From positions 317,234 to 381,233 of the forward strand of contig NW_018408516.1 in assembly GCF_002113885.1 (NCBI RefSeq): a DNA stretch of 64,000 nucleotides, written 5' to 3'. The stretch comes from Mizuhopecten yessoensis. Lineage: Eukaryota. This document shows, piece by piece, positions 1 to 64,000 of the stretch. Below the pieces are notes generated by a model that saw nothing but the letters and a program-made list of their open reading frames with translations, made no database searches and had not been told where the DNA came from. Positions within the stretch are counted from its first letter, which is position 1. Every line of letters starts with the position of its first letter. The position numbers were made by a program, and so were the translations under genes.

Positions 1-249
1 TTGTAACTCATCCTGTACAATAGAAATAGAACTTCCAGATGCACTCAGAGTCGAGTCATCAGCATACATATCTGTACCTGATTTTAGCCCAAGAGGTAAA
101 TCATTGATAAAAATAAGAAACATCAGGGGACCTATTATGGAACCCTGTGGAACACCATGAGTAATTTGATTACTTTTAGAAATATGATTAGATACTGTAA
201 CTTTTTGAAACCGGTGAGAGAGATAAGATTGAAACCAGCTCAAAGATAC
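1..249 (-). mobile_element. LINE (CR1/L2-like) reverse transcriptase fragment running off the window edge
   Basis: Reverse-strand translation SLSWFQSYLSHRFQKV...ITHGVPQGSIIGPLMFLIFINDLP...DMYADDSTL contains the non-LTR RT motifs GVPQGS and YADD. Not in the ORF track because it is open at the edge. Confidence 0.9.
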
Positions 250-845
250 ATAATTATATATTATTATTATATAAGAACACAAAATAATCTCAATCACTCA
301 CTCATACACTTTAACACCACATTTGTATCTACAGGCATGGGTTTATTGGTATATTTATGTAGTTTATATTTGTTTGAAATGAATGTGCAGTTGGGCATTA
401 AATATGATAACAAAGTACACTAGTTCACAGGATACAAATATGTGGCATTTTGGTATTTCAAAATAAATTATTAGTTTTTCAATAATTAAATAAATTATAA
501 CTATTGATTTACATTACTCCATCATACCTTAAGTGTCATGACCACATAAAGTCCCTGGACATTTGTTGCCCTGTGATCAATCAACCTTGGTATATTATAT
601 GTAAATATATATATTCATTATCCACTATCAACAGAAATAATGAATTTATCTTACAGAATACAAAGAATACACCAACCACATACAGCTTGTATATTTATCT
701 ATTTAAACCGTCCTGTAGCATTAATGTATTTATGCACACACTCCATCAATTGATTGTTCTGTAAATCACTATTACTAGTGTTTCCATTTAGAATAGTACT
801 TAAAGGTATTGTATTATGGAAATCTTCATCATTTAATATAAGATC
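250..845 (-). mobile_element. 3' end (ORF2 C-terminus, 3' UTR and (TAA)n-like tail) of a second CR1-like LINE nested in the first
   Basis: ORF end ...LSTILNGNTSNSDLQNNQLMECVHKYINATGRFK* (699) resembles the C-terminus of the 10888 ORF (TLLNGC...NKNILESVSTFILNSKRFI). An AT/(TAA) tail at ~250-272 abuts the RT fragment. Confidence 0.6.
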
Positions 846-1150
846 NNNNNNNNNNNNNNNNNNNNNNNNNNNNNNNNNNNNNNNNNNNNNNNNNNNNNNN
901 NNNNNNNNNNNNNNNNNNNNNNNNNNNNNNNNNNNNNNNNNNNNNNNNNNNNNNNNNNNNNNNNNNNNNNNNNNNNNNNNNNNNNNNNNNNNNNNNNNNN
1001 NNNNNNNNNNNNNNNNNNNNNNNNNNNNNNNNNNNNNNNNNNNNNNNNNNNNNNNNNNNNNNNNNNNNNNNNNNNNNNNNNNNNNNNNNNNNNNNNNNNN
1101 NNNNNNNNNNNNNNNNNNNNNNNNNNNNNNNNNNNNNNNNNNNNNNNNNN
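846..1150. other. Assembly gap (N run)
   Basis: About 305 N. Confidence 1.
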
Positions 1151-1751
1151 GAACATCAGCAGGTTGTACGTAACTAAAACCAGACCTGAATGCACATGCA
1201 TATATGTGCACTTTCATGTACTACCTAGTTAACTTTGTATATAAACGCGACGTTGTACAGCTACTTTAAAGTAAACATAAATATACATATACGTATATAC
1301 AGTATGACTGCATTTTATAGATCTGCGTACTCAGACTACCATGTAGATAGTATTGGTCTTACATGCACTTATAAAGTAAACTACGACAACTGTTTACCTA
1401 TACAGCAGGTTTAATTTTACATTGATTTGTCACAAATGCTCTACTCACCTGACAGTAAATGTCAACTGATCATGACTATGTGCTATATGCATGTGTCCAA
1501 TTACAAGGCCATATATAGTTTAAAATCAATAATTTCAAAATCACTGTGTAATTATAGACATGTACAAATACTAAGCCAATGCAAGATATAATATTTTGGT
1601 TACGATTGATCATGAAACGTATACTTACATGTAATTAGTATATATAACTATTGCTTTACCATCACACTTGAAATACATTTAAAATGGTATTCCAAATATA
1701 TGAAAATAGCAGTAATTGTTTAATGTAAATTGGTACAGTCACTTAGAATAG

Positions 1752-2895
1752 TTAATCAGTATCCTCCTTGCCTTGTTGCAGGGATGTAAACCTGTTGGAT
1801 CGGGGCTTGCCTGTTGTTGACGGGGAATCTCTGGAGTTCATATTAGCACCCTGGTCTTTCCTTTGATTGCTACATGTAGCTGGGTTATGTACTCGGCTGG
1901 ATAATGTTCTGGGTCCAGTAGCAGATCTAGGGGTAGACTTTGAGGGTCTTTCGGGAGGGTCCGGGTAAGACGAGAGCTCAGAAGGCTTTGTGACCTGCAC
2001 TTTCTCACCGTTGAGACTCCTGATGACTATTCTACCATCCCTAGTCCAGGCTCCGGAGACAAGTTTCTGTTTTTTCATAAACCTAGCTTTGATAAACACC
2101 TGGGTCCTCTGTTTAGTTAGGGCCTCGTTGATGTAGCAGCGCGGTCCAGAGTTAGATGATGAATTGTGCTCAGAATCAGGGTTAGTGAAGAGACTGAAAC
2201 GGGCATCATATACAGCAGCACGAACTCTATATGATAGGAAACGCACTATGATGTCCCGCGGACATGAACTGGGGGTCCCACCCGATGCGAGCGGCCTATA
2301 TCCGCCAGGACTACTGCAACACCCAGACGGTTATTGCAAAATTCCAGTACTAACTGATCAGTATCTTCACCAGAAGATTCGTGAATACCTTTCACTTTGA
2401 TACATGTACGTCTCGAATATTGTTCAAGGTCATCTACCCTATCCTCCAGTGCTTCCATTTGTTGACCAGGTCATTGATACCCAGGGCCCCGAACAACGTA
2501 TCTTTTATTAAATCATTTTGTATAAGCTGGGATACAACTTCTTTGACAACATCAGGATCACTTAATCCTTGTAGTGTTTTCACGCTGTTCTTGACTTTGT
2601 TAGATAGCACCGGTACTTGTTTATTATCCATAATGAGACGTACGTATAGATCACAATGACAATGATAAAGTTCAATATGGCCGCCCGTACACTGTCCACT
2701 TCAAAGTAATAATAGTATAATAATAGTTTTTCAGGATAGATATGGACGTATGGACTGCCACCAGGTGATAAATCTTTACATACTGTATATAAAACACATC
2801 ACTTTAGCTCGTACCTTTTAAGGAAGAGTCCACAAAACTGGGATTGAGCTGGCTTTGTTTTTACGCGTCCATTCTCCATGACCACCGGAAGTTCT
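1752..2895 (-). mobile_element. LINE ORF1 (coiled coil/RRM/CTD, L1-ORF1-like type found in CR1/L2 elements), frameshifted, plus 5' UTR
   Basis: ORFs 2434-2631, 2246-2458 and 1752-2246 join into LEDRVDDLEQYSRRTCIKVKGI..E...EDTD...IGRSHRVG...FLSYRVR...YINEALTKQR...AWTRDGRI, typical ORF1 motifs. Homology with the duplicated unit starts abruptly at ~2899. Confidence 0.8.
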
Positions 2896-3551
2896 AGTTT
2901 ACAATCCTATATTCATATCCTCCGTCGCCAGTTTTTGGAAACTATATTTCATATTAAGATAACGAAGGCGTTCTGTCAGTTTGTATGAGGGATGGTAAAG
3001 AAAAGAACTTTAAAGTCAGATGTTCGAACATTTTTGGGGAGAGGATACTTAAATATGATCCAAAAAATAATAATGAAGTTTTGAATTATTCCTAATAAAG
3101 TTTTCATTAATTCCACTGCTGATGTATAGAGAATCACAATACGAATGTAACCGTGATTTAGTGGTTCACACCAGGCAGGTCAGTGTCACTTTAGTTATAT
3201 GGAAAGATTAAAATACAGAAGAATGATAAGCTTGTATTTTGTTCTTCTAAAATTAGAAAATGTTTAGGTAGGGTTACCTTGGTTATCATGCAAGCCATTT
3301 TGTAAGCAGTATAAGTAATAGTGTAATAGCGTTGTAGATAAGATTCAAATTATTTATTGTTTTTTTTTCTCTCTGCCGACACAAACACAAGCGTATCATT
3401 AATTTTGTTTCACAAACACAGTTTATAAGTTTTAATAAACCATTTTAGATTTTACCGTTACGAATTGAATTTAGGTTGACACCACAAGTGATTTTTGCAT
3501 GTTTAACAATAAATTGTAGGGCAATGATCCTCGCCTTTGTTTATTGTTCTG

Positions 3552-4078
3552 GAATCGATCACTACATTACCTGTGTCAATACATTAACACGGAAACAACA
3601 GAGCCGACCATTGTTAGGGAATCGATCACTACATTACCTGTGTCAATACATAAACACGTAAACACCAGAGCCGACCATTGTTAGGTAATCGATCACTACG
3701 TTACCTGTGTCAATACGTTAACACGTAAACAACACAGTCGACCATCGTTAGGTAATCGATCACTACATTACCTGTTGCAATACATTAACACGTAAACAAC
3801 AGAGCCGACCATTGATAGGTAATCGATCACTACATTACCTGTTGCAATACATTAACACGTAAACAACAGAGCCGACCATTGTTAGGAAATCGATCACTAC
3901 ATTACCTGTGTCAATTCATTAACACGTAAACAACAGAGCCGACCATTGTTAGGGAATCGATCACTACATTACCTGTGTCAATACATTAGCACGTAAACAA
4001 CACAGTCGACCATTGTTAGGGAATCGATCACTACATTACCTGTGTCAATACATAAACACGTAAACAACAGAGCCGACG
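3552..4078. repeat. 67-bp minisatellite, 8 copies
   Basis: Unit gaatcgatcactacattacctgtgtcaatacattaacacgtaaacaacagagccgaccattgttagg at 3552, 3619, 3686 ... 4021. Confidence 0.95.
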
Positions 4079-4728
4079 ATGTATTTTATCCAACCCTCCA
4101 TATTTGATCGATCGATTCGCTTGGTATATCATCAATTATATTGCCTGCTCTTAAACGTATTAGTATGACCTCTAAAACAATATTGGATTGAAAATACTGA
4201 AAATAGGTAATCTGTTCGCCGATACAAAAACATAATTTTCCATTAGGCTCTTCAAATCTACTGGACAATTTTCAAAGTAACGTTGTATATGTCCTAGTTC
4301 TCCATGCACTTTTGCGCTTCGTCTGTTTGTTTCGTTTTCTTTCTTTCCTCATTTAACCATCAACTCTTAAAACTTCATGCCAAATTAACAGGTTAATTTT
4401 AATAAGTAATTTATGCGTCCGTATACTGAATGCCAAATCCAGAATGATTAATTAAGTTCTTATCCAAAATGTCGCATGCAATTTTGTAATACATAGTGCC
4501 GAACCTTTAAGCCGTTAATGATGTCGTTCTACATAATGTCAAATCAAAAAGGTGTTTAATTTCAACGGAAACATAATTAAAATACACAAAACACCAAACA
4601 TTTTATTATCAAATTTTATTTGTGAAGGTATAAGTTGTAATCTCAGAAGAAGATAATGAAGAGGCACAATGCAGTATAATCTCATAGAAATATATCTATA
4701 TGTACATATACTTATCAAATATTTCAAT

Positions 4729-4945
4729 CTATATATCCACACATCCTGCTATTTCAGGGTCGAATAATCGCCCCTTGTTCCCCTGAGGACACAGACCCTG
4801 GTATACCACGCGCAGACAGCAAATTAAGGGGTCCTCTCTCTCCCGGCCCACACTTTAAGTCCGTCTGGTCGTCCGGAACAGCTGGGGTGACGGACGCCAC
4901 ACGACACACAGTTAGGACCTTCACACTGGTTAGCCCTGTAATCAC
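4729..4945 (-). pseudogene. Orphan, decayed terminal exon (exon 3) of a chitin-binding gene
   Basis: Homologous to 28765-28991. It has a 10-bp deletion, a Tyr-to-TAA change, an acceptor AG mutated to GG, and no exons 1-2 upstream. Confidence 0.9.
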
Positions 4946-5274
4946 CCGGTAAAACACAACAAATATAAGTAGTGGTCGTAGTGAGATGACAATACGTTGA
5001 CATTGATATTGAATACTCGGATATATACTACTTAAGTAAAATTCTATCTGCCATTTAGTTTAGAGTTATCGCTCTTATTATTTTTGTTTTTAATAATTGA
5101 TAACCTGGCATTTACACAAAGCATATCAGTAGTATTTGAAGGGAGATGACATGCTAAGGTTTGTGAATAGTTTCTACCACAGTTTTAGTTGTCATTATAT
5201 CATAAAATTAAGAATTTGTTCCATTTTCGGAAAAGAGACGGCTTTATATGTCTGCTAAAAAGCCACTGCGATAG

Positions 5275-6220
5275 TTAAACTTCTGTCCTTTATTCTGGCA
5301 CTCTTGTTCCATGAAGAAAGTCAGAAAGTTACAAAATTTTATAAAATGATACAGAATGATCACAACTCATCGTTAAGGCACTTACTTAGTATGACAAACA
5401 GCGATAGTCTACATGTAGGTCGTCTAAAGGATATGGGTTGTAAGGTTTTTAAAATTATAAACAAAAAGGTCTACTGAGTATTTGCACAATATTGCAAAGA
5501 TTAAGATGTCTAGTCACGACTTCTGGGAAGAAAATACTACAGAGGTGCCGAGGGTCAACACTGTGAAGTATGGACACAAATCGTTTGCTTTTGAGGCCGC
5601 TCGGGTGTGGAACAGTCTCCCTAATGACTTCCGAACAGTTGATATCCTCATAGAATTCAAGAGGCTGGTCCATTGCTGGGATGAGCCACACCTGCCTTTG
5701 CAATATCTATAAAGAGTGATACCTTATATTGTGCCCTGTGTACCTCTGCTACCCGACATTTTGAATTGTGTATACATGTACTATTGTTGTTTTATTTCGT
5801 TTCGTAAATTAAACTATTCTATATTTTTGCAGCGTCGTATTCCTATTTTAATTCCATACATTTTTAAAATATATTTTTTACATAACTTGACAAACTTCGT
5901 TAATTGATTTCGGTATCATTTGTTAATTTCACACTATATTAGTGTATATTCTATCAATTTTGCCTCTTTGCTATATTATCATTGTATGTATCTTGATAGT
6001 GCTTTGATCCTAAATAATTCTTTTCGAGTGATATACAATTATTCACATTAACTATGTCTTTAATTAACTTATTCTGAATACTACTACAAAAGTGTCATGT
6101 CCAAGGGGCCTTTGTAGGAAGGGGATACCCAATCCCTTAGAAACCTCGGATATGATACTTTTTTCTGTGACAATTATTATTGTTTTTATTAATATTTACA
6201 CTCCTTTGATAATAATAAAT
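5275..6220 (+). mobile_element. 5'-truncated LINE (L2/CR1-like) 3' fragment with 3' UTR
   Basis: NFCPLFWHSC...EVPRVNTVKYGHKSFAFEAARVWNSLPNDFR. Same family as 63470-63900. The 3' boundary is approximate. Confidence 0.8.
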
Positions 6221-6429
6221 ATGTGATTAAGTCCCTTTCCTTGTGATACAACGTATTATTGTTATTTTACATATGTTTGTTGCATTATAATAATAGCTTT
6301 CAAGAGCTAATCTTCTTTGTTTACATATATGCAACTTTAAATAAAGTTTCTTGTATCTTATATCTTGTGCAAAGGAAATTTTTAAATTTGAAGAATTCAA
6401 AAGATCTCTTTGATTAGACTCGAAAATGT

Positions 6430-6790
6430 TTATTTTATCAGTTCGCTTGTCCATTTACACAATCATACCTCATACTAAACTGAAGAAGCGTCTTCGTTCT
6501 TTTATCGTGAAAACACAGCAAAGGCCAAAATGAAATGAACTTTGGATGAAATGGTTAGAATGATTGAGTTCCTGGTTGACAATATCTTTGTTGAGTTCCG
6601 GTTAACAAACGTTGTCCCTCCTCTGGCCGATTTGTTTTTGTTTTCATATGGAACTGAATTTATTGATGAGCTTATCAGGGCTTATAACAAAAACCTAGTC
6701 AATGTTTGGACTTTCCATTCCGATATAGAAGAACAAGAAATGAATGACCACGTCGATCGTTTATATCCTCCTGCGTACGAAATCAAGGAC
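6430..6790 (+). mobile_element. Degenerate Penelope-like RT remnant
   Basis: YTIIPHTKLKKRL...EMVRMIEFLVDNIFVEF...TNVVPPLADLFLFSYGTEFI resembles PLE RT motifs (LYT.IPH; FL.DNIFV; GTNCAPLLADLFLYSYE). Confidence 0.65.
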
Positions 6791-7589
6791 TACATGGTAC
6801 AGGCTTTTCACCGTCAGTCGCATGCCCCTATGTTGCTTACAACAATACAAACGGATGGTTTAATGTTCATTGTAGGATAAAGATAATCTTGAAACCTGAG
6901 AAGAAATATTCATTAATGTCTTGCAAAATATTTGGTAATAAGTGTACAATGACGATTTCCTAGATAATGAATCAAGCTGTTAATAATTATTATGAGTCAA
7001 TATTTTCGATATATATTAATGATCTAAAAATAAAAATACTAATAATAAAAATAGTTTAGAAGCTCGAATATTTACACAACATAACACTAATTTCAATAAC
7101 ATAGTGTAAAAAAGATGCCTCTACATATTTACAATTATGTGAAGTACCCAATCCACGACGCCGCGCATAGAATGACCTAATTAACACAAGGTTATAGTCG
7201 ATTTCCTGATTTCTGTAACATTGTAATTATATGTACTTTTATCGTTTAACACTAGTTTGACGTCATAATCACTAGAAGTGTGACGCAATTATCTAATGAG
7301 TGAGGAGATACTGATATAGCAGGGACATGTTAACGCAACTGTACCGATAACACTGTACGGATAGATTGTTAACGTTATTTTAATGACATCCAAATAATCT
7401 AATAACCACGGTTTTAGTCTAGTATACTTATAAGTCATGTTTCCCTAAGTAATACCGATACTTTTAATATATTTCTTTGCAGTGTTTCCTTAGCTAAACT
7501 ACCATTGGAACTGGGTCTGTGTTACATAAGCGTTTATCACATGATGGACTGTGTTATTTAGTGAATATACCCATGTCATATTTGTTTGC

Positions 7590-7922
7590 GTATTAACCCA
7601 TGTTATAAGAACTATCAGCCGTGTGATTGGTTGAAAGTTTCAATTGTTACAGTTGTGACGTCACGCCTAGGACAAGTTCAAAACGTCACATACTTACGCA
7701 CTGGAGTCAAAATGGCGGATTTGTACATTTCATAGTTGCATTAAAATTGTCGTTTTACACGAATAAATGTCACAAATCTTGATTATGTGATAAAAATGAT
7801 CGTTTTCATTTCATACGAAATTTATGAAACTCGTCACAAATTTTAAAAGTAGCCGAAAAATTCCACGACTCATTTAATAAATCTCATATGAAATGGAAAC
7901 ACATGTAAGATCCTGTATTTAT
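7590..7922. mobile_element. Possible end of a non-autonomous DNA element with an internal inverted repeat (also 21525-21848)
   Basis: Imperfect inverted repeat tttcatttcatacgaaatttatgaaactcgt (~7803-7834) / acgactcatttaataaatctcatatgaaatggaaa (~7865-7899). Family assignment is not supported. Confidence 0.35.
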
Positions 7923-8165
7923 GTTCAGTATGAAGCTATTTTCTATTGCTTTTTGTTTTTCTCAAAACTACCATTTTAATTGTATTTTGCTAGAGCGTGC
8001 TTATTTGTCTATGAATATAAAATAGAAACAAACAGATAAAGACATAAAGAAAGGGGTTAATATCTGGTTTCAGAAAGCTGACCATTCGCCAAAATCTGTA
8101 TTGTAAGGGGTAGGTACATAGTGAGTTCGAAGTCTCGCCTTCTATCACTTAGTCATATACCAGTC

Positions 8166-9607
8166 ATGTCATCGAAAATACCTGTCATCCCGGGGTTGTC
8201 CATCGGTGTAGAGTGGAAAGAAGACCCGACAGATTGTTCCGTGTTCTATCTATGTTACAATGGACGGCGAACTAAATACTCATGTCCCGGAACCATGGTT
8301 ACAGACCCAATCAGCAGGGCTTGTGTGCCGAAAGGGTCTAAGCTAGACAAATGTGAGTAAATCTTTCTGTTGATATTTTTGCTTGAGATACATCAACAGT
8401 TAACATCATTTCATCAAGTCCCAACAAAATAATTTTATATTGTGAAACGTTTATAGTCAGTAAGTCTTTGGCCAGTTTTTCTGTGAATTAAAGTTTTGTT
8501 ATATTCTTGTTTTACTACAAAATTTCAAATGAATAAAACAATAGGGGCACATATATGTTTAATAATATATTTATCATAGATATTTCATATAATTTCAGGC
8601 TCGGAAAAGAACACGCCAAGTATCCCATGTAACGCGGCCTTGAAGGAGTCCTGCGCCAAATACACGAACTGCCCAGTTCCGAGGGAGATAGGGATGCCCA
8701 TCATACCGGAAGTACAGGAGTGTCCCTACCCTCTACTGTACGACGAGGACAGTAAGGGCTGTGCTTACCCAGACACAGTCAAATGTGGGGACAGGATCGA
8801 ACCCAAGGACCCATGTAAGTATACATTAATATCATACAATCTGGTTATCTGGTTGTGTAGTATTTGTCATTACACTGATTGTGACGTCACAAACATCTAT
8901 GCTAACAAAACTATAACGCCGTGAATTCACGAAGGAAAATACAAATCACTTTTGTATGATGTTTTTCATTCTTATTTTTGTAACAAAATGTATTATCTTA
9001 AATAGGTAATCATTAATGAAATTCATTTTGATCAGAATCGTCAATGATACATGTGCTTAGCCCAAACTATCTTAAATCTATATACACAGTAGATAGCCTG
9101 ATTTTTATTTTATTTTATGAAAAAGTAATACACTTATTTTATAAATCCTGATTCTAACTGAATGATTCCATAAAACTCAAGCATTCATAATTATATTTTT
9201 AAGTTAATACGACTTAACGCTTATTATTAAACACAATGCTAATCGGAGTGATAATTCTAAACTAAAAAGCAGATATAATTTTACTTAATTAGTATATATC
9301 CGAGTATTCAATATCAATGTCAACGTATTGTCATCTCGCTCCGACCACTACTTATATTTATTGTGTTTTACCAGGTGATTACAGGGCTAATCAGTGTGAA
9401 GGTCCTAACTGTGTGCCGTGTAGCGTCCGTCACCCCAGCTGTTCCGGACGACCAGACGGACTTAACGTGTGGGCCGGGAGAGAGAAGACCCCTTACTTTG
9501 TTGTCTGTCGAGGCGAGCGCGTGGTGCACCAGGGTCTGTGTCCTCAGGGGGACAAGGGGCGGATGTTCGACCCTGAAATATCAGGCTGTGTCGATATCGA
9601 TGTATGA
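8166..9607 (+). pseudogene. Chitin-binding (3x ChtBD2) gene copy lacking the TATA box, ATG and signal peptide; exons 8166(8201)-8352, 8599-8814, 9375-9607
   Basis: Two deletions relative to unit 2 (removing ~22208-22459 and ~22486-22786). The remaining exons are open with GT-AG sites, and an in-frame ATG lies at 8166. Confidence 0.8.
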
Positions 9608-10109
9608 AATGAAATATATAATAAATGAATGTAAATTTGCTTTATTCTTCTGAGATTACATGTGATATTTTTCCCGATATATATATTTTATAATAAAAGT
9701 TACTGATATTCTTTTCGTGTTTTGGATTATTTTCTTGTCAAGAAAATGAAATGGGTTTACGACAGTTGTGTCCTGCTGAGACACAAACAGGGTGTAAAGG
9801 GGAGATGGTCCATACCCCGGTTACTGGGCAGGAGAACATGTATAACGAGAACACAAACTGTGCGATGATGATACAGCATTAGGCCAGAGCCTGTTGCATT
9901 CTTCGTTAATACCCACAGAGTACTTCCCCATTACGAGTTCAAGGTTTGTCTCCCGAAACAACATCAGAATAAGTGTAAGTGGACTGTTAATTTGTTTACG
10001 GTTACACCTAGTCTGACAATACCACTTTACATTGGACGGGTGGACATATCGGAGGTGTACATTTTATTACCATAGGTAGTAGGCCGTTAGTAAAACCGAA
10101 AGTAAGTTT

Positions 10110-10241
10110 GGACACTTTTGTACAAATGGGAGTGAAATAAAGTGATTAATTGATTTTATGTTGTAATTGTATTTCATTATGATACCCGTGCAGCTTACAC
10201 AACATAGATTCCCTGACAATAATGATTGTTTCCTAGTAGAT
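10110..10241 (+). repeat. Left copy of a ~130-bp direct repeat flanking the LINE
   Basis: ttttgtacaaatgggagtgaaataa...tttcctagtagat is repeated at ~14621-14752 and is single-copy at the empty site ~24720-24851. Confidence 0.9.
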
Positions 10242-10887
10242 CATTTTTTTCATTTGAACAAATTTTATTAATGATGTTGTATGAATTGGATCGAACAACA
10301 GGCTATGCCTATATCAGTTCTCTCCTACATGCATTTGTATAAATCAGCATATAAATATATTGTAATTTATCAGTGAAATGAAAAATTGAAAAGAGACACA
10401 ACTTATATACAAAACAGATATCAATGTGCAAGTCATATGGTATCGGGGAGATAACTCTAACTGCTTATGAAAGGTCACAAGTCAAGCTGTGCTACTTCTT
10501 GACCTCACCAGAGTATTGAGTGGGTTTTTGACATATTCCTTGACTAGATTCTCCCTGGGAGTTCAAAATCCACACAGAGTGACTCATAGATACATGTAGT
10601 TGAAGATTAGGCTTATATAATTAAATATCGTGAATAATCTATGTCAATATTGTATGGTATATCAATATTCACATTATAATACATTGAAAATATAATTATA
10701 CAACTACTTGTTATTAATTACAAAACACAAGTCCATGTTGGTTTAAGGGGTGAGTATATCATATTCACACTGTGTTTATAGAAAGCGATTAATGATATTT
10801 ATAACCATAAGCATGTTTGCTGTTCTTGTTTACAATATTAGATTATTTATAGTACATTATAATATGAGTTGATATAGATAATTCTAG

Positions 10888-13800
10888 TTATATAAATCTT
10901 TTTGAGTTCAAGATAAAGGTTGAGACACTCTCTAGGATATTTTTATTTGTTTCATTGTCACAATGGTTACAACCATTGAGTAAAGTATAGTGCGAGTGAT
11001 TATCATTGAGTAGAGTAGCAGAGAGTACTTGTCTGTGATTGTTGTATCTGGCACAGTCAAAGAAGTAATGATAACTTGTTTCCTGTATATAACCACACAC
11101 ACATGAAGCAGATTCTAATAGATGGTCATTAAAGAGATCAAAGTTTAAGTTGCTAGCATTATTTCTAATTTGACATAGTATACTATTGATTTTTCTATCA
11201 CCGGAATTTTTTACCACTGTCTGAGTATCATTATTAGGTATACTATTAGTTATGTTAATTAGTTTCTTAAAGTGGGGAAGAGATTGAGCATTTAAAATAT
11301 CTGGGTCTAACTGATTGTAAAGTCGAAAGGTTGAGGGAAAGAAACTATTAAAGTAGCTGTCAGTTCTGCATACAGGGGGGTTAAAAACTCTATTTAGTCT
11401 AAGCTGATATCTCACATTTGTTAAATCATTTAAAAAAGGATCAACTATATCATTAAGGTACTTTGGTGATATATTGTGCAATATTTTATACATTACAATT
11501 AATTTATTTTTTTCCCTCCTATCTGCTAAGGTTTCCCATCCCAATTCTTTGTACAATTTATGGTGTGATGTACCTCTACGAAGCCCTGTCACTACTCTAG
11601 CAGCATCTAGTTGGACTGATTCTAATAATAATTTTGATTGTTCAGTGCAATTATCCCAAACTACATTAGCATATTCTAAAATTGGTCTAATATAAGATAT
11701 ATACATAGTGTTAAGTGTACTTCTATCAAGTGAGGTTTTAAGACTTCTTAATATATTAATTCTTTTATATGCTGTATCATAAATATTTTGGATATGTTGA
11801 CCCCATTTACCATCTTCATTAAAAGTAAGACCTAAATGTTTATGGTTAGTACTGTCGGATAGTGGTTGATTAGAGAAGAAGATTGGAGGGTGATTAGTTT
11901 CTTTTTTCCGTGTGAAGATCATAGTTTTAGTTTTGGATGCATTAAATTTTATATCCCAAGATTTAGCCCAAGAACATATATTCTGCAAGTCATTAGTGAG
12001 ATTTTGTGCTGCTTGAATGGGATTATCATCAACAATAATATAGAGGGAGGTATCATCTGCAAAAAGTTTAATGTTACTAGTAACTATATTAGTGATGTCA
12101 TTTATATAGAGAAGGAAGAGAAATGGACCAAGGACAGATCCCTGAGGCACTCCTGCACTGATACATTTAAAAGTTGACTGGTGTCCTTCTGTAATAACCC
12201 TTTGTTTTCTCTCGGACAAGTAGTTCTTAAACCATGCCAGTAATTTTCCTTTAATTCCATAAGTTTCTAATTTATATATTAAACCGTCATGCCAAACCCT
12301 ATCAAAGGCTTTACTTACATCACAGAAGACAAATCTTACCTCTTTACCTTTATCTAAATTATTTATAATAGTGTGATATATAGATAATAATTGATTCACA
12401 GTTGAGTCACCAGGCAGGAAGCCTGACTGGTGCTCAGAAATAGTTTCAGCTGCTACAAGATAGTTATACAGGTACTTAAAGATGATTTTTTCAATAATTT
12501 TACTAAAGCAAGATGTAATTGAGATTGGCCTATAATTACTGGCATCATTTTGGGACCCCTTTCCCTTATATATAGCATTAACATTAGCAAGTTTCCATGA
12601 AGCAGGGATATGTCCAAGTTCTATCGTTTTGTTAAATAGTAATGTTAGTGGATATGATATTGAGGGTGTTAGTTTTTTAATTACTTTGGGTATAATTCCA
12701 TCAGGCCCTGCTGGTTTATTATCATTTAGTAGTTCAAGTTGGTCGATTACGTCTTGTTCAGATATGTCAATACTTTCTAATTGAAAGGGATAGTTATTTA
12801 CAATAGGTGGCAGTGGGTCAAGATTAGGAGAGGATGTTGCTATTGAGGTAAAGTAATCATTTAGTGTATTAGCTTTATCTATAGGATGTTGAAGAGATAT
12901 ACCGTTATGATCAAGAGGAGGAATGCTAGTTGATTTATTATTAAAATTAGATATAGACTTAGCTATTTTCCACCATTTAGATGGGGGTAAGGATTTATCA
13001 CTCAGAGATCTCTGTAGTTTTTCAAGATAATCCTTTTTCGTTTTCCTTATGATTTCAATAGTTTCGTTTCTAATATTTCTATATTTATTCCAGTGGTAAT
13101 GACTATTAGTTGATTTTGCTTTTCTATGGATCCTATTTTTTTGTCTTAGTTTTAATCTGATTTCATTATTTACCCATGGTTTATCATCTGGACGTATAGT
13201 AATTATTTTTGAAGGAATATAGTTATTTATTTGTTGATTAATATTGTTGGTAAGTATTTGGTTAAATTCTTCTGAGGTACTATTTTGCGCATGTGTCATC
13301 CAGTCAATATCTCTCAGTGATCTGTTCATTTGGTCAAAATCTGCATTATCATACAGTAATATAGTCTTTTTATAACACCTATGTTTATAGACAGAGTAGG
13401 AGACTGTAATATGTATAGGAGAGTGATCACTACAGAACTGAGGGCTTGTACATGCATTTTGAATGATTCTAGTATTATTAGTAAAGACAATATCTATAGA
13501 GGTTGAACTATTAGGAGTGATTCTTGTCGGTTCATTTATTAGACTGTTCAGATTATATTTAGTAAGAATTCTGCTGAGATGTGAGTTAGGATGTAGATTT
13601 AACATGTCAATATTTATGTCACCTGTTAAAATTATGTCTAATGAGGTATCAACAGCTTTATCCAATAAAATATCAAGTTGTGTCCAGTATTCTACATTAG
13701 ATTCCGGTCTATATATACACCCTAATAAAAATCTGCGATTACCAGTATGCACTTCTATCCAAATAAGTTCGATATCATCATGCTCCAGATCTAATCTTCT

Positions 13801-14384
13801 TTTAGTCTGAACAGTATTTTTAGAATATATCAAGACACCACCCCCCCCATCCTATTTTGTCTATCTTTTCTGTATGGTTCATTTGGAAATGAGTCTAGCA
13901 TAATATCATTATTGGGAATATCTGGTGTTAGATGCGTTTCTGTTAAGCAAATAATGTCATTTAGGTGCAGCTCGGAATCAACTATATCAAGTTTGTTCCT
14001 TACAGACCTAACATTGAGATGGGTGATTTCTATATTTTGCATGGGACCAGGATTAAGCTCAATGTCATTAGCAAGAAGAAGTATTTTTTGACTTACATAG
14101 CGGATATAGCTATTGTTATTAATTCTGAGTATAATATGACAATGTAGTACGGGACACAGGTACTCTGGTTGTGTATATGTAACGCAAGCATATTGGGATC
14201 TGATTATTACATACATGTATACTCCCCCTTCCTGCCCAGGAACCTCTGCTAGGTACTTACAATAGGTTAAGAGTGAGTTTATCATTTTAAGATTGTTAGG
14301 GTTCAGTCTGACCACTGGGGCCCACCACGGATGCCCGCATGCACACACACACACACACCAACATGTACATGTGTCATAACACAT
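10888..14384 (-). CDS. LINE ORF2 polyprotein (2A-like peptide, APE, RT), split by one frameshift in a G8 run at 13841-13848
   Basis: ORFs 13830-14384 and 10888-13833 join as RKDRQNRMGG(G)GVLIYSKN if one base is restored. The true start is uncertain. Confidence 0.85.
14043..14102 (-). other. 2A-like (StopGo) ribosomal skipping motif
   Basis: YVSQKILLLANDIELNPGP matches D(V/I)ExNPGP with a Leu-rich upstream helix, directly before the APE domain. Confidence 0.8.
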
Positions 14385-14620
14385 GAATTATCAGTATGGG
14401 AGTATGCACACGAGCATCCGTAATAAGCCCCCGCGGCCAGGCATACGGGCAGGTTCAACATGGACAAGTAATTAAAAAACTCAGTAAGTATCAAGATGAC
14501 CTGGATGCATAGGCATACACGTCCTGCCCGCAGATATGACACGAGCCCCGTCCCACCCCACCACTCCATGCCAATAGCATGAAACAGATGGGCAGAACGC
14601 TGATTCGTCCCGCAGCTATG

Positions 14621-14752
14621 GGACGCTTTTGTACAAATGGGAGTGAAATAACGTGATTAATTGATTTTATGTTGTAATTGTATTTCATTATGACACACGT
14701 GCAGCTTACACAACATAGATTACCTGACAATAATGATTGTTTCCTAGTAGAT
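14621..14752 (+). repeat. Right copy of the ~130-bp direct repeat flanking the LINE
   Basis: Matches 10110-10241 with about 4-5 mismatches. Confidence 0.9.
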
Positions 14753-15069
14753 GAGGATTTCCACCGGAGATTCAGTGTATATCATTTACAATAAGAGGCT
14801 ATATTTGTAGGCTGTGTCGCACTGCTAATTTAATTCACACCTTTATCAATTTATAGGTGATAACTCATGTTAAGACGTGGCTTATATAGCCTTAAACATA
14901 TTACGTAGAGAATCACAGGTTACACACGTGCTGACAGATCTATTCACTGACAAAGGATGCAATTCTAATTGTGGTACATAAATTCAGCACATGTTTCAGA
15001 TGTTAGTTGTTCCAGGAATGTTTGAACTTAGCTAACCTTTGCATAATGTATACAGTGAACCAAAATGTA

Positions 15070-15527
15070 TAACACCTACCCCTGATACAGAGATCGTACA
15101 TGTATCTAGTCACGTATTAGTAACACATACCACTGATACAGATATCGTACATGCATGTAGTCAGGTATTAGTAACACATACCTCTGATACAGAGATCGTA
15201 CATGTATATAGTCAGGTATTAGTAACACATACCTCTGATACAGAGATCGTATATGTATAAAGTCAGGTATTAGTAACACATACCTCTGATACAGAGATCG
15301 TACATGTATAAAGTCAGGTATTAGTAACACATACCTCTAATACAGAGATCGTACATGTATGTAGTCAGGTATTAGTAACACATACCTCTGATACAGAGAT
15401 CGTATATGTATAAAGTCAGGTATTAGTAACACATACCTCTAATACAGAGATCGTACATGTATGTAGTCAGGTATTAGTAACACCTACCTCTGATACAGAG
15501 ATCGTAGATGTATGTTGTCAGATACTA
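15070..15527. repeat. 51-bp minisatellite, 9 copies
   Basis: Unit aacacatacctctgatacagagatcgtacatgtatgtagtcaggtattagt. Single copy in unit 2 at ~25164. Confidence 0.95.
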
Positions 15528-15989
15528 GTGTAAATCCACGATAGTCAGGCAGGGATATAGAGGCTAGAAAAAATGGTTACCTGATTTAGAAATATAAGTA
15601 AATACCACTTTTTAAAACTAAACAGCAGCTGAGTTTTCATCAAATGTGATTTATGAACACACATCTGTATTTTGTGCAGATGTAAACCTTTTTTATACTG
15701 AGGCAATTGCTCTCATTTTTTACCCTTCGGCGGCTCTATATAGTTACACGCTTACCTTCATGTCGTTAGTAACCAGTTTGTTAATTTTTTTTCATTTATT
15801 TTGCAAATCAGATTCCAATAGGAATAACAGGGCCGGATATTATATCTGTTTCAATTTATAATGATGTGCAAGCTACACTTGTGTTCATAAAAGCAATTAA
15901 TTTATTGAAACTATCTGTATTCAATTATTTAATAGAAAGTATTAAGATTTTATCATTAATTCTATATATATATTTATAAAACATAGTAT

Positions 15990-16920
15990 CGCATACTGTC
16001 CAACCAAACGTCGAGTCCCCCATACCGAAGCAATCTAACATGACGATAGTGATATGGGGCAAAACAGTAGTTTAGCAAGAAAGGGAATATTGATGATTGG
16101 AAAATAAACATCGTCATGATTTTCCTTACCGTTCCTAATAGTCATGTTGTAATTGAATAAACGAAACAAACATGTCTTGCTTTTTTTAGACGGCACATTG
16201 TCGAATATATTAAAGTGATATTTAAGGACTTGGTAGGGAAGTATTACTAGGATTAATACACTATTCAATAAAATAAGTCACATATGAAAACACAAACAAG
16301 TTAGCCCAGAAAAGGGGCAGAGCTTGTTCCCAAAGGAGAGCCTGATGGAAGATCTTGCCATCGAACTAAAAAAAAACATAATTCGAACTAAAAATCCCCG
16401 ATAAGACTAGGGCAAAATATGAACAAATGAAATACATGGATTCTCTTTAACAAGTACAAGGAAAATAGAATCAGGTGAACCGAAAGGGTAAGCGTTGTCT
16501 GCTTTATTGATGACATCCACCGTATAAATCAAGGTGAAATCCAGGTAATATCACGTCTTCAGAGTCAGAGCAGGGTATACGCGCAGTTATAACAAAAACA
16601 AGGCACTGTAGTGAGCATATCGACCTTCATATCGCACAAACACATCGACCTTCATATCGCACAAACAAATAGTATTCTTCCTCTGACATCATGATGGTGA
16701 GTACAACACTGGTCATACATGTAGTCTTTATCTACTTGTATTGATGGAAACCCTGTGTTGTATGTTTGTCCGCCAGCAGTCGACATCTATCACGGAAATC
16801 ACAATGTTCGGAGCAAGCTCTTTTGTACCGTATAAACGGAGACATGTAAACACCATGTAAAAAGGTTGGGGAAATGTCGATCTTTCGATCAAGAGAGACA
16901 AAGTTCACAATCGGAAAAAA
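15990..16920 (-). mobile_element. Degenerate Penelope-like RT remnants (two pieces)
   Basis: FDGKIFHQ.., NHDDVYFPIINIPFL and FPIVNFVSL...HGVYMSPFIRYKRACSEHCDFRDRCRLLADKHTTQGF resemble the PLE RT thumb/C-terminal region. Confidence 0.6.
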
Positions 16921-18554
16921 AGAAAAATGTGTCGTTCTGCTAAATTGTAAGCCGCCCCAGTTGGTCACGGTGGAAATAGTGATCTTTGTATCTGGCAAAC
17001 GTAAAGGGGCCTATAGAGGCCTTGAATTCACGTTAAAGAGGATACACACAGTCAGGTGTCTGTATCAGTCCTCATGAACTCTTGATTAAAGTCGATCTTG
17101 TATAAAAAAAAAAAACTCGAAAAAATCCAGTTGTTCCCACAGACATACAAACAGTCGTTTGCTGTCAGTTCTTACAGCCTACCTAAACAAATATATTGCC
17201 AACCAGGAACTCAGTTATTCCCGCGCGTCAATCCTTTATATATCCATCTTTGCATTATGCTGGGAAATATCCACCGTCGCCAGTTTTTGGAAACAACATT
17301 TCATATTAAGATAACGAAGGCGTTCTATCAGTTTGTATGAGGGATGGTAAAGAAAAGAACTTTAAAGTCAGATGTTCTAACATTTTTGGGGAGAGGATAC
17401 ATAAATCTGATCCAAAAACAATTATGAGCTTTTGAATTAATCCCAAATCAAGTTTTCATTATTTCCACTGCTGACGTATAGAGAATCACAATAGGAATGT
17501 AACCGTGATTTAGTGGTTCACACCAGGCAGGTCAGTGTCACTTTAGTTATATGGAAAGATTAAAATACAGAAGGATGATAAGCTTGTATTTTGTTCTTCT
17601 AAAATTAGAAAATGTTTAGGTATGGTTACCTTGATTATCAAGCAGGCCATTTTGTAAGCATAAGTAATAGTGTAATAGCGTGGTAGATAAGAATCAAACT
17701 ATTTATTGTTTGTTTTCTGCCGACACAAACACAAACGTATCATTAATTTTGTTTCAGAAACACAGTTTATAAGTTTTAATGAATCATTTTAGATTGCATC
17801 GTTACGAATTAAATTTAGGTTGACACCACAAGTAAATTTTACTTGTTTAACAATAAATTTTAAGTTGTGTGGCAATGATTCACACGTTTGTTTTTTGTTA
17901 GGAAATCGGTCACTACATTACCTGTGTCAATACATAAACACGTAAACAACAGAGCCGACATATTTGATCGATCGATTCGCTTGGTATATCATCAATCATA
18001 TTGCCTGCTGTTATACGTATTAGTATGACCTCTAAAACAATATTGGATCAAAAATACTGGAAACAGCTCATCTGTTCGTCCAGCTAAAAACATCATTATA
18101 TTAGTCTTCTTCAAATCTACTGGACAATTTCCAAAGTAACGCTGTATATGTCCAGGTTCACCTTGCACTTTTGCGCTTTGTCCGTTTGATTCGTTTTCTT
18201 TCTTTCCTCATTTAACCATCAACTCTTAAAACTTCATGCCAAATTAACAGGTGAAATTTAATAAGTAATGTATACGTCCGTATACTGAATGTCAAATCCA
18301 GAATGATTAATTACGTTTGTATGCAAAATGTCGCATGCAAATTTGTTATACATAGTTTCGAACCTTTAAGCCGTTAATAATGTCGTTATACATTTAATTT
18401 CAACGGAAACACAAAATATCAAACATTTTATTATCAAATTTTATTTGTGAAGGTATCAATAGTTATCTCAGAAGAATATAATGAATGGCACAATGCAGTA
18501 TAATCTCATAGAAATATATCAATATATGTACATATACTTATTAAATATTTCAAT

Positions 18555-18781
18555 CTATAAATCCACACATCCTGCTATTTCAGGGTCGAATAATCGCCCA
18601 TTGTTCCACTGAGGACACAGACCCTGGTATATCACGCGCTCGCCTCGACAGACAGCAAAGTAAGGGGTCCTCTCTCTCCCGGCCCACACGTTAAGTCCGT
18701 CCGGTTGTCCGGAACAGCTGGGGTGACGGACGCTACACGGCAAACAGTTAGGACATTCACACTGGTTAGCCCTGTAATCAC
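18555..18781 (-). pseudogene. Orphan terminal exon (exon 3) of a chitin-binding gene
   Basis: DYRANQCECPNCLPCSVRHPSCSGQPDGLNVW...AGCVDL* is open, but the acceptor is CGG instead of CAG and exons 1-2 are absent. Confidence 0.85.
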
Positions 18782-19112
18782 CCGGTAAAAACACAACCAA
18801 TATCAGAAGTGGTCGGAGCGAGATGACAATACGTTGACATTGATATTGAATACCGAGATATACACTACATAAGTAAAATTATATCTGCTATTTGGTTTAG
18901 AGTTATCGCTCTTATTATTTTTGTTTTTAATAATTGATAACCTGGCATTAACACAAAACATATCAGTAGTTCTTGGATGGAGATGACATGCTAAGATTTG
19001 TGACTAGTTTCTACCACAATTTCAATTATCTTTATATCATAAAATTAAGAATTTGTTCCATTTTCGGAAAAGAGACGGCTTTATATGTCTGCTTGGAAGC
19101 CACTGCGATATT

Positions 19113-20070
19113 TAAACTTTTGTCCTTTACTCTGGCACTCTTGTTCCATGAAGAAAGTCAGAAAGTTAGGCAAGATACAAGATAGAGCTTTAGGGTTTTT
19201 ACAAAATGATCACAACTCATCGTTCAGGCACTTACTTAGTATGACAAACAGCGATAGTTTACATGTAGGTCGCCTGAAGGATATGGGTTGTGAGGTTTTG
19301 AAAATTATAAACAAAAAGGTCTACTGAGTATTTGCACAATCTTGCAAAGATTAAGATGTCTAGTCGTGACTTCAGGGAAGAAAATACTATAGAGGTGCCC
19401 AGGGTCAACACTGTGAAGTAAGGACAAAAATCCTTTGCGTTTGAGGCCGCTCTGGTGTGGAACAGTCTCCTTAATGACTTCCGAAAAGTTGATATATTCA
19501 TAGAATTCAAGAGGCAGGTCCTTTCCTGGGATAGCCCCATATGTCTTTGCAATATCTGTTAAGTGTGCTACTTTTAATTTTGCCCTGGTTACCTCTGCTA
19601 CCCGACATTTTGAATTGTTTATACATGTACTATTGTTGTTGTATCTCGTTTCGTATATTAAACTATTCTATATTTTTGCAGCGTTGTATTCTTATTTTAA
19701 TTCCATACATTTCTAAAATATATTTATTACAGAATTTGACAAACTTCGTTAATTGATTTCAGTATCATGTGTTAATTTCACACTATATTAGTGTATGTTC
19801 TATCAATTTTTACTCTTTGCTATATTATCATTGTATATATCTTGATAGTGCTTTGATCCTAAGTAATTTTTGTGTGATATACAACTATTCACTATTAACT
19901 ATGTCTTTTATTAACTTACATTGAATACTACTACAAAAGTGTCATGTCCAAGGGGCCTTTGTAGGAAGGGGATAACCAATCACTTAGAAACCTCGGATAT
20001 GATGCTTTTTTTCTGTGACAATTATTATTGATTTTATTAATATTTAAACTCCTTTCATAATAATGAATAT
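19113..20070 (+). mobile_element. 5'-truncated LINE 3' fragment (paralog of 5275-6220)
   Basis: LNFCPLLWHSCSMKKVRKLGKIQDRALGFL...EVPRVNTVK*. Confidence 0.8.
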
Positions 20071-20279
20071 GTGATTATCTCCCTTTCCTTGTGATACAAC
20101 GTATTAATGTTATTTTACATATGTTTGTCGCATTTATAATATTAGCTTTCAAGAGCTTATCTCTTTGTTTACATATATGCAACTTTAGATAAAGTTTCCT
20201 GTAACTTGTATCGTGTGCAAAGGAAATTTTAAATTTGAAGAATTCAAAAGATCTTTTTGATTAGACTCGAAATTCTTTA

Positions 20280-20710
20280 TTTTATCAGTTCGCTTGTCCA
20301 TTTACACAACCATACCTCATGCTAAACTGAAGTAGCGTCTGCCATCTTTTATCGTGACATATTTCATTTCCAAGAAAGACCAACTGCGATATAAATATAT
20401 TAGTGTGAATTATTTTGGAGTATATTTTGTGAAAACACAGCAAAGACCAAAATGAAACGAACTTTGGATGAAATGGTTAGAATGATTGAGTTCCTGGTTG
20501 ACAATATCTTTGTTGACTTCCGGTTAACAAACGTTGTCCCTCTTCTGGCCGATTTGTTTTTGTTTTCATATGGAACTGAATTTATTGATGAGCTTATCAG
20601 GGCTTATAACAAAAACCTAGTCAATGTTTGGACTTTCCATTCCGATATAGAAGAACAAGAAATGAATGACCACGTCGATCGTTATATCCTCCTGCGTACG
20701 AAATCAAGGA
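20280..20710 (+). mobile_element. Degenerate Penelope-like RT remnant (paralog of 6430-6790)
   Basis: MIEFLVDNIFVDF..TNVVPLLADLFLFSYGTEF. Confidence 0.65.
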
Positions 20711-22622
20711 CTACATGGTACAGGCTTTTCACCGTCAGTCGCATGCCCCTATCGATGTTGCTTACAACAATACAAACGGATGGTTTAATGTTAATTGTAG
20801 GATAAAGATAATCTTGAAACCTGAGAAGAAATATTCATTAATGTCTTGCAAAATATTTGATAATAAGTGTACATTGACGATTTCCTAGATAATGAATCAA
20901 GCTGTTAATAATTATTATGAGTCAATATTTTCGGTATATATTAATGATATATAAATAAAAATACTAATAATAAAAATACGTTTAGAAGCTCGAATATTTA
21001 CACAACATAACACTAATTTCAATAACATAGGGTAAAAAAGATGCCTCTACATATTTACAATTATGTGAAGTACACAATCCATGACGCCGCGCATGGAATG
21101 ACCTAATTAACACAAGGTTATAGTCGATTTCCTGATTTCTGTAACATTTTAATTATATGTACTTTTATCGTTTAACACTAGTTTGACGTCATAATCACTA
21201 GAAGTGCGACGCAATTATCTAATGAGTGAGGAAATACTGATATAGCAGGGACATGTTAACGCAACTGTACCGATAACACTGTACGGATAGATTGTTAACG
21301 TTATTTTAATGACATCCAAATAATCAAATAACCACGGTTTAGTCTAGTATACTTATAAGTCATGTTTCCCTAAGTAATACCAATGCTTTTAATATATTTC
21401 TTTGCAGTGTTTCCTTAGCTAAACTACCATTGGAACTGGGTCTGTGTTACATAAGCGTTTATCACATGATGGACTGTGTTACTTAGTGAATATACCCATG
21501 TCATATTTTTTTGCGTATTAACCCATGTTATAAGACCTATCAGCCCTGTGATTGGTTGAAAGTTTCAATTGTTACAATTGTGACGTCACGCCTAGGACAA
21601 AATCATGACGTCACATACTTACGCACTGGAGTCAAAATGGCGGATTTGTACATTTCATAGTTGCATTAAAATTGTCGTTTTACACGAATAAATGTCACAA
21701 ATCTTGATTATGTGATAAAAATGATCGTTTTCATTTCATACGAAATTTATGAAACTCGTCACAAATTTTTAAAATTAGCCGAAAAATTCCACGACTCATT
21801 TAATAAATCTCATATGAAATGGAAACACATGTAAGATCCTGTATTTATGTCCAGTATGAAGCTATTTGATAATTTATGTAATTACTAATTACATATTAGT
21901 CATATTTGTAATTGTATACTTATAAGCATACCATTCAAAGTATGTTGCACTGAGACTTGTAATCAAAAGTGTTTCTATTGCTTTTTGTTTTTCTCAAAAC
22001 TACCATTTTAATTGTATTTTGCTAGAGCGTGCTTATTTGTCTATGAATATAAAATAGAAACAAACAGATAAAGACATAAAGAAAGGGGTTAATATCTGGT
22101 TTCAGAAAGCTGACCATTCGCCAACATCTGTATTGTAAGGGGTAGGTACATAGTGAGTTCGAAGTCTCGCCTTCTATCACTTAGTCATATACCAGTCATG
22201 TCATCGAAATCCAACCATGACGATATCTATGCTGGGGTTTGGTACATAGTGAGGACAAAGTCTAACGTTTTGTTGCGTAGTCTGACCTTACTCAATAAAT
22301 AGTTCAGGTAAGAACGATACTTTTCTGCTATGACAAGCGAAATATTTAGAGATGACCACCCTTGTTTGAGACTTTAAGGGAGGAGAAAATGCTCCAGGTA
22401 TGAAGCAGACACACACCTATTGATATAGCACCTCACGTGTGTCCACAATAACATATCTAAAATACCTGTCATCCCGGGGTTGTCCGGCAGACTGCTCCAT
22501 TCATGTTTGATCGTATTATATCTCGTCTACAACGATAAAGCACGTGGGCAAGGGTGGGCGACAGTGGTCAGCAAATTATTTCAAAATGGAGTCATCATCA
22601 CGTCTGTGGGATGATGATTATG

Positions 22623-22629
22623 TATATAA
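22623..22629 (+). promoter_or_regulatory. TATA box candidate
   Basis: TATATAAG about 90 bp upstream of the ATG at 22713. Confidence 0.55.
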
Positions 22630-22712
22630 GGGAGGTTTGGGCAGACCTAGAATCAGAAATAAACCCAGAGTTTAGGAAACGACTCGGAGAAGGAACTGAC
22701 ATAGTTGTCAGA

Positions 22713-24216
22713 ATGAATGTGGTTGTTTTATTATCAGCTCTCGCTGTCGTCTCAGCTTTTGAAATGAACAAAGAGTGGGAAGGTACCATCGGTGTAGAGT
22801 GGAAAGAAGACCCGGCAGATTGTTCCGTGTTCTATCTGTGGTACAATGGACGGCGAACTAAATACTCATGTCCCGGAACCATGGTTACAGACCCAATCAG
22901 CAGGGCTTGTGTGCCGAAAGGGTCTAAGCTAGACAAATGTGAGTAGATCTTTCTGTTGATATTTTTGATTGAGATACATCAACAGTTAAAATTATTTTAT
23001 TAAGTCCAAACAAAATAATTTTATACTGTGAAACGTTTATAGTCAGTAAGTCTTTGGCCAGTTTTTCTGTGAATTAATTTTTTGTTATATTTTTGTTTTA
23101 CTACAAAATTTCAAATGAATAAAACAATAGGGGCACATATATGTTTAATAATATATTTATCATAGATATTTCATATAATTTCAGGCTCAGAAAAGAACAC
23201 GCCAGGTATCCCATGTAACGCGGCCTTGAAGGAGTCCTGCGCTAAATACACGAACTGCCCAGTTCCGAGTGAGATGGGGATGCCCGTCATACCGGAAGTA
23301 CAGGAGTGTCCCTACCCTCTACTGTACGACGAGGACAGTAAGGGCTGTGCTTACCCAGACACAGTCAAATGTGGGGACAGAATCGAACCCAAGGATCCAT
23401 GTTAGTATACATTAATATCATACAATCTGGTTAGCTGGTTATTCTGATGCGGTCGAACACAATTACATGTTTGATGTATAGTATTTGTCATTACACTGGT
23501 TGTGACGTCACAAACATCTATGCTAACAAAACTATAACGCCGTGAATTTACGAAGGAAAATACAAATCGCTTTTGTATGATGTTTTTCATTCTTATTTTT
23601 GTAACAAAATGTATTATCTTAAATAGGTAATCATTGATGAAATTCATTTTGATTAGAATCGTCAATGATACATTTATATACACAGGAGTATGGGCCCCTT
23701 TACGTTTGCCCGATGATTTTTATTTTATTTTATGAAAAAGTAATACACTTATTTCATAAATCCTGATTCTAACTGAATGATTACATAATACAAAAGCATT
23801 CATATTTATATTTTTAAGTTAGTACGCTCATTATTAAACACAATACTAATCGGAGTAATAATTCCAAACTAAAAAGCAGATTTAATTTTACTTAATTAAT
23901 ATATAAATCCGAGTATTCAATATCAATGTCAGCGTATTGTCATCTCGCTCCAACCACTACTTATATTTGTTGTGTTTTACCAGGTGATTACAGGGCTAAT
24001 CAGTGTGAAGGTCCTAACTGTGTGCCGTGTAGCGTCCGTCACCCCAGCTGTTCCGGACGACCAGACGGACTTAACGTGTGGGCCGGGAGAGAGAAGACCC
24101 CTTACTTTGTTGTCTGTCGAGGCGAGCGCGTGGTGCACCAGGGTCTGTGTCCTCAGGGGGACAAGGGGCGGATGTTCGACCCTGAAATATCAGGCTGTGT
24201 CGATATCGATGTATGA
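22713..24216 (+). CDS. Secreted chitin-binding protein (3x ChtBD2/peritrophin-A-like), 224 aa; exons 22713-22938, 23185-23400, 23984-24216
   Basis: Signal peptide MNVVVLLSALAVVSA; DPADCSVFYL; CAKY..C..ECPYPLLYD...C; GT-AG phase-1 introns. The spliced length of 675 nt is in frame. Confidence 0.9.
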
Positions 24217-25679
24217 AATGAAATATATAATAATTGTATGTAAATTTTGCTTTATTCGCCTGAGATTACATGTGATATTTTACCGATATATATCTTTTAT
24301 AATAAAAGTTACTGATATTCTTTTCGTGTTTTCGATTTTGTTCTTGTCATGAACATGAAATGGGTTTCCGACAGTTGTGTCCTGCTGAGACACAAACAGT
24401 GTGTAGAGGGGAGATGGATCCATACCCCGGTTACTGGGCAGGAGAACATGTATAACGAGAACACAAACAGTGCGATGATGATACAGCATTAGGCCAGAGC
24501 CTGTATCATCCTTCGTTAATACCCACAGAGTACTTCCCCATTACGAGTTCAAGGTCTGTCTCCCGAAACAACACCAGAATAAGTGTAAGTGGACTGTTAA
24601 TTTGTTTACGGTTACACCTAGTCTGACAATACCACTTTACATTGAACGGGTGGACATATCTGAGGTGTACATCTTATTACCATAGGTAGTAGGCCGTTAC
24701 TAATATCGAAAGTAAGTTTGGACGGTTTTGTACAAATGGGAGTGAAATAACGTGATTAATTGATTTTATGTTGTAATTGTATTTCATTATGATACACGTG
24801 CAGCTTACACAACATAGATTACCTGACAATAATGATTGTTTCCTGGTAGATGAGGATTTCCACCTGAGATTCAGTGTATATCATTTACAATAAGAGGCTA
24901 TAACTGTAGGCTGTGTCGCACTGCTAATTTAATTCACACCTTTATCAATTGATAGGTGATAGCTCATGTTAAGACGTGGCTTATATAGCCTTAAACATAT
25001 TACGTAGATAATCACAGGTTACACACGTGCTGACAGATCTATTCACTGACAAAGGATGCAATTCTAATTGTGGTACATAAATAAAGCACATGTTTCAGAT
25101 GTTGTTCCAGGATGGTTGAATTTTGTCAAACTTTGCATTATGTATATAGTGAACCAAACAGTATAACACATACCTCTGATACATAGATCGTACATGTATG
25201 TAGTCAGGTATAAGTGTAAATCCACGATAGTCAGGCAGGGATAGAGAGGCTAGAAAAAATGGTGTACCTGATTTAGAAATATAAATAAATACCCCATTTT
25301 AAAACTAAACAGCAGCTGAGTTTTAATCGAATGCGACTTATGAACACACATGTGTATTTTGTGCAGATGTAAACCTTTTTTATACTGAGTCTATTGTTCT
25401 CGTTTTTTTACCCTTCGGCGGCTCTATATAGTTACACGCTTACCTTCATGCCGTTACTTACCAGTTTGTGTATTTTTTTCATTTCTTTTGCAAGTCAGAT
25501 TCCAAATAACAGGACCGGATTTTATATCTATTTCAATGCATAATGATGTGCAAGCTACACTTGTGTTCATATAAAGCAATTAATCTATTGAAACTATCTG
25601 TATTCAATTATTTGAAAGATAGTATTAAGAGTTTATCATTAATTATATAGATATATTTATAAAACATAGCATCGCATAA

Positions 25680-26640
25680 TGTCCAACCAAACGTCGAGTC
25701 CCCCATACCGAAGCAATCTAACATTACGATATTGATGTGGGGCAGAGTAGTGGTGTAGCAAGAAAGGGAATGTTGACAATTGGAAAATAAACATCGTCAT
25801 GATTTTCCTTACCATTCCTAATAGTCATGTTGTAATTAAATAAACGAAACAAATATGTCTTGGTTTTTTTAGACGGCACATTGTCGAATATATTAAAGTG
25901 ATATTTAAGGACTTGGTAGGGAAGTATTACTAGGATTAATACACTATTCAATAAAATCAGTCACATATGAAAACACAAGCAAGTTAGCCCAGAAAAGGGG
26001 CAGAGCTTGTTCCCAAAGGAGAGCCTGATGGAAGATCTTGCCATCGAACTAAAAAAACATAATTCGAACTAAAAATCCCCGATAAGACTAGGGCAAAATA
26101 TGAACAATTGAAATACATGGATACTCTTTAACAAGTACAAGGAAAATAGAACCAGGTGAACCGAAAGGGTAAGCGTTGTCTGCTTTATTGATGACATCCA
26201 CCGTATAAATCAAGGTGATATCCAGGTAATATCACGTCTTCAGAGCAGGGTATACGCGCAGTTATAACAAAAACAAGGCACTGTAGTGAGCATAATCAAA
26301 CACATCGACCTACATATCGCACAAACACATCGACCTACATATCGCACAAACACATCGATCTACATATCGCACAAACACATCGACCTTCATATCGCACAAA
26401 CAAATAGCATATTTCCTCTGACATCATGATGGTGACTACAACACTGGTCATACATGTAGTCTTTATCTACTTGTATTGATGGAAACCCTGTTGTATGTTT
26501 GTCCGCCAGCAGTCGACATCTATCACGGAAATCACAATGTTCGGAGCAAGCTCCTGAATACCGTATACACTGCGACATGTTAACGCTATATCAAGGGGAA
26601 ATGTCGATCTTTCTATCACGAGAGACAAAATTCAAAATCG
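25680..26640 (-). mobile_element. Degenerate Penelope-like RT remnants (paralog of 15990-16920), with a 25-bp x4 repeat at 26301-26400
   Basis: NHDDVYFPIVNIPFL; SQCIRYSGACSEHCDFRDRCRLL. Confidence 0.6.
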
Positions 26641-27079
26641 GAAAAAAACCTTCACGTGTATCGTACAGCTTAGTTGTAAGCCGTCCCTGTTGGTCACGGT
26701 GGAATAATGATCTTGTATCGGGCAAACGTAAAGGGGCCTATAGAGGCCTTGGTTTCACGTAAAAGAGGATATACACAATCGGTCAGGTGTCTGTTTCAGT
26801 CCTCATGCAATCTTGATTAAAGTCGATCTCGTATAAAAAAAAAAACACCATAAAAACACAGTTATTCCCACAGACATACCAACAGTCGTTTGCTGCAATC
26901 TCATATGAAAACAAAATCAGTTTGTTTCCACAAAAAATACGAGCAGTCGTTTGCTGTCAAGTCTTACTGCCTATCTTAACAAATATATTGCCAACCAGGA
27001 AATCAGTTATTCCCGTGCGTCCATCCTTTATATAGTCATCTTTGCATTATGCTGGAAAATAGTATACAATCCTACATTC

Positions 27080-29333
27080 ATATTCACCGTCGCCAGTTTT
27101 TGGAAACAATATTTCATATTAAGATAACGAAGGTGTTCTGTCAGTTTGTATGAGGGATGGTAGAGAAAAGAATTTTAAAGTCAGCTGTTTTAACACTATT
27201 CGGGAGAGGATACTTAAATCTGATCAAAAAAATAATAATGAGCCTTTAAATTAATTCAAATCAAGTTTTCATTAATTCCACTGCTGATGTATAGAGAATC
27301 ACAATACGAATGTAACCGTGATTTAGTGGTCCACACCAGGCAGGTCAGTGTCACTTTAGTTATATGGAAAGATTAAAATACAGAAGAATGATAAGCTTGT
27401 ATTTTGTTCTTCTAAAATTAGAAAATGTTTAGGTAGAGTTTCCTTGGCTATCAAGCAAGCCATTTTGTAAGCAGTATAAGTAATAGTGTAATAGCGTTGT
27501 AGATAAGTTTCAAATTATTCATTGTTTTTTTCTCTCTGCCAACAAACACAAGCGTATCATTAATTTTGTTTCACAAACACAGTTTATAAGTTTTAATAAA
27601 CCATTTTAGATTTAACCGTTACGAATTAAATTTAGGTTGACACCACACCTGATGTTTGCTTGTTTAACAATACATTTTAAATTGTGTGGCAATGATTCAC
27701 GCCTTTGTTTATTGTGAGAGAATCGATCACTACATTACCTGTGTCAATACATTAACACGTAAACAACGGAGCCGACCATTGTTAGGAAACCGATCACTTC
27801 ATTACCTGTGTCAATACATTAACACGTAAACAACAGAGCCGACCATTGTTAGGAAACCGATCACTACGTTACCTGTTTCAATACATAAACACGTAAACAA
27901 CAGAGCCGATCATTGTTAGGTAATCGATCACTACATTACCTGTGTCAACACATTAACACGTAAACAACGGAGCCGACCATTGTTAGGAAACCGATCACTA
28001 CATTACCTGTGTCAATACATTAACACGTAAACAACGGAGCCGACCATTGTTAGGGAACCGATCACTACATTACCTGTGTCAATACATTAACACGTAAACA
28101 ACAGAGCCGACCATTGTTAGGAAACCGATCACTACATTACCTGTGTCAATACATAAACACGTAAGCAACAGAGCCGACATATTTGATCGATCGATTCGCT
28201 TGGTATATCATTAATTATATTGCCTGCTGTTATACGTATTAGTATGACCTCAATATTGGATTGAAAAAACTGGAAACAGCTCATCTTTTCGTCCATCCAA
28301 AAACATAATTTTCTATTAGTCTTCTTTAAATCTACAGGACAGTTTTCAAATTAACGTTGTATATGTCCTAGTTCACCATGCACTTTTGCGCTTTCCTTTT
28401 CTTTCCTCATTTAACCATCAACTCTTAAAACTTTATGCCAAATTAACAGGTGAAATTTAATAAGTAATGTATACGTCCGTATACTGAATGTCAAATCCAA
28501 AATGATTTATTACGTTCGTATTCATAATGTCGCATTCAAACTTGTAACACAAGTCGTTAATTATGTCGTTATACATAATGTCAAATCAAAAAGGTGTTTA
28601 ATTTCAACGGAAACAAGAAAAACAAAAAATTGATATTTTATTATCAAATTTTATTTGTGAAAATATAAGTTGTAATCTCAAAAGAATATAATGAATGGCA
28701 CACTTCAGTATAATCTCATCGAAAAACATCTATATATGTACATATATTTATTAAATATTTCAATCTATATATCCACACATCCTGATATTTCAGGGTCGAA
28801 TAATCGCCCCTTATCCCCATGAGGACACAGACCCTGGTATACCACACGCTCGCCTCGACAGACAACAAAGTAAGGGGTCTTCTCTCTACCGGCCCACACG
28901 TTAAGTCCGTCTGGTCGTCCGGTACAGCTAGGGTGACGGACGCTACACGGCACACAGTTAGGACCGTCACACTGGTTAGCCATGTAATCACCTGGTAAAA
29001 ACACAACCAATATAAGAAGAGTGGTCGTAGCGAGATGACAATACGTTTACTTTGATATTGAATACTCGGATATATACTAATTAAGTAAAATGCTATCTGC
29101 TATTTAGTTTAGAGTTATCGCTCTTATTACAAAATGTATTTTTGTTTTTCATAATTGATAACCTGGCATTAACACAAAACATATCAGTAGTATTTGAAGG
29201 GAGATGACATGCTAAAGTTTGTGACTAGTTTCTACCACAGTTTTAATTATCATTATATCATAAAATTAATATTTTGTTCCATTTTTGGAAAAGAGACGGC
29301 TTTATGTATCTGCTTGGAAGCCACTGCGATATT
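27080..29333 (+). repeat. Tandem segmental duplication, partial unit 3 (source of the orphan exons)
   Basis: Matches 2899-5275 and 17269-19113 up to gccactgcgata, then continues into the intact minus-strand gene. Confidence 0.9.
27720..28178. repeat. 67-bp minisatellite, 7 copies
   Basis: Same unit as 3552-4078. Confidence 0.95.
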
Positions 29334-30651
29334 TCAAAAGTGCCCTAATTTAACAAGTACACAGATTATTATCTATACAACTAATTTTACATATTTTAGT
29401 AATTCTTTTTAGAGAAGATAAAACGGTTAAATGGCATACATTGTATATCGTTTAGATAGTTTTATTAAATGTAAATGCATCTTGGGGGAATCTTGACGAC
29501 GCCAAGTTAAGATTTAAAAACAATATTTAAACACTGGTAACACTTTTTATGAAAAGAAAAAGAAAAAAAAAAGTTTTTATATTGGCTTCCGTTTTTAAAT
29601 CAAACCGTAACCGTCGGTATTTTTATCTTTCGTCAATAATTTATGACATCATAGAATTGATACTTGTGATGACATACCAGGTGTTATTGCACGTGAAATA
29701 CCCTTGAAACATCACGCGATGTGATTGTGTTATTACGCTTTAATATGATATAAATATAAAAAAACGTCCAAGTACACGCATACATTTATCTTGACGTATG
29801 CCGTTTCTACACTTACATGGATCCTTGGGTTCGATCCTGTCCCCACATTTGACGGTGTCCGGGTAAGCACAGCGCTTACTGTCCTCGTCGTACAGTAGAG
29901 GGTAGGGACACTCTTGTACTTCCGGTATGAAGGGCATCCCCATTTCCCTCGGAACTGGGCAGTTCGTGTATTTGGCACAGGACTCCTGCAAAGCCGCGTT
30001 ACATGGGAGAACTGGCATGTTTTGTTTGGAGCCTAAAAGTATGCGAAATATCTATGTTAAAGTCAATTGTAATCAAATAAATACGTAATGTTGTTTTTCT
30101 ATCTATTTGATTTTTTGTCTTAAAACAAACACATCATGCTTTATGAATTACAAATGTATGTAAAAAACTGACTGATTACCGTGATGTTGTTGCGGAAAAA
30201 TAAGCAAATAACTTATACAATCGTTTATACGTTTTATAGTAACACAGATATTTGTTTATCAAAATATATCAGTGAATACGTAAAAAAAAATGGATTTATA
30301 TTATTGCTTAACATTGCTAAATAATCTAGTCTTCATTCATTGTAATGGTATTCATTACCCAATTTAAACTATATTACATGATCATTATCATGTCAATAAT
30401 AAGAAGATCAAAATGAAATACTTACACTTGTCGAAGGGCGATCCTCTGGGAACACATGCTTCACTGTCAGGGTCTGTAACCATGTTTTCAGGACAAACGT
30501 ATTTAGTTCTCCGTCCGTTGTAACACAAATAAAAAACGGAACAATCTGCAGGGTCTTCTTTCCACCCGACACCGGTCATATCCTCACACTCCTTACTTAC
30601 ATCGAGCGCTGATGCGATGGCAAGAATTGACACCAGAACAAGTCCTTTCAT
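28765..30651 (-). CDS. Secreted chitin-binding protein (3x ChtBD2-like), 222 aa; exons 30651-30426, 30032-29817, 28991-28765
   Basis: Signal peptide MKGLVLVSILAIASA; six-Cys domain KECE..DCSVFYLC..VC..AC..DKC; GT-AG phase-1 introns; 669 nt in frame. Confidence 0.92.
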
Positions 30652-30738
30652 TGTGACGTTTGTATATGGAACTGTACCAGTGTTTGGTGTATGTCTGGGA
30701 AATATCAATTGTATGCTCCGTAGTTTAATGCATCCGAG

Positions 30739-30746
30739 TATATATA
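30739..30746 (-). promoter_or_regulatory. TATA box candidate
   Basis: TATATATA about 90 bp upstream of the ATG at 30651, the same spacing as in the paralog. Confidence 0.5.
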
Positions 30747-31694
30747 CTTTACTCTAACCTTCCCAAATTAAGGATGATACTATGATATACCATGGTAATC
30801 ATTTTGCCTGTGACCGGAAATGACGAAGTAGATCGTCTCGATGACGGGTCACCCACACCATCACTATCATCACCTTACATAAATTCTTGCTTAATGTATA
30901 ACCACGTCACACCTTCGAAATACTTAGCATTTTTTCTCTTGGTCAAATGTCCACTACTGGAGTGGCGAATTCTGCACCGTTTCCGGTCACATGACAGATG
31001 TTGGTCACATGACCGGGGAGTGCTGCGGCCTCTGTAGACTTTGCACTGTGTTTTCTCACCCTGGGTACCACCGTGCCAGGCTTGTACGTCCGATTATGAA
31101 TATCATGTATTCTAGACACAGAGCACGTGACTGTTTGTGTATGGTGGTCATGGATTGCTTTGTATCCAAGATTCTGTGGGCGTTCTATGTTATGTTGAGC
31201 TATATTTAGAAGTTAGCATGGGTCTCCTCGTTTGTTTTGCTTTGAAAGCCGTAGGCGGTTAATCAAATGTGCATCTAAAAAATATAAAAACAAAGCGAAA
31301 GATTGATAAAATAACAAAAATATTTATTAATGAATATTAAAGCACTTCTTTTCAAGTGGATTTGAATCCGATGATTTTTAAAAAATTAAAGTAACAGATA
31401 ATTTTCATCACCATTAAATTAAGGAATGTTGTAGTACAAACAGTGACGTAACTCTCACATTAACATATTAACCTTATTGACGAGGATCTGGTAATCGTGA
31501 TCAAAAGGGGTACAACATGATAACTGTTTGTACAGTTTATTTCGGAACCTTTGTCACCGTCTCCGACAAGGAGATTAGATGCTTCTGGTGTCACAAACAC
31601 ATGCAATACCAGCACCACGATTTCCCGACGTGACGTCATCCTGACGTTTGTAGTACTTGTTTGTGAGGTCAGCTTACAGGAGCGGTCAGTAGGG

Positions 31695-31701
31695 TATATA
31701 A
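31695..31701 (+). promoter_or_regulatory. TATA box candidate
   Basis: TATATAA about 145 bp upstream of the ATG at 31842. A TGACGTCA site lies about 65 bp further upstream. Confidence 0.5.
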
Positions 31702-31841
31702 CGGGCTACATCTCATGGACCCTGGGTACAAACAACTAAGGCGTAGAGACTTTACGACTTCTAAGACTAAATAGCATTACGGAAACATTATTTCAAAAAC
31801 ATATAATAACACAATAACAACTTAAAGTGTATCAAAGTAAG

Positions 31842-34361
31842 ATGGAGAATTTGATTGTGTTGGTGATGGGTGCGATCGTTCTCACAGAAGCTCGACAGAT
31901 ATGTGACGGTAATGTGGGAGTCCAGTGGAGGGGGGATCCTAAGGACTGCTCTGTATTCTACATGTGTGTGGGGGACGTCATGTCACAGTTCCGCTGTTCA
32001 AAGGGCACGGTGGTCGACGTGTACAGCAAACGGTGTGTGAAGGAGGGATCCGCCCAGGATAGATGTACATGTAAGTCTGTAATCAAATAAGTATCATAGT
32101 TACATAATAGTCTTATAGGGCATAACTAAACAGTGAACATTACTATCGTCTTGTTTCTTTACCATCATCGTTATTTATTTATTAGTCTGGAACAGGACAG
32201 TACGTTGCTACACGATATTATATCTGAGTCAAAGACTGTGGACGTTACACACGAAGTTAATATATTTTCACCTTTTCTAGTTGAGATTTGTTTGGAAAAT
32301 ATTTACGTTGAACAAACTCGATTGCTACTGAACCAGACGTGTTTTGGTAAACAGTAGGAACGCAATAGGAGAGTCGAAATTGTCTGGCCATGTTTGATGA
32401 CAATGGGGATGTTATTTTGTCAAACAATTATCTAATATGGTCAAACATCGCTAATGGTAATTTTATTAAGTTTATATAAAGACGTATGTCTTGTTATAAT
32501 TGGTTACTGTGGTGATGTGAGTTAACTTAACGAAATGACCCTCACTATGACATACAGCAAGTGCATTACACGTACATACAATATTATGATTTAGTATGGT
32601 TTTATTGGATTTGGCGTCCGTTTAACAGCTAAGGTCATTACTACAACCCTGAAATACTATGCCGAGGGCATTACTCTGACTATATCAAGCGGTCACATCG
32701 TACCGACTGACAACCAGGTTTTGCGATTACCCTAAGTGCTGAACGTTAAGCTTTGAATTAACTACCATATTAAGGACTTGGGCGAACGTTCAATATTAAA
32801 GCCAAATATAAGGTATTGCCTAGCAGAGCACTAGGGAACACAAATGTTGTTATGAAGTAGGAAGATAACGTTAAGATTCCAATTGTTGCAAAGAGGGCGG
32901 CAGATTTATTTAAAGGTCTGTTGAATTGAAATGTATATATACATAAATGCATGCTGGATTAAAACTTATGTCACATTTTCGTTAGTGTTGTCCGTTCAAT
33001 TCTAGTTTGTTTTCTTGTTCTTGTTTCCTAAATACGTACAAAATACGTTTGTACCATGTAAGATTGTTTTTTTACATTCTTTTGTTTTGGATGATTGTTC
33101 TGTAGATGTCACTCAAAACATTAGCACGTGCCAGGGCGGTCAGACGAACCTAGGTGTGATGAGTTCCTGCGCTAAGTACATAGACTGTATAACGTCCCGA
33201 AGGACCGGGATCGTCACAGAGAGGGAGTGTTTATATCCTCAGCTGTACGACCAGGTCAGCGGGGAGTGTCGTCAACCGGAAACCGTCATCTGTGGTGACA
33301 GACCGGAACCCAAGGAACCATGTAAGTGTTTTACAACTCTTTCCTGGTGTTTTATGCTTCAAACGTAATTATTATACACTGTATCTTCTTTTTTATTGAT
33401 TTTATTCTCCATATAATATATTGTTGTTCATTGAAGGCTGTCATAAAACCTATGTCGATTTAAGTTTACAGTGCCTATTTAACTGCTTAAAGTGCTATTA
33501 CAGATTGTAATTGTCTAAAACTTGTGTTTATCAAACTTACTTCGAAAACCAGCGTATTCATCGAAAATAAAATTATAAAACTTGTGTTTATTTTAACGTA
33601 CTACTGAATCTTGTTTTTATAAGATAAAGTCAACAAATACTCATATGAATCTAAAATTTCTATTAGAACATGTATTTAGCAGAACTAAAAATGTCTTCTA
33701 AAAATTATCTATTACAAAGTTTTTTAAAATTTACTACTGAAACTTATATTCATAGAAAAGTTTATCGAATATGTGGAACATAATGAAAAAAAATCCAAAA
33801 CTTCATAAAGTTTGTACGTTTACAAAAACTCCACTAAAAGCTGTGTTTCTATAAAGTATTACTACCCTTTATCTATCAAATACTTGATTAACCTTGTGTT
33901 TATATCAGAGTACTATGTAACTTGTGTTTTTCTCAAAGAACTGTTAAAAGTCTGAATTTTCATCTGCAAAATAATAATCCCTTATTGGTCAAATTTCAGA
34001 TACAAGATATATCATATAACATTCCGTATAAGAATAATATTCACTTAATGATAAACATCGATTTAACAAAAGGTGTCAAAAGATATTTTTTTGTAAAACA
34101 AAAGTTTTCCTCTGTGTTACAGGTGACTATGATGCCAATAAATGTAAGACAGCCCACTGCATCCCCTGTCGTCTGCGCATGCCCAGCTGTCAAGGATATC
34201 CGGATGGGCCAAACGTCTGGTCTGGAAGGGAACGATCTCCATATTATGTTGTCTGCAAAAACGATCGAGTTATTTTCCAGAACAAATGTTCTGGAGGAAA
34301 ACCCCAACGGTTTGATCCGGTGTTAAAGAAATGTGTTGAATATACTCCAATTATTGTGTAA
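31842..34361 (+). CDS. Secreted chitin-binding protein (3x ChtBD2-like), 227 aa; exons 31842-32070, 33106-33321, 34123-34361
   Basis: Signal peptide MENLIVLVMGAIVLTEA; IC..DPKDCSVFYMC..RC..RC..DRC; ECLYPQLYD; DYDANKC...CIPCRLRMPSC; GT-AG sites; 684 nt in frame. Confidence 0.9.
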
Positions 34362-34817
34362 AAGTTTATTGTTGTAAATGAACATTATTACTTTGAGATT
34401 GTTTGCAGTAGTATTTGTTTTTGTTCCTTGTATGTTTTCTAGAATGCTTTATTATAATAAACTGAATTGTTATTGTTCAAAAGTTTTATTCTTGTCTATT
34501 ACAAACAAAATCCAGTAATACTGTTTCAGATGCTAACGATGTAATGGAAAACCCTTAGGGAATATGCTATTGTGGATGTGTGTAAATAAAACTCGTGACG
34601 CTGAGGATATCAGGTTTAAATGTACTACGTGTACGTATATTTAAAAGTCAATAAATGACCTAATGGCACTCGCATTTAAAATAACATACGGCTTTAATGG
34701 TTAAAGGAGCGCTGTGCAATTAATAGTTTTATGAGCGTGTTAGAATATCACTTTCTTCTATCAAAATGTCTGACGATTTGAATCTACTCTACCATACCTC
34801 ATACCAAACAGGAAAAA

Positions 34818-35110
34818 TATTATTATTATTATCAATGCTTAACGGCCCATCAACACAGGATAGGTCATTAGGGCCAACAAATGGCCGACAAAAACAAGGG
34901 CTAAATCCAATTTTAAAGGTATGAAAAAGGAGAAAGAACACAAGAGGAAGAAAAGAAAAAAGAAAGGACAAAAACAAAATCTACACTATCTACATGGGAC
35001 TCTGACGATTTACCACAGCCCGACCAATCCAGAGGCGGCCATCTGTATTCCAAACATCCAGGAAGGAATGCACAACGGTGCAAACCTAGCATTTGCGTCC
35101 CGGCCAAAGG
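34818..35110 (-). mobile_element. Possible 3' end of a LINE or SINE with a (TAA)n tail
   Basis: The reverse strand ends ggccctaatgacctatcctgtgttgatgggccgttaagcattgataataataata after a pyrimidine-rich tract. No coding evidence. Confidence 0.3.
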
Positions 35111-36539
35111 ACGTTATTATGACAGTTTCTTTTTCAAGAAATGTAAACGGCGATATATATGGTTAATATGTTATCTTATTTTGTGAAAAGCAGAACACAG
35201 GTCGGAAAGAATTCTATTGAGGATGACATTATGAAAGTAACCGAGTTCCTGGTTTACCATGTTTATAAAGACCTCCGTATATTTATAGTTTGCCCTAGGT
35301 TAATCGATTTCGAGTTCTAATTACAGATTACAGTTTTATTAACACCGCGGTACTCCCTTTTCTTAAAACAAATAAAGGTGTGTTTAATAGTTGACGAACG
35401 AAATGTTATAATTAAATAATTCGTGTAATAATTTAAACCATCATCACAAACATTTATCTAAACTAAGTCAAAGCATTATATTCATCGATGAAGGAATCAA
35501 ATAACGAATATCGACAGTGTAAACAACAAAAAAACATTATAGATTGAAATTCTACTTCTGATGATGTTAACATTGCTAAATAAAACATCGGTAGGCAAAA
35601 ATAAATACTGCGTTGCTATGCATTTTATGTCTAAACAACAGTACAACATGAACTATTGATCCATGTAAAGAGTTTGATTTTTTCTTTATTTTGTGAACAT
35701 TTTAAAAGAACATATGCGTTGATTTTCTATTTCATGTATTGAAATAAAGATGATGACAGAATAACAGACCGTCTGGCTAGCATCACAGAGGATTGTAAAT
35801 ACACTTTTGTGATTTTGTTCTTCCAGTTTGTGAATGATGGCATGCACACCTTTGCCGTATTACCATAGTAATGTATAGTGTCAAATCTGTTATTCATAAC
35901 GTATTACATATGTATGATATGGACACGATTGATGTTCATGTATACTGTTGAATCACATATACTTTCTCTCCTAGCTTGTCCTGGTGATACCGAACAGACC
36001 TGCCGACCCAGGACTACTAGGTAATTTTAGAATGTCAGTGTTATATATAAATACAATTGTCAGTCTAAACACATCCCCTCTGACTTCATTAAAAAGACAT
36101 CGTCGTGTCACATGTCCATTTGTCAATACACCATGCATAACCCAACAACAACTCAACCTTGACGGTTTCCTCTTAACTACATTTATTACTTTGTGTTACA
36201 CTTAATACGTTTATATTTCGCGGAGAATATACTGAAATGTTGTATTAGTTTAAAAAATAAGTGACATAACAATCCGCGACTGACATACACTATTGACCCT
36301 GTGATAGAGTGACTTAGGACTGTTGACTTGTATGCCTGTTACGCGAATTTTAAACTCTTGATTTCTTTTAACAGTTGTTTTGTTGACAATACGTTAATAG
36401 GTCGTTCAGTTATTTTGTTTAAATGCTAAATGAATTGTAAATAGTACCCAATATTTTATTCTAATGCATATAAAATGTTGTATAAACATAACGTTATCTT
36501 CTGTACGCTATTTTTTATTTCAACATTATTCCTACTTTT

Positions 36540-36710
36540 GTTTGCTGACAAATTGTTCTGTTAAAATCACCATATATTCTGTGCGCTGATAAACTGTTTT
36601 GTTAAAATTACTGCATCTTCTGTACGCTAATAAATTGTTTTGTTAAAATTACTGCGTCTTCTGTACGGTGATAAACTGTTTTATTACAATCACTATATAT
36701 TATGTACGCT
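36540..36710. repeat. Degenerate ~41-bp tandem repeat, 3-4 copies
   Basis: ttctgtacgct(g/a)ataaactgttttgttaaaattactgc is repeated. Confidence 0.6.
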
Positions 36711-37409
36711 TATGTATTTGTCTGTCTGTCTGTTGTTCGCCAATTAGTTGTTTTAATTTCCCTATGGTTCAATGTGAAAATGAAGTGTCTGTCTTAGAAC
36801 ATTGTTGACCTATATACTTTACAGGATAGAACAGACGAGAGTATGAGTGATTAACAATTACGAAGTCGTTTTCCACCTCCAGTTTTATTCGTAAGGGTTG
36901 TTGTCTAATGTTTTGACACTGTTTCTGTCTCTTATCATCTGTACAATAATTGGTTGTAAACTTAACACTGTCTGTTATTTAATGTAAGACTCCAGTCTCA
37001 CGATCAAAGACTTGCTCACTCTGACTCAGATCAGCTGTGACCTAAGTCACTGTGACTCAGATCAGTTGTGACCTGAGTACTTGCCTTGATTTGACTAGCA
37101 AACATTTGATAGGTGCCACATGTGGTGTATATTTTTTTTAAACCCGGTGTTGCTTCCGGTTTTTTAAGTGGTACCGCCAATGAGATTTGGGTGATGGATC
37201 AACGTTCTGCTTTTGTATTGGGTACAAGATACTTTACATTCTAAAACAACAATACAAATAATATCCGTTATTTATTATTAAAAGGTTTCGATGTTGATTT
37301 TAATTGGAACATTTGGCACACGAAACAACTTCAATACCAATTTGAAAAAAACAACATAAATTAATCCCTTTTGAATACCCTATTTTGACAAAGAAATCCT
37401 GGTTGAGTC

Positions 37410-40400
37410 TTATGGGAACTTGTAGACATCCTTAGACTGGAGACAGGTGTGGATGACGGGGTCGAACACGAACTTGTATCCAGCATTGGGAGACATACAT
37501 TCCCCATGGAATACAACACGTTGATCTTTGCACACCAAAAAGTGTGGTGATTTTTCGCGGTTTTTCCAGGGGTGAATTCCGTTCGGGAGTTTCTTGCATG
37601 TTCCGAAGCGCAAGATGCATGGAAGGCAGGAAATAGTTCTACATTGGTTGGCAATGTATTCACCTGTGAAAGACAAAAGTAAACAATAAAACTGGTGATA
37701 ATTTATCTCATTTCTTAAAATAAACAAATTTTATCTGAGGACATTTCCGGAAGAAAGATGCATGTTGAGGACATGGGAAGTACCGAATATCCAGGGTAAA
37801 GACAGGTTGATTCACAGACAGGCGGACAGAAGGTAAGGCACATTTCAAATCCTATTCCAAAGCATCATCGTATGGGTAGTCTAGTGATGGTGAAACCTTT
37901 TCTGAATGGATCCAAAAATCTAAAATTAATTTATTTTCAATTTCCAAGTAACTTCCTCTGTGTATAATTGCAGCAAGTGACGTAATGGTATATTGTTTTT
38001 AATTGTTCATTATTCTATATTGTATGGTGACGTAATGGTATTTTTATTTTAATGTTCAGTATTCTCTATTGTATAGTGACGTAGTGGTATATTGATTTTT
38101 AATTGTTCAGTATTCTCAATTGTATAGTGACGTAATGGTGTATGGATTTAATTGTTCAGTATTCTCTATTGTATAGTGACGTAATGGTATATTGATTTTA
38201 TTTTTATTTTGATATTGATTTTTAATTGTTCAGTATTCATTTTAATGTTCAGTATTCCTATTGTATGGTGACGTGGTGGTATATTGATTTTTAATTGTTC
38301 AGTATTCTATATTGTATGGTGACGTAATGGTATATTGATTTTTAATTGATCAGTATTCTTATTGTATGGTGACGTAGTGGTATATTGATTTTTAATGTTC
38401 AGTATTCTATATGGTATGGTGACGAAGTGGTATTTTGATTTGAATTGTTCAGTATTCTATATTGTATGGTGACGTAGTGGTATTTTGATTTTCATTGTTC
38501 ACTATTCTCTATTGTATGGTGACGTAGTGGTATATTGATTTTTATTGTACAGTATTCTATATGGTATGGTGACGAAGTGGTATTTTAATTTTTAATTGAT
38601 CAGTATTCTATATGGTATGGTGACGAAGTGGTATTTTGATTTTCATTGTTCAGTATTCTATATCGTATGGTGACGTAATGGTATATTTATGTTTAGTTGT
38701 TCAGTATTCTCTATTGTATGGTGACGTAGTGGTATATTGATTTTTATTGTTCAGTATTCTATATTGTATGGTGACGTAGTGGTATCTTGATTTTTATTGT
38801 TCAGTATTCTATATTGTATGGTGACGTAGTGGTATATTGATTTTTAATTGTTCAGTATTCTCTATTGTATGGTGACGTAGTGGTATATTTATTTTCATTG
38901 TTCAGTATTCTATATTGTATGGTGACGTAGTGGTATATTGATTTTTATTGTACAGTATTCTCTATTGTATGGTGACGTAGTTGTATATTGATTTTTAATT
39001 GTTCAGTATTCTCTATTGTATGGTGACGTAGTGGTATATTGATTTTTATTGTTCAGTATTCTATATTGTATGGTGACGAAGTGGTATTTTGATTTTCCTT
39101 GTTCAGTATTCTCTATTGTATGGTGACGTAGTGGTATATTGATTTTTAATTGTTCAGTATTCTCTATTGTATGGTGACGTAGTGGTATAATGTTTATAAA
39201 TGTTCAGTTTTCATATTGTATAGTTACGTAATGGTATATTGATTTTTAATTGTTCAGTATTCTCTATTGTATAGTGACGTAATGGTCTATGGATTTAATT
39301 GTTCAGTATTCTCTGTTGTATAGTGACGTAATGGTATACTGAAATTATTTTTATTTTGATATTGATTTTTAATTGTTCAGTATTCATTTTGATTTTCAGT
39401 ATTCCTATTGTATGGTGACGTGGTTGTATATTGATTTTTAATTGTTCAGTGTTCTCTATTGTATAGTGACGTAATGGTGTATGGATTTAATTGTTCAGTA
39501 TTCTCTGTTGTATAGTGACGTAATGGTATATTGATATTATTTTTATTTTGATATTGATTTTTAATTGTTCAGTATTCCTATTGTATGGGGACGTGGTGGT
39601 ATATTGATTTTTAATTGTTCAGTATTCTCTATTGAATGGTCACGTAGTGGTATATTGATTTTTAATTGTTCAGTATTCTCTATTGTATAGTGACGTAATG
39701 GTGTATGGATTTAATTGTTCAGTATTCTCTATGGTATGGTGACGTGGTGGTATAATGATTTTTAATTGTTCAGTATTCTCTGTTGTATAGTGACGTAATG
39801 GTATATTGATATTATTTTTATTTTGATATTGATTTTTAATTGTTCAGTATTCTCTATTGTATGGTGACGTAGTGGTATATTGATTTTTAATTGTTCAGCA
39901 TCTCTATTGTATAATGACGTAATGGGGTATTTATTCTTATTTAGCTTCCAAATATGAAAAGCAATAAATACTTAATAAGAACCTGAAGTCAGATATGTCA
40001 ATAACACAATTTGAAGTAAATTATTCTCCCTCGTGGACAAACAGTTAATATACAGCATAACAACGCTATCACCCCCCCCNNNNNNNNNNNNNNNNNNNNN
40101 NNNNNNNNNNNNNNNNNNNNCCCCCCCATGCAGGGAAACCCCGAGGGGTTAGAAAGGATATATAATATATCACTCATTTGAAATGTTCAAACTTGATTTT
40201 TTGATCGCTTCTCAAACTATTCGTATCAATTTTTATGAGATAAGTGATTGCTCCAGGGCATATAGCGTCTAAGTAAAGAGGTATTAACTACTTATATTCA
40301 CTGGTAATTACATAAATCAATCAGTTAAGTATTTCTGTTTCCACCGTGGCGCAATTATATATGAAAATTGAAACATAAGATATTTCCATTTATAATTTGA

Positions 40401-43400
40401 CAAGTCTGAAACAAAAAGTTGTAGCTGACGTGTTTATATCATTGGTTCTATCAATCATGCTGACATCGGGCGGAACAAACAGGACAAACATTGTCCTTAC
40501 GAACGTTATAGACGGGACGTGCCCTAACACCATGTTCAGTAGTTTGTTTAACCTTTCAATGATAACAAAGTATGAGTGTAAAGATGTATATAGCTAAGGT
40601 AAGTATACTGGTGTTAAACTCATTCAATATCATCATACACTTATCTTCCTAATTGAATATAAAGTGAAAAGCTATGTTATATCCATGTTAAATTAACCTT
40701 TTTATAATATACATATATGTATATAACTTTCGCTGTGTGTGTCGACATTTTCCTCTAGTGTCATATTAGTAGCAATATATCAAACTGTCGGCCAGGGGTG
40801 AAGTAATATACCGCATTAGACAGGAATAGTTTAGGCCCAAGACAGCTTTTAATTCTAATTCTTTTAATTGGCGCCAATTAATTCCTCGAGCTAACACATT
40901 ATGAATCACATGACAAGCACATGCTGTTTCTTAATTAATCTCCATGTGAACTTAAAGGTATGATAATTCAGTTGTGTAAATGAATTAGTCAATATGTTTT
41001 AATACATAAGATATTGGTTTGACCTTTTGAAGCCCGACATTATTTAAACAGTGAATAGAAACATCCTTAATCCATTAATTACTTTAAGAAATAGTCATAA
41101 TTTGCATGCAATGTTAACTTAGTTCGGCTCTGCGTCGGGTTTTAAGTTATTCAAAAGGTGTTTCCTAACTTTGTTTTTCAAGTGACCAATTTACGTCACA
41201 AGGTCGTTGACTCCACTGGAAATACATCAGTCCCAAAGGTTAGTCGCAGCCTACATATCTTGGTATTTTCCCTCTCGCGGTTCATGTTATGTAATAGCTT
41301 TAAATTTAAATAGGTTATATATTGAATCAACAACCCTTAGTGGTTAATGTAAATAACTTGTTTCCTAAGTGTTGTATGATAAATGAAGTTTGTATAGATC
41401 TACTTTCTTAGTAGCGGTCATACCTTCTCGTCCTACCACCAATTAGTCTATTGCGAAATAAACGAAAATAGCTATATGGTGCACATTTATTTTGTTCTTT
41501 GTTTGCTTTTTCTTCATCACCTCTACTTGTTTGGCTTTCTGCTTCAACTTGCGTTTTTTTTGATAGATGCTTCCTTCGAATTTCTAGCGACTACTTTAAG
41601 TGTATTTATGAAATATCAGCTACCATTTTCTAATGAATATCTAAACCTAGGGTGATCGGTTAATGCAGTGGAAAGCACACTCGCCTTTCACAAAGGCAGC
41701 CGGGGTTCGATTCCCTGACCGGACGTGAAAAGGTATTTTATCACCTGCCCAACCACGTAGATTTTCGCCGGGTACTCTGGTTTCTGCACCCTTCCATCCG
41801 GGCCAACGAGACTGATTTATATCAGTAAGAAAACATGTTTCACAATTGTTGTAAAATGTAAAAAGTATGAATATCATAACTGAGTGCTTATGTATAAACT
41901 TTGAGCTAGCTTATGGACACAGATAATAAACATACTGTATGTCGGTAGATGATACATAGTTACAGTTATGCAAAGTAATCCCTAAGTATGTGCTGTGTCA
42001 GAATGTTAATATGTGCGGTGGATGCACGTTTTATATTCATAGAAAATATCCATAAGCATTTCTCGAATCAATCATGTGACGAATAGTAGTATTATACTAA
42101 GATTGTTAAACAATTACATTTACATATTCATAAGGAGAATACAAAATGAAGTGTGGATAACAACATAACACAGGCCATAATGTCTCCTTTTGTGAAAATT
42201 AGCGGTGCTGTTAACATCCTCGTCATTTTGAATGAAATGTAATAGCGGTACACTTTTGTATACTGCGCCATTGTTGATAAATCTGCACCACGAGTGCAAA
42301 TTATTTTCATCTGTATCATTAGAGTTTATTAGGATTAATGACTCAGGATTCATTGACCAGTGTTTTTATTAGAGTATCTCCGCCAATCCGTCCTTCCATC
42401 CTAGGGTAGAATGGTGGAATGAGGAGTACAAACACTGCTGTACCTTTGTTATTAGCCTTCGTGGGAGGAGTACAAACACTGCTGTACCTTTGGTATACGC
42501 CTTCGTGTGAGGAGTACAAACACTGCTGTACCTTTGGTATTAGCCTTCGTGTATCCCGGATGTTGTGTATGTGTTCTGCTAGTTATAAGATCGTAATTAC
42601 ATCTCCATCACAGTGTAATACAACACTAAATCATGCTTAATCCAAATCATAGTATGTTTTACTCTCGACTCGTGTGTTGAGCAGCAAGGATAAAGTGACT
42701 TGTTCGTGGCCACTGCTTCATCCCGTCATCGTAGAATATCGAACCTTGGAGTAATGTTGCTGACACTCTACACACTCTGATACGTGTATAGGGCTATATT
42801 GTGCACGTTATAAAGCGTGTTCCTTATGACATAATATCCTTGGGGGTATTGGGTGGTACTGAACTCAAATCTCTTGTATGCTCAGCTCAGCCAATTATGT
42901 CTCAAAATTAAGAATTCCACCGGGCTGATATGAATAAAAATATATTTTAATTGAACAGGAAAAATGAAATTTCCTGAATAAGTTTTCATATTGGAATTCA
43001 ATGCATAAAGTATGCATGTTATTTTATGTCATGAATTAAATATTTCTTATATTATGTACCACATATAACAGTTAGTCGTCCTTTAGTCTCTACAGTACGA
43101 AATCGTAAAGGCTAAGATTGTTTTGAACACAAACAGGAATTGAAAACTTATTTTGCAAGCTTTTGAAAAAGTTTCCTTTGTCAAGCGAAGGGTGTAAAAG
43201 ACTGGTGTCTCGACTCTGAACCGCTGAAAACAACCTCACTAAGCCACAGTATGCCGAATCGGTAAAGTCTGCTGTCAGAAATTGCCAGAAATTCGGGACA
43301 CGCCTAAAAGAACATCAGAAAGACGTTGAAGCAATGAAACAGCAAGTCTACACTAGAACACAAGGAAGACATCGGAGAGACAATACAATAAATCAGCCGT

Positions 43401-46400
43401 TACAGAGCATGCTTACACGTACAACCACATCATATACTAGAACACAAGGATGACATCGGAGAGACATTACAATAAATCAGCCGTTACAGAGCATGCTAAC
43501 ACACACAACCACATCGCTGACTGGAACATCTCGAAAGTGCTTAACAACTGGTTAGTCAGGGGAGAATCTATCAGGGTTAGGAGGGAAGGGGATTCGAAGA
43601 ACAGAGATGAAGAGGGCCACCAGCTGAGTCATCTTTATGACCTATTTTTAACATCCACTAAGGGGCGGAATTGATAAACATGTAACTCTTCCCCTGATTG
43701 CCTGCAATATTAGAGTGTAATTGGGCAAAATGTCTCTATGCGTTTTGACTGCTTATTTTACTTTAAATAGTTTATTTTAGTTGAAATACCAAACAGAACA
43801 CTCATACAACCTCCAGCATGCACGCTCACATCGCACAAATTATGGAAGTATGGCCAATGGCTTGCGTACATACATGTCTGAATTTCTCAAACGTTTTGAG
43901 AGGCTGTAGCTTTCCATCCCCGAACGGAAGGACAGGTTTGCGTATATATTATAAACAGAACACTGTTTAATGAGTCATTAACTAAGCTATCATCAACACA
44001 GGTAGTATTTAGACTTAGTTCTGCTGATTGCCTGGATCATGTACATGTAGATGTAAGTATGTTTGTACTCACAACCAAAGACAGAAGAGAGAAATGTGAG
44101 AGCAGATCTGTTGAAAAGCACATGTACAGTAAAACCTCGATATATTGCCCGTACCTCCCTTTATGTACAGTAAAACCTCGATATAATGCCCCTTACTTAA
44201 TTTGCCACCTCATTAATCACATATTTCAAGGTCCCTGATTTTACTGCGTAACTCCTTTATAACGCCATTATTTTCTGGACAAATGGTGGCAGTATAACGA
44301 GGTTTTTATTGTACTTATTTCATAAAAGGAAACTTCAATTTTGCAATAAGTATGAGATTCATAGAGATGTTTCTTTATTTCAAAATGTAATATGGCATTT
44401 GATTTCTGATATATAGGAAAACCTACGAAACCATATGTCATTCAAGGTTCAACATCGTTCAGTGAAAGAGGTATATGCCTGATTATATTTCATCCGAGCG
44501 TTTTCCGCCATTTTTTATTAAGATTTTTAATCTGATCAATAACACTTAACGTGTATCCTTTCAAAGAATACGATATGCTTTCAGCACATTTAATATGCAC
44601 ATTTTTAGAAATGTTACCTAGTCCACTTTATCAAAACGTGTACTTACAGGGGTCGAGAGGGATTCGCCTGCGGCCACATCTGACGTTATCGTAATGATCA
44701 CACACGCTTCGTCGGACGTTAAAGAGGAGGGGGTAAGGACACTCCCTGAGGTTGGTCCCCCACCAGTCTTCCTTACGGTCGGAACCACAGTCGTAGTACT
44801 GGGCACATTTGTCTGGGTGGGCGATCCTCCTTTTTGACCTAGCAGGGCACACGGGCTTGGCGAATCTCCAAGGCGCTCTTATTCCTCCTCTCATGTTACG
44901 GGGTGGGGAGGCATAGATCTGTGGCGGACCCCATCTCTTAGCTGTTTAAAAACGAATATGTTTAATTCAATTATTGAGCAAACAAAGCAATAGCATACCT
45001 TTAGTTCGACTCTAAAACTATATTAAATACTGTAATGCAGGGCCTTTATCATGATGTTTTAGATATAAATATAATAGCATTTATATATGTATAAACAGTA
45101 TATGCAACGTAATGTTTCACCGAGGTCACTTGTAGGCGATGTTGTTTTACCTTTTGTTCAAGTTTTTGTTTTAGGTGCATATTATTTCCTCTGTGCACCA
45201 ACGCCGAAGGCATGGATTAAGAAGCCTCTTGCAACCTTTATATACGAGTCTTCACATGAACTTTCATTTACTTTTATTCTTACATTGACAGGTTGATGGC
45301 AGGAAATATCAACAGATCAGTGTAAGGCGTGTAATTTGTGGCTTTCATATCTAAAGACGAAGTTCTTCGAACAAAATTTACTTTCAGATAACTTGTGTAG
45401 CATGGCTTCCATACAGATAGTTAACATCTTATATTGTTAGAAGTGTGTAGCATGGCTTCCATACAGATAGTTAACATCTTATATTGTTAGAAGTGTGTAG
45501 CATGGCTTCCATACAGATAGTTAACATCTTATATTGTTAGAAGTGTGTAGCATGGCTTCCATACAGATAGTTAACATCTTATATTGTTAGAAGTGTGTAG
45601 CATGGCTTCCATACAGATAGTTAACATCTTATATTGTTAGAAGTGTGTAGCATGGCTTCCATACAGATAGTTAACATCTTATATTGTTAGAAGTGTGTAG
45701 CATGGCTTCCATACAGATAGTTAACATCTTATATTGTTAGAAGTGTGTAGCATGGCTTCCATACAGATAGTTAACATCTTATATTGTTAGAAGTGTGTAG
45801 CATGGCTTCCATACAGATAGTTAACATCTTATATTGTTAGAAGTGTGTAGCATGGCTTCCATACAGATAGTTAACATCTTATATTGTTAGAAGTGTGTAG
45901 CATGGCTTCCATACAGATAGTTAACATCTTATATTGTTAGAAGTGTGTAGCATGGCTTCCATACAGATAGTTAACATCTTATATTGTTAGAAGTGTGTAG
46001 CATGGCTTCCATACAGATAGTTAACATCTTATATTGTTAGAAGTGTGTAGCATGGCTTCCATACAGATAGTTAACATCTTGTTAGAAATGTGTTCATGAT
46101 CTACAATATGACATCACGAAGAGACTGTGGAGCGATATATCCAATGTATCTACAGTCCAGTCAACTGCTCGACGATCTCTGCTGGTGGTCCATTCACATC
46201 AGTGACGATGTTCAGGAAGAAGCTGGACTTAAAGGTGTTGAGGTGGTTTTAGATGTTGATGTAATCGAAGTGAAGTTGTCTCCTTCCACTTAACTTATTA
46301 GGGCATTTGTCACTTTGGTACCCTTATACAGGTCGGTTAGACATTCGGTAGTCTCTAGTTGGTACCCTTATACAGGTCGGTTAGTCATTCGATATTCTCT

Positions 46401-48288
46401 AGTTGGTGCCTTTAGTTGGTATTCCGACATAGTTCTCTAACTGAAGTACATCAGTTAATTTAGTTGCATCATGGTCGAGCAGACCATTTCTCTCACTTTC
46501 TATTGTCAATATGACGTCTAAGAAAGGCCTCCGTTTTGTCGGCAGCCATCCGCTGTACGAGCTGCTGTCGTGATTGGCATGGTGAGTAATTAGCGTTACA
46601 CAGTTAACGTCGGATAATGAGATACAAGAGGAAATGAGCCTAATTTCAATATATTTACATACAAGTCGCTGGTGGAGACGTTACGGGAACATTATACTGC
46701 TATACATGTCACCTAAAAGGCAGTTTGATGCGTTTAACAATATATGTCATCTTCAACAGTTGTTGATGTGGTAAATAGTGGCAAAGATGATTTTATTACC
46801 AGATTAGTTTTTTAACTGTATTGTCAACTTTATCATCATCATTACTTCATAAAGCTAAAATATTATATTATCAACTTAATAACCATCATTACTTCATATA
46901 GCTAAAATATTGTAAATTACTTAGTATAGTTATCACACTTGATTGTCAACTTAATAATCATCATTACTAAGTATTATACATACAAATAAAGCGTTTGAGA
47001 TCATAGTGAAGAAATTGATACTGCACGGCTAGTTAATGTATATGTAATACGTGGCTAGTTTCTCCCAGTTGTTAATTAGATGTATCCGTAATATCGCTAG
47101 TATAAAACTTCTCCAAGAAATTGCAGATTTTCAGTTGACCAGATACAATACAGATACTATGAAAAATGTATATGTCTTGTCAAATAAAACGTATTTAACC
47201 GTCTTTCCCGAAATACCATACTATATACGTTGGTTTTACTGTTATAAACTTTGCTATTGTATTATTAATTAAGTTTTAGATGATGGTGACTGGGCGGGTG
47301 CTATGTAAAAGTGAGCGTAAAGTTTTAGGACATGCGTAGGGATGGGAGGTCAGTATAGCTTACGGTAACTTTTCTCAATGTCAAAATGAAAATTTTGAAC
47401 TTTTTATTAACACAATCAGTAAAATCAAATTAAAAAAACTTGCAAGACTTATATTTAAAAACATTCGGGTTACCATTTGCGTATGGTAATTAGCTGATGT
47501 AGAACCAACATTTAGACAAACAACTTTCACCCGCACGCTACTGGTTTTATACGAAAGTGCAAAAAATGAAAAAATATAACGTTTAGTTTTTTATGAATTG
47601 ACGTAATACCATTTCGTTATAAATCGCTCTATTTCTATTTTTTTTATCCATTTCCGATTCAAGACAAGAGTGAAATATACTAATACTTAATAATCATGAC
47701 AATCAACTGGAACCTGTCTCTTATGGCAATTGGCTGATTCGTTTGAAAATGTGGGTAAAATGCATGTCTTATGATGGGTGTTGCTAAATAGATGGAATTT
47801 GTCTTATAGAATAATCAGTGAAACTAAGCGAAATTTGTCAGAAGGTCGAAAAATAATTAACTTATTATAATAAAATATTTGTACTTACGGTTCTGGCAAG
47901 GGTCGGGGCCTGTAATCGTGTTTTTATTGACACATGTGCCAATAGTGTTATTCCAGACCTGGGTACCACAGTTGAGGTTGTGAAGCGTGGTGCCGATACA
48001 CAGTATGTATTTGTTACAGTCGGAGGGATGGCTGAGGAACTTCTGGCCTACTATATCCTTACATAGATTCGTGACCTGACCTCGGACCTGAGGCCGGGCA
48101 TGTGGCCGGGCGTGGGGGCGGGCCTGCGGCCGGGCGTGAGGCCGGGCGCGAGGCCGGATCTGTGGCAGGGCCTGATGCCGGGCCTGGTGCCGGCCCTGAT
48201 GCCGGCCCTGATGCTGCCTTTTGGGGGGAAATATTGGGTATGCATATCCGACGCACAGAATAAGAATGAGGAGGACTTGGGTGTACAT
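37410..48288 (-). CDS. Secreted, highly basic chitin-binding protein (Arg/His/Pro/Gln tetrapeptide repeats + 3x ChtBD2-like), 315 aa; exons 48288-47889, 44941-44648, 37663-37410
   Basis: Signal peptide MYTQVLLILILCVGYA; HPSDCNKYILC; HPDKCAQYYDC..ECPYPLLFN; EYIANQC..CLPC..R. GT-AG phase-1 junctions at the same positions as in the paralogs; 948 nt in frame. Extra small exons cannot be excluded. Confidence 0.85.
37976..39925. repeat. ~51-bp minisatellite, about 38 copies, in intron 2
   Basis: Unit gtgacgtagtggtatattgatttttaattgttcagtattctctattgtatg. Confidence 0.95.
40080..40120. other. Assembly gap within a poly-C run
   Basis: 41 N flanked by C runs. Confidence 1.
41650..41830 (+). mobile_element. 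tRNA-derived SINE (V-domain-like core)
   Basis: tRNA-like head with an A-box-like segment (taatgcagtgg) and a B box (ggttcgattcc), followed by ttttcgccgggtactctggtttc, which resembles the V-SINE central domain. No tRNA acceptor stem or 3' end. Confidence 0.65.
42421..42553. repeat. ~44-bp tandem repeat, 3 copies
   Basis: gaggagtacaaacactgctgtacctttggtattagccttcgtg x3. Confidence 0.85.
43240..43735 (+). mobile_element. Penelope-like element 3' remnant (GIY-YIG endonuclease half) with an internal 84-bp duplication
   Basis: RKFGTRLKEHQKDV...NKSAVTEHA..HNHIADWN...ESIRVRR...NRDEEGHQLSHLYD. The duplication is at 43352 and 43436. Confidence 0.7.
44127..44311. mobile_element. Tc1/mariner (pogo/Tigger-like) MITE with a duplicated 5' end
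   Basis: TA|CAGTAAAACCTCGATAT at 44127 and 44168; inverted TATAACGAGGTTTTTATTG|TA ending at 44311; TA target sites. Confidence 0.65.
45394..46080. repeat. 50-bp perfect tandem repeat, about 13.7 copies, in intron 1
   Basis: tgtgtagcatggcttccatacagatagttaacatcttatattgttagaag, with no visible variants. Confidence 0.98.
46145..46300 (-). mobile_element. Possible old LINE ORF2 C-terminal remnant
   Basis: Reverse translation NTFKSSFFLNIVTDVNGPPAEIVE resembles the SFFPRT..DWN.LP motif. Confidence 0.35.
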
Positions 48289-49336
48289 CTCTCCGGTGAC
48301 GACCCGCGGGGACGTCTTAACACAGCAGAACGTACGACGAAAGTGAAAAGGCGACGGACAGGTAGGCTAACAATTGTCTTAATTACCTTACATCACACCC
48401 TGACGGTGATCTGACTGGCTGGTTAAGGATCTAATTTACATACGGCAGGGAAATCACGAGGTGACATCTCGGTGATATATCACCGTACCTCGTATGTTCA
48501 TCTCGCTTGTTCAAAGTATAGCTTCAATAAGGAATTAACGAAATGTAATCGTTATTCATTTATTAGTACATGTTGCTAGTCCTTACAAAAATATATTAAT
48601 GATAATGTGAAGGGGATAAGACTAATCTAATAAATAAAATGATGTGATTATTTTGTTTTGAGATAGTAAAATAGAATGTTGTTTCTGTAATATGATTTTT
48701 GTCAGAGTGAGTTTACAAGGCATTGGTAAACGTGAACCTTCTTTGTATATTCATTAATCATTAGTCACTCCAAACTTCATTAGTAATTAGTAATTCAATT
48801 TGTTGCCGACGCAATATAAGTTGCATTGTGGAAAGGGTGTTCATTTAGAGGGACAGAGTAAATGAGGTCTTCAAAGACTATATACATATATGGATATATC
48901 ACTCCCGTGACAACCACATTGTAATGTAGTGTCTTATAAATTAATACTCATATTCATACAGAGGAAAGGTTTCCCCTGATAAATATAGCACGATGAGCAT
49001 AACGATCGTTGTACATATGAATATGGCCATCAACTCAGTTTTGTGTAAAAGTAATAATTAAAGATAACAAGTCAAGATAATTAAACCCGGTAGAATTTAT
49101 TTAGATAAGACTCACTATCAACAAACAGTGTCGTGTTAATTACTGGGGGGTAGCTATTTTACTGATTTTCCATATCAGCACCAAATTACTATATCACCTT
49201 TTTTCTTTCGCGTCTAGATGTTGTTTATTTCTGGATTTCCTGAGTGTTCATGGAAGGAAAATCGCACGGTCATCATCAGGAGCTGATTTCTCACTATCAT
49301 AATGCTATGTCTACCGTAACAGATACGTTGTTTTCA

Positions 49337-52300
49337 TGGATTTACACCATAAACCGTGACGGGTGAACTACGTAGGTATCCTCCTGGATTTACCGCCATA
49401 AACTGTGACGGGTGAACTACGTAATTATCCTCCTGGATTTAATACCATAACAGGTGACGGGTGAATTACGTTGGTATCCTCCTGGATTAACACCATAAAC
49501 CGTGACGGGTGAACTACGTAGGTATCCTCCTGGATTTACCGCCATAAACCGTGACGGGTGAACTACGTAATTATCCTCCTGGATTTAATACCATAACAGG
49601 TGACGGGTGAACTACGTAAGTATCCTCCTGGATTTAATACCATAACAGGTGACGGGTGAATTACGTTGGTATCCTCCTGGATTAACACCATCAACCGTGA
49701 CGGGTGAACTACGTAGGTATCCTCCTGGATTTGCCGCCATAAACCGTGGCGGGTGAACTACGTAATTATCCTCCTGGATTTAATGCCATAACAGGTGACG
49801 GGTGAACTACGTAAGTATCCTCCTGGATTTACCGCCATAAACCGTGACGGGTAAACTACGTAAGTGTCGTCCTGGATTTAACACCAGATATCCTCCTGGA
49901 TTTAAAACCATAAACCGTGACGGGTGAACTACGTAGGTATCCTCCCGGAATTAATACCATAAACCGTGACGGGTGCACTACGTAGGTATCCTCCTGGATT
50001 TACCGCCATAACCCGTGACGGGTGAACTACGTAAGAATCCTGCTGGATTTACCGCCCTAAACCGTGACGGGTGAACTATTTAACACCATAAACCGTGACA
50101 GGTGAACTACGTAAGTATAAACCGTGACGGGTAAACTACGTAAGTATCCTCCTGGATTTACCGCCATAAACCGTGACGGGTAAACTACGTAAGTATCGTC
50201 CTGGATTTAACACCAGATAACCTCCTGGATTTAAAACCATAAACCGTGACGGGTGAACTACGTAAGTATCCTCCTGGATTTAACACCATAAACCGTGACG
50301 GGCGAACTACGTAGATATCCTACTGGATTTAACACCATAAACCATGACGGGCGAACTACGTAAGTATCCTCCTGGATTTACCACCATAACCCGTGACGGG
50401 GGAACTACGTAGATATCCTTCTGGATTTACCACCATAAACCGTGACGGGTGAACTACGTAGATATCCTCCTGGATTTACACCATAAACCGTGACGGGTGA
50501 ACTACGTAGGTATCCTCCTGGATTTAACACCATTAACCGTGACGGGTGAACTACGTAGGTATCCTCCCGGCATTAACACCATAAACCGTGACGGGTGAAC
50601 TACGTAAGTATCCTCCTGGATTTACCACCATAACCCGTGACGGGTGAACTACGTAGATATCCTTCTGGATTTACCACCATAAACCGTGACGGGTGAACTA
50701 CGTAGATATCCTCCTGGAATTAATACCATAAACCGTGACCGGTGAACTACGTAGATACCCTTCTGGATTTACCACCATAACCCGTGACGGGTGAACTATG
50801 TAGATATCCTTCTGGATTTTACACCATAAACCGTGACAGGGGATCCTCCTGGATTAACACCACAAACCGTGACGGGAAAACTACGTAATTATCTTCCTGG
50901 AATTAATACTATAAACCGTGACGGGTGATCCTCCTGGATTAACTCCATAAACCGTGACGGGTAAATTACGTAGATATCCTCACCATAACCCGTGACGGGA
51001 AAACTACGTAATTATCTTCCTGGAATTAATACCATAAACCGTGACGGGTGAACTACTTAGATATCCTCCTGGATTTAACACCATAAACCGTGACAGGTGA
51101 TCCTCCTGGATTAACACCATAAACCGTGACGGGAAAACTACGTAAGAATCCTCCAGGATTTATCACCATAAAACGTGACGGGAGAACTACGTAGATATCC
51201 TCCTGGATTTACCATCATAAACCGTGACGGGTGAGCTACGTAGGTATCCTCCTGGAGTTAACACCATAAACCGTGACGGGAGAATTACGTAGGTATCCTC
51301 CTGTAGTGACCACCATAAACCGTGATGGGTGAATTACGTAGGAATCCACCTGGATTTAAGAACTACGTAGATATCCTCCTGGATTTAACACCATAAACCG
51401 TCACAGGTGATCCTCCTGGATTAACACCATAAACCGTGACGGGAAAACTACGTAAGAATCCTCCAGGATTTATCCCCATAAAACGTGACGGGTGAACTAC
51501 GTAGATATCCTCCTGGAATTAATACCATAAACCATGACGAGTGAACTACGTAATTATCCTCCTGGATTTACACTTTAAACCGTGACGGGTAAACTACGTA
51601 ATCATCCTCCTGGAATTAACACCATAAACCGTGACGGGTGAACTACGTAAGTATCCTCCTGGATTTAACACCATAAAACGTGACGGGTGAACTACGTAAT
51701 TATCCTCCTGGCTTAACACCATAAACCGTGACGGGTGAACTACGTAAGTATCCTCCTGTAGTGACCACCATAAACCGTGATGGGTAAATTACGTAGGAAT
51801 CCTCCTGGATTTAACACCATAAACCGTGATGGGTGAATTGCGTAGGAATCCTCCTGGATTTAACACCATAAACCGTGACGGGTGAACTACGTAGGTATCC
51901 TCCTGGATTTACACCATAAACCGTGATGGGTGAACTACGTAGGTATCCTCCAGGATTTACACCATAAACCGTGACGGGTGAACTACGTAGATATCCTACT
52001 GGATTTAACACCATAAACCATGACGGGTGAACTATGTAGGTATCCTCCTGGATTTAACACCATAAACCATGAGTAGTGACCACCATAAACCGTGATGGGT
52101 AAATTACGTAGGAATCCTCCTGGATTTAACACCATAAACCGCTACGTAGATATCCTCCTGGAATTAATACCATACCCCATGACGGGTGAACAACGTAATT
52201 CTCCTCCTGGATTTACACTTTTAACCGTGACGGGTAAACTACGTAATTATCTACTACGTAGATATCCTCCTGGATTTACACCATAAACCTTGATGGGTGA

Positions 52301-55300
52301 ACTACGTAGGTATCCTCCAGGATTTACACCATAAACCGTGACGTGTGAACTACGTAGATATCCTCCTGGATTTAACACCATAAACCGTGTCGGGTGAACT
52401 ACGTAGATATCCTCCTGGATTTACCACCATAAACCGTAACGGGTAAACTACGTAATTATCCTCCTGGACTTACACCATAAACCGTGACGGGTGAACTATG
52501 TAGTTATCCTCCTGGATTTACCACCATAAACCGTGACGGGTGAACTACGCAGGTATCCTCCTGGATTTACACCATAAGCCGTGACGGGTGAACTACGTAG
52601 ATATCTGAACTACGTAATTATCCTCCTGGCTTAACACCATAAACCGTGACGGGTGAACTACGTAGGTATCCTCCTGGATTTACACCATAAACCGTTATGG
52701 GTGAACTACGTAGGTATCCTCCAGGATTTACACCATAAACCGTGACGGGCGAACTACGTAGATATCCTCCTGGATTTAACACCATAAACCGCTACGTAGA
52801 TATCCTCCTGGAATTAATACCATAAACCATGACGGGTGAACAACGTAATTCTCCTCCTGGATTTACACTTTTAACCGTGACGGGTAAACTACGTAATTAT
52901 CCTCCTGGACTTACAATAAACCGTGACGGGTGAACTACGTAGATATCCTCCGGGATTTACACCATAAACCGTGACGGGTGAACTAGGTAGGTATCCTCCG
53001 GGATTTACACCATAAACCGTGACGGGTCAACTACGTAGATATCCTCCTGGATTTAACACCATAAACCATGAGTAGTGACCACCATAAACCGTGATGGGTA
53101 AATTACGTAGGAATCCTCCTGGATTTAACACCATAAACCGTGTCGGGTGAACTACGTAGATATCCTCCTGAATTTAACACCATAAACCGTGACGGGTGAT
53201 CTACGTAGATATCCTCCTGGATTTAACACCATAAACCGCTACGTAGATATCCTCCTGGAATTAATACCATAAACCATGACGGGTGAACAACGTAATTCTC
53301 CTCCTGGATTTACACTTTAAACCGTGACGGGTAAACTACGTAATTATCTTCCTGGAATTAATACCATAAACCGTGACGGGGGAACTACGTAGATATCCTC
53401 CTGAATTTAACACCATAAACCGTGACGGGTGAACTACGTAGATATCCTCCCGGAATTAATACCATAAACCATGACGGGTGAACTACGTAGGTATCCTCCT
53501 GGATTTAAGACCTTAAACCATGACGGGTGAACTACGTAAGTATCCTCCTGGATTTAACACCATAAAACGTGACGGGTGAACTACGTAGGTATCCTCCTGG
53601 ATTTAACACCTTCAACCATGACGGGTGAACTACGTAAGTATCCCCCTGGCTTTACCATCATAAACCGTGACGGGTGAGCTACGTAGGTATCCTCCTGGAG
53701 TTAACACCATAAACCGTGACGGGTGAATTACGTAGGTATCCTCCTGTAGTGACCACCATAAACCGTGATGGGTGAATTGCGTAGGAATCCTCCTGGATTT
53801 AACACCATAAACCATGACGGATGAATTGCGTAGGAATCCTCATAGATTTAACACCATAAACCGTGATGGGTGAACTACGTCAGTATCCTCCTGGATTTAA
53901 CACCATAAAACGTGACGGGTGAATTACGTAGGAATCCTCCTGGATTTAACACCATAAACCATGACGGATGAATTGCGTAGGAATCCTCATAGATTTAACA
54001 CCATAAACCGTGATGGGTGAACTACGTCAGTATCCTCCTGGATTTAACACCATAAAACGTGACGGGTGAACTACGTAATTATCATCCTGGCTTTAACACC
54101 ATAAACCGTGACGTGTGAACTACGTAGGTATCCTCCTGGATTTACACCATAAACCGTGACGGGTGAACTACGTAAGTATCCTCCTGTAGTGACCACCATA
54201 AACCGTGATGGGGGAATTACGTAGGAATCCTCCTGGATTTAACACCATAAACCATGACGGATGAATTGCGTAGGAATCCTCATAGATTTAACACCATAAA
54301 CCGTGACGGGTGATCCTCCTGGATTAACACCATAAACCGTGACGGGTAAATTACGTAGATATCCTCCCGGAATTAATACCATAAACCATGACGGGTGAAC
54401 TACGTAATTATCCTCCTGGATTTACACCTTAACCGTGACGGGTAAACTACGTAATCATCCTCCTGGAATTAACACCATAAACCGTGACGGGTGAATTACG
54501 TAGGTATCCTCCTGGAATTAACACCATAAACCGTGTCGGATGAACTACGTAATTATCCTCCTAGATTTAACACCATAAACCGTGACGGGTGAACTACGTA
54601 GATATCCTCCTGGATTTACACCATAAACCGTGACGGGTGAACGTAAGAATCCTCCTGGATTTAACACCATAAACCGTGACGGGTGAACTACGTAGATATA
54701 CCCCTGGCTTTACCATCATAAACCGTGACGGGTGAACTACGTAAGTATCCTCCTGTAGTGACCACCATAAACCATGATGGGTGAATTACGTAGGAATCCT
54801 CCTGGATTTAACTCCATAAACCGTGACGGGTGAATTACGTAGGAATCCTCCTGGATTTAACACCATAAACCGTGACGGGTGAACGTAAGTATCCTCCTGG
54901 ATTTAACACCATAAACCGTGACGGATGAACTACATAATTATCTTCCTCGATTTAACACCATAAACCGTGACGGGTGAACTACGTAATTATCCTCCTGGCT
55001 TTACCATCATAAACCGTGACGGGTGAATTACGTAGGTATCCTCCTGGATTTAACACCATAAACCGTGACGGGTGAAATACGTAAGTATCCCCCCTGGCTT
55101 TAACATCATAAACCGTGACGGGTGAATTACGTAGGAATCCTCCTGGAATTAAAACCATAAACCGTGACGGGTGAACTACGTAAGTATCCTCCTGGATTTA
55201 ACGCCATAAACCGTGACTGGTGAACTATGTAGGTATGTGACGGGTGAATTACGTAGGTATCCTCCTGGAATTACCACCATAACCCGTGACGGGTGAACTA

Positions 55301-56167
55301 CGTAGATATCCTCCTGGATTTAACACCATAAACCGTGACGGGTGAATTACGTAGGTATCCTCCTGGATTTAACACCATAAAACGTGACGGGTGAACTACG
55401 TAAGTATCCTCCTGGATTTACCGCCATAAACCGTGACTGGTGAACTATGTAGGTATCCTCCTGGATTTAACACCATAACCCGTGACGGGTGAACTACGTA
55501 GGTATCCTCCTGGATTTAACACCATAAACCGTGACGGGTGAATTACGTAGATTTCCTCCTGGATTTAACACCATAAACCGTGACGGGTGAACTATGTAGG
55601 TATCCTCCTGGATTTACCACCATAAACCGTAACGGGTAAACTACGTAATTATCCTCCTGGACTTACACCATAAACCGTGACGGGTGAACTACGTAGGTAT
55701 CCTCCTGGATTTACCACCATAAACCGTGACGGGTGAACTACGTAGGTATCCTACTGGATTTAACACCATTAACCGTGACGGGTGCACTACGTAGGTATCC
55801 TCCTGGATTTAACACCATTAACCGTGACGGGTGAACTACGTAATTATCCTCCTGGATTTACCACCTTAAACCGTAACGGGTGAACTACGTAATTATCCTC
55901 CTGGACTTACACCATAAACCGTGACGGGTCAATTACGTAGGTATCCTCCTGGATTTACCACCATAAACCGTGACGGGTGAACTACGTAATTATCCTCCTG
56001 GATTTACCACCATAAAACGTGACGGGTGAACAACATAAGAATCCTCCTGGATTTACCACCATAAACCGTGACGGGTGAACTACGTAGGTATCCTCCTGGA
56101 TTTACCGCCATTAACCGTGACGGGTCAATTACGTAGGTATCCTCCTGGATTTACCACCATAAACCGT
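49337..56167. repeat. 48-49-bp satellite array, ~6.8 kb, roughly 140 units
   Basis: Consensus ggatttaacaccataaaccgtgacgggtgaactacgtaggtatcctcct with many variant and truncated units. Confidence 0.98.
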
Positions 56168-56192
56168 GACGGTTTATGGTGGTAAATCCAGG
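56144..56192. repeat. Perfect fold-back palindrome (24-bp arms, 1-nt centre)
   Basis: cctggatttaccaccataaaccgt-g-acggtttatggtggtaaatccagg. Confidence 0.95.
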
Positions 56193-56195
56193 TAA

Positions 56196-57466
56196 ATTCA
56201 TAAGAATTGGGCTCGATCCACAGCCCAAATCTTAGTTCAACACTACCGTACTAAAATTTCGGAAACGTTAGGCATAATCACAGCCCACAATTTCCCCAAT
56301 TCAAGCGTTAACTCATTTTCGGCCACTGCTTTAGAATGGGTGTCCAAAAACTTTAAACATAAACTCCATGGAAGTACGGTCACGGCATTCATAAACATTA
56401 TACCCAGTTTTACCAGTCTGTCTCTGAACCAGCCGCCGCCTCTCACCGCTCACGCCCCCCAACCCGCTCCAAACTATCCTTTCAACCGCCTAACCCTAAC
56501 CATCCTTCTACATCCCCCTCTCGCTCTACTTCGCCCACTCCCCTTAACCCTTCCCCCGAGCACTCCTTCTCCACTCCTCTAACCCGTCGTCGGTCGAACC
56601 GCATAACTAAACCTCACCCTAACCCCGCTCCTGTCTTCACCTCTAACCGCTTCCGCACCCTCTCTCCTACTAACACCCCGACTACGCCCTCTAAGCGTAA
56701 ACGGGCCTCTTCTCCCACTTCTCCATCACCTCCTGGCACTCCCTCTAAACTTCACAAACCCTTCTCTGTCCGCCCCGTCTCTACTAAAAAGACTAAACAC
56801 ACTTCCGCCCCACCGCCTCCTCTCACCCCCACTCTATCTCCTCCGCAATCCTATGCACAAGTCACCAAGACGGTAAAAGATACAGGTTCAGCCGGTATCT
56901 TAAATCGTCACCCCAACACCTCTAACAAATCGGCCTGGCGTCTCCCTGCCATTAAAAAGCCGATTCTGGTGATTGGGGCCTCCAACCTCTCCCGTGTCTC
57001 ACGGTGTCCAGATACAAACGTCCAGATCGAATCTTTTCCGGGGGCCAAAATTAGGCATTTGATTGAAATTATTCGTAATTATGAGTACCCCGATCTTCCA
57101 AAAAACATCATTCTGAACATTGGTATAAATGATAGGTCAACCAGGAACATAAATGACGTGTTCAGGGATCTATCCCTCCTCCGTGAGGTTTTACGCAAGC
57201 ATCTCCCGTTAGCTCGATACTTTTTTACTATCGTGCCCATTTCGGAAACCTTGGCCAACCAAAAACCGGGAGAAGCTGCACTTTTAGAAGAATTCAATCA
57301 AGAACTCATGAAATCCAAAAACAAGGCCTTTTCATTCTTGGACAGTTGTATCCGAGGGGGGTTCAGGTTTACAGCGGACGGCATTCATTGGTCAGAGTCT
57401 ATGGCCAATGAATTAGTCCGACTTTGGGTTTCTAAGGCTAAAGGAAGCAAGTCTTTTTTTGCTTAG
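56196..57466 (+). CDS. PLE ORF1: helical N-terminal part, Pro/Ser/Thr-rich linker and SGNH/GDSL esterase domain; 5'-truncated, with one apparent frameshift near 56400-56460
   Basis: The frame of ORF 56969 is open from 56363 (SNRFRTL, SYAQVTK). SGNH blocks: VIGASN (Ser), SFPGAK (Gly), NIGIND (Asn), DGIHW (Asp/His). Confidence 0.8.
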
Positions 57467-59667
57467 ATCCTAAAGGGATAGACCAGGACCACCCTTCAAA
57501 CACCATTAACCTAAGCTCTAGGAATCTATCTAACCCTGAATCCAAACTGCTAGATAAGGGCCTCAAATTTATACCAACTCCAAAACATATTCCTAAATCA
57601 GATTTCTTTCAATCTGCCTCTGACTTTAGCCGAAAAATCAAAATCACGCATTTTTTCCATAATAAATCCAAAAATCACCAGGCAAAAAAATTCGTAAGCA
57701 AAAGCAACTGGAAACCACCAGAATCAGCCATTCCTCCAAGCATTCAAAATTCGGTCAAAAATATATTGAAAGATATTTCCAAAATCCAAATTCAAAAAGA
57801 ACCAAACAATTTGACCAAGGCAGAAATGGAAGCAATTAAATCACTCAAAAAAGACAATTCTATTGTAATCAAAAAAGCCGACAAAGGCTCTTCAACGGTT
57901 ATCATGGACAGATCCGATTATATTTGGGAAGTTGAGAGGCAACTAAATAACCTCAAACATTATAAGAAATTAGAGGCTCCCATCTACCCCAAAACAAGCA
58001 TAGAGTTACTTAAAACCCTCAAGATATTAGAACATAACAAATTCCTAAACAAAAAACAAGTAGAATACCTTAGGCCAAAAGATGATCCTAAACCCAGACA
58101 TGTCTATATCCTACCAAAAATCCATAAACCACCCGAAACGTGGTCCAAACCATTCTCAATCCCCCCAGGTAGGCCTATCATATCTGATGTAGAGAGTGAA
58201 TCATATAGAATTTCAGAATACATTGACCATTTCTTAGCTCCGCTCTCAATGAAACACCCAGCGTATATCAGAGATACTTTTGATTTCATCAACAAAATAA
58301 GCAATTTGGTTATCCCTCAAAATAGTCTCCTTATTAGTTTAGATGTAGAAAGCATGTACACAAACATCGATAACCGAGATGGTCTTAAAGCTGTAGCGCA
58401 AACATTCTTAGATAATCCATGCCCGGACAGACCAGATTTAGAAATTCTAGAACTACTCAAATCAGGACTAACTAAAAATGATTTTGAATTCAACGGACAG
58501 TGGTATCTTCAAGTCTCAGGAACAGCAATGGGTAAAAAATTCGCCCCAAGTTATGCCAACATTTTTATGGCCCAATTCGAAAAAGAAGCCTTAAATAAAT
58601 GCGACAACAAACCGCTAATCTATGTCAGATTTCTGGACGATATCTTTATCATTTGGACTCACACCAGAGAAAAATTTGATGATTTTTTCAACATTTTAAA
58701 TAACCACCATCCGTGTATTAAACTCAAAGCCACGATTAGTGAAGAATCAATTGATTTCCTCGACACCACAATTTTCAAAGGTCCGGAGTTTAACACTACA
58801 GGCAAACTCGACATCAAAGTGTATTTCAAACCTACGGACACTCACCAACTGCTACACAAAAAATCTTTTCATCCCAAACATTCATTCAAGGGAATCATAA
58901 AATCGCAAATACTTCGTTTTCATCGCATTTGTACGCAAGAATCGGATTTCAATACAGCAGTCCACATCTTGTTCAAAGCTCTTAGGAATAGAAATTATTC
59001 TTACAGATTTCTTCGTAAAATCAAAGGAGAGACCTTGGCAGAAATCAACCCGCCTATAAAACACACGACCAAACCTTGTCTCAGTAAGCGCTGTGCGACT
59101 TGTCCATTTACCAAAACAACCACTTCTTTTGTCAGCTCTAATAACTCTAGTGCTCATTATATTTCGGAAAACCTGAATTGCGGATCCAGAAATGTCATTT
59201 ATCTGATAACTTGTACCAATTGTAGGATGCAATATGTAGGACAAACCACACTAACTCTTAGAGAGAGATTCACATGCCATCGCTTTGACATAATACACGC
59301 CAAAGACAAACCAGTTTCAAACCATTTTAACCAAATTAACCACACTCTAAAAGATGTTTCCATAATTCCAATTGAGAGAGTTCCCAATTCGGACCAACTA
59401 GACGATAGGGAACAATTTTGGATGAATAAACTTCAAACCCTAAAACCTAACGGTATTAATGAAAAAGCCATTTCGAACCAAATTCTCCCCTTTGTCATTA
59501 CCTACAATAGGACAGCCCAAACAGCGAGCCACAAGGTAAGAAAACATTACGTAGACTTAAGAACAAAGTTACCAGAAGTATTCAAATCTAAACTAGTTAC
59601 AGCCTACCGTAAAAACAAAAGTTTGCAAGACCTGTTAGTTCGTAGCCGACTTAAAGCAGCAACATAA
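57442..59667 (+). CDS. PLE ORF2: reverse transcriptase + GIY-YIG endonuclease (~740 codons open, no ATG at the 5' end)
   Basis: INLSSRNL..E..LL.KGLKFIPTP; IKKADKGS; LPKIHK; GRPIIS; LDVESMYTNI; GTAMG..FAPSYANIFM; RFLDDIF; YFKPTD; CLSKRCATC; NVIYLITC..C..QYVGQT; REQFW..KL.T..PNGIN. Confidence 0.95.
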   Translation, partial: RKQVFFCLDPKGIDQDHPSNTINLSSRNLSNPESKLLDKGLKFIPTPKHIPKSDFFQSASDFSRKIKITHFFHNKSKNHQAKKFVSKSNWKPPESAIPPSIQNSVKNILKDISKIQIQKEPNNLTKAEMEAIKSLKKDNSIVIKKADKGSSTVIMDRSDYIWEVERQLNNLKHYKKLEAPIYPKTSIELLKTLKILEHNKFLNKKQVEYLRPKDDPKPRHVYILPKIHKPPETWSKPFSIPPGRPIISDVESESYRISEYIDHFLAPLSMKHPAYIRDTFDFINKISNLVIPQNSLLISLDVESMYTNIDNRDGLKAVAQTFLDNPCPDRPDLEILELLKSGLTKNDFEFNGQWYLQVSGTAMGKKFAPSYANIFMAQFEKEALNKCDNKPLIYVRFLDDIFIIWTHTREKFDDFFNILNNHHPCIKLKATISEESIDFLDTTIFKGPEFNTTGKLDIKVYFKPTDTHQLLHKKSFHPKHSFKGIIKSQILRFHRICTQESDFNTAVHILFKALRNRNYSYRFLRKIKGETLAEINPPIKHTTKPCLSKRCATCPFTKTTTSFVSSNNSSAHYISENLNCGSRNVIYLITCTNCRMQYVGQTTLTLRERFTCHRFDIIHAKDKPVSNHFNQINHTLKDVSIIPIERVPNSDQLDDREQFWMNKLQTLKPNGINEKAISNQILPFVITYNRTAQTASHKVRKHYVDLRTKLPEVFKSKLVTAYRKNKSLQDLLVRSRLKAAT

Positions 59668-59692
59668 ACACTTAGGCCAGTGCACAGGGATT

Positions 59693-60164
59693 AAACCCTA
59701 ATCCCTAACCTTAATCCTTAAACCTAACCCATATCACACAACAATTACATGTTTACTAACCCTAACCCTAACCCTAACCCATATCACACAACAATTACAT
59801 GTTTACTAACCCTAACCCTAACCCATATCACACAACAATTACATGTTTACTAACCCTAACCCTAACCCATATCACACAACAATTACATGTTTACTAACCC
59901 TAACCCTAACCCATATCACACAACAATTACATGTTTACTAACCCTAACCCTAACCCATATCACACAACAATTACATGTTTACTAACCCTAACCCTAACCC
60001 ATATCACACAACAATTACATGTTTACTAACCCTAACCCTAACCCATATCACACAACAATTACATGTTTACTAACCCTAACCCTAACCCATATCACACAAC
60101 AATTACATGTTTACTAACCCTAACCCTAACCCTAACCTATATCACACAACAATTACATGTTTAC
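59693..60164 (+). repeat. Telomere-type repeats: 10 units of 44 bp = ATATCACACAACAATTACATGTTTAC + (TAACCC)3-4
   Basis: Units at 59731, 59781, 59825, 59869, 59913, 59957, 60001, 60045, 60089 and 60139, preceded by degenerate TAACCC. Confidence 0.97.
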
Positions 60165-60635
60165 ATGTACTTATGAGATCGTGATGGCGACCATAAAACA
60201 CGTGCAGCGTCTTTATCAACCTGCATCTTTGGAAACCCTGTTTTGTAGCTTTGCTCATTAGCAGTCGACCTCTATCACGAACACATGATATTTCGTGCAG
60301 CTTTTGAACACCGAACCAACTGTGACATGTTAACATCGTATGTAGGGGAAGCAAAATCGAAATCGTCAATCTTGTTGTACAGAGTAACAGTGAGTCATCA
60401 TTTTGGTCATACTGTAAGTAAAGATCAATGAAACCGTTCTGAAGTAGCAGAGTCTGTAGTTTCCTTGATTTCGGGCTCAGGGGGATAAATACGAAATATG
60501 TGGTCATCAAAATTCCTTGTATTAGGTCCAATACATATTGTTATTGAAAAACCGGCAACTCGTCAATATATCTAAATGTGAAATTAAAAGACTTTGATAG
60601 GTTTTTGTTATTAGTCCTGATATTAAGCTTATACA
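60139..60635 (-). mobile_element. Degenerate Penelope-like RT remnant (related to 16700-16920)
   Basis: SFNFTFRYIDELPV...; RDRGRLLMSKATKQGFQRCRLIKTLHVFYGRHHDLI. Confidence 0.7.
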
Positions 60636-60654
60636 GTATGGTTTGAACATTTAT

Positions 60655-61062
60655 CACCCAACAAATAACCCTAATAACCCTAACTCACAAATAACCCTAA
60701 CCAACAAATAACCCTAATAACCCTAACTCACAAATAACCCTAACCAACAAATAACCCTAATAACCCTAACTCACAATTAACCCTAGTAACCCTAAGTCAC
60801 AAATACACCTAACTCACAAATAACTCTAACCAACAAATAACCCTAATAACCCTAACTCACAAATAACACTAATAACCATAACTCACAAATAACCCTAACC
60901 AACAAATAACCCTAATAACCCTAACTCACAAACAACCCTAGTAACCCTAACTCATAAATAGCGCTAGTAAACCTAACTCACAAATAACCCTATTCAACCT
61001 AACTCACAAATAACCCTAACCAACAAATAACCCTTAATAACCCTAACTCACAAATAACCTAC
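60655..61062 (+). repeat. Degenerate telomere-like array (aaataaccctaataaccctaactcac)n
   Basis: Repeated TAACCCTAA cores with caca/ccaac spacers and a ~43-bp higher-order unit. Confidence 0.9.
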
Positions 61063-62019
61063 ACTTTTTATCCCGTACTGTAGACAAGGAGATAAACACT
61101 ACATACGATTTCTGGGCAATTCTTAGTCAAACGCAATATAATGACCGTAGATTATGTAGGAAAAAATAGTCAAGTCCAGGATGCAATCATGCAAATGTAA
61201 TGTCCTCGTTCTCTTCTCAAAGGAGAAGAATTAGGTGCCCACCAGGCTTGAATTACTGACCATTTTCCATATTTGAAAAAAGATCGAAAAAAATATCCCT
61301 ACGACAGCTTTCATAAACGGACCAAAGTATCCACAAAATAATATCATTAATTCGAATATGTATTTTGAAAGACTAATGGATTCCGCGAATGATTACGCCA
61401 GACAAAGCAAACAACGAGCGCATGTTGGTTTAATTTAAAGGTGATTTTAATTTACCGGTTCCGTTATCCAAAAAAGGAATGGACAGCTGGTAATCCAAGA
61501 TAAAAAACAGCTTACAAGTATAAACTGTATATTGGTACTGATGTCCAAAACACACAAAACGATCTGCATGAAAAATCTGTGGCTATGTCGGCCGACTAAA
61601 CATCTGCAAACTTAATCCTTGTATGCAAACACTATTATATTTGCTGCTTTAAAAACATAGGCTTGGTCGATAACCATGTATACATTCTGCATTTTGTTCG
61701 AAAGACGAAATACTTACCAATCATGATTATGTAGTACAAACACATACTGGTCAGTATCTGCCTCACTTGTATTGGTTTGTCGATGGTTCTGCTTGTTGGC
61801 AAACCAAACCCCTATCCCAACTTCTATTTACCAATATTGATACTATAAAATCATCACGATAAATAATATGTAAGGGATCGCCTATTTAAATATTCAACTA
61901 TTAAATGCAGAAATCAACACATTTACTGCATCATGCTGCCATTTTGTTTATTTAGAACTCAGATTATGTCACAACACATTTTCACTAGAACAGATAATAG
62001 CTTGAATATTCATATTCGT

Positions 62020-64000
62020 ATGCTTTTTAACAAATATAGTTGTTGCAAATCAGCCTCTGATTGGGAGGCATATCGTAACCATAGAAATCATGTGTCTAAA
62101 TTACGTAAACAATCTATGCGCAACCATTTTTTTGAACGCTGTGCAGGTGGTCCTAAATCAAAAGATTTCTGGCCCACCATTAAACCACTTTTTATCAAAT
62201 AAGGGCTCTGCACAATGCAATAATGTAATTTTAAAGGAAAATGAGGCCATTATCAGTGATCAAACAGAGGTCAGCAATGATTTTAATAATTTTTATGCAA
62301 ATGTTGCTTCTTATATTGGTACAGAAGATTCTTCTGATGAAACTATTTGAAAAGAGATTAGGGCACACAATAATGATCAGTCAGGGTTTTGTTTTAATCA
62401 TGACTCTCCTTTCGTGGTTGAAAAGGCTATCTCTAAGGTGAAGGCGAAGAAGGCCACTGGTATCGATGGCATATCTTCAAAACTCCTTAGAGCCTGTTGT
62501 ACTGACATCAGTGTGCCTCTGAGAGATATGATTAACTACTGTTTTGATAAATCAGGGTTCCCTTGCAGACTCAAGGAGGCACAGGTAGTTCCTGTTTTTA
62601 AGAAAAACGATATTTTAGATAAATAAAACTACCGACCAGTCAATATTTTACCTTGTATATCGAAATTTGTTGAAAGAACCATGTGTGATCAACTGACTGC
62701 CTTTTTTAATAATGTTTTTCATCCTTTCCTTGCAGCCTTCTGGTCAGAATTTGGGTGTCAATCCACCCTGTTGCGACTTGTTCGGCATTGGCGTAGAGTC
62801 CTGGACAACCATTAGTATGTCGCTACCATACTGATGGACCTTTTGACTGTCTTTTTCATAACTTGTTGGTCGGGAAGCTGGAGGCCTATGGCCTGAGCAA
62901 AGCCTCAGTTAACCTTGTGTCCAGCTACATGAGCAGCAGGAAGCAGCAGGTAAAAATTGGTTCCAAAAGCAGTGACTGGCTGGAAGTGCTGAAGGGGTAC
63001 CCCAGGGTTCTATTTTAGGACCCTTGCTTTTTAATTTATTTGTAAATTATGTGATTTTTTTTATATATGACATCCTGTAAATTATATAATAATACAGACG
63101 ACAACACTGTCAGTGAATCGAATAAAGACCCAGATGTTTTAAAACATAATATTGAAAATGACTGTCAAAATTGAATAGACTGGTTTAAATTAAACCAGAT
63201 GAAAGCAAACCCCGATACATTCCAGGCCATTTGTATAGGGAAACGTTCGGTAGATCTGCCATACAGTCTTTGAATATTGGCGAAATAGATATTGTTCCTG
63301 ACACTGTTGTCAAACTTTTAGGTGTGAACTTTGATTCATTTTTAACTTTGAAGCTCATATCTCCGAAATTTGCAGGAAAGCCTCAATGCAATTGTCCATT
63401 TTAAAGCGAATTGGGAGGTGTTTTTTTTCCAAACAAGGTAGACTTGTAATTTATAAAGCTAGCTAGAAAGCTAGAAAAGATACAAGAAAGAGCTTTAAGG
63501 TTTATACATAATGATCACAACTCATCCTTCCGACACTTACTCAGTATTACCAACAGCGACAGGATTCATGTAAGGCGTCTGAAGGAAATGGGTTGTGAGG
63601 ATTTTAAAATTATAAACAAAACTTCTCCTTAATATATTCATAATCTTGTAAATATTAAGATGGATAATTATGACTTCAGGAAAGAAAATACTGCAGAGGT
63701 CCCCAGGGTCAACACTGTGAAGTATGGAAATAACTCGTTTGCTTTTGAGGCCGCCCGGGTGTGGAACAGGCTCTCCCAAATGACTTCCGAAAAGTTGAAA
63801 ACTTCAAAGAATTCAGGAGGCTGGTCCATTCCTGGGATGGCCCGATCTGCCTTTGCAATATCTGCAAAGATTGATACTTCATACTGTGCCCTGGTTACCT
63901 CTGCCACCTGACATTTTGGGTTGTGTGATACTTTTATTGTCTTATTTCATTTCTTATATGTTTTGATTCTATTCTATACTTCTGCAGCATCTTATTTGTA
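62020..64000 (+). mobile_element. Degenerate LINE (L2/CR1-like) ORF2 and start of the 3' UTR
   Basis: WEAYRNHRNHV..., KKATGIDGISSKLL, VVPVFKK..YRPV, GVPQGSILGP (frameshifted), DDNT, LEKIQERAL and EVPRVNTVKYG. Multiple stops and frameshifts. Confidence 0.9.

What the first reader, a model, noticed from the sequence alone, without database searches (positions are those of the whole stretch)
59693..60164. 3' junction built from ten cycles of [flanking target DNA + telomeric repeats]: telomerase-like reiteration by a PLE RT?
Seen: the element ends in sense-strand (TAACCC)n, which includes CTAACCCTAAC. Each 44-bp unit also contains a 26-mer whose last copy (60139) continues directly into the older RT remnant. 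A homolog of that 26-mer (atatcgcacaaacaaata...tgacatcatgatgg) occurs in the related remnants at ~16654 and ~26389 with no telomeric repeats, so the 26-mer is target DNA rather than element DNA. On the cDNA (minus) strand the order is target end, (GGGTTA)3-4, target 26-mer, (GGGTTA)3, and so on, then the element. Known: PLE RTs are the sister group of telomerase, CUAACCCUAAC is the TTAGGG telomerase template, and endonuclease-less Athena-type PLEs use telomeric repeats to prime at chromosome ends. Inference: repeated priming and template switching during insertion, or later slippage of the junction, created an interstitial telomeric array from an endonuclease-bearing PLE.
Basis: partly seen in the sequence, partly recalled or inferred. 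Interest (0 to 1): 0.8.

Follow-up and report, generated by a model that had tools for sequence, protein, structure and literature searches.

The report
Minisatellite at a retrotransposon's telomere-like tail
A young Penelope-like retrotransposon that ends in telomere-type repeats sits next to a tandem array whose 44-base unit is its tail plus 26 bases of neighbouring DNA. The array looks like one unit copied as a block, as in an ordinary minisatellite, rather than ten rounds of telomerase-like priming.

Summary
Window 59725-60164 reads (TAACCC)1, then ten copies of a 26-mer separated by (TAACCC) tracts of 4,3,3,3,3,3,3,3,4 repeats.

The 26-mer is target DNA. It lies inside an old, abundant RT-like repeat family, is unique to this locus, and is absent from eight other copies of the element. 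Those copies all end in a single (TAACCC) tail of about 2 to 7.5 repeats.

The telomerase-like reading is not favoured, for six reasons:
- Seven identical (TAACCC)3 spacers indicate block copying.
- At least 16 other loci carry [(TAACCC)2-4 + own spacer] arrays. None of the five I could inspect has an element within 1.5 kb.
- Those arrays show higher-order repeats. One spacer is a chimera of both flanks.
- Arrays of this size class cover 6-19% of the DNA sampled from this genome.
- Contig depths hint that unit number varies between individuals.
- Two 5'-truncated copies show no long target duplication.

Two things remain unresolved: whether the element or the array came first, and whether the first duplication happened during integration.

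Two points are worth keeping. This is an endonuclease-bearing, Neptune-type element with an Athena-like C-strand telomeric tail. Its copies also cluster in telomere-like DNA, and two of them hit the same 70-bp stretch of one old repeat.

This scan's earlier notes cover the element and its 5' junction but not this array.

The parts
49334..56172 (.). 49-bp satellite (about 7 kb) that forms the 5' flank of the element. It is not the missing upstream part of the old repeat.
   Evidence: TRF, self-BLAST. No old-family homology at 47000-49340.
56144..56200 (.). Snap-back palindrome joining the last satellite unit to the 5'-truncated element.
   Evidence: Read directly. Noted earlier as s1-528279.
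56193..59724 (+). 5'-truncated Neptune-type Penelope-like element: ORF1 region, RT plus GIY-YIG ORF (57766-59667), and a 57-nt 3' UTR made of degenerate TAACCC-like units.
   Evidence: Pfam RVT_1 and GIY-YIG. A C-x4-C-x2-C linker and two Cys between GIY and YIG are visible in the translation. 100% identical to L001 over 725 bp and 99.95% to L003 over 2031 bp.
59725..59730 (+). The single (TAACCC) unit between the UTR and the first 26-mer.
   Evidence: Other copies carry about 2 to 7.5 units here.
59731..60164 (+). Ten copies of the 26-mer separated by (TAACCC) tracts of 4,3,3,3,3,3,3,3,4 repeats. The last tract ends in TAACCT.
   Evidence: The 26-mer is found only here in the 988-Mb genome.
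60139..60650 (-). Fragment of an old, abundant RT-like repeat family. The last 26-mer is its first 26 bases on the + strand, and a motif-C-like FTFRYID stretch lies at about 60560-60585.
   Evidence: 749 candidates, 62-83% identity. Family sequence continues on both sides of the 26-mer homologue in other copies. Atlas neighbours carry RVT_1/HTH_animal. No Pfam hit on fragments.
60658..61059 (+). Second, older and degenerate array (43-bp period, units built on AATAACCCTAAC) at the other end of the old fragment.
   Evidence: TRF 76% matches. Only weak matches at three other contigs.

Best explanation
A very young, 5'-truncated, endonuclease-bearing (Neptune-type) Penelope-like element carries an element-encoded tail of C-strand telomeric repeats. 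It lies beside a 26-bp stretch inside an old RT-like repeat. The ten units were not made by ten priming cycles. One 44-bp unit, (TAACCC)3 plus the 26-mer, was copied as a block by ordinary tandem-repeat processes: replication slippage or unequal sister-chromatid exchange between the direct repeats. This genome makes minisatellites at a very high rate. Shown: the tail is a family trait, the 26-mer is target DNA, the interior units are identical, and the same architecture exists elsewhere without the element. Inferred: that the copying was DNA-level, and that the element's insertion came first. I put element-first at about 60:40 over insertion into an existing array. The first duplication could itself have been a single template switch at integration.
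For: Eight other copies end UTR-(TAACCC)~2-7.5-flank with no 26-mer. The tails vary in length, so seven consecutive exact (TAACCC)3 spacers flanked by edge variants of 4 and 4* fit block copying, not independent syntheses. With at most 3 of 8 tails near length 3, the chance is at most about 0.001. A pattern search found 230 matches against 0 in the control, from at least 16 other loci with [(TAACCC)2-4 + locus-specific spacer] arrays. The five loci held with flanks show no PLE protein or UTR within 1.5 kb. They show higher-order repeats of 120, 161 and 211 bp and 74-92% unit identity. In L071 the spacer is right-flank start joined to left-flank end at a GAT microhomology, the signature of a segmental tandem duplication. 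Minisatellites (15-70 bp period, at least 3 copies) cover 6.1% of 116 kb of unrelated loci and 18.6% of the window. About 10% of (TAACCC)3 loci lie in such arrays. This is similar to 1 of 9 element tails. Ratios of unit-contig depth to flank depth are 5.7, 4.3, 3.7 and about 6.5 in four individuals, against 7 in the reference. There are no long target duplications in L001 or L005. The homologous site in two paralogues has its own 25-bp tandem repeat, x2 and x4.
Against: The element is nearly identical to its siblings, so a post-insertion array had little time to arise and grow; generic birth rates would make that rare. Only one TAACCC unit lies between the UTR and the first 26-mer, fewer than in the repeated unit, which needs a later contraction. 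Microhomology at the 26-mer-to-TAACCC joint is only about 1 nt. The depth-based copy numbers are rough, and the tool warns against using depth. No allele with a single junction or an empty site was seen.
Confidence: 0.55

Rival explanations
1. During target-primed reverse transcription, the PLE RT alternated between its (UAACCC)n RNA tail and the single-stranded 26-nt target stretch, building all ten units in one integration event in a telomerase-like way.
For: The array sits exactly at the 3' junction of a very young copy. Its units are identical, as expected if made at once. The spacer is the copy's own flank. Tail length varies between copies, so the RT or its primer slips on the repeats. 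Locus-specific [telomeric + spacer] arrays recur genome-wide and could be abortive events.
Against: None of 8 other copies shows it. Seven identical three-repeat spacers are unlike the variable tails. The last cycle would have copied one repeat and then read into the UTR, while nine earlier cycles stopped exactly at the UTR boundary. Similar arrays lack any element and show higher-order repeats and a chimeric spacer that RT cycling cannot make. No 26-bp-class target duplications in L001 or L005. The opposite-strand insertion in L003 lies about 60-67 bp away, not 26 bp.
Confidence: 0.17
2. The [26-mer + TAACCC] minisatellite existed first. The element then inserted into it because its C-strand tail anneals to the G-strand of telomere-like DNA at a nick, an interstitial form of Athena-type priming.
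For: Arrays of this kind exist without elements. Telomere-like 12-mers lie within 1.5 kb downstream of 4 of 9 copies, against 2 clusters in 146 kb of control DNA. An old telomere-like array lies about 500 bp away. A single TAACCC unit at the element side is natural for priming inside a tract. The array-flank junction is present in 4 of 4 individuals although the element is extremely young.
Against: No array remnant or old-family sequence lies 5' of the element. The TAACCC tracts are perfect, like fresh element tails. The source of the earlier telomeric tracts is unexplained. Contigs could not show an allele with the array but without the element.
Confidence: 0.22
3. Telomerase, not the element, added the telomeric tracts at a break (ITS insertion during double-strand-break repair), or a small circle was copied by rolling circle, and the adjacency to the element is secondary.
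For: Telomerase-mediated ITS insertion at breaks is documented in mammals (PMC7215372, abstract). Arrays occur without elements.
Against: The first TAACCC unit continues directly from the element's conserved UTR. Chance adjacency of a 10-copy element to one of about 300 telomeric loci is very unlikely.
Confidence: 0.05

Closest known systems
Athena/Coprina endonuclease-deficient Penelope-like elements
   Same: The 3' end carries short stretches of reverse-complement (C-strand) telomeric repeats, thought to anneal to G-rich DNA for priming (PMC8557442, introduction and Fig. 1 legend).
   Different: This element has a C-terminal GIY-YIG endonuclease, sits at interstitial unique or repeat DNA, and shows no hammerhead ribozyme next to the repeats. 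That paper lists the telomeric stretches as a feature of EN- elements.
Neptune/Nematis-type EN+ PLEs and the microsatellite insertion bias of PLEs
   Same: RT plus C-terminal GIY-YIG with a CX2-5CxxC linker. PLEs are reported to favour microsatellite targets, and the linker is proposed to mediate this in Neptune (PMC8557442).
   Different: Here the repeat is telomeric and is carried by the element itself: a conserved degenerate UTR followed by perfect repeats. It is not obviously target-derived.
Micro- and minisatellites born from retroelement 3' tails (Alu/L1 poly-A tails, CR1-type tails; my own knowledge)
   Same: A simple-repeat tail seeds a tandem array that grows by slippage or unequal exchange.
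   Different: The unit here spans the tail-target junction and includes 26 bp of target, giving an interstitial telomeric minisatellite.
Short interstitial telomeric sequences inserted by telomerase during break repair (PMC7215372)
   Same: Short perfect TTAGGG-type tracts at internal sites flanked by unique DNA.
   Different: Here the tract is continuous with a retrotransposon UTR and is reiterated together with flanking DNA.

Membership tests
Penelope-like element, EN+ (canonical C-terminal GIY-YIG) | Reverse transcriptase domain | tested here: met
   PF00078 RVT_1, E 6.8e-09, above the gathering score.
Penelope-like element, EN+ (canonical C-terminal GIY-YIG) | C-terminal GIY-YIG endonuclease with two Cys between GIY and YIG | tested here: met
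   PF01541, E 2.9e-05, residues 477-558. The C-x2-C between the two motifs is visible in the translation.
Neptune/Nematis-type PLE | CX2-5CxxC Zn-finger-like linker between RT and EN | tested here: met
   A C-x4-C-x2-C stretch lies upstream of GIY-YIG in the ORF translation. Criterion from PMC8557442. Clade placement by phylogeny was not done.
Penelope-like element (general) | Pseudo-LTRs with a hammerhead ribozyme | tested here: inconclusive
   No HHR at E<=1 in 55800-61300, but this copy is 5'-truncated, so the pLTR may be missing.
Athena-type telomere-associated PLE | No endonuclease domain | tested here: not met
   GIY-YIG is present.
Athena-type telomere-associated PLE | Reverse-complement telomeric repeats at the 3' end | tested here: met
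   All 8 readable sibling copies end in a (TAACCC) tail of about 2 to 7.5 repeats after a conserved UTR.
Athena-type telomere-associated PLE | Location at chromosome ends, attached to G-rich overhangs | tested here: not met
   The flanks are unique or dispersed-repeat DNA, though telomere-like tracts are enriched nearby.
Telomerase-like reiterative repeat addition | Repeated copying of a short template with translocation, shown biochemically | not testable with these tools
   Only indirect evidence: tail length varies between copies, while the spacers in the array are uniform.
Ordinary minisatellite / VNTR | Head-to-tail units with homogeneous interior and variant edge units | tested here: met
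   Spacer pattern 1,4,3x7,4*. TRF 96% matches.
Ordinary minisatellite / VNTR | Unit number varies between individuals | tested here: inconclusive
   Depth ratios of 3.7-6.5 against 7 in the reference, across four runs. These are contigs only, and depth is a rough measure.
Ordinary minisatellite / VNTR | The same process acts elsewhere in the genome without the element | tested here: met
   At least 16 other arrays. Five inspected lack the PLE. Higher-order repeats are present. Baseline minisatellite coverage is 6-19%.

The most novel reading that the evidence does not exclude
An endonuclease-bearing PLE uses an Athena/telomerase-like C-strand tail to prime on telomere-like DNA inside chromosomes. 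Its RT, by abortive or reiterated priming with local target duplication, is the source of the dozens of locus-specific [telomeric repeat + spacer] minisatellites in this genome, including this one.
Probability: 0.17. Interest if true: 0.75.

Novelty: new variant of a known kind. Interest (0 to 1): 0.4.

Why it matters
If the ordinary reading holds, the array is one more minisatellite seeded at a retroelement tail. It is of local interest only, as an example of how interstitial telomeric repeats get amplified.

The surrounding facts are more useful. This is a young, probably active EN+ Penelope-like family with an element-encoded telomeric C-strand tail. Its copies cluster in telomere-like DNA and hit the same short stretch of an old repeat twice. 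That narrows the supposed divide between endonuclease-bearing PLEs and the telomere-attaching, endonuclease-less ones.

It also offers a natural substrate for testing how PLE reverse transcriptases, the sister group of telomerase, choose and extend primers.

Tried and rejected
- **More genome fetches.** The association test rests on five arrays with flanks.
- **The same ORF in other assemblies.** The look-up of encoding contigs with two start choices found nothing.
- **Old flank family.** Pfam and NCBIfam gave no hit on its fragments, and BLASTP against the PLE ORF gave nothing. Its RT nature rests on motifs read by eye and on Atlas neighbours.
- **Target-site duplications.** I looked in the two copies with readable 5' ends (L001, L005) and found none of 9 bp or more.
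- **Missing upstream half of the old repeat.** It is not 5' of the element or 5' of the 49-bp satellite.
- **Reads.** The contigs could not show the UTR-to-first-26-mer junction in other individuals. No contig was laid on 59731-59751, but low-depth links are dropped from such contigs, so this says nothing.
- **Rejected: the 26-mer is element 3' UTR.** It is absent from all sibling copies.
- **Rejected: assembly chimera through shared telomeric k-mers.** A mis-join would keep a long telomeric overlap, not a single repeat.
- **Literature.** Searches found no report of EN+ PLEs with telomeric tails or of such arrays. Gladyshev and Arkhipova 2007 is not held.

Full report
**What is there.**
Reading 59300-60600 and running TRF confirm a 44-bp-period array at 59719-60164. 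The 27-mer is present ten times against none expected. Parsed exactly, the region is:
- the stop codon at 59665-59667;
- a 57-nt UTR made of degenerate TAACCC-like units;
- one TAACCC;
- ten copies of a 26-mer (S) separated by TAACCC tracts of 4,3,3,3,3,3,3,3,4 repeats, the last tract ending in TAACCT.

The last S continues into 60165 onward. The ORF 57766-59667 matches RVT_1 and GIY-YIG. Its translation shows a C-x4-C-x2-C linker and two cysteines between GIY and YIG. No hammerhead or other relevant RNA family was found.

**Is the 26-mer element or target?**
The window's genome (988 Mb) holds about ten further copies of the element's 3' end at 93-100% identity. In all eight with a readable end, the conserved UTR is followed by a (TAACCC) tail of about 2 to 7.5 repeats and then directly by unrelated DNA. 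None contains S. A subfamily at about 88% identity also ends in TAACCC-type repeats (L010). The tail is therefore a family trait and S is not element DNA.

S is found nowhere else in the genome. The flank 60139-60650 belongs to an old dispersed family with 749 candidates at 62-83% identity. In about 30 fetched copies the family sequence runs on both sides of the S homologue and on past the equivalent of 60650. Read on the minus strand, the flank and its relatives carry RT-like motifs. Atlas neighbours carry RVT_1/HTH_animal, although Pfam does not score the fragments.

**What the junction lacks.**
The upstream half of the old repeat is not found 5' of the element or 5' of the 7-kb 49-bp satellite that abuts it. 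There is no simple target duplication or empty-site structure here. The two sibling copies with readable 5' ends (L001, L005) show no duplication of 9 bp or more either.

**Ten cycles or one unit copied?**
Sibling tails vary widely in length. Seven consecutive spacers of exactly three repeats, bracketed by four-repeat variants, are what block duplication of a 44-bp unit gives. Independent rounds of synthesis would not. The RT-cycling model also needs nine cycles that stop exactly at the UTR boundary, followed by a tenth that copies one repeat and reads on.

**A genome-wide class.**
A pattern of three TAACCCTAACC blocks spaced 20-40 nt apart gave 230 matches and none in the reversed control. 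Besides pure telomeric runs, these come from at least 16 other loci, each with its own 9-40-bp spacer. I hold five of them with flanks (L046, L064, L067, L068, L071). In these:
- none has the PLE protein or UTR within 1.5 kb;
- the spacers are continuous with their own flanks;
- unit identity is 74-92%, and there are higher-order repeats of 120, 161 and 211 bp;
- in L071 the spacer is the start of the right flank joined to the end of the left flank at a GAT microhomology.

Only duplication of a segment spanning a short telomeric tract explains the L071 structure.

**Is a special mechanism needed?**
Minisatellites with a 15-70-bp period and at least 3 copies cover 6.1% of 116 kb of unrelated loci and 18.6% of this window. 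Among the first ~45 loci with (TAACCC)3, four or five are such arrays, about 10%. That is the same order as one of nine element tails.

In its favour, the ordinary process also explains the 25-bp tandem repeat (x2 and x4) at the homologous site of the two paralogues at 16615 and 26297.

Against it is timing. The copy is 100% identical to L001 and 99.95% to L003, so a post-insertion array had little time to arise.

**Other individuals.**
Contigs of four runs from four studies contain the flank without differences. Three of them also contain the array-to-flank junction. The ratio of unit-contig depth to flank depth is 5.7, 4.3, 3.7 and about 6.5, against seven such units in the reference. The four-repeat variant also differs between runs. 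This suggests VNTR behaviour, but it rests on contig depth, which the tool warns is rough. The element-side junction could not be assessed.

**Order of events.**
Two observations suggest the element seeks telomere-like DNA:
- Such tracts lie within 1.5 kb downstream of 4 of 9 copies, against 2 clusters in 146 kb of control sequence.
- An old degenerate telomere-like array sits at 60658-61059.

In L003 the element's tail abuts the same old family about 60-67 bp from the window's site, on the other strand. That speaks for a target preference, and against S being the stretch between the two nicks.

Insertion into a pre-existing array therefore remains a serious rival.

**Comparison with what is known.**
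PMC8557442 lists reverse-complement telomeric stretches as a feature of EN- PLEs (Athena, Coprina) and reports microsatellite insertion bias for EN+ PLEs. I found no report of an EN+ family with an element-encoded telomeric tail in the library. One key paper is not held.

The array itself is best filed as a minisatellite seeded at a retroelement tail. The element is a variant of a known kind.

The genome's size and contig count match, from my memory, a scallop assembly. Another note of this scan says the same. I did not verify this.

Noticed in passing
Genome places listed (e.g. C338:48363, C367:32705, C862:214589, C946:8270, C2533:411239, C3873:105360-106351, C4544:135027, C4666:27825); loci L046, L064, L067, L068, L071: At least 16 independent tandem arrays whose unit is (TAACCC)2-4 plus a locus-specific 9-40-bp spacer. 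The five inspected have no PLE nearby and show higher-order repeats.
   Followed up: partly
L003:2038-2131 versus window 60131-60198: A second copy of the same ~10-copy PLE family is inserted in another copy of the same old repeat family, about 60-67 bp from the window's site and in the opposite orientation. This suggests a sequence-specific target.
   Followed up: partly
L007, L008, L011 downstream flanks; window 60658-61059: Short telomere-like tracts lie within 1.5 kb downstream of 4 of 9 PLE copies, against 2 clusters in 146 kb of control DNA. The family sits in telomere-like-rich neighbourhoods.
   Followed up: partly
window 16615-16665 and 26297-26402: At the site homologous to the 26-mer, two paralogous copies of the old repeat carry their own 25-bp tandem repeat (2 and 4 copies) without telomeric repeats. 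The site appears slippage-prone.
   Followed up: no
window 60153-60168: An 8-bp tandem duplication (TTACATGT x2) spans the right boundary of the 26-mer. The repeated unit ends in the middle of its second copy.
   Followed up: no
window 60658-61059: A degenerate 43-bp array built on AATAACCCTAAC with 5-7-bp spacers replaces the rest of the old RT-like fragment. It is locus-specific (three weak matches elsewhere).
   Followed up: partly
whole window: 18.6% of the window lies in minisatellites of 15-70-bp period (17 merged blocks), including the 7-kb 49-bp satellite at 49334-56172.
   Followed up: partly
run X5, loose end at window 59731: One contig joins the PLE UTR plus one TAACCC to a different sequence (starting GCCCGCGCC) at high depth. 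This is a tail junction not seen among the reference copies I read.
   Followed up: no
window 10888-14384, minus strand: Two adjacent long ORFs (981 aa and 184 aa) that I did not examine; possibly another retroelement.
   Followed up: no
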